This document shows, piece after piece, positions 1-64,000 of a stretch of 64,000 bases of DNA. The DNA lies in the NCBI GenBank assembly GCA_028702535.1, contig JAQVOR010000001.1, positions 11,470 to 75,469 on the forward strand, written 5' to 3'. The translations under genes were made by a program, and so were the position numbers. Under the pieces are notes generated by a model. That model was not told the origin of the DNA. It worked only from the letters and a program-made list of their open reading frames with translations, and did not search any database. The number at the start of each line of letters is the position of its first letter. Position 1 is the first letter of the stretch. This stretch comes from Bacteroidales bacterium. Its GTDB lineage: Bacteria; Bacteroidota; Bacteroidia; Bacteroidales; ML635J-15.

Positions 1-247
1 CTGCAAGAGGTATTTGAGTGTATTCGTCAGTAAATTCATCATCTTTAACGACCATACGATATCGCCAAATTTCCACATCTCCTTTTGCATCGTTGATAAT
101 AACATCAAATTTACTATCTTCTCCAAATAGTTTTGTCAAAGTAGAAGTAAAAACGTCTTTTAAAACGCCGATCATTGTTGGACGATCAATGCTTTTTAAT
201 TCCTTAAATTCTGCAAAGGTGTCTATTAGGTTATTCTGCAACTCCAT
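1..247 (-). CDS. nusA: Transcription termination/antitermination factor NusA, N-terminal part (gene continues past the window start)
   Basis: The reverse-strand ATG at 247 translates to MELQNNLIDTFAEFKELKSIDRPTMIGVLKDVFTSTLTKLFGE..., typical of a NusA N-terminal domain. It starts 18 nt downstream of the rimP stop, the conserved rimP-nusA order. Confidence 0.8.
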   Translation of the reverse strand, partial: MELQNNLIDTFAEFKELKSIDRPTMIGVLKDVFTSTLTKLFGEDSKFDVIINDAKGDVEIWRYRMVVKDDEFTDEYTQIPLA

Positions 248-265
248 ATTTCATACATTATTTGT

Positions 266-727
266 TTATTTACTAAATGATATTTCACTTTTTGCTGATT
301 TTATATTTGTCTTATCAATTATATATTCTTCTTGTACCTCTTGTTTTTTATTAGCAATTTTTTTATTAAATATTTTTGTTACAACTATATTATCGTCATT
401 AAAAGCACTCAATTTTCCACATATTTTTTCACCATCCTTAGTAACAACCTCAATATTTGTGTTTAGAGCTTTAAGATATTGTTGATCAACTTTAAATGGT
501 TTTGATAGTCCAGGTGAGCCAACTTCTAAGGAGAAGTCTTCGGTGTCTCTATCAAGTTGAGATTCAATGTATCGGCTAATTCGTTTACAAGCTTCTATTG
601 TTATCCCATTAAGGTCATCTACATATAGAAAAATATCATTTGCATTGTTGATTTTAATGTCAACAATAAACTCGCTGTCGTTCAAACAAGCTTGGCAAAT
701 TTCTGATATTTTTTCTGCTTTCATCAT
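266..727 (-). CDS. rimP: Ribosome maturation factor RimP
   Basis: 153-aa ORF. The segment ...RISRYIESQLDRDTEDFSLEVGSPGLSKPF... is RimP-like, and the gene sits immediately upstream of nusA. Confidence 0.85.
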   Translation of the reverse strand: MMKAEKISEICQACLNDSEFIVDIKINNANDIFLYVDDLNGITIEACKRISRYIESQLDRDTEDFSLEVGSPGLSKPFKVDQQYLKALNTNIEVVTKDGEKICGKLSAFNDDNIVVTKIFNKKIANKKQEVQEEYIIDKTNIKSAKSEISFSK

Positions 728-735
728 ATATATTT

Positions 736-766
736 AATAAAATAGGGGACTTTTTGTTGGTCCCCC
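736..766 (-). terminator. Terminator-like hairpin plus U-tract in the rimP-nusA leader (candidate attenuator)
   Basis: Minus-strand RNA reads GGGGAC (765-760), CAACAAAAA loop, GUCCCC (750-745), then UAUUUUAUU (744-736). The tract ends 8 nt before the rimP ATG at 727. Confidence 0.5.
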
Positions 767-791
767 GGCATCTTTATACCCAAAAGTTTTG

Positions 792-822
792 CAAAAATAC
801 AAAAGTTTATGCAACTGCCAAA
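792..822 (-). promoter_or_regulatory. Candidate Bacteroidota-type promoter for rimP-nusA (TTTG-N19-TATTTTTG)
   Basis: On the minus strand, TTTG (822-819) is followed by a 19-nt spacer and TATTTTTG (799-792). This matches the Bacteroidetes -33 TTTG / -7 TAnnTTTG consensus. Confidence 0.45.
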
Positions 823-1106
823 ATTTTTATTATATTTTATAATAAGTCGTCTAATAAACTTTCGATATTTACATTTTAATGCAAATGTAAATATTTGAAT
901 GACGTTACTATTAAACTCTTATGACAATAATTAAATTGTGTTAGTTTTCACATTTTCAACTTGTTTAAACCAAACAGATTTGAATTATCAATAAATAAAA
1001 GATAATTGGAGTTGTTATTTTTTAATCAATTGTTATCATCATACGAACACTACATAAATACTGAACATAGGTTTGCATGCTAAGTAGTCTACTAAAAGAC
1101 TCACTA

Positions 1107-1337
1107 TTAAACAGATACCACTTCTTTTACTTCAGGGACATCTTTTTTTAGTTTATCTTCGACACCAAGTTTTAGAGTTTGAACACTAAAAGGGCATGAT
1201 CCACAAGCTCCTAAAAGTTTAACTCTAACAATAAAGTCAGGAGTAACTTCAACTAGGCTAATATCGCCACCATCAGCTTGAAGAAAAGGTCTTACTTCTT
1301 CAATTGATTTCTCTATTCTCTTTATTATTTCTTCCAT
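1107..1337 (-). CDS. NifU-like (Nfu-type) Fe-S cluster domain protein
   Basis: 76-aa ORF with ...RPFLQADGGDISLVEV...LLGACGSCPFS..., including the CxxC motif of the NifU C-terminal domain. Confidence 0.8.
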   Translation of the reverse strand: MEEIIKRIEKSIEEVRPFLQADGGDISLVEVTPDFIVRVKLLGACGSCPFSVQTLKLGVEDKLKKDVPEVKEVVSV

Positions 1338-1348
1338 TATATTATGTT

Positions 1349-2449
1349 TTATTTAATTATAACTTGTTGTGTAGGTGGTAATTCATTATTTCTTTTTTTA
1401 ATTGCATTTAAAAAATTATCAGCCAAATCATAAAATGCTTTACCAATAATTGATGTTATATCCATTGCTGCTGGTTTTCCGCTATCTCCACTTTCGCAAA
1501 GCGATTGAACAATTGGGATTTGAGCAAGCACTTTCGTATTTACTTCTTTGGCAAGTTTGTCGGTACCACCTTTTCCAAAAATATAATATTTATTTTCGGG
1601 TAATTCAGTAGGCGTAAACCACGCCATATTTTCAACTAAACCAAGCAAAGGCACATTAATGCTTTTAGATTTAAACATCGCAACTCCTTTTCTTGCATCA
1701 GCAATTGCGACTTCTTGGGGAGTACTGACAATAATTGCTCCAGTAACAGGCACAGATTGTACTAATGTTAAATGTATATCGCTAGTACCAGGAGGCATAT
1801 CAAAAAGTAAAAAATCTAGTTCTCCCCATTTTGTTTGATCAATAAGTTGTTTTAGAACTCCACCTGCCATTGGGCCACGCCAAATTGTTGCGTCGGCAGC
1901 ATTTACAAAAAACCCTACCGAAAGCATTTTTATTCCATACTTTTCTACTGGTACAAAGAGTTCTTTTCCGTCTTCAGTAATACCGCTTGGTTTTACATCC
2001 TCAACGCCAAACATTTTTGGAATACTTGGACCAAAAATATCGGCATCAACAACGCCAACACGATAGCCCTTTTGCACAAGAGCTACAGCAAGATTAACTG
2101 TTATTGTAGATTTTCCGACACCACCTTTTCCGCTGGCAATAGCAATAATGTTTTTAATCCCTTGGATACCGTTTGCATTTTTTGGTACAGGTTTTTGTTT
2201 GGCCTTTGCTTTAGTAGTTATGTTTATTATTGCATCAGCTCCAAAACATTTTTCTATCTCTGTTTTTATTCCACGCTTTATTGAGTTTATAAATGGATCC
2301 GTTATTTTATCAAATAATAGTGTTATATCGATAGAGTTATTATTAATTTCAAGATTTTCAATAATTCCAGAATCGATAATGTTTTGGGCAGTTTCGGGGT
2401 GGATAACTGTCTTTAATATACTTCTAATATTTTGTTTTGTAAATTCCAT
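1349..2449 (-). CDS. Mrp/ApbC-family Fe-S cluster carrier ATPase
   Basis: 366-aa ORF with the deviant Walker A SGKGGVGKST, DMPPGTSD and an N-terminal DUF59-like region. It is adjacent to the nfu-like gene. Confidence 0.85.
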   Translation of the reverse strand: MEFTKQNIRSILKTVIHPETAQNIIDSGIIENLEINNNSIDITLLFDKITDPFINSIKRGIKTEIEKCFGADAIINITTKAKAKQKPVPKNANGIQGIKNIIAIASGKGGVGKSTITVNLAVALVQKGYRVGVVDADIFGPSIPKMFGVEDVKPSGITEDGKELFVPVEKYGIKMLSVGFFVNAADATIWRGPMAGGVLKQLIDQTKWGELDFLLFDMPPGTSDIHLTLVQSVPVTGAIIVSTPQEVAIADARKGVAMFKSKSINVPLLGLVENMAWFTPTELPENKYYIFGKGGTDKLAKEVNTKVLAQIPIVQSLCESGDSGKPAAMDITSIIGKAFYDLADNFLNAIKKRNNELPPTQQVIIK

Positions 2450-2498
2450 TTTAAAAAATTTGAATTTATTTGAATAACAATAAAACTCAACAAATGTT

Positions 2499-3788
2499 TT
2501 ATAAACTCCAATAAGTTAAATCCTTAATTTTATTTTGAAAAGCTCCTTTAATGTCAATTAGTATTCCATTTTCGTTTGATAGTTCTTTAAAATAAGATTC
2601 ATCAAAATTGACATACTGTTTATGATTAACGGCAACGATTATTGCGTCATATTTCCCACTAGGTTTTTCAGATATCTCTACATCGTACTCTTTTATTACT
2701 TCGGAGGCATCGGCATAAGCATCAACCACATCGTAATGTACGTTATACTTTTTTAGTTCATCAAGAATATCTATAACTCTAGAGTTACGAATGTCGGTAA
2801 CATTTTCTTTAAAAGTCATGCCCATAACAAGCACACGTGATTTAGTAATTTCTTTCTTTTTAGAAATAATAAGTTTAACAGTTTTACTTGCCACATACGC
2901 ACCCATACCATCGTTAATTGCTCGTCCCGAATTTATCATACGAGCATGATAACCAAGTTCTTTTGCTTTATGAAGTAAATAGTATGGGTCAACGCCTATA
3001 CAATGTCCACCAACGAGGCCAGGAATAAAATTAAGAAAATTCCATTTGGTAGCTGCTGCTTCAATAACTTCAAATGTATTGATATTCATGTAGTCGAAAA
3101 TCATTGATAATTCGTTCATCAAAGCAATATTAACATCACGTTGTGTGTTTTCAATTATTTTTGCAGCTTCGGCAACTTTAATTGAGCTTGCACGATGCAC
3201 ACCTGCTTTGATTATTATTTCGTAAATTTTTGCAATATTTTCGGCAGATACTACATCACAACCCGATGATATTTTTACAATATTTGTTAATGTATGAACT
3301 TTGTCTCCAGGATTAATACGCTCAGGTGAAAAACCAACTTTAAAGTCTTCAATGAATTTTAATCCTGACATTTGCTCAAGAACAGGGACACAGTCTTCCT
3401 CGGTGCATCCAGGATATACTGTCGATTCGTAAACAACATAATCTCCTTTTTTTAATATTTTACCTAATGTTTTTGATGCTTTGAGTACTGGAGTGAGGTC
3501 GGGTAAATTATGGTCGTCGATAGGTGTTGGAACAGCAACTATGTGAAAATGACAATCTTTGAGGTCTTCGGGGTTTGCCGTAAACATTATATCACAATTT
3601 TCAAACTCAGCTGGAGCTAATTCATTACTTGGATCAATTCCTTTTTTCATCATCTCAATTCTTTCGGCTTTTATGTCGAAACCGACAACCTTAACATGCT
3701 TAGCAAACTCTAAAGCAATTGGTAATCCTACGTATCCAAGACCTATTACAGATATTTTCTTTTCTTTTTTTATGATTGAATTATACAT
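2499..3788 (-). CDS. Nucleotide-sugar 6-dehydrogenase (UDP-N-acetylhexosamine dehydrogenase, WbpA/TviB/WecC-like)
   Basis: 429-aa ORF with an N-terminal Rossmann motif (VIGLGYVGLP), the catalytic-Cys region GGHCIG and the UDPG_MGDP_dh architecture. Confidence 0.8.
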   Translation of the reverse strand: MYNSIIKKEKKISVIGLGYVGLPIALEFAKHVKVVGFDIKAERIEMMKKGIDPSNELAPAEFENCDIMFTANPEDLKDCHFHIVAVPTPIDDHNLPDLTPVLKASKTLGKILKKGDYVVYESTVYPGCTEEDCVPVLEQMSGLKFIEDFKVGFSPERINPGDKVHTLTNIVKISSGCDVVSAENIAKIYEIIIKAGVHRASSIKVAEAAKIIENTQRDVNIALMNELSMIFDYMNINTFEVIEAAATKWNFLNFIPGLVGGHCIGVDPYYLLHKAKELGYHARMINSGRAINDGMGAYVASKTVKLIISKKKEITKSRVLVMGMTFKENVTDIRNSRVIDILDELKKYNVHYDVVDAYADASEVIKEYDVEISEKPSGKYDAIIVAVNHKQYVNFDESYFKELSNENGILIDIKGAFQNKIKDLTYWSL

Positions 3789-3850
3789 AAAGTTTTATTG
3801 TTAAATATTTCACAAATCAATAGTGTAAAAATAATTTATTTATTTAATCT

Positions 3851-4801
3851 TCAAAATGTTTTTTTTAATAATGGGTGATATTCTCCTTTGATGCCAATCG
3901 CAACGGCATTTCGGATATCATAAACCATATTTAATGAGTTACGAGCATCTTGCAATCCAAAACCGTTTCCAGCTAAAATATGCTTGTAGCTTTCGGTATG
4001 CAAATCAGTAAATCCATCGCTAAACTCTATTTCTTGATTTTCTAATTTAATTGAGCGATATGTTCTCTGTCCTTTGGCTTTAATATCATCTGGGAGCATA
4101 TTCTCATCTATTGATAAAACCCAACGTACTCTTGCTCGTTCGAGCTCAAGAAAACCAGCTGCTTTGTCTTTTTCACTTAATTGAACAATACTAGATTTTA
4201 CTTTTCCAAAAATCCAGCTTAACATATCAAAAAAGTGAACTCCAATATTTGTGGCTATACCGCCCGATTTTTGTATATCGCCTTTCCATGAATAATGATA
4301 CCATTTACCACGCGAAGTTATGTATGCTAAATCAATATCATAAATCTTATCTTTTGGTCCGTTATCAATTTTATTTTTTAATTCAATAATTGATTTATGC
4401 AAACGTAATTGTAAGATATTGTAAATTTTATTGCCAGTTTCTTTTTCAATTTCTTCGAGAGCGTCAATATTCCAAGGGTTTAACACTAATGGTTTTTCGC
4501 ATATTGCGTTTGCCTTGTGTCTAAGTGCAAATCTTATATGCGAGTCGTGTAAATAGTTTGGAGAGCATATACTTACATAGTCAATTTTTTTATCTGTACG
4601 GCTCAATTTATCAACATGTCTTTCGAATCTTTCAAATTCATGAAAAAAGTCTGCTTCTGGAAAATGAGCATCCAAAAAACCCACACTGTCAAAAGGATCG
4701 AGTGTTGCGATTAAGTTATTTCCTGTTTCTTTGATAGCTTTTACGTGCCTAAGGGCAATGTATCCGCCAACACCTACAAGTGCAAAATTTATATTTGACA
4801 T
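3851..4801 (-). CDS. Gfo/Idh/MocA-family oxidoreductase (WbpB-like sugar-nucleotide 3-dehydrogenase)
   Basis: 316-aa ORF with N-terminal ALVGVGGYIALRHVKAI and the EKP motif (CEKPL). It lies between the dehydrogenase and the acetyltransferase. Confidence 0.7.
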   Translation of the reverse strand: MSNINFALVGVGGYIALRHVKAIKETGNNLIATLDPFDSVGFLDAHFPEADFFHEFERFERHVDKLSRTDKKIDYVSICSPNYLHDSHIRFALRHKANAICEKPLVLNPWNIDALEEIEKETGNKIYNILQLRLHKSIIELKNKIDNGPKDKIYDIDLAYITSRGKWYHYSWKGDIQKSGGIATNIGVHFFDMLSWIFGKVKSSIVQLSEKDKAAGFLELERARVRWVLSIDENMLPDDIKAKGQRTYRSIKLENQEIEFSDGFTDLHTESYKHILAGNGFGLQDARNSLNMVYDIRNAVAIGIKGEYHPLLKKTF

Positions 4802-4804
4802 ACA

Positions 4805-5380
4805 CTAAAGTTTTGTTATTACATTATTTTTAAATTGATACTTATCTTTACTCTCGGGACATATTGCAATTCCGTTGTCATCAAATTTGAGACGATGCCC
4901 GTATTCACTCATCCATCCTTTTTGTATGGCAGGATTACCAACTACAAGAGCATAATCGGGAACTTCTTTTGTAACAACTGCACCAGCTCCAATAAACGCA
5001 AAACGTCCAATATTATGCCCACAAACGATAGTTGCATTTGCTCCAATAGTTGCTCCATGTTTAACAGTAGTTTTTGTATATTCGCCACGTCTGTTTACTG
5101 CACTTCGTGGATTGCTTACATTTGTAAATACCATCGATGGACCCAAAAAAACATCATCTTCACAAATAACTCCTGTGTATATGGAGACATTGTTTTGAAC
5201 TTTTACATTGTTTCCTAATATAACATCTGGCGAAACCACAACATTTTGACCTATATTACAATTACGTCCCAGTTTGCAATTAGACATAATATGCGAAAAA
5301 TGCCAGATTTTTGTTCCGTCACCAATTTCACAATTCTCGTCAATAATAGCAGTCTCGTGAGCAAAATAATTAATACTCAT
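4805..5380 (-). CDS. Hexapeptide-repeat (left-handed beta-helix) N-acetyltransferase, WbpD-like
   Basis: 191-aa ORF with repeated [LIV]G-x4 hexapeptides (IGDGTKI, IGQNVVV, LGNNVKV, IGANATI). Its stop is 4 nt from the start of the downstream oxidoreductase gene. Confidence 0.7.
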   Translation of the reverse strand: MSINYFAHETAIIDENCEIGDGTKIWHFSHIMSNCKLGRNCNIGQNVVVSPDVILGNNVKVQNNVSIYTGVICEDDVFLGPSMVFTNVSNPRSAVNRRGEYTKTTVKHGATIGANATIVCGHNIGRFAFIGAGAVVTKEVPDYALVVGNPAIQKGWMSEYGHRLKFDDNGIAICPESKDKYQFKNNVITKL

Positions 5381-5561
5381 ACTTAATAAATTTATGCAAA
5401 AGTAATTAATATTTAATGATTGTAAAACTTTAATAAAGGTTTAATTTTCTTACAGACACTAAGTAAAGGATAGTCGCTAATGATAAACTATTGATATAAC
5501 ATCTATAAAATAGCTCATGTTTTTAATTCTTTTACTATTTTTGCAATAATATTTATATAGT

Positions 5562-6686
5562 ATGAAGTTTAAGAAGGTAATAGGGCAATATGAAATAAAA
5601 GAGAAGCTTATACAGGCATACCACGATAATAGGGTAAGTCATAGTTATCTTTTTTATGGTTCTCCAGGAGTTGGTAAATTAGCTCTTGCAATTGCTTTTG
5701 CTCAGTATATGTCTTGTACAAATAAAACTGATACAGATAGTTGTGGAGAATGCCCAAGTTGTAAAAAGTTTGAGAAATTAATTCATCCCGATTTACATTT
5801 TGTTTTTCCTGTTATTTCGACTCCAAAGAAAAAGTCGATTAGTGATAACTATATTCAGGAATGGCGAACCCAAGTGCTTGAGGATGCGTATTTTAGCTAT
5901 AATGAGTGGTTGTTTTCAATTGCTAGTGATAATAAACAAGGCAGTATTTTTGCGGATGAGGCTTCTGAAATTGCCAAAAAATTAAACTTAAAAACGTTTG
6001 AATCAGATTATAAATTTATGATTATTTGGTTACCAGAGCGAATGAATAGTTCGTGTGCTAACAAGATACTTAAAATTCTTGAAGAGCCTCCACAAAACAC
6101 TATAATTATATCTATCAGTGATAATCATCATGATATTTTGCCAACTATCAGATCGCGAACACAGCCTGTTAAAATATTAGGAATCGAAGATGAACAACTA
6201 AAAAGAGCCATCATTAACCAATATAATATTAATGAAAGTATGGCATCAGACATTGTAAAAATAAGCAATGGCAGTCTTTTTGAAGCTCGCAATCAAATAA
6301 TCACAAATGACGAAACAGAATATAATCTCGCTAAGTTTACCGAACTAATGAGGACTTGTTATAGCCATAAGATACATGATGCAATAAATTTGTCAGAAGA
6401 ATTAGCAAAAAATCCTAGGGAAAAGCAAAAGGGTTTTTTATATTATTGTTTGGTATTACTAAGAGAAAATTTTGCATATAATACAAAATTAGATAGTGTG
6501 ATATATATGACAAACTCCGAATTGGAATTTTCGAAAAAATTTGCGAGATTTGTAAATAAAGAAAATGTTAATGAATTAGTGCAAATATTTGAAGAAGCAC
6601 ATTATCACATTGAACGCAATGTAAATGCTAAGCTTGTTTTTACTGACTCAGCATTTAAAATTATGAAAGTTATTAGGAAAAATTAA
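5562..6686 (+). CDS. holB: DNA polymerase III delta-prime subunit (clamp-loader AAA+)
   Basis: 374-aa ORF with the pattern HSYLFYGSPGVGK ... CGECPSCKKF (zinc module) ... ILKILEEPP ... TIRSRTQ. Confidence 0.8.
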   Translation: MKFKKVIGQYEIKEKLIQAYHDNRVSHSYLFYGSPGVGKLALAIAFAQYMSCTNKTDTDSCGECPSCKKFEKLIHPDLHFVFPVISTPKKKSISDNYIQEWRTQVLEDAYFSYNEWLFSIASDNKQGSIFADEASEIAKKLNLKTFESDYKFMIIWLPERMNSSCANKILKILEEPPQNTIIISISDNHHDILPTIRSRTQPVKILGIEDEQLKRAIINQYNINESMASDIVKISNGSLFEARNQIITNDETEYNLAKFTELMRTCYSHKIHDAINLSEELAKNPREKQKGFLYYCLVLLRENFAYNTKLDSVIYMTNSELEFSKKFARFVNKENVNELVQIFEEAHYHIERNVNAKLVFTDSAFKIMKVIRKN

Positions 6687-6690
6687 AATT

Positions 6691-7845
6691 ATGACAGACC
6701 GAGAATACGAAAGAGGATGTACAACATCAAATGTTGATGAGAGCAGTCCCAATATAAATATTATTGATTGTTGCAATAAACTTAATGTTTATGATTGGCT
6801 TAAAGACATTAACGACCCATTAACTCAAGATAGATATGTTGAAGTAAGGTTTAAGAACACACGTAAAGGAATTTTTGAAAACACCTCTAATCTTGTTTTA
6901 CAAACTGGAGATATTGTCGCAGTAGAATCATCGCCTGGTCATGACATCGGAATAATTTCTGCTACTGGTCATATTGCGATGCTTCAGATGAAAAAACAAA
7001 AACCATCCAAAGATGACATTCCTAAAAAAGTATATCGAAAAGCAAAAGCTTCTGATATTCAAAAATGGCGTGAGGCGATTAGTCTCGAAATGCCTACCAT
7101 GATTCGTACACGGGAGATAGCCGATAATTTAAAATTATCTATGAAAATTGGTGATGTCGAATTTCAGGGAGATAAAACGAAAGCAATTTTTTATTATATA
7201 GCAGAAGAACGAGTTGATTTTAGAGAATTGATTAAAAAAATGGCTGAAGAGTTCCGCATTCGCATTGAGATGAAACAAATAGGAGCCAGACAAGAAGCCA
7301 GTAGAATTGGAGGAATTGGACCTTGTGGACGTGAGCTTTGCTGTACAACATGGTTGTATGACTTTAATTCAGTTTCAACAAACTCTGCTAGACTGCAAGA
7401 GCTATCATTAAACCCACAAAAACTCGCTGGACAATGTAGTAAACTTAAATGCTGTTTAAATTACGAACTACCTATTTATTTGAATGAACGTAAGCTATTC
7501 CCAGAAAAAATCCTAAGTTTAAAAACAAAACAAGGAGAGGCGTTTCACATCAAAAACGACATTTTCAAACAACTTATGTATTACGAAGTAAGAATTAATG
7601 AGATTCCTGTAATCAGAGCTTTACATGTTAATAAAGTCAAAGAAATTATGGAATTAAATAAAAAAGGGATTATTCCCGACGAAATATTTGAACTTGAAAA
7701 GCCTGGTGGACGAAATGCAATATATAAAGATGAGTTAAACTCTGAAAGTCTGACAAGATTTGATGCTCCTGATAAAAAGAATAAAAATGTTAAAAAGAAA
7801 AAGAAACGTAATTTTAAACCTATACGAAATGACAAAAAAGATTAA
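6691..7845 (+). CDS. PSP1/RicT (YaaT)-family protein
   Basis: 384-aa ORF with the PSP1 C-terminal signature ...GGIGPCGRELCCTTWL...QCSKLKCCLNYE... It follows holB, the common holB-ricT arrangement. The tail is Lys-rich. Confidence 0.8.
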   Translation: MTDREYERGCTTSNVDESSPNINIIDCCNKLNVYDWLKDINDPLTQDRYVEVRFKNTRKGIFENTSNLVLQTGDIVAVESSPGHDIGIISATGHIAMLQMKKQKPSKDDIPKKVYRKAKASDIQKWREAISLEMPTMIRTREIADNLKLSMKIGDVEFQGDKTKAIFYYIAEERVDFRELIKKMAEEFRIRIEMKQIGARQEASRIGGIGPCGRELCCTTWLYDFNSVSTNSARLQELSLNPQKLAGQCSKLKCCLNYELPIYLNERKLFPEKILSLKTKQGEAFHIKNDIFKQLMYYEVRINEIPVIRALHVNKVKEIMELNKKGIIPDEIFELEKPGGRNAIYKDELNSESLTRFDAPDKKNKNVKKKKKRNFKPIRNDKKD

Positions 7846-8305
7846 AATTCTTTTAGCCGTATCTTTGATGCTTATCCTAATGTCTTGTGATAGGAATAAG
7901 GTATATGAAGATTACATAAAGATTGAGGATGGGATATGGGCTCAAGAAAATATTGCTAAATTTGAATTCGAAATTAATGATACGAGCGATATATATAACG
8001 TTTTGATCAATCTCCGTCATGCCAGCATATATCCATACAATAATTTGTGGTTGTTTGTAAAATCATCCGCTCCAAACGGTACTATAAATATAGACACAGT
8101 AGAATGCCTCCTTGTCAACAAAGATAATCGTTGGCTAGGTGATGGTATGGGGGATATCTGGGATATTCAAGTCCCATGGAAAAATAATATTCGATTCTCC
8201 CATCAAGGGATTTATAGAATCGAATTTGAACAAGCAATGAGAGTAAAAAACCTACCAGGCGTTATGGACGTTGGATTAAGAGTAGAAAAAATTAATGCAA
8301 ATTAG
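7829..8305 (+). CDS. gldH: Gliding-motility lipoprotein GldH
   Basis: The internal ATG at 7829 gives MTKKIKILLAVSLMLILMSCD (lipoprotein signal with lipobox Cys). The remainder is GldH-like (...NLWLFV...DGMGD...). The longer ORF in the track (from 7760) overlaps the ricT-like gene. Confidence 0.75.
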   Translation: MTKKIKILLAVSLMLILMSCDRNKVYEDYIKIEDGIWAQENIAKFEFEINDTSDIYNVLINLRHASIYPYNNLWLFVKSSAPNGTINIDTVECLLVNKDNRWLGDGMGDIWDIQVPWKNNIRFSHQGIYRIEFEQAMRVKNLPGVMDVGLRVEKINAN

Positions 8306-8311
8306 TTTAGC

Positions 8312-9022
8312 ATGTCGAAAAAAAATAAATTGTCGAAATTTGCAGAAAATAAAACTTTCCCTCATTTTTTTGAACCTACTTTGTTTTATGATAAAATTGA
8401 AGATTTTGAGTTAAAAGCTAAATGGAATTCTGACTTTTTTAAGAATAATAATCCCATTTGTTTAGAATTAGGGTGCGGAAAAGGGGAATATTCAGTTTAT
8501 ATGGCCAAAACAGATACTAATAAAAATTTTATAGGAATAGATATTAAAGGTGCGCGAATGTGGCGTGGTGCAAAAAACGCAATCGGGTATAATCTTAAAA
8601 ATATTGCTTTTATAAGAACAAGAGTCGAATTCACCCCTTTATGCTTTGAGAAAAATGAAATAGATGAAATATGGATTACTTTTCCAGATCCTCAATTAGG
8701 ACCAAAAAATAGAATCAAAAAACGTCTGACATCCCCTCGATTTCTTTCTTATTATCAAAGTTTTCTTAAGAACAATGCTTGCATTAATTTAAAAACTGAC
8801 GATACCACGCTTTATAATTACACTAAACAAGTACTACTAGTTAATAATCTCGAAATTTTGGTAGATACAGATAATCTTTATAAGTCTAAACATTACGTTG
8901 ATGTTCTTCAATTAAAAACACATTATGAAAAATTGTGGAATAGCGAGAACAAAGACATTAAATACTTAAAGTTTAGATTGCCATCGGATCAAACATTATT
9001 AAACCCTGCCAATGATGCCTAA
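8312..9022 (+). CDS. trmB: tRNA (guanine46-N7)-methyltransferase
   Basis: 236-aa ORF with the TrmB pattern LELGCGKGEY ... ITFPDPQ. Confidence 0.85.
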   Translation: MSKKNKLSKFAENKTFPHFFEPTLFYDKIEDFELKAKWNSDFFKNNNPICLELGCGKGEYSVYMAKTDTNKNFIGIDIKGARMWRGAKNAIGYNLKNIAFIRTRVEFTPLCFEKNEIDEIWITFPDPQLGPKNRIKKRLTSPRFLSYYQSFLKNNACINLKTDDTTLYNYTKQVLLVNNLEILVDTDNLYKSKHYVDVLQLKTHYEKLWNSENKDIKYLKFRLPSDQTLLNPANDA

Positions 9023-9258
9023 CAGCAAAGAAATTGGTTTTTTTATAGAGTATATAAGCTTGTAAGCAACAAGCCCCTTGGAAAAGTTAAACCAAAGTGA
9101 TAAAATAATGCGATTTTAAAACACTAATGAATGTTCAAACCCCCTGAAAATGAGTAAACTAAAGAAAAAATTCGTGTAAAGTCAAAAAATATTACTAAAA
9201 CTAAGAGAAAATAAAAATATATAACTACTTTTGTGACTTAATTTATAATTTTAATTGA

Positions 9259-9513
9259 ATGAATATTTTTATTGGAAATTTACCTTATACAATTAAGGCA
9301 AATGATTTGAAAAGTTTTTTTGAGGAATACGGAGAAGTCGAGTCTGCAAAAATTATTACAGACAGAGATACTGGTAGAAGTAAAGGCTTTGGTTTTATCG
9401 AAATGTTAAACGATGATGCTGCTCTAAAATCTATCGAAGAACTTAATGGAGCCGAACTTGACGGTAGAACAATTGTTGTTAATCAAGCAAAAGAAAGACA
9501 AGGCGGAAGATAA
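9259..9513 (+). CDS. RRM-type RNA-binding protein
   Basis: 84-aa ORF with RNP2 (NIFIGNL) and RNP1 (KGFGFIEM) motifs. Confidence 0.85.
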   Translation: MNIFIGNLPYTIKANDLKSFFEEYGEVESAKIITDRDTGRSKGFGFIEMLNDDAALKSIEELNGAELDGRTIVVNQAKERQGGR

Positions 9514-9575
9514 TTGTAAAGAAAACATAAAGTTTGTGAGTTCTTACTCTTCGCTTAAACGCTATTTTCTTATCT

Positions 9576-9615
9576 AAGGGTTTGTCAAACAATAAAGTAT
9601 GCAGAATTAATGAGG
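9576..9615 (+). repeat. Dispersed ~40-nt element, copy A
   Basis: Sequence AAGGGTTTGTCAAACAATAAAGTATGCAGAATTAATGAGG. It is near-identical to the inverted copy at 29697-29736 and the direct copy at 30428-30466. Confidence 0.85.
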
Positions 9616-10045
9616 ATTTTGTTGTTTTTTATGACGCAAAATTTAGCTAATAGTTTATCATTTAACAATACCTACCTGTAATTTAAGTTTGGCTTGCTCA
9701 GGTTACTCAATATATTTGAGCAAATAAAACTTAATATTATGGAAAACATATAGTGCAAATTTTAAATCTCAATACTGAGTAACTTATTCTGATGCTTAAA
9801 AAAATTTTGGCAAATGAGTGATAAGTGTATTATTAATAATATCGAATTGGTGCTATTGTGATGAACCTTAACACGAAGAAGATATTGAAGCATAGCTAAA
9901 TGATCTTAATCGAATAAAAAAGGCTTTGTTAAACTCGAATGTAAAAACCTTACGTTTTTTTTACTATAAATGCACATGTTGTATAAAATATTTGTAACAT
10001 TACAAAAAATAATACGTAACAAGCATTACAATCAAAAATGAAGTA

Positions 10046-12592
10046 GTGGAAATTGATAAATCGCTTAAATTAAATCGCATTTTTGACATTGCAAACGCTT
10101 TAAATGAGCAATGTTTTATTATTGACAAATCCAATAAAGTTGTTTTTGTCAATGAGGTTTTAGTTAAGTTATATAATCTTGCAGCCTTCCCTAACACAAA
10201 TGATAAGTTGAAAATTACATTTGAAGCAAGTTCATTGGGATATATCAAAATAAATGATGTGATTAAATCATGTTTTGAGTTAAAACTACCTGATAATGAC
10301 GGCTATAGGCTGTTTGTTTTACATGACGAAAAACTCCAGAATAAATCAGATATGGCTTTTGATAAGCAAGTGTTAGACTGTATTCCAGATATTTTGTTCG
10401 TACATGATGCTGATTTTAATCTTTTATTTTATAATAAAGCTGGATGCGATTTTTTGAAACCTAATGAAAAAGGGGAGATACGTAAACAGTGTTATAAACT
10501 TATGGGTCTAACATACGAATGCGATGATTGCCCTGCAAAAAAAAGTATAAAAACCGGGAGTATTAATCAAACTTTAAGATACTTCCCAGAATCTAACAAA
10601 TGGTTCGATATTAGAGCTTATCCAATAAAAAATCATGAAACTAAGGTGTGGCGAGTAATTGAACATCTTAGGGACGTAACTATTCAAAAAGAAAATGAGA
10701 TAAAACTTCTTGATATTGAAGAGCAGAAAAGCAGATTAATTGGTAATATCCCAGGAATAGTTTATCGATGTAAAATGGATAAATTCTGGACTATGCTTTT
10801 TATGTCTCAAGAAACAATAAATATCACAGGATATACTACAGAATACTTTGTGAACGACAAACATAGCTTTAACGATATAATTTACCCCGATGACAGAAAA
10901 CATGTTTATTCAAAAATAAGAAAGAGCATATCAACAAATCAAAGCTTTATTATTGAATACAGAATTCGTACTAAAGATGATCAAATTAAATATATGTGGG
11001 AAAAAGGTAAGATAGTTATTGACGAAGATGAGAATTACATTGATGGTGTTATTTTAGACATTACAGATAGAAAAAGAGCAGAAATAGAGCTAGCCAATCA
11101 GGAAGAGAAATATAGATTACTTGTCAAAAATCAAAATGAACTTATAGTAAAAGTTGATAAACACGGTAGAATAACTTTTGTAAATGAAACTTATTGCAAG
11201 GTGTTTGGTAAAACGGAGAAAGAATTATTAAATGAGAGCTTTATGCCTTTTGTGTACGAGGATGATAAAGAAATGACGAGTAAAACAATGTTAAAATTAT
11301 TATCGCCTCCTTATACTTGTTATGTTGAGCAAAGAACCCTTACTATAAACGGGTTGCGCTGGTTGGCCTGGAGCGACAAAGCTATTTTAAATAAAAACAA
11401 TGAAATAGTTGAAATTATTGGTGTAGGAAGGGATATTACTGAAAAAAAAGCATTGGAGTTAGAACTGATAAAAGCTAAAAACAAAGCCGAACATAACGAA
11501 AAGCAAAAATCTAATTTTATTTCAAAAGCATATACAAACATTAAAGCACCTATTGATAATATTATTCTTACTTTACTTAGCATAAAGAATGCTCAATCAG
11601 ACCCTGTCATCTATAGCAATATCTTAAAGTCAGCACTTACAATTAACAGTATTATTGATGGGTTCACGAATATTGTTTTATTTAACGAAAAAGATATAAA
11701 TGTAATTCAAGAAAAATTCGACATTAATGATATTTTCTTGGGTCTATACGATATATTTAAAAATGATGCTAAAAGTTCAAATATCAAATTCAATTTAGAT
11801 AGCGATACAGAAACTTCAAATATAATTGTTGCGGATAAAGTCAAGATTCAACGTATTATATTGCATTTACTATCGAATTCGTTTAAAAATATCGTAGATG
11901 GTGAGATTAGCTTTGGTTATAGCAATAATAATAATAATAAACTTATTTTATTTGTTAAAGACAGTTCTGATGTTATCAGCACTATAAATTTTAGTGATTT
12001 TGATGCTATTACTCAGGATATAGCTCATAATCTAGGTGGAAATTTAGACCAAATAGATTTGATTTTAGCAAAACTGTATGTCGAGCATTTAGGTGGTAGT
12101 ATAAAAATTAAGAAAGGTGAAAATATTAGAACGGAGTTCTACGTTGAGATTCCTGTTACAAAGTTTAGTCCAAATAAAAGATTAACAGATAATAAACCTT
12201 CGATTGATGTAGATTTGTCTTCAACAACTGTTTTAGTTGCAGAGGATGAAGAAATTAATTTTCATTTAATAAAAACAATTTTAACTAAAGCAGGAGCTAC
12301 TGTTATTGGAGCGGTCACTGGGTTTGAGGCAATCGATCGAGTAAAAGAAAACAAGAATATTTCGATAGTTTTTATGGACATTAAAATGCCTGGAATTGAT
12401 GGTACAGAGGCTTTATATGAGATTAAAAAAATACGCCCCGAACTTCCGGTCATAGCATGTACGGCTTACCCTCAATCAGATGAGTTGATAAACTTAACTG
12501 AAATAGACTTTGACGGATTTTTGCCAAAACCAATTAGACGAGACGAGTTATTTGAAATTATTGAAGCTATAAAAAACAAAAAGCCTGATTAA
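10046..12592 (+). CDS. PAS-domain hybrid sensor histidine-kinase-like protein with C-terminal receiver (kinase core degenerate)
   Basis: 848-aa ORF with a GTG start in the track.
- It has several PAS/PAC-like segments, one carrying C-x11-C-x2-CP.
- The DHp-like segment reads KSNFISKAYTNIKAPIDNI, with Tyr where the conserved His is expected.
- The HATPase-like part keeps the N-box (LLSNSFKN).
- The receiver carries AEDEE, MDIKMPGIDG, CTAY and PKP. Confidence 0.8.
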   Translation: MEIDKSLKLNRIFDIANALNEQCFIIDKSNKVVFVNEVLVKLYNLAAFPNTNDKLKITFEASSLGYIKINDVIKSCFELKLPDNDGYRLFVLHDEKLQNKSDMAFDKQVLDCIPDILFVHDADFNLLFYNKAGCDFLKPNEKGEIRKQCYKLMGLTYECDDCPAKKSIKTGSINQTLRYFPESNKWFDIRAYPIKNHETKVWRVIEHLRDVTIQKENEIKLLDIEEQKSRLIGNIPGIVYRCKMDKFWTMLFMSQETINITGYTTEYFVNDKHSFNDIIYPDDRKHVYSKIRKSISTNQSFIIEYRIRTKDDQIKYMWEKGKIVIDEDENYIDGVILDITDRKRAEIELANQEEKYRLLVKNQNELIVKVDKHGRITFVNETYCKVFGKTEKELLNESFMPFVYEDDKEMTSKTMLKLLSPPYTCYVEQRTLTINGLRWLAWSDKAILNKNNEIVEIIGVGRDITEKKALELELIKAKNKAEHNEKQKSNFISKAYTNIKAPIDNIILTLLSIKNAQSDPVIYSNILKSALTINSIIDGFTNIVLFNEKDINVIQEKFDINDIFLGLYDIFKNDAKSSNIKFNLDSDTETSNIIVADKVKIQRIILHLLSNSFKNIVDGEISFGYSNNNNNKLILFVKDSSDVISTINFSDFDAITQDIAHNLGGNLDQIDLILAKLYVEHLGGSIKIKKGENIRTEFYVEIPVTKFSPNKRLTDNKPSIDVDLSSTTVLVAEDEEINFHLIKTILTKAGATVIGAVTGFEAIDRVKENKNISIVFMDIKMPGIDGTEALYEIKKIRPELPVIACTAYPQSDELINLTEIDFDGFLPKPIRRDELFEIIEAIKNKKPD

Positions 12593-12608
12593 TCAGGCTT
12601 TTTATTTA
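12575..12608. terminator. Bidirectional intrinsic terminator between the sensor gene and atpG
   Basis: A perfect 20-nt palindrome, AAGCCTGATTAATCAGGCTT (12581-12600), is flanked by an A-run upstream and a T-run downstream. It lies between convergent genes. Confidence 0.8.
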
Positions 12609-13478
12609 TCCATTTAGTGCTTCGGCACCACTTGTTATTTCGAGAATTTCGTTCGTTATTGCTGCCTGTCTGGCTTTGTTATAAATTAGTGTAAGATCTT
12701 TAATAAGCTCTGTTGCATTGTCTGTAGCTTGGTGCATTGCTGTCATCCTAGCTCCGTGTTCGGCTGCATTACTATCGAGAATCGCTTTAAAAAATTGGAT
12801 GCGTAAAGACTTTGGAATCATTTCCTCCATGATATCTTTCATTCCTGGCTCAAAAATGTACTCCGAAGGATTATTTTGTTCTTCAGTCTCTATTTGCATC
12901 GGCAAAAAAGTTTCAATTAGTTGATTATGTACTGCGGCATTTTTAAAACTATTATAAATAATATCAATTTTATCGTAGTTTTCATTTTTAAACTCATCCA
13001 TAAGATATTTGGAATAGGCTAGAGAGTTTTCAAAACTCACATCATCAAACAGTTCATTTCCTGATTTTACAATTTCGTAACCCAATTTTTTTACATATTC
13101 ATTGGCTTTTTTGCCAATACAAACAAATTTTATATTTTCTTTTGGCAGTTCAGCAAAATCATCAGTAATGTGTTGTTTTGCTTTTTTGCAAATATTTGCA
13201 TTAAACCCTCCACAAAGCCCTCTGTTAGAGGTCAATAATACAATCAACGCATTTTCAACAGGTCTTTGTACATTATATGCCCCTTTGTGTTCTTTGTCAA
13301 GTCCTGAGCTTACTTCGCTTAAAACATCCTTGAGTTTATTCGCATAAGGACGTATTTGAGTTACTTTGTCTTGAGCTTTTTTAAGTTTAGCTGCCGACAC
13401 CATTTTCATGGCAGATGTAATCTGTCTCGTTGATTTTACCGAAGCAATTCTGCTTCTTATGTCTTTAAGTCCTGCCAT
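12606..13478 (-). CDS. atpG: F-type ATP synthase gamma subunit
   Basis: 290-aa ORF: MAGLKDIRSRIASVKSTRQITSAMKMVSAAKL... with C-terminal ...ITNEILEITSGAEAL. Confidence 0.95.
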   Translation of the reverse strand: MAGLKDIRSRIASVKSTRQITSAMKMVSAAKLKKAQDKVTQIRPYANKLKDVLSEVSSGLDKEHKGAYNVQRPVENALIVLLTSNRGLCGGFNANICKKAKQHITDDFAELPKENIKFVCIGKKANEYVKKLGYEIVKSGNELFDDVSFENSLAYSKYLMDEFKNENYDKIDIIYNSFKNAAVHNQLIETFLPMQIETEEQNNPSEYIFEPGMKDIMEEMIPKSLRIQFFKAILDSNAAEHGARMTAMHQATDNATELIKDLTLIYNKARQAAITNEILEITSGAEALNG

Positions 13479-13486
13479 AGCAAATC

Positions 13487-15067
13487 TTATTTTTTATATT
13501 TTTGTGCTACTTCGTTTGCATTTTTAGTAAGGATGTCAGTAATGTCATCACTTAGTTCACCCTTAGCCAATCTATCCATAATATCTTTATGATTAAGATT
13601 TAAAATGTCAATAAAGTCTTTTTCAAAATCTTTTACTTTATTGATAGGTACATTTTTCAACAAACCATTAGTACCACAATAAATAATTGCAGCCTGATTT
13701 TCGACTAAAACTGGGCTATGTTCGTTTTGTTTTAATATTTCCACATTTTTACGTCCTTGGTCGATTACTGATAATGTAACCGCATCAAGGTCTGATCCAA
13801 ACTTTGCAAATGCTTCAAGTTCTCTAAATTGTGCTTGGTCGATTTTAAGTGTTCCTGCAATTTTTTTCATACATTTAATCTGTGCATTACCACCCACTCT
13901 CGATACTGACACTCCAACATTAATAGCTGGTCTTACACCTGCATTAAACAATCCTGATTCAAGAAATATTTGTCCATCAGTAATAGAAATCACGTTTGTA
14001 GGAATATATGCTGAGATATCGCCAGCTTGAGTTTCAATTATTGGTAAAGCTGTGAGTGAGCCACCGCCTTTTACTTTTCCTTTAAGGCAATCTGGCAGAT
14101 TGTTCATCTCTGCAGCAATTTCATCGGATTTTATAATTTTAGCTGCTCTTTCGAGTAATCTTGAGTGCAGATAAAAAACATCACCTGGATATGCTTCACG
14201 TCCTGGAGGTCTTCTAAGTAATAAAGAAACTTCGCGGTACGAAACAGCTTGTTTTGATAAATCATCGTATATTATTAGTGCTGGACGACCTGTATCGCGA
14301 AAATATTCTCCAATTGCACAACCTGCAAAAGGTGCATAAAATTGCATTGCGGCAGGGTCAGAAGCTGATGCCGTAACAATTACAGTATAATCTAATGCCC
14401 CATAAGTTTCTAATGTTTTGGCAATAGTTGCAACTGTTGAACTTTTTTGTCCGATAGCCACATAAATACAATAAACAGGTTCTCCTTTTTCGTAAAAGTG
14501 CTTTTGATTGATAATTGTATCAATTGCAATTGCAGTTTTACCTGTTTGGCGGTCTCCAATAATAAGTTCTCTTTGTCCTCTACCAATAGGTATCATTGAG
14601 TCTATGGCTTTGATGCCAGTTTGCAAAGGCTCGTTTACTGGTTGGCGGTATATAACACCTGGAGCGATACGTTCAAGCGGCATTTCAAAAAGCTCACCGC
14701 CAATTGCTCCTTTACCATCTAAAGGCTCACCAATTGTGTTTACTACTCTTCCTAACATTTCTTCGCCTACCATAATAGAGGCTATCCTTTGTAAACGACG
14801 CACAACATCGCCCTCTTTGATTGTTTCGCCTGGACCAAGTAATACGGCTCCAACATTATCTTCTTCGAGGTTCAAAACAATACCTTTAATACCGTTATCA
14901 AACTCAATAAGCTCATTTGCCTGAACATTATCAAGCCCGTGTATCCGAGCAATTCCGTCACCCACTTGAAGAACTGTACCGACTTCTTCTAAGTTTATTT
15001 TGCCCGATATTCCTTCTAATTCACGTTTTAAAATTTCTGATACCTCAGATGGTCTAATATCTGCCAT
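13487..15067 (-). CDS. atpA: F-type ATP synthase alpha subunit
   Basis: 526-aa ORF with the Walker A GDRQTGKT and strong alpha-subunit similarity throughout. Confidence 0.95.
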
Positions 15068-15097
15068 AACTATTATATTTCATTAAATTATTATCAA

Positions 15098-15640
15098 TTA
15101 TGTTTTACTTTTTAATTTCTTTTTTATCTCTTGCAATTGCGTTTTAACACTAAGATCCAGCTGCTGATTATCAATTCTTAGAATAATACCGCCAATCATA
15201 TCATCTTTGATAGCACTTTTTATCTCAACTGTTGATGCAAAACCAGTTGCAACAAGATTTGAAATATTTTGAGCTATATCATTACTTATAGGATGTGTTG
15301 TTGTAACTATAACTTGCTTAATATTATTTTCTTTTCGGTATATAGTTTCAAAATATCTAGCAATATCTTCTAGGTGTATTTCTCTGTTTTTGTCAACAAG
15401 CAAACTAAGAAAACGCATTGTAATCTCATGAACAGAATCTTTGTAAACTTTTGTAAAAATATTAAGCTTATCAGCAGATGAAACAGTCGGACTTGAGATA
15501 ATCAAATCAAACTCTGATGCTTCTTTAATAGTTTCTCGAATAAGTTTAAAATCTTTATATACCTTATCTAAAATATTTTTTTCCTTTGCAAGCATAAAAA
15601 TTGCCTTTGCATATCTAACCGATATTTTACCTTGATTCAT
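15098..15640 (-). CDS. atpH: F-type ATP synthase delta (OSCP) subunit
   Basis: 180-aa ORF between atpF and atpA. It is OSCP-like, with N-terminal ISVRYAKAIF and C-terminal ...GGIILRIDNQQLDLSV. Confidence 0.85.
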   Translation of the reverse strand: MNQGKISVRYAKAIFMLAKEKNILDKVYKDFKLIRETIKEASEFDLIISSPTVSSADKLNIFTKVYKDSVHEITMRFLSLLVDKNREIHLEDIARYFETIYRKENNIKQVIVTTTHPISNDIAQNISNLVATGFASTVEIKSAIKDDMIGGIILRIDNQQLDLSVKTQLQEIKKKLKSKT

Positions 15641-15642
15641 AA

Positions 15643-16137
15643 TTAGTTAAGTTTTACATCTTTCAACAAATCATCTATCAGTTGCTCATGCTGTGGTGTT
15701 GATTTAAGTTCTTTTCTAATAACCTTTTCGGCCACAAGTACCGATAAATCAAGAACCTGATTTCTGATTTCTTCCATTGCAGCAGTTTTTTGAGCGATGA
15801 TGTCTCGATTAGCAGCTTTTTTGATTTTATCTACTTCTATTTGAGCCTCATTTTTTGCCTGTCCAACTATTTGGTCTTTAATTTCTCGTGCCTCTTGCAT
15901 CATTTTATCTCTTTCTATGCGTGCTTCGGCAAAAATTTTCTCATTATCGGCTTGCAATTTTTTCATTTCTTCGCGAGCAATTTCGGCTTGATTTAAGGCA
16001 TCTTCTATGCTTTGATTTCGTTTTGAAATCATATTGTTAATTGGTTTCCATGCAAATTTTGTTAGAACAAAGAGCAAAACTGCAAAAATAATCCCTGTCC
16101 AAAAGATTAATCCAATTCCTGGTGTTACAAGATCCAT
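15643..16137 (-). CDS. atpF: F-type ATP synthase subunit b
   Basis: 164-aa ORF with one N-terminal transmembrane helix and then a long charged helix. It occupies the atpE-atpF-atpH position. Confidence 0.85.
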   Translation of the reverse strand: MDLVTPGIGLIFWTGIIFAVLLFVLTKFAWKPINNMISKRNQSIEDALNQAEIAREEMKKLQADNEKIFAEARIERDKMMQEAREIKDQIVGQAKNEAQIEVDKIKKAANRDIIAQKTAAMEEIRNQVLDLSVLVAEKVIRKELKSTPQHEQLIDDLLKDVKLN

Positions 16138-16162
16138 ATCGTAATTTTTTTAATTGTTTTAT

Positions 16163-16202
16163 AAAAAAACATTTCCCGGAGCCAATCGCCCAACGGGAAA
16201 TG
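16163..16202 (-). terminator. Canonical intrinsic terminator inside the atp operon, between atpE and atpF
   Basis: Minus-strand RNA reads CAUUUCCCG (16202-16194), a 15-nt loop, CGGGAAAUG (16178-16170), then U7 (16169-16163). The hairpin begins 10 nt after the atpE stop, and the U-tract ends 25 nt before the atpF ATG. Confidence 0.75.
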
Positions 16203-16211
16203 TAAGTCATT

Positions 16212-16415
16212 TTAGCTTTGCAGCAATGCAACAACAACACCAAATAAAGCAACACCCTCAACAAGAGCAGCAGCAATAATCATTGCCGACTGAATGTTTT
16301 TTGCAGCCTCAGGTTGTCTTGCAATTGCATCCATTGCAGAGCTACCAATTTTACCGATGCCATAACTGGCACCAATTACTGCCAAAGCAGCACCAAATGC
16401 TGGAATTCCTACCAT
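16212..16415 (-). CDS. atpE: F-type ATP synthase subunit c
   Basis: 67-aa hairpin proteolipid: ...GIGKIGSSAMDAIARQPEA...AALVEGVALFGVVVALL. Confidence 0.9.
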   Translation of the reverse strand: MVGIPAFGAALAVIGASYGIGKIGSSAMDAIARQPEAAKNIQSAMIIAAALVEGVALFGVVVALLQS

Positions 16416-16454
16416 AATAAATATATATTAACGTTAAACATAAAAAATTTCATT

Positions 16455-17534
16455 TTAATGAGCTTCTTCTACTGCCATTCCAATAAACAAAGCCGAAAGC
16501 ATTGTAAAAATATATGCTTGCAGAAATGCTACTAAGAGTTCGAGACAGTTCATAAACAAAACAAACAAAACCGAAACTGGCGACATAACCAATGATTCAT
16601 AAATAAATATAAGTGAAACAAGACTAAGAATAATAATGTGCCCTGCTGTAATGTTTGCAAACAAACGAATTGTTAAAGCAACTGGCTTAACAATCATCCC
16701 CATTATCTCAACTACTGCCAAAATAGGTTTTATAAAAACTGGAACGCCTGGCATCCAAAGTGTATGTTTCCAATAATTTTTATTCCCACTAAGGTTTATT
16801 GCAAAAAAAGTAAATAAAGCCAAAGTCATAGTAACTGCAATATTACCGGTAACGTTTGCCCCACCAGGAAAAATAGGAATAATACCCATTAAATTATTAA
16901 ACAGAATAAAAAAGAAAATTGTCAATAGAAAAGGGAGAAATTTATTGGTTTTATTACCAAGATTTGGGAAAGCAATTTCATCTTTAACAAACATAATTAC
17001 AGGTTCTAAAAGAGCTTGCAATCCTTTAGGTCTTCCAAGATTACGTTTATATGCTTTTGCCATGCTTAAAAAGACAAGAAGCAGCAACACAGAAACAATC
17101 ATCATCGAAAAGATATTTTTTGTTATTGAAAAGTCTAAGGGTTTTTCGTTTAAAACAATATGTGCTCCCTCTTTTTCTTCATAGCTTAACTCTCCATTTG
17201 CATCGGCTAGGTATATTGTGTTATCATCTAATAAATATGTGTTGTTTCCTTTAGTTACGGTTTTATGTCCATGTTCAAACTTACTTGACATAAAAATATC
17301 AAATTGTCCGTTGTGTATTAATATTATAGGTAAAGGGATAGATACTGGAACTTTATTACCAGCTTTATCAGTATAGTCTAAAATATGCCAATCATGTGCA
17401 TCCTTAATATGGGCCATGATTAATTTGTTAACATCAAACTTGTCTTCTTTTTCTTGCTCTACTTCCGAAGCAAAGATATTTCCGTTTATCATAAAAAGAC
17501 AACTCAGAACTATTAATAAATATAATTTATTCAT
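16455..17534 (-). CDS. atpB: F-type ATP synthase subunit a (with the long N-terminal extension typical of Bacteroidota)
   Basis: 359-aa ORF. The C-terminal half carries LTIRLFANITAGH (the essential Arg region). The N-terminal ~150 aa are an extra signal-peptide-bearing domain. Confidence 0.9.
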   Translation of the reverse strand: MNKLYLLIVLSCLFMINGNIFASEVEQEKEDKFDVNKLIMAHIKDAHDWHILDYTDKAGNKVPVSIPLPIILIHNGQFDIFMSSKFEHGHKTVTKGNNTYLLDDNTIYLADANGELSYEEKEGAHIVLNEKPLDFSITKNIFSMMIVSVLLLLVFLSMAKAYKRNLGRPKGLQALLEPVIMFVKDEIAFPNLGNKTNKFLPFLLTIFFFILFNNLMGIIPIFPGGANVTGNIAVTMTLALFTFFAINLSGNKNYWKHTLWMPGVPVFIKPILAVVEIMGMIVKPVALTIRLFANITAGHIIILSLVSLIFIYESLVMSPVSVLFVLFMNCLELLVAFLQAYIFTMLSALFIGMAVEEAH

Positions 17535-17610
17535 ACTAATATATCGACTTAAATGTGCAACTACAAATTTACATTTTCAAAATCAATTTCCAATTAAATA
17601 ATCAAAAACT

Positions 17611-18009
17611 TTATTTTATTTTATTTTTAAAATCTTGAACAAGATAAAAAACTTCTGCAATTAAATAAATGAAATATATCATAAAAAACTGAATAACGTA
17701 TTCTTTTCTGAATAAACCGTCATTTTGGAATACAGGCAGTAAGAAAAAGACTGACAAAAACATTTTTACAAGGCTGCTAATTAAGAAAGCATACCCATGC
17801 ATCTGAAACTTAGCTTTTCGGGATATTATTTTTATGCTAATAATCGATAAAATAGTAATCGACATCATAAAAGGATGTATCAATAATAAATCGGGAGCAT
17901 AAATATATCTACGAAAAAAATATAATAATGCATAATGGATTATAAAAACAATTATTCCAATAAAACTTATATGCAATATTGATTTTATATTATTAATCTT
18001 TATTGACAT
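17611..18009 (-). CDS. Small polytopic membrane protein in the AtpI position (function unknown)
   Basis: 132-aa ORF with about four hydrophobic helices. It overlaps the atpZ-like gene by 17 nt and lies 76 nt upstream of atpB. The call rests on size, position and hydropathy only. Confidence 0.5.
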   Translation of the reverse strand: MSIKINNIKSILHISFIGIIVFIIHYALLYFFRRYIYAPDLLLIHPFMMSITILSIISIKIISRKAKFQMHGYAFLISSLVKMFLSVFFLLPVFQNDGLFRKEYVIQFFMIYFIYLIAEVFYLVQDFKNKIK

Positions 18010-18235
18010 TGTTTACTTGTTTAATTACTAGGTATAAAGACGCAAACACTGCGAATAGAGATAATACTATTGTAAACACAGGAGTATTAAGTTCAAAATA
18101 GTCGTCAAGGTAAACTCCACCATAAGTACCTCCGCCAATAATTATTCCCATTTCAAAAGCTAAAGTTGAAAATCTAACAAATTTATTTACCCCTTCGCGA
18201 ATAGGTTTTTTGTTATCCTTGTTTTTTTGCTCCAT
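17993..18235 (-). CDS. AtpZ/AtpI-family small membrane protein
   Basis: 80-aa ORF with a basic N-terminus and two transmembrane helices (...FSTLAFEMGIIIGGGTYGGVYLD...). It sits directly upstream of the atp genes. Confidence 0.65.
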   Translation of the reverse strand: MEQKNKDNKKPIREGVNKFVRFSTLAFEMGIIIGGGTYGGVYLDDYFELNTPVFTIVLSLFAVFASLYLVIKQVNNVNKD

Positions 18236-18614
18236 CGGCAGGTTTATCTATTTTGATTTCCTGATTTTTTACATTTCCACCCATATTACAGGTGCCTGTA
18301 AAAACCGCTCCTGGTTCAATTGATAATTTTGAGGCTATAATATCGCCATAAATTTTTGAGGATGATTTTAGCACTAATAACTCCTCAACGGTAATTTTGC
18401 CTTCGATTTGACCCGAGACTTCAGCATTTTTGCAAAACACTTCGCCAATAAGTTTGCCAGATGCTCCTAAAACTAACTTAGATTTTGAGTTGAGATTTCC
18501 TTGAAGCTTTCCGTCAATCCTGATGTCTCCTGTTGAGCTAACATCGCCAGTTAATGTGGTGCCGTTTCCAATAATATTTAATCCGTCCTTTTCGTCTTCG
18601 ATATTCCTTGCCAT
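18213..18614 (-). CDS. Bactofilin (polymer-forming cytoskeletal protein, DUF583)
   Basis: 133-aa ORF with a repetitive beta-helix pattern (IIGNGTTLTGDVSSTGDIRIDGKLQGNL...GEVFCKNAEVSGQIEGKI...GDIIASKLSIEPGAVFTG). Confidence 0.8.
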   Translation of the reverse strand: MARNIEDEKDGLNIIGNGTTLTGDVSSTGDIRIDGKLQGNLNSKSKLVLGASGKLIGEVFCKNAEVSGQIEGKITVEELLVLKSSSKIYGDIIASKLSIEPGAVFTGTCNMGGNVKNQEIKIDKPADGAKKQG

Positions 18615-18691
18615 AATGTAAATTTTTTAAGTTTAATGACAAATATAATAAAAAAATATGTGTTTTATTTCTTTTTTTAAGAAATATTGTA

Positions 18692-18790
18692 TATTTTTGC
18701 AATGTTTTAGTGGAAGGATTTGGATGCTTGCAACCACAAATAAAAAATGCTAAAAAACAGTCTTGCCTACATCCTCATAATCCTTAATTA
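18692..18790 (+). promoter_or_regulatory. metK promoter -7 box plus structured leader (candidate SAM-responsive element)
   Basis: - TATTTTTG at 18692-18699 matches TAnnTTTG.
- The leader has UGUUUU (18703-08) pairing with AAAACA (18754-59).
- That stem encloses a GUGG...CCAC hairpin (18710-13 / 18734-37) with GGAAGGA, GCAACC and UGCUAA motifs.
- An alternative pairing joins AAGGAUU/GGAUG (18714-25) with CAUCC...AAUCCUU (18769-85). Confidence 0.3.
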
Positions 18791-18817
18791 ATTTATTAAT
18801 AATTAAATTTTGTAATA

Positions 18818-20080
18818 ATGAGTTATTATTTTACATCAGAGTCAGTATCAGAGGGACACCCTGATAAAGTCTCAGATCAAATATCAGATGCAATTCTTGA
18901 TGAATTTATGGCTTTTGATATTGATTCAAGAGTAGCATGCGAAACACTTGTATCAACAGGATTGGTTGTTGTTGCAGGCGAAGTTAAATCTACGTCTTAT
19001 GTTGATGTGCAAGAAGTTGCACGCAAGGTAATTAATGATATTGGTTACACAAAAAGTGAATATCGTTTTGACGGAAACTCATGTGCCGTATTATCGGCAA
19101 TTCACGAACAATCGCCCGATATTAATAGAGGTGTAGTTGAAAATAAGGAATTGAATAAAGAACAAGGAGCTGGAGACCAAGGGATGATGTTTGGTTACGC
19201 TTGTAGAGATACAGACGATTTTATGCCTCTGCCTCTTGATCTTTCTCATCGAATTTTACAAGTGCTGGCCGATATTCGTAAAGAAGGGAAACAAATGAAG
19301 TATCTTCGCCCCGATTCAAAATCTCAGGTAACAATTGAATATAACGAAGATAATATTCCACAAAGAATTGATACTATCGTAGTTTCTACTCAGCACGATG
19401 ATTTTGATGAGGACGAACAAAAAGTGCTTGACAAGATTAAAGAAGATGTGCGAACAATATTGTTGCCAAGAGTTATTGCCGACTTACCCGAAAGAATAAA
19501 AGTTCTTTTCAAAGATGATTTTATTTTACATGTTAATCCTACGGGTAAATTTGTTATTGGTGGTCCTCACGGTGATACTGGTTTAACAGGACGTAAAATT
19601 ATAGTTGATACTTATGGTGGAAAAGGTGCTCATGGCGGTGGAGCTTTTAGTGGCAAAGATCCTTCTAAAGTTGACCGTTCTGCTGCCTATGCTGCTCGGC
19701 ATATTGCCAAAAATCTTGTTGCCGCCGGTGTAGCTGACGAAATTTTAATACAGCTTGCTTATGCAATCGGAGTCGCAGAACCTGTGGGAGTATTTGTGGA
19801 TACATATAGAACTGCAAAAGTAAATATGACAGACTCCGATATTGCAAAAAAAATCAAAACTATTTTTGATCTAAAACCAATAAGTATCGAAAAAAGATTG
19901 AAACTTCGTAATCCTATTTATCGCGAAACTGCATCTTATGGACACTTTGGTCGCACTCCTGTAGTTGTCGAAAAACATTTCGAATCGCCTTATTCGGGAT
20001 CAAAAAATATAAGTGTTGAATTATTTACTTGGGAAAAACTCGATTATGTCGATATTATAAAGAAAGAATTTAATTTATAA
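18818..20080 (+). CDS. metK: S-adenosylmethionine synthase
   Basis: 420-aa ORF with [25 protein letters not shown] and [19 protein letters not shown]. Confidence 0.95.
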
Positions 20081-20102
20081 TCACATTTTTTTACATTATT
20101 AT

Positions 20103-20144
20103 AGCCCTCTGTTGAAAATTTTTATCTTCAGAGGGCTTTTTTTA
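20103..20144 (+). terminator. Intrinsic terminator after metK
   Basis: AGCCCTCTG (20103-11), a 17-nt loop, CAGAGGGCT (20129-37), then T7 (20138-44). Confidence 0.85.
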
Positions 20145-20178
20145 TGAAATCTTAAGTATTTTCGTAAAAAATTAAATA

Positions 20179-21333
20179 ATGGAAAAATATCAGAAGTACA
20201 TTGTTGGGGCTTTCGGACTAGGAATTTTAATACTGTTTGTAATTTATTTTACCCATATTATAGGCTGGATTTTAATTGCTCTTCTTTTTGCAACTCTGGG
20301 AAGTCCGATGGTAAAGTTTATTAGGAGAATGCGCATTAAAAAATTTGTTATCCCAAAATGGATTGCGGCACTTGTTACTCTTGCTACGATGTGGTTTATT
20401 ATTGTCTTAGCATTTAGATTACTTATACCGTTGGTAGTTGATCAAATTGGCGAATTTCAAGCAATTGATATAGAAACAATATCTGAAGGATTAGAAAAAC
20501 CAATTAAAAACTTGGATGATTTTATTCAGCAAACACCTATTATTAATCAGCCGAACTTTTCTACTGAAGATTTCGTTATCGAAAGAATTACATCAATAGT
20601 TAGTTTTACTTCTGTAGGTAATTTTATAAATGATCTTGGAGGTACAGCTTGGAATTTGTTTTTATCAATATTCTCAATTACATTTATTTGCTTTTTCTTT
20701 TTAAAGGATACACACTTGTTTGATAAAGGCGTGTTAATGATAATTCCAAAAAATTATGAGGAGAAAGCCCAAAACGTTTTAAACTCTATTAGAAATTTAA
20801 TTGCTCGTTATCTCCTTGGCGTTATTTTAGAAACATTATTTATGATGACATTATTTACCTTAGGATTGTATCTTATTGGTGTGCCATTCGACTTAGCTTT
20901 ATTAGTAGGTATGATTGGTGGAGTACTTAATGTTATTCCTTATGTAGGTCCATGGATTGGAGCGACAATTGGTATTATTTTAATTACTACTGCAAATATT
21001 CAGTTAGATTTTTATACTGAAATTATGCCTCTAATATTGAAAATAATTGGCGTAGTGGCAGTAGCTCAACTAACTGACAATATTGTTTTTCAACCACTAA
21101 TTTATTCTAAAAGTGTTAAAGCTCACCCACTCGAAATATTCTTTGTAATTATTATTGCGGGCAGTATTTATGGAGTATTAGGAATGATGTTGGCAATACC
21201 CGGTTATACAGTATTACGAGTTGTGCTTAAAGAATTTTTATCTCAGTATAAATTTGTTCAACAGCTTACACAAAACATGGATTCCAAAAAAAGTAAACCA
21301 AAAAAAACTAAAGATAAAGATGCAGATTTATAA
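20179..21333 (+). CDS. AI-2E family transporter (PerM/UPF0118)
   Basis: 384-aa polytopic membrane ORF with the family-typical C-terminal region (...VLNVIPYVGPWIG...). Confidence 0.75.
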   Translation: MEKYQKYIVGAFGLGILILFVIYFTHIIGWILIALLFATLGSPMVKFIRRMRIKKFVIPKWIAALVTLATMWFIIVLAFRLLIPLVVDQIGEFQAIDIETISEGLEKPIKNLDDFIQQTPIINQPNFSTEDFVIERITSIVSFTSVGNFINDLGGTAWNLFLSIFSITFICFFFLKDTHLFDKGVLMIIPKNYEEKAQNVLNSIRNLIARYLLGVILETLFMMTLFTLGLYLIGVPFDLALLVGMIGGVLNVIPYVGPWIGATIGIILITTANIQLDFYTEIMPLILKIIGVVAVAQLTDNIVFQPLIYSKSVKAHPLEIFFVIIIAGSIYGVLGMMLAIPGYTVLRVVLKEFLSQYKFVQQLTQNMDSKKSKPKKTKDKDADL

Positions 21334-22567
21334 ATTCGGTGGTGCTTCGTTAAAAAAAGCAGAAGCCTTAAAAACTATTATCGACATAATTTCTGATAAA
21401 AAAGATCTTGTAATAGTTGTTTCGGCAATTGATAAGACCACAAATAAACTCGAAAAGCTTGTAGATGCGTATCTAAATAATGAACCATTAAAACTTGAAA
21501 TTTTTGAAAAAATTAAATCATTTCATATAAATTTTGCCAAAAGTGCATTTGGTGTAAAATATAATGAATTCGAAATTGGCATTACGAATATATTTAATCA
21601 GTTAAAAGAGATTCTCGATTTACCCTCTAATACTTCGTATGACGAAGTGTATGACAGTATTGCGTGTTACGGAGAATTATTGAGTTCATATATTCTTTCA
21701 ACTTATTTGAATATTAATGGTGTAGAAAATTCACTTGTTGATATTAGAAATATAATTGTAACAGACTCCAATTTCCGTGATGCAAAAATACTTTGGGAGG
21801 AATCAAAAGCATTAATAAAAAATAAGTTTTTAGATAATAATAAAATTTATATTACTCAAGGTTTTATTGGTAGAGATAAATTTGGCAAAAACACAAGTTT
21901 GGGAAGGGAAGGTTCAGATTATACTGCATCTGGCTTGGCATATCTTCTTGATGCAGAGTGTGTTGTGATTTGGAAAGATGTTCCAGGTATTATGAATGCC
22001 GATCCTTCAATTTGTAACTTTGCCGAAAAATTGGATTATTTATCCTTTCGCGAAGCAATAGAACTTGCTTTTTATGGAGCAAAAGTCATTCATCCAAAAA
22101 CAATTAAACCTCTTGAGAATAAAAACATCCCTTTATATGTGAACTCTTTTGTTGATTACAAAAAGAAAGGTACTGAAGTAAAAAAAATAGATTACAAACT
22201 GGATTTAATCCCTATTTATATTTTTAAAGCTAATCAAATATTACTTTCTGTTTCGCCTAAGGACTTTTCTTTTGTAGTTGAGGAGAACATTAGTAAATTG
22301 TTTGCTTTATTTACGCAATACAAAATTAAAGTAAATATTACACAAAATTCAGCAATTAGTTTTTCGGCCGCAATAGATGGCAATAATAGGAATTTTGATA
22401 AACTGATAGAAGATTTAAGTAAGGAGTATTTTGTAAAATATAATACAGATTTACAATTAGTAACTATCAGGTATTATACCGATGATTCTATTGTTAAAAT
22501 GACGTCAGGTAAAAGGATTTTGTTAGAACAACGTAGTCGGACAACTGCAAGGTTTGTGCTTCAGTGA
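21320..22567 (+). CDS. lysC: Aspartate kinase
   Basis: The internal ATG at 21320 gives MQIYKFGGASL..., the canonical aspartokinase start. The C-terminal part is ACT-like. The gene overlaps the upstream transporter gene by 14 nt. Confidence 0.85.
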   Translation: MQIYKFGGASLKKAEALKTIIDIISDKKDLVIVVSAIDKTTNKLEKLVDAYLNNEPLKLEIFEKIKSFHINFAKSAFGVKYNEFEIGITNIFNQLKEILDLPSNTSYDEVYDSIACYGELLSSYILSTYLNINGVENSLVDIRNIIVTDSNFRDAKILWEESKALIKNKFLDNNKIYITQGFIGRDKFGKNTSLGREGSDYTASGLAYLLDAECVVIWKDVPGIMNADPSICNFAEKLDYLSFREAIELAFYGAKVIHPKTIKPLENKNIPLYVNSFVDYKKKGTEVKKIDYKLDLIPIYIFKANQILLSVSPKDFSFVVEENISKLFALFTQYKIKVNITQNSAISFSAAIDGNNRNFDKLIEDLSKEYFVKYNTDLQLVTIRYYTDDSIVKMTSGKRILLEQRSRTTARFVLQ

Positions 22568-23227
22568 TTAGTTGTCTGATTTACAACCAAATGCTAAGTC
22601 GCCAGCATCACCTAAACCAGGAACTATGTATGATTTTACTGTTAGCTCATCATCAATTGCTCCAACCCATAAGGTAATTTTACTTTCAGGCAATACTCTT
22701 TCAATATAATCAATACCCTCTTTACTTGCAATAATTGCGGCGATATGAACATGTTTGGGATTACCATAATTTAGCAAAGCTTTATATGCTAACTCTATGC
22801 TTCCACCGCTGGCAAGCATTGGGTCATTTATAATTACTATTTTGTCATCAATTGGCGGCGAAGTTATATAGTCGATTTGTATTTCAAAACCACCGTCCTT
22901 ATCATATTTACGGTATCCAGCAATAAAAGCACTATCAGCATGGTCAAAATAATTGACAAAACCTTGGTGGAATGGCAATCCTGCTCTTAAAACGGTAGCC
23001 AATACCGGCTGTTCTGCCATGGTGGGGACACTTGCTATTCCCAAACTTGTTGTAATATCTTCATCTGTAAATGGGAGGACTTTACTTATTTCATAAGCCA
23101 TAATTTCTCCAGTTCTAGCAAGATTATTACGAAACCTTGCACGATCTAACTGAATTTCGGAATCCCGAATTTCGGAAATAAATTGATCTATTAGTGTTCC
23201 TTTACCGCCAAGATTGTAGATTTTCAT
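22568..23227 (-). CDS. upp: Uracil phosphoribosyltransferase
   Basis: The ATG at 23227 gives MKIYNLGGKGTLIDQF... The ORF carries the PRPP-binding loop (IINDPMLASGGS) and the C-terminal IVPGLGDAGD. Confidence 0.85.
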   Translation of the reverse strand: MKIYNLGGKGTLIDQFISEIRDSEIQLDRARFRNNLARTGEIMAYEISKVLPFTDEDITTSLGIASVPTMAEQPVLATVLRAGLPFHQGFVNYFDHADSAFIAGYRKYDKDGGFEIQIDYITSPPIDDKIVIINDPMLASGGSIELAYKALLNYGNPKHVHIAAIIASKEGIDYIERVLPESKITLWVGAIDDELTVKSYIVPGLGDAGDLAFGCKSDN

Positions 23228-23477
23228 CTTTTTACAAATTTTGTGTATAATCATTGAAAGATATACACTATTAATTAATTAGACTAATTACACGCCAACA
23301 TTCACATACTTATTTAAAGTGTAATATTACAAAATTAAAATTATATTTACTAAATATTTATGTTTTTGTTAACATTACTGTTCAATAAAACTTTTAAGAT
23401 TTATCGGACAATAGTGTTCTTTAAATCAGTTTTTACCATAATTTATGGTATTATTTCAGCGATACGCCCAACAATTT

Positions 23478-26462
23478 TTATTCAATTTCAATTTCATCAA
23501 TAAATAACCAAGAATCAAAACCTGGACTAAGATGCCACGCAGGAAGTACGCCATAATTTTCTGCTATAATTTTTATGTATCGAGCTTTTAGATTTTCGGG
23601 TTTAAAAATAAACTCTTGAATTAGAACAGCCTCATCTTTATCAGACATTGTTGACGGAGCTTCATAGATATTGGAATAGTTTTTTCCATCTTGAGAAGCA
23701 AAGTATCTTATTTTTTTAGGAAAAAATATCCACGATTTAGTGTCCTGTAAAAAACGAGCATTTATCCGATTTATGTCTTTTACCTCTAACAAATCAACAA
23801 CTGCCTCAAAATTTTGTCCTTTGTAACCTTGCCACAAGCCACTACGAAACCAATTTGATCCTTTTACGTAATCAATCAGAGCGTTATCGCCTCCTGCAGA
23901 GTATTGTTGGCTATATTTACTTTTTATGTCGATGGTTCTGCGATCGGGTATTAATGTGTATTTAGCAACTACTGTTTTACTCCTTTTTTTACCTAGAGAT
24001 TCTGAGTACGCTTGTAAGTCCGTACTTTTTTTAATTAAAATTGCACCCTCATATTTTATGGGATTGTTGTTAATGTCATTATTTAGAGAGTAGAATATTT
24101 TAGCGTCCTTGTCGTAACGGTCAAGGCTTACAAAAATCGAATCTTGAAAAGACTTATGTTGATAGTTTGTGTATGGAACTGGACTTATTAAGTTTTCAGT
24201 TATGCGAGATACGTATATATCTTCTTGATTTACTCCCCGTGTTTTGTTTGGTTTATCTCCCATAAAAAACTCAAGTTTTCCGCCTTGCATAATTTGTTTA
24301 TGCGTGATATAAGTTTTATTATATGCTCGACCATTTAGTTGTACTGATTGAACATAGATATTATTTTTACTGTTTTCGTGTGCAATTATAGTAAAGTGTC
24401 GGTGGTTTTCTAATTGCAATACGGCAGTATCAAAAACAGGACTGCCGAGGTCATAAATTCCGTTTGCTGGATTTACAGGATAAAAACCTAAAGCACTTAA
24501 AACATACCAAGCTGACATTTGTCCACAATCTTCGTTACCACAAAGACCATCGGGCATTTCGCTGTATTGTTCGCTCATAATCTTGCGTACAACTTCTTGA
24601 GTTTTCCAGGGTTGGGCACAATAATTATATAAATAAGCCATGTGATGGCTGGGTTCGTTTCCATGTGCATATTGTCCAATTAATCCTGTTATGTCCACCT
24701 GATGAGTTCCCGAAGTTTGGGTGCTTGCCGAAAACATCTCATCAAGTTTATCAGCAAACTTCTCATTACCACCGTGCATTTCGATAAATGTTAAGATGTC
24801 TTGTGGAACGTAAAAGCTATATTGCCACGAATTTGCTTCGGTAAAATTATAGTTAACTTCGGCAGGGTCGAAAGGAAATTGCCATGCTGCATTAATTTTT
24901 GCTTGCATAAATCCATTATTAGGATTAAACACATTTTTGTAATACTGCGACCTTTCGATAAATTCGTTATAAGTATCAGTATTACCTATTGCTTTTGCAA
25001 ACTGTGCAATACACCAGTCGTCATACGCATACTCCAAGGCTTTGGATACAGATTCGTGTTCCATATCAAGAGGGATATATCCATATTTGGCAAATTCTGG
25101 TTTTCCGAGCCTGTCTTCCTTTGCGGCTGCAATCATTGCCTCAAGAGCATATTTAGCGTCAAAATTTCGAATACCTTTAAAATACGCATCAACTATTACA
25201 GGAACAGAATGATATCCAATCATACACATGGTCTCGTTGGCGGCAAGCTCCCAAACTGGCAATTGACCGCCATATTTATATTGGTCAAGAAATGTTTTAA
25301 TAAAATCCTTAGTTCTTTCTTGTTGAGTAATTGTAAACAATGGGTGTGCTCCTCTATATGTGTCCCAAAGCGAGAAAACAGTATAAGTATCGTGCTCCTT
25401 CGTTTTATATGTTTTATTATCAGTTCCTCGAAATGAACCATCAATATCCGAAAAAATATTTGGTGCTATAAAACTGTGGTATAGTGCTGTATAAAAGACT
25501 GTTTGTTCTTCAGGTGTTGCTCCGTAAACTAAAATTTTACTTAATTCCTTATCCCATTCATTGCTTGCTTTTTTTATTGTTTCTTCAAAATCCCAGTCAG
25601 GAATTTCGGATATTAGGTTTTTAATCGCTCCCTCTGCACTAACTGCCGACAAACCTACTTTTACAAATAGATTTTTAGAGTCGGTCGGGTTTATTTTAAA
25701 AATAAGTTTTGAATAATTATTTTTTCCGATATTTTCAAGATCAATTTTATTTTTGCTTCTACTTGTGTCAGATTGTTCAAATATTTTGTAATCAGCAATG
25801 CTTACAGCTTGGTTAAAATCTATTACAAAATACTGATATTGGTTTTCTGCCCATGACTGCGAACGTCTTAATCCTACAAAACGAGTATTACTAATTTGTT
25901 CTACATAACATTCTAAAAGCTTATCTCGATGTTCTAAATCTAATAATATATATTGCTCATCGGCTTTTGGAAATCTATATTTATGAAAACCTACTCTACG
26001 GCTGCAGGTAAGTTCAACATCAATATTATAATCTTTTAAATAAACCGAATAATATCCTGGTTTTGCAATTACCGAAGTTTTTTCATATTTGGATGTAAAA
26101 TCATCTGAAAACAAATCGGGATTTGACTTTACAAAAGGCATAATTAAAATATCCGCATAGTCGGCTACACCTGTACCACTCAGATGTGTGTGTGAAAAAC
26201 CATAAATTATAGAGTCGCTGTAATGAAAACCAGAACAGCCATCCCAACCATCAAGGCGAGTATCTGGACTTAGTTGCACCATTCCAAAAGGTAAAGTTGC
26301 CCCAGGAAAAGTATGTCCGTGAAAATCGGTGCCGATATGTGGGTCCACAAGCTGCGAACGGTTTTCAATTTTAAATTTTTTTGATTTATGAAAAAATAAG
26401 CCATAAACTAATATTGCTACAAATATTACGGCTAAGCTAACAGGAAAAATCAATCTACGCAT
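23478..26462 (-). CDS. Glycoside hydrolase family 92 (alpha-mannosidase) with C-terminal F5/8 type C (discoidin) domain
   Basis: 994-aa ORF with a signal/anchor and GH92 hallmarks (...GFSHTHLSGTG..., ...GNEPSHH..., ...CGNEDCGQMSAWYV...). About 150 aa of extra C-terminal domain follow. Confidence 0.85.
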   Translation of the reverse strand: MRRLIFPVSLAVIFVAILVYGLFFHKSKKFKIENRSQLVDPHIGTDFHGHTFPGATLPFGMVQLSPDTRLDGWDGCSGFHYSDSIIYGFSHTHLSGTGVADYADILIMPFVKSNPDLFSDDFTSKYEKTSVIAKPGYYSVYLKDYNIDVELTCSRRVGFHKYRFPKADEQYILLDLEHRDKLLECYVEQISNTRFVGLRRSQSWAENQYQYFVIDFNQAVSIADYKIFEQSDTSRSKNKIDLENIGKNNYSKLIFKINPTDSKNLFVKVGLSAVSAEGAIKNLISEIPDWDFEETIKKASNEWDKELSKILVYGATPEEQTVFYTALYHSFIAPNIFSDIDGSFRGTDNKTYKTKEHDTYTVFSLWDTYRGAHPLFTITQQERTKDFIKTFLDQYKYGGQLPVWELAANETMCMIGYHSVPVIVDAYFKGIRNFDAKYALEAMIAAAKEDRLGKPEFAKYGYIPLDMEHESVSKALEYAYDDWCIAQFAKAIGNTDTYNEFIERSQYYKNVFNPNNGFMQAKINAAWQFPFDPAEVNYNFTEANSWQYSFYVPQDILTFIEMHGGNEKFADKLDEMFSASTQTSGTHQVDITGLIGQYAHGNEPSHHMAYLYNYCAQPWKTQEVVRKIMSEQYSEMPDGLCGNEDCGQMSAWYVLSALGFYPVNPANGIYDLGSPVFDTAVLQLENHRHFTIIAHENSKNNIYVQSVQLNGRAYNKTYITHKQIMQGGKLEFFMGDKPNKTRGVNQEDIYVSRITENLISPVPYTNYQHKSFQDSIFVSLDRYDKDAKIFYSLNNDINNNPIKYEGAILIKKSTDLQAYSESLGKKRSKTVVAKYTLIPDRRTIDIKSKYSQQYSAGGDNALIDYVKGSNWFRSGLWQGYKGQNFEAVVDLLEVKDINRINARFLQDTKSWIFFPKKIRYFASQDGKNYSNIYEAPSTMSDKDEAVLIQEFIFKPENLKARYIKIIAENYGVLPAWHLSPGFDSWLFIDEIEIE

Positions 26463-26487
26463 ATTTTTTTGTTGTAAAGATAAAGTT

Positions 26488-27303
26488 TTAAACGAGAATA
26501 TTTAAAAACCGATTACATTCTTCGGTATTTGGTGCTTTTCCGTGCCAGTGATAGTTGTTTTCTATCTCAGCAAGGCCTTTGCCCATTTTTGTATTTGCAA
26601 TTATTACATTTGGAATGTTAGGATTAAGATTTGAAAAACAAGATTCTATAGACTCGAAATCGTTGCCATTACATTCAATAGCATTCCAACCAAAAGCTTC
26701 CCATTTTGGTTTCAAAGGGTCAATATTCATTACATCTGCGGTTTTCCCATCAATCTGAACATTGTTTTTATCTATAATTGCAATTATATTTTTAAGTTTG
26801 TGATGTGCTGCACTCATTGCTGCCTCCCAAACTTGTCCTTCTTGCAGTTCTCCGTCACCACAAATACAAACAATTTTACGAGAGATGTTATCACATTTAT
26901 CAGCCAAAGCCATACCAATGGCAATACTTAAACCTTGTCCTAATGAGCCCGATGCAGTTTCTATCCCTGGCACTCCACTTGTTAAAGACGGATGTCCTTG
27001 CAACATGCTTCCAGTTTTACGAAGATTTTTTAACTCTTGTTTGTCAAAATATCCTGCATGAGCCAAACTTGCATAAAGTACTGGAGCAACATGCCCAATT
27101 GATAATACAAGTTTATCGCGCATTGCACAGTTTGGGTTTGATGGATTGTGAACAAGAAATCTAAAATATAAGAATATAAAAATATCTGCAAGTCCAAGTG
27201 AGCCTCCAAGGTGTCCCGAGCCTGCCGCAGAAATTGATTTTATAATATCTATACGAATATTTTTCGATGTCGCTTGTAAATATTTAAGGTCTGTAATTTC
27301 CAT
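26488..27303 (-). CDS. Transketolase, N-terminal (TPP-binding) subunit of a split enzyme
   Basis: The ATG at 27303 gives MEITDLKYLQ...SGHLGGSLG...GHVAP...GSLGQG...GDGELQEG. The ORF ends after the PP domain. The longer ORF in the track would overlap the SPOR gene. Confidence 0.8.
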   Translation of the reverse strand: MEITDLKYLQATSKNIRIDIIKSISAAGSGHLGGSLGLADIFIFLYFRFLVHNPSNPNCAMRDKLVLSIGHVAPVLYASLAHAGYFDKQELKNLRKTGSMLQGHPSLTSGVPGIETASGSLGQGLSIAIGMALADKCDNISRKIVCICGDGELQEGQVWEAAMSAAHHKLKNIIAIIDKNNVQIDGKTADVMNIDPLKPKWEAFGWNAIECNGNDFESIESCFSNLNPNIPNVIIANTKMGKGLAEIENNYHWHGKAPNTEECNRFLNILV

Positions 27304-27310
27304 TATAAAA

Positions 27311-27751
27311 CTAATATTTTGGACACTCAATAATCGTTTTAATAATATATGCTTCAGGATAATTATCCTCAAGTTCGTGTAAAAGTGTAATTGCATGAAA
27401 ACGTTTTGTAAAATTACCTACAACAACCTCAAAATTAGGTTCGGTATATGTTACATACGCTTTATGTTTACTGTTTTGAAATTTTAGCCTTATTGCGTTT
27501 GCCTCACTACGAGCGTTTTGATTGTTTTGAGCGTATATTTTTACTCTATAACCATAAAAGCCTCGCCGTTTTTTGTTAAGTCCCACATAAGTTTCCATAA
27601 AATTCTCTATTTTAACATCTTGGGTAATCGAAACCTTTCCACTATAAGCATTAGAATTAAAGTATCCTATTTCGACAGGTTCAATGTTTTGACCTAACAT
27701 TGTTATCCCTGCTAATATCAGTGAGAATAATATAAAGAGTGTTTTTTTCAT
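27311..27751 (-). CDS. SPOR-domain lipoprotein/secreted protein
   Basis: 146-aa ORF with a signal peptide and a SPOR-like core (GYRVKIYAQNNQNARSEANAIRLKF...EVVVGNFTKRFHAITLL). Confidence 0.6.
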   Translation of the reverse strand: MKKTLFILFSLILAGITMLGQNIEPVEIGYFNSNAYSGKVSITQDVKIENFMETYVGLNKKRRGFYGYRVKIYAQNNQNARSEANAIRLKFQNSKHKAYVTYTEPNFEVVVGNFTKRFHAITLLHELEDNYPEAYIIKTIIECPKY

Positions 27752-27782
27752 AACTCATATTTTTTGTAAAAATACAAAATAT

Positions 27783-28241
27783 TTAAAACTTGTCAATGTT
27801 TTGTTTGTGATTTACTTTTATTCTTTTGGGAATGCCAAACTTTGCTACAGTAATTGTTCCATTAACTTCGAGCTCGGGTTTACGCCTGTTTAGTTCTCCA
27901 ACAAGATACAAAACATTTGTTAAAGCTTCTTTTGGGCTTATCTCGAACGAAACTGGATATGTTTCTTTTGAGTTTGCTGGAATTTTCAATTTGTCAATTT
28001 TTGTAATTTTTCCGACATTTCTACCGTTTACTAATAAGTCAAGATTAGCATTTTTAATTTTGAAAGAAAAATTATTTGGGTTTTCAATGGGGATGAAAAT
28101 CTTTAACTTTACGGCTTTCATGCTTAACTCCTCGGCTTCGATACCACTTGGATTACTTATAACAACATTTTGTACCGAACAAGAAACAAAGCCCAAAGAC
28201 AGAACTAAAATAATTATTGCAAGATGTTTTTTCATTTTCAA
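27783..28241 (-). CDS. LEA_2 (LEA14/NDR1-HIN1-like) lipoprotein
   Basis: 152-aa ORF with a lipobox (LGFVSC). A beta-sandwich LEA_2-like pattern follows (...IENPNNFSFKIKNANLDLLVNGRNVG...). Confidence 0.6.
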   Translation of the reverse strand: MKMKKHLAIIILVLSLGFVSCSVQNVVISNPSGIEAEELSMKAVKLKIFIPIENPNNFSFKIKNANLDLLVNGRNVGKITKIDKLKIPANSKETYPVSFEISPKEALTNVLYLVGELNRRKPELEVNGTITVAKFGIPKRIKVNHKQNIDKF

Positions 28242-28254
28242 ATATTTGTAAGAG

Positions 28255-29613
28255 TTAATTAATTATCAATTGATCGGCAAACTTTACAAAATCTATTCCA
28301 TTAAAATTGCCACTACTCATCATTAAAAGGTTTGTGTTACTAAAATTTTGCTCCGTAAGGAAGTTTTTAAGTTTTTTTGTATCGGTAAACACGATTGTCT
28401 CTCTACCAAAGGATTCTTCGACAAATTTTTCTTCTATTTCGGGCAATTTTTTATGTTTCAGCACATCGTGATTGTAATATACAATTGCTATATCTGCATT
28501 TTTCATACAATTTTTATACTGAGGGATAAAGTTTTTTTGGAGGCTCGAAAATGTATGTAATTCAATGCAGGCTATAAGTTTTCGTTGTGGGTATTTTTGC
28601 TTCAAAGCATTAATTGTTGCTTTTAATTTTGACGGTGCATGTGCAAAATCAATATAAAAACTGGTATTATCTGTTTCTTTGATTAGCTGAAGCCTTTTTG
28701 CCGCTCCTTCGAAGTTGTGAATAGTTTCCCAAAACTGTGTTTCGCTTACTCCAGCTTCGATACATGCCAAACGTGCTGCATTTATATTTTGCATATTATG
28801 GTCGCCAAAAACACTCATTTTGTAAATTTTATTTTCAAATTTCACACAAACTTGCGAGTTTTCATCAGTAAAGTATTCGTATTTATTGTATGAATTAGAT
28901 ATAATTTTATCATTTTTATTTGCAATTTTCTTTAAATATTCGTCTTCCTCGAACCAGAAAAGTTTCCCCTTATCTTCTATTTTATTGATAAAAATCTCAA
29001 ATTGTTTAACATAATTGTCAAATGTCGGAAAAACGTTAATGTGATCCCAAGCTATGCCAGTCAAAATAGCAATATGTGGTTTGTACCAGTGAAATTTTGG
29101 TGTAAGATCAATAGGTGATGATAAATATTCATCTCCTTCGATGACTGCAATTTTATTATTTTCTTCGAGTTGAACCATAGTTTCAAAGCTTTTAATATTG
29201 GCTCCAACCATATAATCAAATTTTACATCTGTGCTTTTAAGAACATGCATTATCATTGATGTAATTGTAGTTTTTCCATGACTGCCCCCAACTACAATTC
29301 GTTTTTTATTTTTTGTTTGCTCGTAGAGATATTCAGGATAAGAATATATTTGAAGTTTGAGTTCTTGTGCTCGTAAAAGTTCGGGATTATCTTTTCGGGC
29401 ATGCATTCCCAAAATAATTACATCAATTTTATCATTTATGTTTTCGGGAAACCAGCCAAATTCTTTTGGTAATAAATTATATTTATCAAGTCTTGATTTT
29501 GATGGTTCAAATATCTCATCATCTGAGCCAGTAATAATGCACCCTTTTTTGTAAAGTGCAATTGCCAAATTGTGCATTGCAGCACCTCCGATAGCTATAA
29601 AATGTATTTTCAT
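28255..29613 (-). CDS. mpl: Mur-ligase family protein, Mpl-like (UDP-MurNAc:tripeptide ligase)
   Basis: 452-aa ORF: MKIHFIAIGGAAMHNLA... plus GSHGKTTITSM. It is a second MurC-like paralogue outside the dcw cluster, which holds the true murC. Confidence 0.7.
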   Translation of the reverse strand: MKIHFIAIGGAAMHNLAIALYKKGCIITGSDDEIFEPSKSRLDKYNLLPKEFGWFPENINDKIDVIILGMHARKDNPELLRAQELKLQIYSYPEYLYEQTKNKKRIVVGGSHGKTTITSMIMHVLKSTDVKFDYMVGANIKSFETMVQLEENNKIAVIEGDEYLSSPIDLTPKFHWYKPHIAILTGIAWDHINVFPTFDNYVKQFEIFINKIEDKGKLFWFEEDEYLKKIANKNDKIISNSYNKYEYFTDENSQVCVKFENKIYKMSVFGDHNMQNINAARLACIEAGVSETQFWETIHNFEGAAKRLQLIKETDNTSFYIDFAHAPSKLKATINALKQKYPQRKLIACIELHTFSSLQKNFIPQYKNCMKNADIAIVYYNHDVLKHKKLPEIEEKFVEESFGRETIVFTDTKKLKNFLTEQNFSNTNLLMMSSGNFNGIDFVKFADQLIIN

Positions 29614-29696
29614 TATTACGTACTTTAAGTGTTTAGAGTTGAATCGAGTGATATAAAAAACAGCTGAATCTTAGGGATTGTAAAACAATAAACTAG

Positions 29697-29736
29697 CTTC
29701 ATCAATTCTGCATACTTTATTATTTGACAAACCCTT
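29697..29736 (-). repeat. Dispersed ~40-nt element, copy B (inverted)
   Basis: The reverse complement reads AAGGGTTTGTCAAATAATAAAGTATGCAGAATTGATGAAG. It begins 12 nt downstream of the gmhA stop and ends 84 nt upstream of the mpl start. Confidence 0.85.
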
Positions 29737-29747
29737 AACTCCGAATC

Positions 29748-30317
29748 TTAATCATTTATGTTGCTCTCAATATAATCAATCAAACTATGAATAACTTTTA
29801 TATGAATTTCTTGGACTCTGTCGGAGTATTTTGATTTTGGTGCTCGAATTTCTACATCTGCAAGTTCTTTAATTTTTCCGCCATCATTACCAGTAAGAGC
29901 AATGATTTTAAGACCTTTTTCTTTAGCAGTTTTCGCAGCTTCAACTACATTAGCTGAGTTTCCGCTTGTACTGATTGCTAATAGAATATCTCCTTTATTT
30001 CCAAGAGCTTCGATATATCTCGAAAAAATCAAATCAAATCCAAAATCGTTTGCAGTGCAAGTAATATGGGAAGGGTCGCTTATGGCAATTGCTGGAATAG
30101 CTCGACGTTTCTCACGAAAATTCCCTGTAAGCTCTTCGGCAAAATGCATGGCATCGCTCATTGAACCACCGTTGCCGCAACTAATAACCTTTCCACCATT
30201 TTTAATAGAGCTTACAATTAGTTGTCCTGCTTGTTCAATTTTTTCAAAATTGTCCTTGTTTTGAATAAACTCGTCAAGAGTTTTTTTTGCTTCGATAAAA
30301 TGTTGGCTGATGTCCAT
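29748..30317 (-). CDS. gmhA: D-sedoheptulose-7-phosphate isomerase (SIS domain)
   Basis: The ATG at 30317 gives [12 protein letters not shown]... with [16 protein letters not shown] and AISTSGNS. The track start at 30332 is a TTG lying inside the predicted -7 box. Confidence 0.8.
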
Positions 30318-30329
30318 TTTGTTTTTTTT

Positions 30330-30360
30330 CAAAAATACACTTTAGTTTTTTAGTATCAAA
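30330..30360 (-). promoter_or_regulatory. Candidate Bacteroidota-type promoter for gmhA (TTTG-N19-TATTTTTG)
   Basis: On the minus strand, TTTG (30360-30357) is followed by a 19-nt spacer and TATTTTTG (30337-30330). The box ends 12 nt upstream of the gmhA ATG. Confidence 0.4.
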
Positions 30361-30427
30361 AAATAATTAAAAATCTGCAATAATTTTTATTACGGCAAAA
30401 TGAACAAAAACTAAAACCCAAATACTA

Positions 30428-30466
30428 TGAGTTTGTCAAATAATAAAGTATTCAGAATTGACGAAG
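30428..30466 (+). repeat. Dispersed ~40-nt element, copy C (direct)
   Basis: Sequence ATGAGTTTGTCAAATAATAAAGTATTCAGAATTGACGAAG, in the gmhA-rpiB intergenic region. It is inverted relative to copy B. Confidence 0.85.
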
Positions 30467-30541
30467 CTCTTTTGTTAAATTTGTCGTTAACACAACCAAC
30501 AATTGGAATTATGGCAATGCTCACTATGAAAAAAAATATAC

Positions 30542-30976
30542 CTACCCAATTGGTATTTTATTTATTCTATTAATATGTCTTCCACCTTCGAAATCTGTAC
30601 TCAAAAATATCTTAACGATTTCTTTTGCCAATTCTTCGGAAATAAATCTTGCAGGTAAAGCACAAATATTTGCATTATTATGTAATCGAGCAAGCTCCGA
30701 TATTTCTTTATTCCAGCATAAAGCAGATCTTATGCCCTGATGCTTATTTACCGTCATATTTATACCGTTTCCACTTCCGCAAATAGAAATACCATAATCA
30801 CAATCTTTATTTTCGATAGCATTTGCAAGTGGATGAGCAAAATCGGGATAATCGCAACTATCAAGAGACCAAGTTCCAAAGTCCTTGATTTGATATCCAA
30901 GAGTTGTTACAAACTCAATAAGTTTATTTTTGAGTATAAATCCAGCGTGGTCGCAAGCAAATCCAATTGTTTTCAT
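30542..30976 (-). CDS. rpiB: Ribose-5-phosphate isomerase B
   Basis: 144-aa ORF: MKTIGFACDHAGF...CGSGNGINMTVNKH..., the RpiB/LacAB family. Confidence 0.85.
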   Translation of the reverse strand: MKTIGFACDHAGFILKNKLIEFVTTLGYQIKDFGTWSLDSCDYPDFAHPLANAIENKDCDYGISICGSGNGINMTVNKHQGIRSALCWNKEISELARLHNNANICALPARFISEELAKEIVKIFLSTDFEGGRHINRINKIPIG

Positions 30977-31008
30977 AATATTTAGTGTTTCTACAAATGT
31001 ATAAAAGA

Positions 31009-32115
31009 TTATTTTTTTGGCGTTCTTTTTTTAAGTTTTATTTTTTTGAAATTTTTATTTACCCATGCTGGAGCAAGAAAAACTCCAATAAATAAGTATG
31101 GATAATAAGTAAGCATTCGCCAGACAAGTGCCATTATTACAACAAAACCTGTAACTGGAACAAATTCTACCATATATGAATTAAATATTGTTTCTACAAA
31201 GCCACTACCACCTGGTGTTGGCATAATCAACATCATTATCCACATAACTAATTGTTTGGCAAAAATTAAAAAGTGGTCATGCATGCTTAAAAACTGTACA
31301 TACATATCATATTTTAAAGAATAATATAATGCAATCAACAAGAAATTAAGCACCCAATATCTTGAAGTCCATGAAATAAAACTTGTAAAAAAGGCTTTTA
31401 ACCAAAACTTAAAATTCTTAGTTTTTAATTCTCGGTTGGATATTTCAAAATTGATGGTCATTTTGTTAGCTAAGGCTTTCCATTTTTTAAGGAATTTAAG
31501 TTTAAAAATCCCTGTTATAATGGATGCAATAAATTTTGGATTGATAAAAATCGAATATCCCATTAGAATAGTCCAGAATAATTTTACGCCATATCCTATT
31601 AAGGCAAAAATTAGAAATTGATTTGCAATTGCTGATGAACCAACTACATGAAAAAGCTCTGCTCTACTAAAAACGATAAAAATCAACGGAAACATTAGGC
31701 TAAAATACAATTCATCAAGAAAAGAAGTTGCAACAACAATCGATGTGCTTTTTCCTAAGGAGAGACCTTCTTTCCAAATAAATAAAGTAGCAATAGCAGT
31801 CCCTCCAACCGCAGAAGGTGTAATTGCCGATCCAAATTCCCACAACAATATTATTCGTAAACATTTGAGCCAGCTTAGTTCATTAGACGACAAAATTCTC
31901 AAACGCACTATATATCCCACATCCCTCAAAACCATCATTAGTACTGCAAAACCAATAAATAAAAGAGAGTAATATGAAAAGTCAAAATCCGAAAATTCTA
32001 TTTTATGAAAATCTCTATATATAAACCAACCAACAATTCCCAATCCTAAGAATACCGGCAAAATAACTTTGCGTGGTCTTATTTTATTAATATTGTCAGT
32101 AAGTGTTTTATTCAT
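31009..32115 (-). CDS. Flippase-like / lysylphosphatidylglycerol-synthase-TM-region family membrane protein
   Basis: 368-aa polytopic membrane ORF with the ...PTPGGSGFVE... motif typical of the UPF0104 (LPG_synthase_TM) family. Confidence 0.6.
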   Translation of the reverse strand: MNKTLTDNINKIRPRKVILPVFLGLGIVGWFIYRDFHKIEFSDFDFSYYSLLFIGFAVLMMVLRDVGYIVRLRILSSNELSWLKCLRIILLWEFGSAITPSAVGGTAIATLFIWKEGLSLGKSTSIVVATSFLDELYFSLMFPLIFIVFSRAELFHVVGSSAIANQFLIFALIGYGVKLFWTILMGYSIFINPKFIASIITGIFKLKFLKKWKALANKMTINFEISNRELKTKNFKFWLKAFFTSFISWTSRYWVLNFLLIALYYSLKYDMYVQFLSMHDHFLIFAKQLVMWIMMLIMPTPGGSGFVETIFNSYMVEFVPVTGFVVIMALVWRMLTYYPYLFIGVFLAPAWVNKNFKKIKLKKRTPKK

Positions 32116-32201
32116 AAATACAAAATAAGTGTATTATTTGTATAAAATCTTATTATTGACGTTAAAATTTCTTATTTTTAACCCGAATTTTAAATTAGTT
32201 T

Positions 32202-32951
32202 ATGGACTTTATTGCAATAATACCTGCACGATACGCTTCTACACGGTTTCCGGGCAAACCACTTATAAACATTAACGGCAAAACGATGATTCATACTGTT
32301 TACGTACAGGCAAAAAAAGTATTTTCGGAGGTATATGTTGCAACTGATGACGAAAGAATTTTAGTGGAAGTGCAAAGGTTTGGTGGCAAGGTTGTTATGA
32401 CAAAAAAGAAACATAAAAGCGGAACTGATAGATGTGCAGAAGCTATAGATAAAATTGAGTTACTTGAAAACAAAACCTATGATGTGGTAATTAATATACA
32501 AGGAGATGAACCATTTATTAAAACAGAACAGCTTAACGAAATTAAATTATGTTTTAAATTAAAGAAAACTCAAATTGCTACTCTTGTAAAACCAATAAAT
32601 AATAAAGATGACATTTTTAATCCTCACAAACCAAAAGTTGTAATTTCAAAAAATAATGAGGCAATTTATTTTTCTAGATCGCCTATACCCTATCTTCGTG
32701 GACATAAAAACACAAACTGGGTTTCAAAGCACCTATTTTATAAACATATTGGGCTTTATGGCTATCGTAAAGATATTTTAAAAGCTATTACTGAGCTACC
32801 TCAGTCTCCATTAGAAATTGCAGAAAGTCTCGAACAATTGCGCTGGCTCGAAAATGGATACAAAATCAAAATTGGTTTTACAGAACACGAAAGTATTAGT
32901 ATTGATACTCCCCGTGATATAGAAAAAATAAGACAAATAGGATTATTATAA
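32202..32951 (+). CDS. kdsB: 3-deoxy-manno-octulosonate cytidylyltransferase (CMP-Kdo synthetase)
   Basis: 249-aa ORF: IIPARYASTRFPGKPL ... NIQGDEP ... LEQLRWLENG. Confidence 0.9.
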   Translation: MDFIAIIPARYASTRFPGKPLININGKTMIHTVYVQAKKVFSEVYVATDDERILVEVQRFGGKVVMTKKKHKSGTDRCAEAIDKIELLENKTYDVVINIQGDEPFIKTEQLNEIKLCFKLKKTQIATLVKPINNKDDIFNPHKPKVVISKNNEAIYFSRSPIPYLRGHKNTNWVSKHLFYKHIGLYGYRKDILKAITELPQSPLEIAESLEQLRWLENGYKIKIGFTEHESISIDTPRDIEKIRQIGLL

Positions 32952-34099
32952 TGAATATTGCAGTAAACACCAGATTATTACTAAAAAACAAACTCGAAGG
33001 CATTGGTTGGTTCAGTTTTGAGACTTTACGCCGTATTGCCGAAAACCATCCTGAGCATACTTTTTATTATATTTTTGACCGCAAATATGATGAATCATTT
33101 ATAAGCTCAGATAATATTATTCCTGTTGTCGCTGGTTTACCTACTCGACACCCTTTTTTATGGTTTTTATGGTTCGAATTCACTATTCCACAAGTTCTTA
33201 GAAAAATAAAAGCCGATATTTTCGTTTCTCCTGATGGAATGTTGTCGTTAAGAACACAAATCCCACAAATTACAGTTATTCACGACATTAACTTTCATCA
33301 TAATCCACATCAATTACCATTTTGGGTTAGAAAATACAATAATTATTTTTACAAGCGATTTGCTAAAAAAGCTACTCAAATTGGGACAGTTTCAGAATAT
33401 TCAAAATCGGATATTTCGGAAACCTACAACATAAATCCAAACAAAATTGATGTCTTTTATAATGGTTCAAATAGTGCTTATACGCCATTAAATGAAAAGG
33501 AAAAGGAAGCTATTAAAACCAAATACACAAATTCGTGTGAATATTTTGTTTTTATTGGAGCTTTAAATCCGCGTAAAAACATTCCAGGACTTCTAAAATC
33601 TTATGAGATATTTAAAAACTCTGGCAATTACGACCATAAACTTATTATTATAGGATCTGCCATGCATCTTACGGGAGAAATAGACGACACACTTAACAAG
33701 ATGAAACATAAGCTTGATGTAATATTTACAGGAAGATTAGAGTTGGAAGAATTGCATCTTGTACTTGGTGGTGCTTTGGCACTTGTTTTTATTCCATTTT
33801 TTGAGGGGTTTGGAATTCCATTAGTCGAAGCCATGTATGCAGAAATAGCAATCGTCTCAGGTGACACAACTTCTTTGCCCGAAGTTGCAGGCGATGCAGC
33901 CCTAAGTTGTTCGCCACACGACCACAAAAAAGTGGCAGAAAACATGGAGCTAATTGCAAACGACGAAAATTTAAGGCAAAACCTAATTGCACAAGGAAGA
34001 ATACAAAGAGAAAAATTCTCGTGGGATAAATCTGCTGAGCGTTTTTGGACTTGTATCAAAAAAGTAATTAATGAGGTACAAATCAATAAAAATGCTTAA
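32951..34099 (+). CDS. Glycosyltransferase family 4 (GT-B fold)
   Basis: 382-aa ORF with a C-terminal EGFGIPLVEAM motif. The start overlaps the kdsB stop (TAATG). Confidence 0.75.
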   Translation: MNIAVNTRLLLKNKLEGIGWFSFETLRRIAENHPEHTFYYIFDRKYDESFISSDNIIPVVAGLPTRHPFLWFLWFEFTIPQVLRKIKADIFVSPDGMLSLRTQIPQITVIHDINFHHNPHQLPFWVRKYNNYFYKRFAKKATQIGTVSEYSKSDISETYNINPNKIDVFYNGSNSAYTPLNEKEKEAIKTKYTNSCEYFVFIGALNPRKNIPGLLKSYEIFKNSGNYDHKLIIIGSAMHLTGEIDDTLNKMKHKLDVIFTGRLELEELHLVLGGALALVFIPFFEGFGIPLVEAMYAEIAIVSGDTTSLPEVAGDAALSCSPHDHKKVAENMELIANDENLRQNLIAQGRIQREKFSWDKSAERFWTCIKKVINEVQINKNA

Positions 34100-34688
34100 A
34101 AGCGAATACAATTCAAAAATATTGGAAGCCGGTTGCGATGAAGCAGGAAGAGGATGTCTGTCAGGTCCAGTTTATGCAGCAGCAGTAATTTTACCAAAAA
34201 ATTATCAAAATAAGATTTTAAACGACTCTAAACAAATCAACGAAAAAACTCGATATCAATTACGTGAGCAAATCGAAAAAGATGCTTTAGCTTATGCCGT
34301 AGGAGTTGTTGACAATATCGAAATTGACAAAATCAATATTTTAAATGCCTCTTTTCTTGCCATGCACCGTGCAATTGACAAATTAAATATCAAACCTGAG
34401 TTCTTATTAATAGACGGAAATCGATTTAATCCATATAAAGATATAAAACATGCCTGCATAATAAAGGGCGATGCGATATATATGTCAATAGCTGCGGCGT
34501 CAATACTTGCAAAAACTTATCGTGACGATTATATGCATAAAATTCATGAAGAGTTCTCAAATTATGATTGGCACAAAAACAAAGGGTATCCAACTAAATC
34601 ACACCGTGAGGCCATAGCACAATACGGAATTACAAAATACCACAGACTAAGCTATCGACTAACAGACAATCAGTTAAAGCTGTTTTAG
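34092..34688 (+). CDS. rnhB: Ribonuclease HII
   Basis: The ATG at 34092 gives MLKSEYNSKILEAGCDEAGRGCLSGPV... (DEAGRG active site). The gene overlaps the GT4 stop by 8 nt. Confidence 0.85.
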   Translation: MLKSEYNSKILEAGCDEAGRGCLSGPVYAAAVILPKNYQNKILNDSKQINEKTRYQLREQIEKDALAYAVGVVDNIEIDKINILNASFLAMHRAIDKLNIKPEFLLIDGNRFNPYKDIKHACIIKGDAIYMSIAAASILAKTYRDDYMHKIHEEFSNYDWHKNKGYPTKSHREAIAQYGITKYHRLSYRLTDNQLKLF

Positions 34689-34751
34689 GGTTGAATAGAT
34701 AATATCAAAATGATACCAAATTAGTATAACTAATTTCCCCAAGTATCCAAT

Positions 34752-34795
34752 AAAAAAACGCTGTAATTCTAAAACTACAGCGTTAATTTATTTTT
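34752..34795. terminator. Probable bidirectional terminator between rnhB and the convergent membrane-protein gene
   Basis: ACGCTGTA (34758-65), a 10-nt loop, TACAGCGT (34776-83). An A-run precedes the hairpin and a T-rich tract follows it. Confidence 0.6.
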
Positions 34796-34806
34796 ATAAT
34801 CAGATT

Positions 34807-35457
34807 TTATTTTCTAAGAAAGTCAACAACAAGCTTATAAATTGCAGAAACTAAATACATTCCAACAATATTTATAAACGCTACAAATATGCTAAGTATC
34901 ATAACAAAGAAACCTACTTGGAAGAGTTGAGAAAAATACTCTTTAAAAGTATCTACACCAAGACCCGAAAAAGTACCTGGGATATCAACAAAGCTAAGCG
35001 ATGAAATGATTCCGACAAGCCCATCCATTGGGAAAAATGGTATAGCCACCAATGCAGTTGAAAACAATGTAATTAAACCAATTGCAAGAGGAATAATTGC
35101 ACCAATTACACCAATAGTTTTAAAAACACCTGGCATAATGTCAACTAGATTTGTTGTTGGGTCATTTAAAATAAGCTTTGCTCTATTATACAAAGCACCA
35201 ATAATAAATAAATAGGTTGCAACAGCAATAATCAAACACAATACAAATAGAATCAAATGTCTGATAATTGGAAATGCATCCATATTAAAAACGACATCGA
35301 AATAATTAACAGCGACAGAAATAACGCTATAAACGCCATACGCAGCAATGATAGCAGCAGCAAGCAAAAACATCAGCCTAAATGTCTTTTTGAAAAAGTT
35401 TTCACGTTCAATGATTTCTGCTGGCTTAGAAGTAAATAATCCTAATAATTTTTCCAT
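34807..35457 (-). CDS. Hypothetical polytopic membrane protein
   Basis: The ORF, with its probable start at MEKLLGLF (35457), has about five hydrophobic helices. I do not recognise a family. Confidence 0.5.
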   Translation of the reverse strand: MEKLLGLFTSKPAEIIERENFFKKTFRLMFLLAAAIIAAYGVYSVISVAVNYFDVVFNMDAFPIIRHLILFVLCLIIAVATYLFIIGALYNRAKLILNDPTTNLVDIMPGVFKTIGVIGAIIPLAIGLITLFSTALVAIPFFPMDGLVGIISSLSFVDIPGTFSGLGVDTFKEYFSQLFQVGFFVMILSIFVAFINIVGMYLVSAIYKLVVDFLRK

Positions 35458-35810
35458 AATTTTAAGTTTTAATATTGATTGTTTATACAAAGATACTAAA
35501 AAAATATTTATATCAAATTATGAATGATGTTTTTTTTATTCTAAGACTTATTGCAAAATACTCTAATCACAATTTTACTATTATCCTGATAAAAATCGAA
35601 CATTAAATTATACGGTAGTGAAAACTCTCAAAAACCTTATCGGACAGTAATGATATCAATAAGTACTGTGCATTTCTTTTACATTTTCTGATAGGTATAT
35701 TTTACCCCTACTTAAAAACCATTTAAAAATTGGGTAAAATATTTCAAATAATTTTCATGTTTTAATTTCTTCTGATTATATTTGCTACATTATCAACTAA
35801 ATTAAAAAAA

Positions 35811-36635
35811 ATGAAAAAATCATTCGGTATTTTTATGGTATTTGCGTCTTTGATTGTTTTATGGTCGTGTAATCCTGAACAAAAGACAAATGTAATTGAA
35901 GAAGAAAAAATAGTAAGTGAGACATCTGAATATCTGTTAAATGCAACATTATGGGTGCAACAATCAGCCGAGTTTCAGGCATGTTGTTATCAGGCATTTA
36001 ATCATGCAAAACTTGCCCTTGACGTAAGGATGAACCTTGCTCCTCTCGACAAACCTTTGGCCGTTGTTTTGGACATTGATGAGACTTTATTGGACAACTC
36101 TTATTTTGAGGCAAATTTGATTGAGACCAACACCTCTTACACGACAGAAAACTGGAAAGAATGGTCAGACAAAGAATGTGCAACAGCTATTCCAGGAGCG
36201 ATAGAATTTTTAAATTATGTGGAAACCAAAGGAGTTGAAATAATTTACATATCCAACCGCTGCGAAAATGAGCTTGAAGCAAGTATCGTAAACATGGAGA
36301 AAGTTGGTTTCCCAGCAGTTCCAAAAGAAAATTATCTATTTAGAACTGACGAAAGCAGTAAAAACAATCGCCGTGCAATGGTAAATGAAACATACAACAT
36401 CATACTATTAGTTGGTGACAATCTTAACGATTTTGACGGTGTTTTTGAAGATAGAGTACAAAATATGGGCAAAAATATAGTGCAAACAAATAAAGATAAA
36501 TTTGGCATAGAATATATTATTCTACCCAACCCAATGTATGGTAAATGGGAGCAATCTTTACCAAATGATACAGCGAAAACTGCTACCCAAAATAGAATTA
36601 ATAATGTTATCGGTTATAGTGAAATTTGTAACTAA
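35811..36635 (+). CDS. Lipoprotein e(P4)-family 5-prime-nucleotidase / class C acid phosphatase (HAD)
   Basis: 274-aa ORF with a lipoprotein signal (LIVLWSC) and the bipartite DDDD motifs (LDIDETLLDN and GDNLNDF). Confidence 0.8.
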   Translation: MKKSFGIFMVFASLIVLWSCNPEQKTNVIEEEKIVSETSEYLLNATLWVQQSAEFQACCYQAFNHAKLALDVRMNLAPLDKPLAVVLDIDETLLDNSYFEANLIETNTSYTTENWKEWSDKECATAIPGAIEFLNYVETKGVEIIYISNRCENELEASIVNMEKVGFPAVPKENYLFRTDESSKNNRRAMVNETYNIILLVGDNLNDFDGVFEDRVQNMGKNIVQTNKDKFGIEYIILPNPMYGKWEQSLPNDTAKTATQNRINNVIGYSEICN

Positions 36636-36725
36636 TAAGTTAATATTCTGTTAATAACATCTTTTTGTATTAAAACAAATTATATCTTAGCGGTATTAAT
36701 TTATTAACTAAATACAAATCTACTT

Positions 36726-38507
36726 ATGAAAAATAGTTTTTTGAAATATACTTTGGCAACAATTGTTGGAAGTATTATCACGTTTGCCGTGATTTTTGGT
36801 ATTATGTTTGGAGTTTTCTCAGCGATTGTAGCCGGTTTCGGTGATGATGAAGTTGTTGTAAAAAACAATTCTGTGTTAAAAATGACATTGTCATCAGAGA
36901 TTCCTGATAAAACTTCTGATAGTCCATTTGATAATATTGACTTTATGTCTTTCTCAACAAAAAAATCTCTTGGGCTAAATGACATATTAAAGACAATTGA
37001 AAAAGCTAAAAAAGACGATAGAATTAAAGGGATTTTCTTAGAGCTTAGCGGTCTTCCTGCAGGAATGGCAAGTCTCGAAGAGATAAGAAATAAACTTATC
37101 GACTTTAAGTCTGACGGCAAATTTATTATTTGTTATTCATCTATGTACACTCAAAAAGCATATTATCTAGCTTCTATCGCTGATAAAATCTACATGACTC
37201 CTATGGGAGCAATAGAGTGGAAAGGTTTAGCCAGTCAGGTTATGTTTTACAAAGGAGCTCTCGAAAAACTTGGCATAGAAGCACAAATTTTTCGTCATGG
37301 ACAATTCAAATCGGCTGTAGAACCATTTATGAGCGACAAAATGAGTGAAGCAAGTAAACTTCAATCAATTACACTTATACAAAGCATCTGGGACGATATT
37401 TGCACAAAAGTTTCAAAAGAAAAAAATATTGATATTGCTGAGTTGAATATGTTCGCAGACAGTATGCTAATTTACAGTCCAGAAACAGCTCTCAAATATG
37501 GTTTTATAGACGGGATAAAATATTACGATGAGGTTCTTGCAGAGCTTGAAAAAGAAAGTGGTGTTACAGAAAAAGACAAAGATGATTATATTATCGGCAT
37601 TTCAAATTACAGTAAGGCAGGACTTAAAAAAGAAAAAAAGAACAGTTCTACTAACAAAATCGCAGTAATCTTTGCAGAAGGCGACATTGTGGATGGTGCA
37701 AAAGCTGATGGAAGTATTGCTGGAGACTGGATGGCAAATATTATTCGCGACGCTCGTGAAGATGATGATGTAAAAGCGGTTGTACTAAGAGTAAACTCTC
37801 CTGGAGGCTCTGGTCTAGCAAGTGAAATAATATGGAGAGAAGTAGAACTAACTAATAAAGTAAAACCTGTTGTTGTATCAATGGGTAATCTTGCTGCATC
37901 GGGCGGATATTATATTTCGTGTCCTGCTAAGTACATTTTTGCTCAACCTAATACTATTACTGGCTCAATCGGAGTTTTTGGAATGATTCCTAACTTAGAA
38001 AAACTAATGACTGATAAACTTGGAATTACAATAGACGGTGTGAAAACTAATAATTTTTCCGATTATGGCTCAATTATGCGAGCTTTTACTCCCGAAGAAG
38101 GTGCACTTATCCAAAAACAAATAGAAGATTTTTATGATGTATTTATTGGTCGAGTTGCTGATGGAAGAGAAATGACGAAAGCACAAGTCGATTCTATTGG
38201 ACAAGGTCGTGTGTGGAGCGGAGTAAATGCTTTAGAAATTGGTCTTGTTGATGAAATTGGTGGACTAGACGATGCAGTAAATAAAGCCGTAAGCCTTGCT
38301 GCCGTAGAAGATAATTACCGCATTTGGGAATATCCCGAAAAAGAAGATTTTATGCAGAAAATTATGGCAAGCACTTCAGCTAGCATATCCGAAAACTTAA
38401 TTAAAGAAACCCTTGGAGAAAACTATAAATTTTATCAACTTCTTGAAGATGTAAAGAAACTTAAAGGAATTCAGGCTAGAATGCCATACGTTATTGAAAT
38501 TTACTAA
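36726..38507 (+). CDS. sppA: Signal peptide peptidase SppA, 67K type
   Basis: 593-aa ORF with an N-terminal transmembrane segment and two ClpP/crotonase-like halves. The Ser region reads MGNLAASGGYYIS. Confidence 0.85.
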   Translation: MKNSFLKYTLATIVGSIITFAVIFGIMFGVFSAIVAGFGDDEVVVKNNSVLKMTLSSEIPDKTSDSPFDNIDFMSFSTKKSLGLNDILKTIEKAKKDDRIKGIFLELSGLPAGMASLEEIRNKLIDFKSDGKFIICYSSMYTQKAYYLASIADKIYMTPMGAIEWKGLASQVMFYKGALEKLGIEAQIFRHGQFKSAVEPFMSDKMSEASKLQSITLIQSIWDDICTKVSKEKNIDIAELNMFADSMLIYSPETALKYGFIDGIKYYDEVLAELEKESGVTEKDKDDYIIGISNYSKAGLKKEKKNSSTNKIAVIFAEGDIVDGAKADGSIAGDWMANIIRDAREDDDVKAVVLRVNSPGGSGLASEIIWREVELTNKVKPVVVSMGNLAASGGYYISCPAKYIFAQPNTITGSIGVFGMIPNLEKLMTDKLGITIDGVKTNNFSDYGSIMRAFTPEEGALIQKQIEDFYDVFIGRVADGREMTKAQVDSIGQGRVWSGVNALEIGLVDEIGGLDDAVNKAVSLAAVEDNYRIWEYPEKEDFMQKIMASTSASISENLIKETLGENYKFYQLLEDVKKLKGIQARMPYVIEIY

Positions 38508-38534
38508 TTGATACTATAATAAATCAAATTATAT

Positions 38535-38567
38535 AATCCGCCAATGTATGTTGGCGGATTTTTTTGT
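38535..38567 (+). terminator. Intrinsic terminator after sppA
   Basis: AATCCGCCAA (38535-44), TGTATG loop, TTGGCGGATT (38551-60), running into a T-run that ends at 38566. Confidence 0.85.
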
Positions 38568-38695
38568 TTAGATTATTAGAAAATAAGGAAGTTGCAAAAT
38601 CTCAGATGCTTTATAAAAATCATAAATTTGAGTGAGTAAAATAAGATTTGGGTTCTAAATTTAAGCGAGTAAGCAAAATAAAAAACTGTTTATGT

Positions 38696-38911
38696 CCCTT
38701 CGATAAAAACTCACTACATCGCAGGATATCTACGCTGGACAAAATAACAATTTGGTATAATTATTTTTAATGATATTTAAGCCCTCTTACGGGCTATGAA
38801 AATAATCATTATCTTACTGGCTCGCTCGCTCGGATTTAGCTTTGCTGCAATGTAGTGCGATGTAGTGCGTCTGTCGAACTGAACCTGTCAAAGTGAATTT
38901 ATCGAAGTGAG
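38696..38911. repeat. Imperfect terminal-inverted-repeat element (MITE-like or decayed element end)
   Basis: - The left arm CCCTTCGATAAAAACTCACTACATCGCAGG (38696-38725) is mirrored on the right.
- The right-arm matches are CTGCAATGTAGTGCGATGTAGTGCG (38845-69, with an internal 11-nt tandem duplication) and GTGAATTTATCGAAGTGAG (38893-911).
- A central hairpin reads AGCCC-TCTTAC-GGGCT (38780-95). Confidence 0.4.
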
Positions 38912-38970
38912 ACTTTCCATCATTCGCTTTTAAAGAATAATCAATTTTGTAGTTTTGTGGTCCTTACTGA

Positions 38971-39930
38971 TTTGCGAATAGATCAGGAGTGCTGAGATTG
39001 GACGTTCGTTTTCAAGATGAAACTGTTTGGTTGACACAAGAGCAAATTGCACAGCTTTTTGGTAAAGCCAAATCAACAATAAACGAGCATATAAAAAATA
39101 TTTTTAACGAAGGAGCGCTCGTAGAAAACGAAGTTTTACAGAAATTCGGAATTTCCGAATTTCAACAAAAAGTACCAATTCATTATAATCTCGATATTAT
39201 TATTTCAGTTGGTTATCGAGTAAAGTCTCCACAAGGAACACAATTTCGTATTTGGGCAACAAAGCGCATACACGAATACATAGTCAAAGGTTTTACTATG
39301 GACGATGAACGCCTAAAACAAAACGGAGTCCGCTCACGATATTTCGAGGAACTTTTACAAAGAATCAGAGATATTCGAAGCAGTGAACGAAATTTTTACC
39401 AGAAAGTAACAGATATATATGCCACAAGTATTGACTGTAAAAATGATGATGAGCAAACAAAGCTTTTTTTTGCTACCGTTCAAAATAAAATGCACTATGC
39501 AGTTCATGGATTGACCGCAGCAGAAATGATAAAAAAAACAGAGTTGATGCATCCAAACCATTTCTTGGATTAACGAACATTAAAGGGAATTACATCACTC
39601 AAAAAGATCTTGGATTGCCAAAAATTATCTCACGAAGGACGAATTAAAACAATTGAACTTAATTGTTACTCTATATCTTGATTTTGTTGAATTACAGGCT
39701 ACAAATGGACGATTCATGAAAATGAATGACTGGATTCAGAAATTGGATGACTTTTTAAAAATCAGAGAAAAAGAGTTATTGAAAAATGCAGGAAGTGTAA
39801 GTCATAAACAAGCTATTGAAAAGCAAATAATCAATACAAAAAATATAGAGAAACTGAGGATAAAAAATATATTTCTGACTTTGATAGAGAGATGAATAAA
39901 CTAATAAAAGAAAATAAGAAGGAAAAATAA
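38971..39930 (+). pseudogene. RhuM-family (virulence-protein-like) gene, decayed: N-terminus missing and at least three frameshifts
   Basis: RhuM-like sequence is spread over all three forward frames:
- ...RLDVRFQDETVWLTQEQIAQLFGK...YRVKSPQGTQFRIWATK... in frame 1, to 39573
- GLTNIKGNYITQKDL in frame 3
- AKNYLTKDELKQLNLIVTLYLDFVELQA... in frame 2, to 39895
- KKYISDFDREMNKLIKENKKEK* back in frame 1, ending at 39930. Confidence 0.8.
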
Positions 39931-39970
39931 TCGAACTCAAACTAAAAACCTGAGGTTAATATTTCAAACA

Positions 39971-40011
39971 AAAGGGGCTTACAAAACGAAAATATCTTTT
40001 GTAAGCCCTTT
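39971..40011. terminator. Bidirectional terminator between the rhuM pseudogene and the hotdog gene
   Basis: A 12-bp stem pairs GGGCTTACAAAA (39975-86) with TTTTGTAAGCCC (39997-40008). It is T-rich on the plus side after the stem and reads UUUUGUUUG after the stem on the minus strand. Confidence 0.75.
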
Positions 40012-40074
40012 AATAATTTCTACAATAATTTAGCCTATTACCTTATCAATTACATAGTGTCCGCAAAAACCGAG

Positions 40075-40482
40075 TTAAGCCTCTAGTCCTACTTGTCTCT
40101 TTCTCTGTAATTTTACTGGCACTACGCAGGTTCCTGAAGCACGGCAAACCACTACTGGTTCTTCAAGAACATCCGCTGCGGAATCAGAAATATCTGTGCG
40201 AGTCTGAATTACTTTTCTCGCTTCAAAAATCATTTTGCGCGAAGAGTTTCCGATCTTCGTAATTTCGCCCACTGCTTCAATAAAATCACCCGCATAAACA
40301 GGTGCTAAAAACTCCACATTGTCGTAGGATACGAAAAGACCTTCGTTACCATCGTGATTAATAAGCAATTCGGTTGCCACATCTCCAAAAAGTTCGAGCA
40401 TTGTAGCTCCATCCACTAAATTACCTCCATAATGAACATCTTTATAGCTCATTCTTAAACGAATCATTGATTTTAATTTCAT
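40075..40482 (-). CDS. Hotdog-fold protein resembling 3-aminobutyryl-CoA ammonia-lyase (Kal) of the lysine-fermentation pathway
   Basis: The ATG at 40482 gives [74 protein letters not shown]... Its size (~135 aa) and N-terminal pattern match what I remember of Kal-type hotdog proteins. No search was run to confirm this. Confidence 0.55.
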
Positions 40483-40657
40483 AATATATATAATTTTATA
40501 ATTTTTAATTTTCACTATTTATCGCCTTTCAAAACTGTATCTCAATTATCAGTTTTTTAAACTCTATCGTATGCCAAGTAATCTATCGTAACAAAGCAAT
40601 GACATCACAATAAAGTGATACTACCAAATTAATTGAGTTTTCAGTCCAAGGTTTTCT

Positions 40658-41659
40658 CTATACCAGTTCTTTTGCAAGTCTATCAGTAAGCAGCGGAATA
40701 ACTTGCGTTACATCGCCCACAATACCAATATCAGCGACATCAAAAATTGGTGCAAACTTATCTTTGTTTACCGCAATAATAAAGTCGGATTCTTCCATTC
40801 CTGCCAAATGCTGAATTGCTCCAGAAATTCCAAAAGCAAAATATAAATCGGGACGCACAGTTTTTCCAGTTTGTCCAACTTGACGTTCTTGAGTTACAAT
40901 TCCAGCATCAACAATTGCACGTGAAGCAGAAACTTCAGCATTCAATATTTTTGCTAGTGATTGTAATTTATCAAATCCTTCTTTAGATCCAACTCCTCTA
41001 CCACCAGAGATTAAAATTTTGGCTTCAGTAATGTCAACCTTTCCTTTGTCTTCTTTTACATTTTCGAGTATTCTTACTTTAAATTTAGATTTATCGAAAA
41101 CAGGTTTAAAGTTAATTACATTTCCTTTTTTACTCTCTTGGCGATCTGCTTTTTGCATCACACCAGGCCGAACAGTTGACATTTGCGGACGATGATTAGC
41201 ACAGGTAATAGTTGCCATCAGATTACCTCCAAATGCAGGACGTGTCATCATTAGTTCACCCTCTTCCGAAATATCTAAGCGAGTACAATCGGCCGTTAAA
41301 CCAGTTTCTGCTCTAGCCGATAGTCTTGGACCCAAATCCCTACCAATTGTAGTAGCACCAATAAGAACAATACTAGGCTTAAATTCACTTATTGCCTGAA
41401 ATATTGCCTGCGAATATTGCTCAGTTAAATAATCTTTTAATTCTGGTTCATCGATACAAATAACTTCATCTGCACCATATTCTACCAAGATTTGACTTTG
41501 ATTACTGATATTGTAACCCGAAAATAGGGCAACAACTTTTTCGTTTAATACATCTGCCAATTGTCGAGCTTTACCCAACAATTCCAAAGCCACGGGCTGA
41601 ATGTTTCCATCTCTTTGTTCGATGAAAACACATATATTTTTATAAATTGATTTATCCAT
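40658..41659 (-). CDS. etfA: Electron transfer flavoprotein alpha subunit
   Basis: 333-aa ORF with the C-terminal FAD-binding region ...ISGGRGVG...VGQTGKTVRPDLYFAFGISGAIQHLAGM... Confidence 0.9.
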   Translation of the reverse strand: MDKSIYKNICVFIEQRDGNIQPVALELLGKARQLADVLNEKVVALFSGYNISNQSQILVEYGADEVICIDEPELKDYLTEQYSQAIFQAISEFKPSIVLIGATTIGRDLGPRLSARAETGLTADCTRLDISEEGELMMTRPAFGGNLMATITCANHRPQMSTVRPGVMQKADRQESKKGNVINFKPVFDKSKFKVRILENVKEDKGKVDITEAKILISGGRGVGSKEGFDKLQSLAKILNAEVSASRAIVDAGIVTQERQVGQTGKTVRPDLYFAFGISGAIQHLAGMEESDFIIAVNKDKFAPIFDVADIGIVGDVTQVIPLLTDRLAKELV

Positions 41660-41678
41660 GTTTTTTTACTTAGGTAAG

Positions 41679-42461
41679 TTAAATAATAAATTTTTCTTTT
41701 AATTTGCTAATTATAATTCCAACAGCCTCTTCTGCTTCGACTTCAAAAACTTCACCAGCACCTTTACGTCCTTTAGTGAATGATTTTTTAACTCTTGTTG
41801 GTGAACCCTTGAGACCGAGTTTTTCTTCATCAACATTAATTTTATCGGCACCCCATACTTCTACCTCTTTATCGAAAGCGGTAATAATACCAGCAACAGT
41901 CATATACCGAGCTTTATTTGCGGTTGACAAAACAGTAAGTACACAAGGCATTTCGACCTCAAGTAATTGGTAGCCTTCTTCGGTTTCTTTTTTGATTGTC
42001 AGCAAATTATTTTGATTATTTTTCAAATTAGCAACATAAGAAACCTGCGGCAACTGTAGATGCTCGGCCATTTGAGGTCCCACTTGTGCTGTATCGCCAT
42101 CAATAGCCTGACGACCTGCAATAATTAAATCATAATCGAGGCGGCGTAATGCTCCTGCTAGTGCGTTAGAAGTAGCCAATGTATCTGCACCTGCAAATTT
42201 GCGGTCGGTTAATAATATTGCACGATCCGCACCCATTGCGTAAGCTTCCCGAAGAATAGTTTCGGCCTGAGGTGGTCCCATAGTAATTACTGTAATATGG
42301 GCATTATATTCGTCTTTTAGTCGTAAAGCCATTTCTAATCCACCTTTATCATCGGGATTCATAATACTTTCAACACCAGTTCTAATCATTGTTCCAGTTT
42401 CTGGATTGATTTTAATTTCGGTGGTATTGGGTACTTGTTTGATACAAACTATTATTTTCAT
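41679..42461 (-). CDS. etfB: Electron transfer flavoprotein beta subunit
   Basis: 260-aa ORF: MKIIVCIKQVPNTTEIKINPETG...IMNPDDKGGLE...GRQAIDGDTAQVGP. It closely resembles clostridial-type EtfB. Confidence 0.9.
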   Translation of the reverse strand: MKIIVCIKQVPNTTEIKINPETGTMIRTGVESIMNPDDKGGLEMALRLKDEYNAHITVITMGPPQAETILREAYAMGADRAILLTDRKFAGADTLATSNALAGALRRLDYDLIIAGRQAIDGDTAQVGPQMAEHLQLPQVSYVANLKNNQNNLLTIKKETEEGYQLLEVEMPCVLTVLSTANKARYMTVAGIITAFDKEVEVWGADKINVDEEKLGLKGSPTRVKKSFTKGRKGAGEVFEVEAEEAVGIIISKLKEKFII

Positions 42462-42527
42462 TTTTTCTTAATTTTCTAAATTCGATATTGTTGTTTCTTG
42501 ATTTTCACAATCAAAGTCCAGCTTGAT

Positions 42528-43667
42528 TTATTTGAAAAGTTTCGCAGCAATTACCATGCGTTGCACTTCAGAAGTTCCTTCATAAATTTCGGTAATTTTA
42601 GCATCACGCATCATTCGTTCTACAGGATATTCTCGTGTATATCCATATCCACCGTGAAATTGAACTGCCTTTGTAGTTACTTCCATAGCAACTTTAGAGG
42701 CAAAAAGTTTACACATAGCCGCATCAACTGCATACGGGAGATTCTCATCTTTTTTATATGCCGCTGCTCTTACTAACAAACGTGCAGCCTGAACTTTCGT
42801 TTCCATATCTGCCATTTGAAACTGTGTATTTTGAAATGCGGAAATAGGTCTTCCAAATTGTTTACGTTCTTTGGTGTATTTAATTGTTTCGTCCATTGCT
42901 CCTTGAGCAATTCCTAAGGCCTGTGCAGCAATTCCGATACGTCCACCATCAAGAGTTTTCATAGCAATTCCAAAACCTTTTCCGATAGCTCCTAAAAGAT
43001 TTTCCTTAGGTATTTCGCAATTTTCGAAAATCAGCTCGCAAGTAGAAGAACCTCTAATTCCTAACTTTTTCTCTTCTTTACCAATGCTAAATCCTGGAGT
43101 ATTTCTTTCAACAATAAATGCTGAAATTCCTCTAGTTCCTAACGATTTGTCTGTCATTGCCATTATAATAAATATATCAGCATGCCCAGCATTAGTAATA
43201 AAGATTTTAGATCCGTTTAAAACCCATTTATCACCAGCATCAACTGCAAAAGTTTGTTGCATTGCAGCATCAGTACCGGCATTAGGTTCGGTTAGTCCAA
43301 AAGCTCCAAGCCACTTACCACTGCACAATTTTGGCAGATATTTTATTTTTTGCTCTTCGTTACCATTTTCCAAAATCGGAGAGACACACAATGAAGTGTG
43401 AGCAGAAAGAATTACACCAGTTGTTCCACATGCACGAGACACCTCCTCAACTGCCAGGCTGTATAATTGATTTGTGCCTCCTTGCCCACCATATTGTACT
43501 GGAACAGGAATTCCCATCAAGCCAACTTCGCCCATTTTATCAACCGTTTCAACAGGAAATCTTTCTTCCTCATCAATTTCGGCCGCTAATGGTTTAACTT
43601 CATTATCCACAAAATTTTTAATCATTTGCAGAAAAAGTTTTTCTCTATTTGTTAAGCTAAAATCCAT
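42528..43667 (-). CDS. bcd: Short-chain acyl-CoA (butyryl-CoA) dehydrogenase
   Basis: 379-aa ORF, collinear with clostridial Bcd from start to end (...GLTEPNAGTD...TLDGGRIGIAAQALGIA...YPVERMMRDAKITEIYEGTSEVQ). It is followed by etfB and etfA. Confidence 0.9.
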   Translation of the reverse strand: MDFSLTNREKLFLQMIKNFVDNEVKPLAAEIDEEERFPVETVDKMGEVGLMGIPVPVQYGGQGGTNQLYSLAVEEVSRACGTTGVILSAHTSLCVSPILENGNEEQKIKYLPKLCSGKWLGAFGLTEPNAGTDAAMQQTFAVDAGDKWVLNGSKIFITNAGHADIFIIMAMTDKSLGTRGISAFIVERNTPGFSIGKEEKKLGIRGSSTCELIFENCEIPKENLLGAIGKGFGIAMKTLDGGRIGIAAQALGIAQGAMDETIKYTKERKQFGRPISAFQNTQFQMADMETKVQAARLLVRAAAYKKDENLPYAVDAAMCKLFASKVAMEVTTKAVQFHGGYGYTREYPVERMMRDAKITEIYEGTSEVQRMVIAAKLFK

Positions 43668-43989
43668 AATAATTGATTACTATTATTTAATTTATATAAT
43701 ATTTTTTATGCATAAATCCTTTTCACAAAAATAACAATTTTTCCTCAATAAATGGTGTAAAAGTCTTAAAAACAGAGTGTTTAATAGCATAATTTCCTCA
43801 GAAAATAACATAAAAAACGCAAAGTAAGTTCAAAACTCAAGTTCTTACACAAAAAAAGTTGAGAAAACTATATTGGCACAATAATGAGAGCGAGTAAATC
43901 TTTAGGAATTAAGAGATAAAAAAACAAAATGAATGCGGTTCGTTTACGCACAAGCTAAGTGAGTTAAAGCTTGGATTTGCTTACAGGCA

Positions 43990-45018
43990 CTAATTACAAA
44001 GCACCCACAAAGATTGATTTCCAGTTTTATTACGTAATGATTGTAGTTCAGCAATAGCAACAGAATTTTCAGGGAAACTTTTAACTGCAACTCTGTACAT
44101 ACCATTATTGACAGGTAATACTTGTGAGCTAAAACCAGAGTTTATAAGCTTCTGTTTATAGTTATCAGCATTTGTAATATTGGCAAAACTACCGCCAATC
44201 ACATGAACATTAAAACTACTGGTATTATCAATAATTGTAGTCTCAACAGTTTCAGATTCAACAGTTTCAATCTCTGTATCGGCAGCAAAATCGTTTTCAA
44301 GTGCTACATCTTCGGCAATTTCTATTATTGAGTTATCAGCAGGGATTGAAGTGTTTTCAGTTTCAGAAGAATTACTATTTGTGAGTAATTCAACAGGCAC
44401 GATATTAGCATTTTGATGTAGAGCTTGTTTTTCGAGTCTAATCAAATCGAATTGAAATGCGATAACAATTAAGCCTGCAATTACGGCTACTGCAGAAGAG
44501 TAAAATATTGCTGGACTAATACGTCTTTTCTTTTTATTGGTTTTTGCCTCTTTAGATTTCGATAATATCACTTGTTTTTGTATCGCAATACCTTTTTTGC
44601 CCGTTTTAAGCATCGGGAAGTTAAATCTTTTTAAGCCAAAGGAGTTTTCTAATAAGTTTTGGTCAGCACAAGGAACAAAAACTATAGTATTATCTCTAAT
44701 AATAAACTCACCAATATTATCAAATTTTAAATATTTATTGTCTTGTAATACTTTATTAAGCTCATTAACAAAATCATTAACGTGGTTTTCTGCCTCTTTC
44801 CACTCAATATTATATTCACGTGTAAGGTAGTTTATCAACAACCCATCATTGTTTTTCAACTCACGGTTAAAAGCAATCTTTTTTACCGGAGGATAAAATT
44901 CTTGATTAGATAAATCAATTTTTGCTTCGAAATAATTGCACACAAAACCACCAAATTCGGGGATTATAACACAATCATTTTCTTTAATAAGCTGATATAC
45001 AAGGTTATATAAATTCAT
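43990..45018 (-). CDS. HU-like (HU-CCDC81-type) N-terminal domains + TM + C-terminal SPOR domain protein
   Basis: 342-aa ORF with N-terminal ...VIIPEFGGFVCNY... and ...IGEFIIRDNTIVFVP repeats and a central transmembrane helix. The C-terminal part is SPOR-like (FNVHVIGGSFANITNADNYKQKL...YRVAVKSF). Confidence 0.65.
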   Translation of the reverse strand: MNLYNLVYQLIKENDCVIIPEFGGFVCNYFEAKIDLSNQEFYPPVKKIAFNRELKNNDGLLINYLTREYNIEWKEAENHVNDFVNELNKVLQDNKYLKFDNIGEFIIRDNTIVFVPCADQNLLENSFGLKRFNFPMLKTGKKGIAIQKQVILSKSKEAKTNKKKRRISPAIFYSSAVAVIAGLIVIAFQFDLIRLEKQALHQNANIVPVELLTNSNSSETENTSIPADNSIIEIAEDVALENDFAADTEIETVESETVETTIIDNTSSFNVHVIGGSFANITNADNYKQKLINSGFSSQVLPVNNGMYRVAVKSFPENSVAIAELQSLRNKTGNQSLWVLCN

Positions 45019-45056
45019 TAACTAAAATCTTTTGAAATGTAAATATACAATATTTT

Positions 45057-46487
45057 TTATAATTCTACAATAATAATTTCGACACGACGGTTTAAACGTC
45101 TTCCTTGTTCAGATTCGTTATCTGCTACTGGGACTTGATTTCCAAACCCCCTATATTTTAATCCTGATTTATCAAGTCCTTTTGCAATAAGGTAATCATA
45201 AACTGCGGCAGCTCTTTTTACAGATAAAGTTTTATTATAAGAATTACTTCCAACATTATCAGTATGTCCTCTTATTTCAATTCTCAAACTGGGTTTAGCT
45301 GTAATAATCTCAAACAATCTGTCTAACTCTGTAAACGATGCTGTTAATAGTTCTGATGAATTAAATTCAAAAAATATCCTATTAAGATTAAACTTATCAC
45401 CAATTTTTGCTTCATTAAAAGCCACATCAGTAATTTCGGTCTCTTTCATATCTAAAAAAGATAAGCCTGAGTGTAAATTTTCTCCATTATTATCATTGCC
45501 ACCGTTGCTACCATCGCCATCAGAACTATCGCCCAAATTTCCGTTTGCATCATCTCCATTATTTTGGTTTGTTCCATTGTTTATGGAGGTATTACCATTG
45601 TTAAGTCTATCGTCATCATCATTACCACTACTATTATCATTTGGTGATCTGCCATCTGCTAACAAACTAAGGTCAAGGCTATTATATCCAGTTTCGGGGT
45701 CATAATTATCAGCCATCCAATCAGAGCCAAACGAAAGATCGTTGAGACAACCGCATTCAAAAGGATTTTCTATTTCAAAAACTCTAACATCATCAATATA
45801 ATAATAAGCATAAATAAAGTTTGTATCAGTTGCGTCAGTATTGTTTAACTGATAATTTGTAATTGAATTATCCCAGAAATTACCAATTGTGAGATATTGT
45901 TCATTACCTCTTGCCCTATATGTTCCGCATAGTTCTTGCCAATAATCTTGGTTATCCATAATATGCCCAGGTTTGTTTATTACTTGAGGGCGTTGAATAA
46001 TTAGCCCTGCATCTTTTGTTCCTATTTTTTCTTTTGTAAGGGTAATTCCCATAGCATCAACTGCATACAAAGACTTTAAAGAGTTAGCGTAAAAAAGTTT
46101 TACACAATATAATTTTTCTCGCTTTAAGACTTGAGTCAGTTTGGTTTGAATATACTCTCTCGACACGCCTTTAACAATTTTTGTGGTATCATAAAAAACC
46201 TCTCTAAGAATTATTCCTGCATAAGCTACTCCTTCGGCGGGATAAATACCGCCTGCAAAATTCTCAGGAATACCAGCATCTCCAGGGCTACAGACATGGA
46301 ATTGATCAGGTGTTCCTTTATTTGGATTATACCACTGTGGAAATGGTTTTGAGACAGGTGATTCGGCAAATGAAGAAGGACATGACCACGCATCTTCAAA
46401 ACTATTATTTGGCACAAGGTTTTGGCTTTCAACTATCAAGACGATAGACAAAAACACAAATACTGTGATTATACCTTTAATTTGCAT
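45057..46487 (-). CDS. OmpA-family (peptidoglycan-associating) protein with N-terminal beta-rich domain and Asn/Asp/Gly-rich linker
   Basis: 476-aa ORF with a signal peptide. The C-terminal OmpA_C motif reads ...IRGHTDNVGSNSYNKTLSVKRAAAVYDYL...NRRVEI. Confidence 0.8.
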   Translation of the reverse strand: MQIKGIITVFVFLSIVLIVESQNLVPNNSFEDAWSCPSSFAESPVSKPFPQWYNPNKGTPDQFHVCSPGDAGIPENFAGGIYPAEGVAYAGIILREVFYDTTKIVKGVSREYIQTKLTQVLKREKLYCVKLFYANSLKSLYAVDAMGITLTKEKIGTKDAGLIIQRPQVINKPGHIMDNQDYWQELCGTYRARGNEQYLTIGNFWDNSITNYQLNNTDATDTNFIYAYYYIDDVRVFEIENPFECGCLNDLSFGSDWMADNYDPETGYNSLDLSLLADGRSPNDNSSGNDDDDRLNNGNTSINNGTNQNNGDDANGNLGDSSDGDGSNGGNDNNGENLHSGLSFLDMKETEITDVAFNEAKIGDKFNLNRIFFEFNSSELLTASFTELDRLFEIITAKPSLRIEIRGHTDNVGSNSYNKTLSVKRAAAVYDYLIAKGLDKSGLKYRGFGNQVPVADNESEQGRRLNRRVEIIIVEL

Positions 46488-46525
46488 GCAATTTATTAAG
46501 TCTGAACATCAAAAATTATTTTATT

Positions 46526-47542
46526 TTATGATTTCTTTTTTTTAAGAGACCAATTTGAAAGATTTAGATTTTTAGGTTTACGTGGGAACACTTGACTCAT
46601 CTTAATCAATCGATTGTATGATTTGACGTGTCTTTCCTTTTTTGAGTTATAAATATCGGATATATTGATAAGTATTCCAGTTTCTTCGACACCACCAAAT
46701 GCATAATTTTCGACTGTACCAAAGGTTATCATAGATGGCGAAAGATTCATATAAGCATTAATAAGAGGTGGGATTTTCTCACCAACTTTACGAACCATCG
46801 CATTTAATTTTTTATAGTCTGATTCGTAATTATCACCAAAAAAAAGATTTTTAACATTCTCATAGTCAAAATCTACAGGATCTTTAGGCACAATATAACC
46901 AGCTTTATCTGGAAAATACAAATTAAGAAATGATAAAATATAATTACGAGCTTTTAAATCGAAGTGTTTATACATTGTAACTTTTCCGAAGAAATACTTC
47001 ATTTCGGGATACTCAATTATCAAAGCACCTAAGCCATCCCAAAGATTATCTAAGGCAAACATTCCCTTACGGGCATTTCGACCGTACTGATAATTTGGCT
47101 GCACAAAAGATCGGCCTAATTCTATCGTATAAGGCAAAAAGTCTTTTAAAAATGTTTCCGAAAAATCAAATAAATTAGATGTAGCAAGCTTACCGTCTGG
47201 ATCATCAAGCACCGATTCGCCTAGAATAAATCTATAACCTCCAATAATTTCATTTTCATCAGGATCCCAAACAATTAATTGAAGATATGGATCATCAGCT
47301 AAATCATAAGCATCTAAATCAATCGATTTACCAGTGCCTCCACCAGCCATACGAAAAGTAACTTCACGCAATCTCCCTATCTCTTTCATCAAATTTGGAG
47401 AATCCTTATGAGAAAAAACATAAATTTCGGTATTACCATAATTCGACTTGCGAAGCATTTTTTCATCTGTAAGTTCCGAAATCAATAAGTCCTTGCTCAC
47501 AGGTGGTATTATCGGATTCATTAGTGTCATAATCAACCTCAT
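46526..47542 (-). CDS. GNAT-type lipid N-acyltransferase (OlsB/GlsB-like, hemolysin-like annotation class)
   Basis: 338-aa ORF; the start is uncertain, with ATGs at 47542, 47530 and 47521. It carries ...IGRLREVTFRMAGGGTGKSIDLD... and is paired with a PlsC-type acyltransferase, like the glycine-lipid glsB/glsA pair of Bacteroides. Confidence 0.6.
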   Translation of the reverse strand: MRLIMTLMNPIIPPVSKDLLISELTDEKMLRKSNYGNTEIYVFSHKDSPNLMKEIGRLREVTFRMAGGGTGKSIDLDAYDLADDPYLQLIVWDPDENEIIGGYRFILGESVLDDPDGKLATSNLFDFSETFLKDFLPYTIELGRSFVQPNYQYGRNARKGMFALDNLWDGLGALIIEYPEMKYFFGKVTMYKHFDLKARNYILSFLNLYFPDKAGYIVPKDPVDFDYENVKNLFFGDNYESDYKKLNAMVRKVGEKIPPLINAYMNLSPSMITFGTVENYAFGGVEETGILINISDIYNSKKERHVKSYNRLIKMSQVFPRKPKNLNLSNWSLKKKKS

Positions 47543-47586
47543 TTTATTATTATTGCAAAATTAACAAAAATTTGCAAACGATTCTA

Positions 47587-48405
47587 CTATTTTAAGGAAT
47601 ACGCCTTTTTCTTCAGATATTCTGCCCACTCAAGATATGTTCGAGATTTATCAAAAAACGTATAAGAGATAGATTCGCCAAAAACAATTTTTATAGTCCT
47701 CCCCTTTTGCTTAAATGTTTCATTAACAAGATATAGCATCTCAATATTTACTTTAATTCTAAAAAACTTTCTAAGCCTAGCTAGTCGATAAAAAAAGTTT
47801 GAATTGCGTCCTTCAATATATACAGGAATTATATCCCTTTTTGTCTCCACGGCTTTAGTAACAAAGCTTTTTTGCCAAGTAGTATCAACAATTTGCCCAT
47901 TTATTTTACGCGAAACTAAACCAGCCGGAAAAAACAATATTTGCTTTTCCGAACTGTAAGCAGCATTAACCTTCTCGACACCTTCGCGCGTTTGAGCTCC
48001 AACTTTATTAACAGGAACTAAAAGACTATTCATAGGCTTTAGAGCCATTAATAAATCATTCACAATAAACACAAAATGATCAAATTTCTTTGATACAATA
48101 TCCATCAAAACAACGCTTTCCAAACCTCCTAAAGGATGATTTGATGCAAACACAAACCTACCATCTTTCGAGATATTCTCAAACCCACTATATTCAATCC
48201 CAAGCTCCATATAAGAAATCATCTCCCTAACAAAATCCATATTCTCAATTCCAGCACGAGTTTTAAAAAAATTATTTAACTCTTCCTGATGTATTATTTT
48301 TTCTAAATATCTAATCACAAACCGAGGAACCCTTCTTGCAAGTTTTTGGTTTTTCGAACTTAATATCTCACGCACATCAATATAAAGTGGCTTTTCATCT
48401 GCCAT
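47587..48405 (-). CDS. PlsC-family lysolipid O-acyltransferase (OlsA/GlsA-like)
   Basis: The ATG at 48405 gives MADEKPLYID... The acyltransferase motifs are NHPLGGLE (HX4D/E type) and FPAG. Confidence 0.65.
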   Translation of the reverse strand: MADEKPLYIDVREILSSKNQKLARRVPRFVIRYLEKIIHQEELNNFFKTRAGIENMDFVREMISYMELGIEYSGFENISKDGRFVFASNHPLGGLESVVLMDIVSKKFDHFVFIVNDLLMALKPMNSLLVPVNKVGAQTREGVEKVNAAYSSEKQILFFPAGLVSRKINGQIVDTTWQKSFVTKAVETKRDIIPVYIEGRNSNFFYRLARLRKFFRIKVNIEMLYLVNETFKQKGRTIKIVFGESISYTFFDKSRTYLEWAEYLKKKAYSLK

Positions 48406-48507
48406 AATTCTATTTGTTAATTTCTTACAAAAATAAAACAATTTTCCAATATACACAAACCCCTGACTATAAGTGTTTTACACATTTTAAAATTAAAAGT
48501 TATCAAC

Positions 48508-48550
48508 AATGTGGAGAAATGTGGGGAAAAATGTGCTAAAGTGGGGAATA
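48508..48550 (+). promoter_or_regulatory. Phased GTGG direct repeats upstream of mraZ (candidate MraZ operator)
   Basis: The sequence is AATGTGGAGAAATGTGGGGAAAAATGTGCTAAAGTGGGGAAT. GTGG starts at 48511, 48521 and 48541, an exact 10-nt register. A degenerate GTGC at 48533 lies between them. The last box ends 40-50 nt upstream of the mraZ start. Confidence 0.6.
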
Positions 48551-48589
48551 ATATATATACTTTTACCTACACATTAAAAAATGCAATTT

Positions 48590-49057
48590 ATGTTTGTTGG
48601 TGAGCACAATGGAAAACTAGATAACAAGGGCAGAATAATCTTTCCGGGGCAATTAAAGCGTCAAATTCCTGAGGAGGAACAAAGCTTAGCTTTAGTGCTT
48701 AAGAAAGACATTTACGAAAAATGCCTGATTTTATACACCGTAAGTGAGTGGGAATATCAAACCAATATCATAAAGAATAAATTAAATCCTTTCAACAAAC
48801 GGCATTCTGACTTTTTGCGTGAATATTATCGTGGCACAGCAGAGTTGTATTTAGATTCGAGCAATCGACTACTGATTCCAAAAAAACTTCTTGATTACAT
48901 AGGAGCAGATAAGGAATTAGTTTTTGCTGGTCAGAAAGGCAAAATAGAGATTTGGGCAAACGAAAATTATAATTCAAAACAAATCACAGAAGAAGATTTT
49001 GCTGATTTAGCAAATGACATTTTAGGTGGTAGTTTTGGTTTTTACAATGAGGACTAA
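48590..49057 (+). CDS. mraZ: Transcriptional regulator MraZ
   Basis: MFVGEHNGKLDNKGRIIFP... followed by a second SpoVT/AbrB-like half (...DSSNRLLIPKKL...). The track ORF starts 9 nt earlier, at 48581. Confidence 0.9.
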   Translation: MFVGEHNGKLDNKGRIIFPGQLKRQIPEEEQSLALVLKKDIYEKCLILYTVSEWEYQTNIIKNKLNPFNKRHSDFLREYYRGTAELYLDSSNRLLIPKKLLDYIGADKELVFAGQKGKIEIWANENYNSKQITEEDFADLANDILGGSFGFYNED

Positions 49058-49060
49058 GCT

Positions 49061-49957
49061 ATGTATCATAAACCCGTTCTGTTAAATAAAAGCATCGAAG
49101 GTCTCAATATCAATCCTGACGGGATTTACTTTGATGTTACTTTTGGCGGTGGTGGTCATTCCAAAGAGATACTAAAAAACCTATCCAACAAAGGGCACTT
49201 ATATGCAATAGATAGAGATCCAGATGCTCACAAAAACACAATAGACGACAAGCGTTTTACCTTAATTTATGGCAATTTTAGATATATCAAAAACTATATT
49301 GAGTTTTACAAACTTGATGGTATCGATGGGATTTTAGCTGACTTTGGCGTTTCGTCGCACCAATTTGATATTAGTGACCGAGGATTTTCGTTTCGTTTGG
49401 GGGGGAATTTGGATATGAGAATGAATCCCGAACAAACTACAAAAGCTTCGGATATTCTCAATCAATATTCTGATGAAGATCTTTACAGAATTTTTAAAAC
49501 CTATTGCGACATACATAACCCTGGGAAATTAGTAAAAAGCATAGTTGAGTATCGTCAACAAAATACTTTTGAAGATATAGAAGGTTTTATTGAATTATTA
49601 AGGCCCATAATGCCCTATAATCGAGAAATAAAATATAAAGCACAAATTTTTCAAGCTTTACGCATAGAGGTAAATGATGAGATAAACTCCCTAAACGAAT
49701 TTTTGGACACAATATCAGCAGTGCTTCATAAAGGTGGGCGGCTTTCGGCCATATCTTACCATTCTCTCGAAGACAGACCAGTCAAAAACCTCATCAAAAC
49801 GGGAAACACAAAGGGAAACTTAGAAAAAGATATTTTTGGACAAACAGATTTACCTTTTAAAGCAATTAACAGAAAAATTATTATCCCTAACGAACAAGAA
49901 ATAAACGAAAATCCTAGAGCAAAATCGGCAAAATTAAGAATAGCAGAAAAGATATGA
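49061..49957 (+). CDS. rsmH: 16S rRNA (cytosine1402-N4)-methyltransferase
   Basis: 298-aa ORF: YHKPVLL...DVTFGGGGHS...DFGVSSHQFD...SYHSLEDR. Confidence 0.95.
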   Translation: MYHKPVLLNKSIEGLNINPDGIYFDVTFGGGGHSKEILKNLSNKGHLYAIDRDPDAHKNTIDDKRFTLIYGNFRYIKNYIEFYKLDGIDGILADFGVSSHQFDISDRGFSFRLGGNLDMRMNPEQTTKASDILNQYSDEDLYRIFKTYCDIHNPGKLVKSIVEYRQQNTFEDIEGFIELLRPIMPYNREIKYKAQIFQALRIEVNDEINSLNEFLDTISAVLHKGGRLSAISYHSLEDRPVKNLIKTGNTKGNLEKDIFGQTDLPFKAINRKIIIPNEQEINENPRAKSAKLRIAEKI

Positions 49958-50313
49958 GTAAACCAAATAAGATAACAAAAAAAGAAATTAAGGCTACCTT
50001 CCGTGGATTTGTAAACGGATCGATAGTTGCCTCTGACATTGTCAGAAAGCAAATTCCTTTTATCATTGTTATTTTTATTCTTGGATTAATATATATATCA
50101 AACAGATTTCACGCCGAAAAAGTATTTAGAGAAACTGAAGAGACTCAAAAACTTATCGAAGATCTACGAGCAGAAAAAATTGAAATTCAGTCGGAGCTAA
50201 TGACAATTAGTCGCAGAGGTAAGATTTTAACAATGCTAAAAGAAAAAGGGTCTAATCTTGAAGAAGCAAGCACACCGCCAAAAAAAATATCATACTATAT
50301 TGATACCGAATGA
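49954..50313 (+). CDS. ftsL: FtsL-like cell-division protein
   Basis: 119-aa bitopic protein (transmembrane segment then coiled coil) between rsmH and ftsI. It overlaps both neighbours by 4 nt. Confidence 0.7.
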   Translation: MSKPNKITKKEIKATFRGFVNGSIVASDIVRKQIPFIIVIFILGLIYISNRFHAEKVFRETEETQKLIEDLRAEKIEIQSELMTISRRGKILTMLKEKGSNLEEASTPPKKISYYIDTE

Positions 50314-52412
50314 GCGATAGAACAAACATATTAGCCAAGCTTAATATTGTATATATTCTACTAATGGCCTTCGGGTTTCTCATTATTGGTAAAATAATTT
50401 ATTATCAGTTTTTCTATGATAAAGAGATCATAAACAATGCCTTAAAAACAACACGCATTTACACATCTATTGAACCAATCAGAGGCGATATATATTCTAA
50501 TGACGGGAAATTACTTGCGACATCGGTAGCATATTTTGAGGCAGGAATCGACCTTAATTGCGATGCAATCACACAAAAAATATTTGATTACAATATTGAT
50601 TCACTTACCTTATGTTTAGGGCAATTATTTGATGATAAAACAACTGAAGAGTATAAAAGCGAGATGATAGACGCAAGAGATAGCGGCTCAAGATATTATC
50701 GTTTTAGCTACAATATTTCTTATTCTGATTTTAAAAAACTTTCTGCATTTCCCTTACTTCGAAACGGAAGGATAAAAGGTGGATTTGTTTATCAAAAGAC
50801 TTTCAAAAGAGAAAAACCGTTTGGAGAACTTGCTCGCCGTACAATAGGAACGGTTGCTTCTCCTCGCAGGATAGGTGTCGGATTAGAAGATGCTTTTGAC
50901 GAATTTCTTAGAGGTGTCGAGGGATATACAGTAAAAGAAAGAATACCAGGGAATTTGTGGATGCCAGTTGAAGATGCCCAATATGTGGAGCCAAAAGACG
51001 GATTAGACCTAATTACTACTATAGATATTGGTTTACAAGATGTTGCCGAAACTGCTTTAGAATCACAATTGCGTAAACATAATGCCGAATATGGCACAGT
51101 TGTACTTATGGAAGTAAAAACAGGAAAAGTAAAAGCAATTGCAAATCTAAAAAAGCATCCCGAAGGGTTTTACTACGAAGAATTGAACTTTGCAGTAGGC
51201 AACGCCAGCGACCCTGGATCTACTTTTAAACTAGCCTCATTAATTGTAGCAATTGAAGACGGGTACGTTAAACCAGAGCAAATGGTTGAAACTGGAGATG
51301 GCACTATTGTTTATTATAAGAAAAAAATGAAAGATTCTCGCGAGGGTGGCTATGGCAAGATTTCATTACAAAGAGTTTTTGAAGTATCGTCAAATGTCGG
51401 TATTTCAAAAGTTATCAGAGATGCGTACAAAGACAAACAATCGCAATTTGTTGAGGGACTGAGAAAACTCAATTTAGACAAACCTCTTGGTGTTACGATA
51501 AAAGGAGAAGCTATCCCAGTAATTCATAAACCTGGCGATGCCGAATGGTCGGGACTTTCTCTGACCCAAATGTCGATTGGTTATGAGCTGCAAATAACAC
51601 CCTTACAAATGCTTGCATTTTATAATGCGATTGCTAATAACGGAATAATGGTCAAACCGATTTTTGCCGAAGCATTAACATATAGAGGAGAGCTTGTCAA
51701 AGTTTTTGAACCCGAAGTAATTAACCCACAATTATGCTCCCAAACTACCATTGCAATTGTAAAACCCATGCTTGAAGGTGTTGTCGAAAATGGTACAGCA
51801 ATTAATATTCGCAGCGAGAACTACAAAATTGCAGGCAAAACAGGTACTGCACAAATTAACTACGGTAACGACACGCTACCCACCGAATATCACGCTTCAT
51901 TTGTTGGATACTTCCCTGCCGATGCTCCTGAGTATTCGTGCATAGTTTCTATTTACAAACCTCGCAGAAATGGATTTTATGGTAATATCGTTGCTGGTCC
52001 AGTATTTAAAGAAATTGCAGATAAAGTATATGCGACAAATCCAAAATTTCACAGATTTACATCGAATTTTACAGTAGCACAGACCATCCCTTATGCAAAA
52101 AATGGTAATAAAGTAGAAACTGAGAAGGTGTTTAACTGGCTGCAAATTATTACCAATTATAATCATGTGGGACAAACTGAATGGGTAAAGCCTTCAATTG
52201 ATGGACATAAAATTAAATATAATCCAATAAACTACAGCGATAAAACCAAAGTCCCCAATGTTATTAATATGGGATTAAAAGATGCTTTGGTAATATTAGA
52301 AACTTATGGATTAAAACCGATTGTAAAAGGAAGAGGAAAAGTAGTGAGACAATCTCCCGCACCAAATAGTTCTTTCAATAAAAATGATCAAATTACAATT
52401 ACATTAAAATGA
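50310..52412 (+). CDS. ftsI: Class B penicillin-binding protein (FtsI/PBP3) with C-terminal PASTA domain
   Basis: 700-aa ORF with SxxK (GSTFK), SxN (SSN) and KTG (GKTGTA) motifs. The C-terminal ~65 aa are PASTA-like (VPNVINMGLKDALVILETYGLKP...). Confidence 0.9.
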   Translation: MSDRTNILAKLNIVYILLMAFGFLIIGKIIYYQFFYDKEIINNALKTTRIYTSIEPIRGDIYSNDGKLLATSVAYFEAGIDLNCDAITQKIFDYNIDSLTLCLGQLFDDKTTEEYKSEMIDARDSGSRYYRFSYNISYSDFKKLSAFPLLRNGRIKGGFVYQKTFKREKPFGELARRTIGTVASPRRIGVGLEDAFDEFLRGVEGYTVKERIPGNLWMPVEDAQYVEPKDGLDLITTIDIGLQDVAETALESQLRKHNAEYGTVVLMEVKTGKVKAIANLKKHPEGFYYEELNFAVGNASDPGSTFKLASLIVAIEDGYVKPEQMVETGDGTIVYYKKKMKDSREGGYGKISLQRVFEVSSNVGISKVIRDAYKDKQSQFVEGLRKLNLDKPLGVTIKGEAIPVIHKPGDAEWSGLSLTQMSIGYELQITPLQMLAFYNAIANNGIMVKPIFAEALTYRGELVKVFEPEVINPQLCSQTTIAIVKPMLEGVVENGTAINIRSENYKIAGKTGTAQINYGNDTLPTEYHASFVGYFPADAPEYSCIVSIYKPRRNGFYGNIVAGPVFKEIADKVYATNPKFHRFTSNFTVAQTIPYAKNGNKVETEKVFNWLQIITNYNHVGQTEWVKPSIDGHKIKYNPINYSDKTKVPNVINMGLKDALVILETYGLKPIVKGRGKVVRQSPAPNSSFNKNDQITITLK

Positions 52413-53869
52413 TTGAGTTAAATAAAATATTATCCAAATTAAATCCGTTGGCGACACAGATAAACAATAGCTTGTGTTTTGCAAAACCAGAATTTGACTC
52501 TCGTAAAGTTGAAAAAAACGACATCTTTTTTGCAATAAAAGGAAGCCTGACAGATGGACACCAGTTTATTGAAAAAGCAATCTCAAACGGAGCTACTATA
52601 ATTGTATGCGAAGACTTTCCGCAAGAGCTAAACGCCAAAGTATCGTATATTAAAGTAAAATCAAGTTCCGAAACCCTTGGTATTATTGCTTCTGCATATT
52701 ACGACAACCCATCGAAAAAAATAAAACTCATAGGCATTACTGGTACAAATGGTAAAACAACAATTGCTACAAGTTTGTACAATCTTAGCAAATCTTTAGG
52801 ATACAAAACTGGCTTAATATCAACCATAAAAATTGTAATAGATAACGAAACAATAAATGCAACACATACAACTCCCGATCAAATAACATTAAATAAGTAT
52901 CTAAGCCAAATGTCTAATAAAGGCTGTGAATATTGCTTTATGGAGGTAAGTTCACATGCCACAGTACAAAATCGAATATTCGGATTAAGTTTTTATGGTG
53001 GGGTATTTACTAATATCACTCACGACCATCTTGATTTTCACAAAACATTTTCGGAATATATTAAAGCAAAGCAAAAGTTTTTTGATTTACTTCCTAAAAC
53101 GGCTTATGCACTTACTAACGATGACGATAAAAATGGGAAAGTAATATTACAGAACTCAAAAGCTCGCAAATTTTCATACTCGTTAAACTCCATTTCTGAT
53201 TACAAAGCAAAAATAATTGAAAGTCATTTTGATTCTACGTTGTTAAACATTCAGCAACATGAATTATGGACAAGTTTTGTCGGTCGTTTCAATGCCTATA
53301 ACCTACTTGCAGTTTATGCCACAGCAGTATTGTCGGGAATGAAAGAAGACGATGTATTAACAGGAATAAGCCTCTTAAAACCAGTTGAAGGTCGATTTGA
53401 AACATTAAAATCAGTTTCGGGAATCAGTGCAATAGTCGATTACGCCCATACTCCTGATGCAGTAGAAAATGTTTTATCCACAATTGCCAATGTACTCAAC
53501 GGACAAGGACGTATAATTACTGTAATTGGAGCAGGTGGAGACAGAGACACTAGTAAAAGACCCGAAATGGCAGCGATTGCAGTCAAAATGAGCGATAAAG
53601 TAATATTAACTTCTGATAATCCCAGAACCGAAGACCCCGAAAAAATCCTTGAGGATATGCAAAAGGGTATCAATATAGCCAATAAAAGAAAGACATTAAA
53701 AATTACAGATCGTGCCGAAGCTATCAGAACCGCATGTATGATGGCTCAACCAGGTGATGTAATACTTATTGCAGGAAAAGGACACGAAAAATATCAAGAG
53801 ATAAACGGTGTAAGACACCACTTTGATGACAAAGAAATATTATTAGAAACTTTTAAAGAAATAAACTAA
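52409..53869 (+). CDS. murE: UDP-MurNAc-L-Ala-D-Glu:meso-DAP ligase
   Basis: 486-aa ORF with [10 protein letters not shown] and a C-terminal DNPR motif (SDNPRTEDP). Confidence 0.9.
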
Positions 53870-55110
53870 TGCTGTACTATTTATTTAAATATCTTAATGA
53901 GTTAGGCTTAGCAGGAGCAGGTGTTTTCGAGTATATCACTTTTCGAGCTGCGATGGCGGTAATCACATCACTAATTGTAAGTATATTTTTTGGAAAGAAA
54001 ATCATCAGAGCTCTCCAAAGAAGACAAATAGGAGAAGAAATACGAGATCTCAACCTCGAAGGTCAAATGCAAAAGAAAGGCACTCCTACAATGGGAGGTA
54101 TCATTATTATTCTTGCAATACTTATACCCACATTATTATTTGCAAAACTCGATAACATCTATGTTATTTTAATGCTAATCACAACTGTTTGGCTAGGATT
54201 TATTGGCTTTATGGATGATTATTTAAAAATCAAACATAAAAACAAAGAGGGTCTTAGAGGTATTTATAAAATCTTAGCCCAAATCGCTCTCGGTTTTATG
54301 GTTGGAGGGATTCTATACTTTTCGGATGATGTAGTTATAAGAACTGTATCTTATGGTTGCACCGACCAACAAATAGTGGAAGTTGTTGATAATCCAAACT
54401 GCACAGAATTTGTAGAATATATCGATATTAAATCAACCAAAACGACTATCCCATTCTTAAAAAACAATGAATTTGATTATGCCAAAATAGTATGGTTTCT
54501 TGGAGATAATGCGGCAAAAATTGGTTGGTTTGTTTTTATTATAGCTACAATTCTCATCGTAACGGCAGTTTCAAATGGTGCTAATCTTACCGATGGGCTT
54601 GATGGGCTTGCTACTGGCACATCAGCTATTATCGGTGCAACTTTAGGGATATTGGCTTATGTATCTGGTAACCGGATTGCTGCGGAATATTTACATATAT
54701 TATATATCCCAAATACTGGAGAGTTGGTAATATATATGGCCTCATTTATTGGTGCTGCAATTGGTTTTTTATGGTATAATTCGTATCCTGCACAAGTTTT
54801 TATGGGCGATACTGGAAGTCTAACAATAGGTGGGATTATTGCAGTTTTTGCGATTATAATAAAAAAAGAATTACTTATCCCAATTCTATGTGGTGTCTTT
54901 TTGATTGAAAGCGTATCGGTAATGATGCAAGTCAGTTACTTTAAATACACTAAACGAAGATATGGCGAAGGCAGGCGTATCTTTAAAATGGCACCATTGC
55001 ATCATCATTTTCAAAAACAAGGATACCCAGAGCCCAAAATAGTAACCAGATTTTGGATTATATCACTGATGCTGGCAGTTATTTCGATTATAACTCTTAA
55101 ACTTAGATAA
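53869..55110 (+). CDS. mraY: Phospho-N-acetylmuramoyl-pentapeptide transferase
   Basis: 413-aa polytopic ORF with ...KGTPTMGG..., ...[10 protein letters not shown]..., ...FMGDTGS..., ...APLHHHF... Confidence 0.95.
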
Positions 55111-55112
55111 TT

Positions 55113-56462
55113 GTGAGAAAAAGAATTGTCATATTAGGATCGGGCGAAAGCGGCACTGGAGCAGCAGTACTTGCAGCCTTACAAGACTTTGATGTATTTG
55201 TTTCAGATAAATCATCAATTGAAGAAAAATACAAAAAAGTTCTAAAAGAATATAATGTGCAATTCGAGGAGAACCAACATAGCCCAGAGCTTATTTTAAA
55301 TGCTGACGAAGTTATTAAAAGCCCTGGCATACCAGACACAGTACCAATAGTTGTAAAATTATTGGAATCGGGAGTCCCAGTTATTTCGGAACTTGAATTT
55401 GCTGCACGATATACTCAAGCAGTTAAAATCTGCATCACTGGTAGTAACGGTAAAACTACAACAGCAATGCTAACCTATCATATTCTTCAAAAAGCAAGAT
55501 TAAATGTTGGATTAGCAGGGAATATAGGAAAAAGTTTCGCATATCAAGTCGCAACGGAAAATTTCGATTACTATGTAATTGAGATTAGCAGTTTTCAGCT
55601 TGATAATATGTATCAATTTAAAAGTGAGCTTTCAATTTTATTGAACATCACTCCCGATCATCTTGACAGATACGATTACAAATTTCAAAACTATGTTGAT
55701 TCTAAATTTCGCATACTACAAAACACCTCAAACAAAGAAAGTTTTATTTATTGCTCAGATGATGAGACGATAATAAAAGAAATTAAAAAGCGAAATATAA
55801 CAACAACTCAGTTCGAGTTTTCACAAACAAAAAAAAGTGTTGAAAACGGAGCATATCTTAATAAAACAGAGAATGAAATCAATTATATATCTAACAATAA
55901 ACAGCAAATGACTATGCAAATCGATGACCTAGCGATTAAAGGGAAACACAATGTGTACAACTCAATGGCAGCAGGAATAATTGCCCAATGTCTGAACATT
56001 AGAAAAGACATTATCAGAGAGAGTCTGATAGATTTTCGTAATGTAGCACACAGATTAGAGTCAGTTATAAGTGTACATGGAATAAAATTTATCAACGACT
56101 CAAAAGCCACAAATGTAAATTCGGTTTGGTATGCTTTAGAATCAGTAGAATCTAACATAGTATGGATAGTTGGAGGCATTGATAAAGGAAATGATTACAG
56201 TATTCTTACCGATCTTGTCAAATCAAAAGTTAAAGCAATTGTGTGTCTTGGTAAAGACAACACCGCTTTACATAAAGCTTTTGGAGATATAGTACCAAAA
56301 ATAGTAGATACTGGCTCAATGCTCGAAGCAGTTAGAACAGCTTATTATCTTGGTAAAAAAGATGATACTGTTTTATTATCACCAGCTTGTGCAAGTTTCG
56401 ACCTTTTCGACAATTACGAAGACAGAGGTAACCAATTCAAATTAGCAGTAAGAACATTATAA
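55113..56462 (+). CDS. murD: UDP-MurNAc-L-Ala:D-Glu ligase
   Basis: 449-aa ORF with a GTG start, ITGSNGKTTT and the expected dcw position. Confidence 0.9.
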   Translation: MRKRIVILGSGESGTGAAVLAALQDFDVFVSDKSSIEEKYKKVLKEYNVQFEENQHSPELILNADEVIKSPGIPDTVPIVVKLLESGVPVISELEFAARYTQAVKICITGSNGKTTTAMLTYHILQKARLNVGLAGNIGKSFAYQVATENFDYYVIEISSFQLDNMYQFKSELSILLNITPDHLDRYDYKFQNYVDSKFRILQNTSNKESFIYCSDDETIIKEIKKRNITTTQFEFSQTKKSVENGAYLNKTENEINYISNNKQQMTMQIDDLAIKGKHNVYNSMAAGIIAQCLNIRKDIIRESLIDFRNVAHRLESVISVHGIKFINDSKATNVNSVWYALESVESNIVWIVGGIDKGNDYSILTDLVKSKVKAIVCLGKDNTALHKAFGDIVPKIVDTGSMLEAVRTAYYLGKKDDTVLLSPACASFDLFDNYEDRGNQFKLAVRTL

Positions 56463-56463
56463 A

Positions 56464-57642
56464 ATGAAATTGAGCAGTGCAAATATTTTTCGTGGCGACC
56501 GAGGTATATGGATAATAATTTTATTCTTATTCCTATACTCCGTAATCTCAGTTTATAGTGCGTCGGCACAACTGGCTTTCAGGTCTTCGTCAGGAAGCAC
56601 GACCTTTTTCTTGCTCAAACAAATTTTTTATTTGCTTATTGCAGTTTCTGCTATTGTTATCGTTCACAACGTACCTTACAAATATTTTAGTCGTATATCG
56701 GTTTACCTTTGGTATTTATCACTTGCATTACTTGTTTTTACTCTTATCTGGGGAATGAACGTTAATGATGCTAGACGATGGATACAATTACCTGGTGGCA
56801 TAACCTTCCAAACTTCCGATTTTGCAAAGCTTACATTACTAATGTATTTAAGCCGAAACCTCTCTTTAAAAGAAGCGGAATTAAAAACCTTTAAAGGGGT
56901 TCTTAAAAAAATATTTGTTCCAATAGTTATAACTTGCGGCTTAATATTTCCCGAAGACCTTTCAACGGCCGTATTGTTATTTGGCATAAGTATGCTTCTT
57001 GTGATATACAGTCGCGTAAAATTAAAGTTTATCGCAATGATGCTAGCAATTGTATTGGGAGTTGGCTTAATGTTACTTTTGGCAATAAAAGCCTATCCCG
57101 ACCAAGGGAGATTCAAGACTTGGAATAATCGATTTGAAAGCTTTATGGATCCCAACGATCAGGAAAACATACAAGAAGTACACTCAAAAATTGCCGTGGC
57201 AACAGGCGGATTATTTGGGAAAGGACCCGGAAAATCAAGCCAAAGAAACATCCTACCTCACCCCTATTCCGACTACATTTTTGCAGTTATTGTGGAAGAA
57301 TTAGGACTGATATTTGGAGCAATACCTTTAATAGCTTTGTATTTATACTTATTTCTGCGCTCGAAAAAAATCGTCAAAAAGGTAAATCGAAAGTTTGGTG
57401 CATATCTAACTGCGGGACTATCAAGTTTGATAGTGTTACAAGCCTTATCTAATATGGCGGTAGCAACTAATATTTTCCCAGTAACAGGTCAGTCATTGCC
57501 TTTTGTTAGTTATGGTGGCACATCTATTTTCTTTACTGGAATCGCTCTTGGCATTATACTTAGTGTAAGTCAAAGTGTGCAAGAGCCAGCACAAGAAAAA
57601 TCTAATAATGTCGAAACTCAAAATCAGGAAAACGATGAATAA
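56464..57642 (+). CDS. ftsW: SEDS-family peptidoglycan polymerase FtsW
   Basis: 392-aa ORF with ~10 transmembrane helices and ...HSDYIFAVIVEELG... and ...LPFVSYGGTS... motifs. Confidence 0.9.
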   Translation: MKLSSANIFRGDRGIWIIILFLFLYSVISVYSASAQLAFRSSSGSTTFFLLKQIFYLLIAVSAIVIVHNVPYKYFSRISVYLWYLSLALLVFTLIWGMNVNDARRWIQLPGGITFQTSDFAKLTLLMYLSRNLSLKEAELKTFKGVLKKIFVPIVITCGLIFPEDLSTAVLLFGISMLLVIYSRVKLKFIAMMLAIVLGVGLMLLLAIKAYPDQGRFKTWNNRFESFMDPNDQENIQEVHSKIAVATGGLFGKGPGKSSQRNILPHPYSDYIFAVIVEELGLIFGAIPLIALYLYLFLRSKKIVKKVNRKFGAYLTAGLSSLIVLQALSNMAVATNIFPVTGQSLPFVSYGGTSIFFTGIALGIILSVSQSVQEPAQEKSNNVETQNQENDE

Positions 57643-58744
57643 AAAATTTAAAGTAATAGTAAGTGGTGGAGGAACTGGAGGACATATTTTTCCAGCAGTT
57701 GCAATTGCTAATGCACTACAGAAAAAGTTTCCCGAAGTTGAGATACTGTTTATTGGTGCAGAAGGTAGAATGGAAATGGAAAAAGTGCCTGCAGCAGGAT
57801 ACAAAATTATTGGACTGCCTGTTATTGGAATGAAAAGAAAACTTTCTCCACAAAATATTACATTTATTATCAAACTTTTAAAAAGCCTTAGAAAAGTTAA
57901 AAAAATAATCAAAGAATTTGAGCCATTGGTTGTTGTTGGTGTTGGTGGATACGCAAGCGGACCAGCAATGAGGTCGGCCTCGAACATGAAAATACCTTGT
58001 CTAATACAAGAACAAAATTCATATCCGGGGATTACCAATAAATTAATGGCAAAAAGAGCAGCAAAAATATGTGTTGCTTACGATAATATGGATAATTTCT
58101 TCCCAGCAGAAAAAATCATCAAAACTGGAAATCCTGTTCGTCAAGATATTACTAATTTAGATGCAAAACGCAATGAGGCCTTCAAACATTTTAATCTCAA
58201 CCCACAAAAACAAACCATCTTAGTGGTTGGAGGAAGTCTTGGAGCAAGAACAATAAATCATAGTATTGCAGCGGGTTTAGAAGAATATATTAAAAACGAT
58301 ATTCAAGTTATTTGGCAAACAGGAAAAACCTACATCGCCACAGCAAAAGAACAAGTCGAACAAATAAATTCAAAAAACATATATGTTAGTGATTTTATTT
58401 ACAAAATGGATTTTGCTTTTTCGGCTGCGGATATTATCATTTCACGAGCTGGAGCAAGCACAATCTCAGAGCTTTGCATAGTTGGTAAACCTGCGATTTT
58501 TGTCCCTTCGCCAAATGTTGCAGAAGACCATCAAACTAAAAATGCTTTAGCTTTAAGCTCAAAAGATGCGGCAATATTGGTTAAAGACTCTGAATCTGTC
58601 GAAAAATTAAATAATATCGCTATTGAATTAATCAAAAACCAAGAACAAAGAAAAACATTTAGCGAAAACATTAAAAAACTTGCTTTGTTAAATTCAGCAG
58701 AACTTATTGCTGACGAAGTTTATAAACTGGCGTATGGAAAATAA
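57635..58744 (+). CDS. murG: UDP-GlcNAc:lipid I N-acetylglucosaminyltransferase
   Basis: The ATG at 57635 gives MNKKFKVIVSGGGTGGHIFPA... The gene overlaps the ftsW stop by 8 nt. Confidence 0.9.
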   Translation: MNKKFKVIVSGGGTGGHIFPAVAIANALQKKFPEVEILFIGAEGRMEMEKVPAAGYKIIGLPVIGMKRKLSPQNITFIIKLLKSLRKVKKIIKEFEPLVVVGVGGYASGPAMRSASNMKIPCLIQEQNSYPGITNKLMAKRAAKICVAYDNMDNFFPAEKIIKTGNPVRQDITNLDAKRNEAFKHFNLNPQKQTILVVGGSLGARTINHSIAAGLEEYIKNDIQVIWQTGKTYIATAKEQVEQINSKNIYVSDFIYKMDFAFSAADIIISRAGASTISELCIVGKPAIFVPSPNVAEDHQTKNALALSSKDAAILVKDSESVEKLNNIAIELIKNQEQRKTFSENIKKLALLNSAELIADEVYKLAYGK

Positions 58745-60113
58745 ATATAATAACATATATTTCTTAGGAATTGGAGGAATTGGCATGAGTGCCATTGCCC
58801 AATATTTCCATGTAAATAATCACAAAGTTGCTGGTTACGACAGATATCAAAGCGATAACTGTAAACGCTTAGAAAATATTGGCATTGATATTCATTATGA
58901 AGATGATATAAATTTAATTCCTGAATTATACAAAAACTCAACGGAAACACTAATAGTTTATACTCCCGCAATACCAGAGGACAGCACAGAATTAGCTTAT
59001 TTTAAAACACATAATTTTAAAATTTTAAAAAGAGCCGAAGTCCTTGGAATGATAAGTCAGAATAAAGTCTGCATTGCCATAGCTGGCACTCATGGTAAAA
59101 CCTCAGTTTCAACTATCGCAGCATGGATATTAAGTAATACAAGAGACTCATGTTCGGCATTTTTAGGAGGAGTATCAAAAAATTTCGATTCAAACCTACA
59201 TTTAAGCTCTACAAGTAATATAGTTGTTGTCGAAGCCGATGAATTTGACAGATCTTTTCTTCGTTTAACTCCCACAACAGCAATTATTACAAGCATTGAG
59301 CCCGACCACCTTGACATTTACAATGATTTTAATACTCTGCAAGAAGCATTTGTGGAATTTGCGGGTAAAATTAAATCTGAAGGAAACCTAATACTACACA
59401 AAAGCATTAAAACAGAATTATTTGAGACATCTGTAAAAAATATAAATATCTACACTTACGGCTTAAATGACGAAGATTGCGATTTTAACTTAAAAAACAT
59501 ATCCTATAAAAATAACAACTGCTACTTCGACATAAAAGCGCCAACTGGTCTAATTAAAAACATAAAATATCAGATTGGAGGACAGCATAATCTTGAGAAT
59601 GCACTTGCAGCAGCGGCAGCCTCTCTAATCAACGAAGCCGACGAAAGCACCTTAAGAAAATCTCTCGAAAGTTTTGCTGGAGTAATAAGACGCTTTGATA
59701 TTAAAATAAAAACCACAGAACTTATTTATATTGATGATTATGCACATCATCCAGGCGAAATAAAAGCATTTATCAATGCGGTTTCGGAGATTTATCCCAA
59801 TAAAAAAATTACAGCCGTTTTTCAGCCACATTTATTCTCGAGAACTAAAGATTTTTATAAAGAATTTGCCGAAAACCTATCAAATTGTCACGAACTTGTG
59901 TTATTACCAATATATCCGGCACGCGAAAAACCAATTAAAGGCATCAGCTCGGAAATAATCTATAAGTATGCGAAGGTAGAGAGAAAACATTTGTGCACTA
60001 AAACAGAGCTTATACCATTACTAAAATCACTAAAACCGGAGTTAATTGTTACTATGGGGGCTGGCGACATAGACCAATTAGTAGAGCCAATAAGAAAGGA
60101 GTTTGTGAAATGA
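58734..60113 (+). CDS. murC: UDP-MurNAc:L-alanine ligase
   Basis: The ATG at 58734 gives MENKYNNIYFLGIGGIGMSAIA..., with GTHGKTS further on. The gene overlaps the murG stop by 11 nt. Confidence 0.9.
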   Translation: MENKYNNIYFLGIGGIGMSAIAQYFHVNNHKVAGYDRYQSDNCKRLENIGIDIHYEDDINLIPELYKNSTETLIVYTPAIPEDSTELAYFKTHNFKILKRAEVLGMISQNKVCIAIAGTHGKTSVSTIAAWILSNTRDSCSAFLGGVSKNFDSNLHLSSTSNIVVVEADEFDRSFLRLTPTTAIITSIEPDHLDIYNDFNTLQEAFVEFAGKIKSEGNLILHKSIKTELFETSVKNINIYTYGLNDEDCDFNLKNISYKNNNCYFDIKAPTGLIKNIKYQIGGQHNLENALAAAAASLINEADESTLRKSLESFAGVIRRFDIKIKTTELIYIDDYAHHPGEIKAFINAVSEIYPNKKITAVFQPHLFSRTKDFYKEFAENLSNCHELVLLPIYPAREKPIKGISSEIIYKYAKVERKHLCTKTELIPLLKSLKPELIVTMGAGDIDQLVEPIRKEFVK

Positions 60114-60892
60114 AAAAGGCTGTTTTCAAAATAATAAAATGGTCATTACTGCTCAGCTACCTCATCTGTATGTTGAGTTTTGCAGGTCGAAAATCGAACA
60201 ATATAATATGTAGCGAAAAAAAACTTATTATAGATAAACCGCATAAGTTTATTAATGAAGAATCTGTTAATAAGTTGTTGAATACTAATAATATAAAAAT
60301 AGACTCATGTATCATAGATAGTATTAATTTTGACGAAATTGAAAATATACTTGAGACAAGCCCATTTATAAAAAATGCCGAAGTTTACAGCAATTTTAAT
60401 GGGCAAATAAATATTATAATTAAACAGCGTAATCCAGTTATGCGAATAATAACAAATAACAACGAACATTACTATATAGACGATAACTGCAGTTTGATGC
60501 CAATATGCGACAATTATACCGCCAATGTAATTGCAGTATCAGGAAATATATCGCACACATTTGTTACCAGTCTATATGCCACAGATATAAGCACTATTGA
60601 CAAATCTTACCATTATACTCTAAGAGAATTGTACAATTTTGTTAACTTTTTAAATGAGCATGCATTATGGAAAAATCAAATCACACAAATATACATTAAC
60701 GACATAAAAGATATTGAACTAATACCCAGAGTTGGAAATCATATAATTGAGCTTGGAAACTTAACAGATTATAAATTTAAAATGGGAAAACTCGAAGCTA
60801 TTTATAAAAAAGGATTCGCTCTAACCGACTGGAATATATACTCTAACATAAATTTAAAATATTCAAATCAGGTAATTTGTAAAAAGAAATAA
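60110..60892 (+). CDS. ftsQ: Cell-division protein FtsQ
   Basis: 260-aa bitopic ORF with a POTRA-like region, between murC and ftsA. Confidence 0.75.
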   Translation: MKKAVFKIIKWSLLLSYLICMLSFAGRKSNNIICSEKKLIIDKPHKFINEESVNKLLNTNNIKIDSCIIDSINFDEIENILETSPFIKNAEVYSNFNGQINIIIKQRNPVMRIITNNNEHYYIDDNCSLMPICDNYTANVIAVSGNISHTFVTSLYATDISTIDKSYHYTLRELYNFVNFLNEHALWKNQITQIYINDIKDIELIPRVGNHIIELGNLTDYKFKMGKLEAIYKKGFALTDWNIYSNINLKYSNQVICKKK

Positions 60893-60895
60893 ACA

Positions 60896-62221
60896 ATGGA
60901 AAACAAATCGGAAATTATTGCAGCAATTGACATTGGAACAACAAAAATCGTAGCCATTGCAGGAAGGAAAACCGAAACAAACAGGTTTGAAGTAGTAGGT
61001 TTTGCAACTACAGCCTCAAAAGGTATTAGACGCGGAGTTGTCCTTAACATTGACGAAACAGTAAACTCTATCCGAATAAGTCTGAACAAAATTTTGAAAG
61101 ATTCGGGACTAAGATTAAACGATGTTTTTGTTGGAATTGCAGGACAACATGTTAAGACTTCGAGAAATAGATGCAGCATTAATATTAAAGATGAAGATTC
61201 AATAATAAAAGTCGAACATGTTGAGGCTCTAAGAGAGTTAATGAAACAATCAGTAGAAGATCCTGGAGAAAAGCTATTAGATATTATTCCGCAATCTTAT
61301 ATTGTTGATAACGAGACTGGTATTGAAAACCCAGTTGCAATGAACGCAAAAGTTCTGCAGGGGAATTTCCATATTGTTATGGGACAAATGTCAATGGTAA
61401 ACAACATAAAAAAATGTGTTACAATAGCGGGTTTAAAAGTTAATTCTCTTATTCTGGAACCTATTGCATCTGCAGAAGCTGTGCTAACACCACACGAAAA
61501 AAAATCAGGTGTCGCCATGATAGATATTGGTGGTGGGACAACAGATCTTGCGGTTTTTATCAACAATCATATCATACACACAGCAGTAATTCCTATTGGG
61601 GGATACACGATAACAAATGACATAAAAAATCAACTGTCAATTTTAGAAAAACAAGCAGAAGAGCTTAAAATACAATACGGCTCTGCAATTGCAGAAAAAA
61701 ATCAAGAAAACACAATTATTTCGTTAGAAGGGCTTAAAGGTAGAGAAGAAAAAGAATTTTCGCTTTATGAACTAAACGATATAATCCAAGCTCGTATGGA
61801 AGAGATATTACATGCGGCAATGTTTCAAATAGAGACATCGGGTATTAAAGATAAACTCGCAGGGGGGATAGTAATTACTGGTGGTGGAGCATTACTAACA
61901 AACCTAAAACAACTGGCATCATATTTAACTGGAAACGACATCAGAATAGCTTACCCAACGGAATATATCGAAGGTGCATATTCAGATATTATTAACAAAC
62001 CTCAATTTTCAACAGCCATTGGATTGATTATGAAAGGAGATGCTTACAATAAGCTAGAAATTGAAAAATCTATTTATCAAAAAATAAATGACGAGAAAAA
62101 AGAGCTAGAAGAAAGCTCGAGTGATAAAAAGAAAAAGAAAAAAGAAGGCAGACAAAATAATGGAGGTAAAGATTCTTTTAAAAGCATATTAGCAAGATTT
62201 TTTGACGAAGACGAAAACTAA
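60896..62221 (+). CDS. ftsA: Cell-division protein FtsA
   Basis: 441-aa actin-fold ORF (AAIDIGTTKIVAIAG...DIGGGTTDLAV...). A basic linker and an amphipathic C-terminal helix (FKSILARFF) end the protein. Confidence 0.95.
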   Translation: MENKSEIIAAIDIGTTKIVAIAGRKTETNRFEVVGFATTASKGIRRGVVLNIDETVNSIRISLNKILKDSGLRLNDVFVGIAGQHVKTSRNRCSINIKDEDSIIKVEHVEALRELMKQSVEDPGEKLLDIIPQSYIVDNETGIENPVAMNAKVLQGNFHIVMGQMSMVNNIKKCVTIAGLKVNSLILEPIASAEAVLTPHEKKSGVAMIDIGGGTTDLAVFINNHIIHTAVIPIGGYTITNDIKNQLSILEKQAEELKIQYGSAIAEKNQENTIISLEGLKGREEKEFSLYELNDIIQARMEEILHAAMFQIETSGIKDKLAGGIVITGGGALLTNLKQLASYLTGNDIRIAYPTEYIEGAYSDIINKPQFSTAIGLIMKGDAYNKLEIEKSIYQKINDEKKELEESSSDKKKKKKEGRQNNGGKDSFKSILARFFDEDEN

Positions 62222-62233
62222 AAAAACAAAACT

Positions 62234-63568
62234 ATGGACGATTTAGAATTCATAATACCAAAAAGCGAATCATCAATAATCAAAGTAATTGGTGTTGGTG
62301 GTGGCGGCAGCAATGCAGTTAATCAAATGATAGAAATGGAAATCACAGGCGTTGATTTTGTTGTCTGTAATACTGACGAACAAGCGCTTCGAAACAGCCC
62401 AGCACCAATAAAAATACAATTAGGGACAAGCCTTACCGAAGGACGCGGAGCAGGGAATAATCCAGCCAAAGGCCGCGAAGCTGCTATCGAAAACATCGCT
62501 GACATCGAAAAAATATTAGACGACAATACTAAAATGATTTTCATAACAGCTGGAATGGGTGGTGGTACTGGTACAGGAGCCGCACCAGTAATTGCCGAAG
62601 CGGCTAAAAAACGCGACATTCTCACTATCGCAATTGTATCTATACCGTTTAAAGTCGAAGGAGAGCTAAGAATAAATCAAGCCATTGAAGGTATCAATAA
62701 ATTGAAAGAATCGGTTGACTCATTATTGATTATTAACAACGAAAAACTACAAAATATTTATCACGACTTAAAAATGTCGAATGCCTTTACAAAAGCCGAT
62801 GATGTATTGGCTATTGCAACAAAAGGAATAGCCGAAATTATTACCGTCCACGGTTATATAAATGTGGACTTTGAAGATGTAAAAACAGTTATGAAAGATA
62901 GTGGTGTAGCTCTAATGGGATCGGCAAGAGCATCAGGCGAAAACAGAGACGTTACAGCAATTAAAGCCGCTCTTGACTCTCCTTTATTAAAAGATAATGA
63001 CATAAAAGGCTCTAAAAACATCTTACTTAATATTATGAGCGCTCCAGGCGAAAACGAACTAAGTATGAATGAATTTGGAATAATAACAAGCTATCTTAAA
63101 GAGGTTGTCGGAAAAGATGCCAATGTTATTTGGGGAACAGGACACGATGAAAAATTAGGCGATGAAATAAATGTTACAATTATTGCTACTGGTTTTGAGG
63201 CTTTGCCTGGACTATACGAAAACGAAAAACCCGAAAAAGAAATCATAAGACTCAAATTTGGAGACACTCTCGAAAAAGTTGAGGATAACGACACATTTGA
63301 TGAAATAAAACCTATAGACAATAATAATAACAACCAAAACATAGATGATGATGACGACGAAAAATCTGTAGAACTAGAACTCGATTTTGATAAATCAATA
63401 TTCGATAATGATGAGAACGATGACGAAAATATGCCTAAGCCAAACACAGACCCTAATAATTATAAACATTTAAAAGATATTGACCGCCTAAACGACTCGT
63501 TTTACTTAGATGAACTTGAAGACCAACCTGCAATACAGAGAAAAAACAATAACACAACTGAAGACTAA
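62234..63568 (+). CDS. ftsZ: Cell-division GTPase FtsZ
   Basis: 444-aa ORF with GVGGGGSNAV and the tubulin signature GGGTGTG. A long Asn/Asp-rich linker and a C-terminal peptide (...DQPAIQRK) follow. Confidence 0.95.
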   Translation: MDDLEFIIPKSESSIIKVIGVGGGGSNAVNQMIEMEITGVDFVVCNTDEQALRNSPAPIKIQLGTSLTEGRGAGNNPAKGREAAIENIADIEKILDDNTKMIFITAGMGGGTGTGAAPVIAEAAKKRDILTIAIVSIPFKVEGELRINQAIEGINKLKESVDSLLIINNEKLQNIYHDLKMSNAFTKADDVLAIATKGIAEIITVHGYINVDFEDVKTVMKDSGVALMGSARASGENRDVTAIKAALDSPLLKDNDIKGSKNILLNIMSAPGENELSMNEFGIITSYLKEVVGKDANVIWGTGHDEKLGDEINVTIIATGFEALPGLYENEKPEKEIIRLKFGDTLEKVEDNDTFDEIKPIDNNNNNQNIDDDDDEKSVELELDFDKSIFDNDENDDENMPKPNTDPNNYKHLKDIDRLNDSFYLDELEDQPAIQRKNNNTTED

Positions 63569-63580
63569 AAAATTATAACC

Positions 63581-64000
63581 ATGAGTATATTTAATAAAAT
63601 TAACGAAGACATTAAAAAGGCAATGCTTGCTAAAGAAAAAAATAAACTTGAAGCATTAAGAGCAGTTAAAGCCGCATTTCTAATTGCAAAAACAGAAACT
63701 GCAAATGTCGTATTAACAGAAGAAAAAGAAATACAGATAGTTCAAAAACTTGTAAAACAACGCCACGATGCAGCAGAAATTTACAAACAGCAAAACAGAT
63801 TAGACCTCTACGAACCAGAAATCTTTCAGGCAGATGTTATTTCTAAATATTTACCCGAACAAATGTCGCCTGAAGAAATTAGCATTGTTGTTAAAGAAAC
63901 AATAGCAAAGTTAAACGCCACAAGCATCAAAGATATGGGTAAAGTTATGGGAGCTGTAAACGCTAAACTTGCCGGCAAAGCTGATGGTAAAACAATATCA
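63581..64000 (+). CDS. GatB/YqeY-domain protein (partial, runs off the window end)
   Basis: The ATG at 63581 gives MSIFNKINEDIKKAMLAKEKNKLEALRAVKAAFL...MGKVMGAVNAKLAGKADGKTIS. The frame stays open to 64000. Confidence 0.8.
   Translation, partial: MSIFNKINEDIKKAMLAKEKNKLEALRAVKAAFLIAKTETANVVLTEEKEIQIVQKLVKQRHDAAEIYKQQNRLDLYEPEIFQADVISKYLPEQMSPEEISIVVKETIAKLNATSIKDMGKVMGAVNAKLAGKADGKTIS

Follow-up and report, generated by a model that had tools for sequence, protein, structure and literature searches.

A 39-nt repeat on either side of gmhA in an uncultured Bacteroidales genome is the terminal inverted repeat of a MITE family probably mobilised by ISAzo13-family insertion sequences

[quoted passage not shown] We regard it as very likely that its three copies in the window, designated A, B and C, arose by independent insertions of this family, that the family is mobilised in trans by ISAzo13 elements and that the bracketing of the gene gmhA by copies B and C is coincidental. 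The directly observed features that bear on this reading are the structure of the repeat, its terminal repeats, the target-site duplications, the distribution of the copies, their absence from the site in relatives and the tips in common with ISAzo13 elements.

A degenerate pattern search of the window, allowing up to 3 mismatches, placed the 39-mer at 9577-9615 (+, copy A), 29697-29735 (-, copy B) and 30428-30466 (+, copy C), with 0, 0 and 2 mismatches, respectively. None of 100 dinucleotide-preserving shuffles matched the pattern, confirming what an earlier note on this DNA had reported, namely three copies beyond chance expectation, with coordinates at most 1 base off. Exactly three matches in the window (9578-9672, 29734-29662 and 30429-30477), and no fourth copy, were returned by an nhmmer profile of the 161-bp element described below, and in these matches the similarity among the copies ran past 39 nt. 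Copy A lies after a gene for an RRM-type RNA-binding protein (9259-9513) and before a gene for a large PAS/response-regulator protein. Since the gene order on the minus strand is rpiB (30542-30976), gmhA (29748-30332) and mpl (28255-29613), copy C is in the rpiB-gmhA spacer and copy B in the gmhA-mpl spacer. As the earlier note had also stated, copies B and C, which lie ~690 bp apart, have opposite orientations and enclose gmhA (D-sedoheptulose 7-phosphate isomerase; 29748-30332, -) as the sole gene. The note did not recognise the element as a named RNA family, and this likewise agrees with the Rfam scans: at the gathering threshold, the scan of the whole window gave no match at the copies, and at E<=10 the scans around all three copies placed over them a single chance-level match to a lncRNA fragment (11 bits, E=5.9), on copy C. 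A SAM-II riboswitch elsewhere in the window was the sole match at the gathering threshold.

In its full form the MITE is 161 bp long and non-coding (GGGTTTGTCAAATAATAAAGTATGCAGAATTGACGAAG ... TTTATTGTTTGACAATCCC). The terminal inverted repeats are imperfect and ~36 nt in length (left, GGGTTTGTCAAATAATAAAGTATGCAGAATTGAC; right, GGGATTGTCAAACAATAAA...), the terminal 19-mer is GGGWTTGTCAAAYAATAAA, and every complete copy is bounded by GGGTTTGTCAAATAATAAA at one end and by GGGATTGTCAAACAATAAA, in inverted orientation, at the other. A one-genome-per-species scan, queried with the arm/loop junction of the repeat, yielded 11 true matches in four other Bacteroidales MAGs, and in most of these the similarity extended for ~160 nt, closing with the first ~20-36 nt in inverted form. 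When a metagenome scan was queried with the terminal 19-mer, at least 115 loci were obtained, and at least about 25 of them are further copies of the MITE; many others, among them the ERZ1023xxx locus, a marine locus and a contig-end repeat of Ga0209278, represent unrelated loci or other repeat families and were left out of the copy counts. The window, the four MAGs and several metagenomes together gave at least 37 distinct insertion sites. Among the matches listed, 18 copies have both ends, with sizes of 161 bp (7 copies), 61 bp (6), 184 bp (3), 207 bp (1) and 255 bp (1), and these size classes are typical insertion and deletion derivatives. In the loci examined, no ORF was present inside or beside the copies and no transposase adjoined them. 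The viral-contig scan gave 0 matches, and among PLSDB plasmids and INPHARED phages the 161-bp element had no blastn match. Full-length copies are 86-96% identical across MAGs, compared to 78-87% for the gmhA proteins of the same lineages, indicating that the family is younger than the divergence of its hosts or moves between them.

The 3-nt flanks of the 18 complete copies among the matches listed were TAA/TAA in 8 cases, TTA/TTA in 6 and mismatched in 4; the pair TAA/TTA was found in none of the 18. Had the trinucleotide belonged to the inverted repeat, a left TAA would be paired with a right TTA; since all 14 informative flanks are instead concordant and direct, the trinucleotide is a 3-bp TWA target-site duplication. 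Every one of the 37 distinct copies among the matches listed is intergenic, and these copies lie beside unrelated genes in every gene configuration (9 -/-, 8 +/+, 8 convergent and 4 divergent). Where the neighbouring genes are co-directional, the element has their orientation in 10 cases and the opposite orientation in 7, and therefore no bias was evident. The survey thus revealed a common MITE-type filler without preference for orientation or gene, which is the outcome that the earlier note had itself named as speaking against a special role of the repeat. The terminal repeats, duplications, sizes and placement are defining properties of a MITE: the element is short and non-coding, has terminal inverted repeats and a duplication of fixed length, occurs at many unrelated loci and has ends in common with an autonomous element. 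The proposal that the repeats are mobile-element ends or protein-binding sites therefore stands to the extent that the 39-mer, as the terminal inverted repeat of a transposon, is a presumed transposase-binding site; the gmhA cassette that went with it does not, as described below.

In the window, copy B (29674-29734, -) is an intact mini-MITE of 61 bp that consists of the left and right terminal inverted repeats; the left repeat has its tip at 29734, and both terminal 19-mers have 0 mismatches. An inverted partial copy at 29674-29695 (+; repeat family D7, given by the repeat finder as 29668-29695), which the earlier note had missed, abuts the 39-mer at this site, so that site B as a whole is a complete element of 61 bp bearing a terminal inverted repeat at each end. 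Its target-site duplication reads TAA on the minus strand (TTA on +) at 29735-29737 and again at 29671-29673. The RNA of copy B is predicted to fold into a 24-bp hairpin (-23.2 kcal/mol, z=-3.05). The 61-bp form was also found at five other unrelated loci, and it may transpose as such or recur by deletion between the microhomologies TTGTTGTTT and TTATTGTTT. Copy A (9578-9672, +; nhmmer E=4e-16) is a 95-bp internally deleted copy that retains the left terminal inverted repeat and element positions 1-80 and then passes into a degenerate right repeat, TTTATCATTTAACAATACC. Its repeat-like right end is at 9654-9672, and it is flanked by TAA (9575-9577) and TAC (9673-9675). The sister MAG binchicken_co59_69 has the same insertion at this site (L149), in the form of a 115-bp version with TAA/TAA flanks. 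On the comparison of these two sequences, copy A predates the split of the two lineages and is decaying independently in each. Copy C (30429-30477, +; nhmmer E=4.5e-10) is a decayed left end with element positions 3-49; its tip is GAG and not GGG, its left flank is TAT, and it is the most decayed of the three. When a right end of copy C was sought, just a weak resemblance (7 of 13 positions) was found, and copy C was therefore treated as truncated or decayed. The spacer position occupied by copy C is also a synteny breakpoint.

Conservation of the 39-mer could alternatively mean that it is an operator for a host protein, with the palindromic core TTTG-N-CAAA, or a small structured RNA family, either co-opted from the mobile element or unrelated to it. 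The 39-mer is indeed the best-conserved part of the truncated copies (copy C, L014, L112 and L120), copy A has been kept at one site in both lineages, 35 of 39 bases of its left repeat being identical (~90%), and the sense strand folds better than the antisense strand. In the full-length copies, however, conservation is spread across the entire 161 bp, and the DNA on either side of copy A shows fair conservation as well. The two arms of the repeat differ systematically at position 4, with T on the left and A on the right, a pattern consistent with two transposase sites rather than with selection for pairing. The neighbouring genes have no common function, the orientation of the copies is random, Rfam gave no match, and the duplications and the deletion series show transposition. 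We consider a host motif of either kind very improbable. Under transposition as a MITE, the strong conservation of the 39-mer would reflect transposase binding and recent spread and not host function; we infer that the MITE lacks a host function, and the persistence of copy A at one site with its left repeat conserved leaves some room for host co-option. A CRISPR leader, an omega-RNA and an insertion sequence end with a downstream gene had also been considered and were dropped, since no ORF follows the element in L002, L013 or L014.

In order to identify a mobilising partner, inverted pairs of the 19-mer 0.45-4 kb apart were searched for in every fetched locus. Locus L059 contains, at 85-1550, a 1466-bp insertion sequence with the ends GGGATTATCAAAAAATAAA and GGGATTGTCAAACAATAAATACGTCAATTTTG, the latter being an exact match to the 19-mer, and its right end resembles the right end of the MITE past the 19-mer. 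The single ORF of this element (429 aa) encodes an ISAzo13 transposase (Pfam PF07592, 9e-138; NCBIfam NF033519, 574 bits). A second ISAzo13 element, at locus L103, is truncated and carries the exact 19-mer together with a TAA flank; among the matches listed, no coding element other than these two ISAzo13 elements bore the 19-mer as an exact tip. Homologues of the L059 transposase (65-74% identity) are encoded in elements with the related tips GGGATTGTCAAAATATAAC, GGAGTTGTCAGAAAATAAT, GAGAATGTTAAAATATAAT and GAGAGTGACAATAAATAAT, and the related ISAzo13 elements at L143, L144, L145 and L147 have GRGWNTGT-type tips and TAA/TAA or TTA/TTA flanks. The flanks were concordant at 4 of the 6 ISAzo13 loci checked, L059 and L146 being discordant (TAA/TTA).

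The ISAzo13 family is reported to generate 3-bp duplications (PMC10045372), as does its eukaryotic relative, Zator (PMC10045372; PMC5718144). On the grounds of the common tips and the 3-bp duplications, the MITE was assigned to the ISAzo13 sphere, and on this comparison ISAzo13-family insertion sequences are its probable mobilising partner. Likeness to ISAzo13 elements extends to the 3-bp TAA/TTA duplications, the GGG/GRG...TGTCAAA tips and the 19-mer, which is identical in the L059 right end and in L103; in contrast to them, the elements of the window are 61-161 bp in length and non-coding, being non-autonomous derivatives or hitch-hikers and not insertion sequences, and no cognate transposase was detected in the window. 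A tblastn search revealed no ISAzo13 transposase in the 64 kb of the window or at the loci that bear the MITE. The sub-terminal sequence of the insertion sequences that carry the 19-mer differs from the MITE left end, and no parent element matching that end beyond the tip or ~30 nt was found among the fetched loci. Excision of the L144 insertion sequence in silico did not restore an uninterrupted fucosidase gene, the upstream fragment stopping before the element, and this result is given no weight. In the mechanism that we propose, a DDE transposase of the ISAzo13 family, supplied in trans to a MITE that has none, would bind the terminal repeats and move the element, which inserts at TWA with duplication of 3 bp.

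The same MITE could instead be moved by an IS5 or PIF/Harbinger-type transposase, as a Tourist-like element with a TWA duplication. This was our first guess, made from the duplication, and both the 3-bp TWA duplication and the GGG-starting tips fit Tourist/PIF-Harbinger elements and some IS5 subgroups. It was superseded once the coding elements that bear the tip turned out to belong to ISAzo13: both elements that bear the exact 19-mer among the matches listed (L059 and L103) encode ISAzo13 transposases, their ISAzo13 relatives show the same TAA/TTA duplications, and no IS5-type element with these tips was present in ~140 loci. A partner of the IS5 or PIF/Harbinger type is therefore very unlikely, and ISAzo13 is kept as the probable one.

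Because copies B and C are inverted and enclose gmhA alone, we considered the earlier note's suggestion that they are the two ends of a composite element with gmhA as cargo. Such an element would need outward-facing tips and one duplication around the whole unit. The tips GGG (29734, copy B) and GAG (30429, copy C) both face inward, toward gmhA, with their flanking trinucleotides on the gmhA side, and consequently gmhA is outside both elements and is not the content of a cassette. Furthermore, copy B is complete and has its own TAA/TAA duplication, and the decay of copy C next to an intact copy B points to different ages. The gmhA-mpl-LEA_2 synteny and the gmhA promoter are also kept in relatives without the elements. 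The cassette interpretation was thus abandoned as extremely improbable.

Among same-species contigs from ~10 samples, copies B and C were present wherever their sites are spanned. The earlier note had proposed a comparison with related strains; in four relatives (L025, L026, L158 and L159), whose gmhA proteins are 78-87% identical to that of the window, the gmhA-mpl spacer has no element. The spacers of these relatives and of the window have in common the sequence AGTTCGGAGTT just after the gmhA stop codon. For two of the four, L025 (MAG STCSWMC_109) and L158 (MAG STF1_21), the MITE is present elsewhere in the MAG. Upstream of gmhA, a Por_Secre_tail gene replaces rpiB in L025, L026 and L159, and the contig of L158 breaks off a short way upstream. 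A base-exact empty site could be reconstructed for neither copy B nor copy C, intergenic DNA being too diverged in the nearest relatives. The B/C arrangement is unique to this species when set against the relatives compared. Overall, the flanking of gmhA by B and C looks coincidental, an intergenic insertion having occurred on either side of a short gene, without forming a functional unit.

The earlier note had further proposed that, in a transcript reading from rpiB through gmhA to mpl, copies B and C could pair, with gmhA looped out, and could serve as a site of RNase III-type processing or as an expression switch. In the minimum-free-energy fold of the 961-nt RNA from the end of rpiB to the start of mpl, 30429-30466 pairs with 29734-29697, and this duplex of ~37 bp between the reverse complement of C and the left arm of B has a predicted energy of -57.6 kcal/mol, compared to -22.4 kcal/mol for the hairpin of copy B on its own. 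Between rpiB and gmhA, no sequence resembling a terminator was detected. Together, these two results indicate that the duplex is physically possible, in a read-through transcript only; the thermodynamic part of the proposal thus holds, and a role as a switch or RNase III site is unsupported.

With regard to that role, gmhA has its own Bacteroidetes-type promoter motif, TTTG-N19-TATTTTTG (TAnnTTTG type; 30330-30360, -), which was identified by a motif scan and lies downstream of copy C, outside the MITE. In the window this motif is contained in a ~60-nt block directly upstream of gmhA that is kept in L025, L026 and L159. Transcripts from this conserved promoter (30360-30330) would not contain copy C. 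The motif scan found no TTTG-N19-21-TAnnTTTG sequence in or beside any copy, the sole such motif being gmhA's own, and the sigma-70 scan was at background level; a promoter function of the 39-mer, which had also been considered, was rejected on these results. Cleavage by RNase III of the ~37-bp dsRNA in a read-through rpiB-gmhA-mpl RNA, or altered expression of gmhA or mpl through it, would be in keeping with the fold, with the lack of a terminator-like site and with the fixation of B and C in every same-species contig that spans their sites, from different samples. However, complementarity is an automatic by-product of two MITE insertions in opposite orientation, the local hairpin of copy B forms co-transcriptionally, within 20 nt, and a paired arrangement around a gene was seen in 0 of the 34 other copies among the matches listed. 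The adjacency of rpiB and gmhA and both insertions are absent from the relatives with 78-87% identical gmhA, which argues against a conserved mechanism. Such an RNA effect on gmhA or mpl is, in our judgement, highly unlikely. We give equally little weight to co-option of the inverted MITE pair, with the C'/B duplex of read-through transcripts undergoing RNase III-type processing or acting as a structural insulator; if this were true, gmhA, a gene of LPS heptose synthesis, would be uncoupled from its neighbours, and two transposon insertions would have given rise to a species-specific regulatory innovation. A functional consequence of the B/C complementarity, or of the location of copy C at a synteny breakpoint, is unsupported, and the finding is real but ordinary.

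Bacterial MITEs such as the Correia elements (CREE) of Neisseria and RUP of Streptococcus pneumoniae are short, non-coding, multi-copy intergenic elements with terminal repeats and duplications of fixed length. If transcribed, they can fold into long hairpins, and those of Correia elements have been reported to be RNase III substrates. The present element is like them in being short, non-coding, multi-copy and intergenic, in its terminal inverted repeats and fixed-length duplication, and in its hairpin potential; it differs in its unrelated sequence, in a duplication of 3-bp TWA instead of TA and in a presumed ISAzo13 partner instead of IS630 or an unknown element. In the MITE, neither a promoter nor an IHF site was identified. 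Among the REP/BIME-type extragenic palindromes, REPs, which are associated with RAYT, are without target-site duplication or terminal-repeat architecture. Although the element is short, intergenic, repeated and hairpin-forming like these, it has clear duplications and a deletion series derived from a 161-bp unit. Tourist MITEs of the PIF/Harbinger-IS5 superfamily are small and have a 3-bp TAA/TTA duplication and GGG tips, and they are eukaryotic or IS5-linked. In contrast, the coding elements that share the tips here are ISAzo13, which belongs to a different DDE superfamily (PMC5718144). The element behaves as bacterial MITEs do, and it can be classed neither with REPs or Rfam RNAs nor with composite transposons. 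No description of the MITE sequence or of ISAzo13-derived MITEs was found in the searchable literature, where the tip string matched unrelated primers alone.

The element therefore represents a previously uncatalogued MITE family in uncultured Bacteroidales of engineered and environmental samples, and its 61-bp mini form is among the smaller bacterial MITEs. For annotation, the MITE should be masked or labelled, so that neither a regulatory motif nor an RNA gene is read into it. For the biology of ISAzo13, the tip GGGWTTGTCAAAYAATAAA and the TWA target are defined for a clade of ISAzo13 elements. With respect to genome evolution, elements of this kind can seed rearrangements and create long-range RNA complementarity.

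The 19-mer tip of the 161-bp MITE was also found in other repeats. A distinct 163-bp MITE family is represented at positions 4484-4646 of locus L119; this element carries the same 19-mer tips (GGGATTGTCAAACAATAAA) as the 161-bp MITE and a TAA duplication, and its GC-rich interior is unrelated to that of the 161-bp MITE. Among the matches listed, 13 contigs (L029, L036, L047, L050, L057, L058, L096, L101, L105, L107, L123, L131, and L138), all from metagenome Ga0209278 except L105, which is from Ga0075157, end approximately 45-75 nt from the same 19-mer, within a common sequence of approximately 130 nt, indicating that their assembly is broken by another repeat family with the 19-mer motif. The conserved block TTAAGGGTTTGTCAAACAATAAATAATCATCAATCGGTTTGTTTTACAAG was found repeatedly across contigs from marine metagenomes (L028, L037, L038, L040, L060, L062, L066, L080, L106, L116, L127, and L135; again among the matches listed) and appears to be one old mini-element, belonging to the same tip family, that is fixed at a single locus.

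The MITE copies in L010 and L014 have in common the ~25 nt directly outside the tip, GATTRATGTGNGNTTTTGAAGATTA (L010, ~1108-1135, minus strand; L014, ~5058-5083, plus strand), which suggests that the MITE inserted into another repeated sequence. At 6690-6744 of L005, a fragment of the right end meets a full-length copy head-to-head at a central TAA common to both, and the two form a near-perfect palindrome (...ACAATCCCTAAGGGTTTGT...), an arrangement that suggests repeated use of one target.

In the window, a hairpin, TTGCTCAGGTTACTCAATATATTTGAGCAA, lies immediately 3' of MITE copy A (~9693-9722, plus strand). It is kept, with altered stem bases, in the orthologous spacer of L149, which has copy A at the same site, and it may serve as a terminator for the gene of the RRM protein, or else be a small RNA. 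A gathering-threshold scan of the whole window against Rfam gave a single match, a SAM-II (long-loop) riboswitch aptamer at 18704-18763 on the plus strand (RF01726; 60.8 bits, gathering score 44).

The gmhA-mpl spacer of relatives contains tandem heptamers, GTTCGGA/GTTACGA (L158, ~640-720, with ~10 units; L159, ~3070-3110), of which a single unit is left in the window, adjoining the insertion point of MITE copy B. On the other side of gmhA, the rpiB-gmhA spacer (30381-30541) contains the decayed copy C. Only in the window's species does rpiB adjoin gmhA, a Por_Secre_tail gene being upstream of gmhA in relatives, and homology picks up again ~45 nt downstream of copy C. Copy C therefore lies inside a synteny breakpoint, and this decayed element may have had a part in the rearrangement there.
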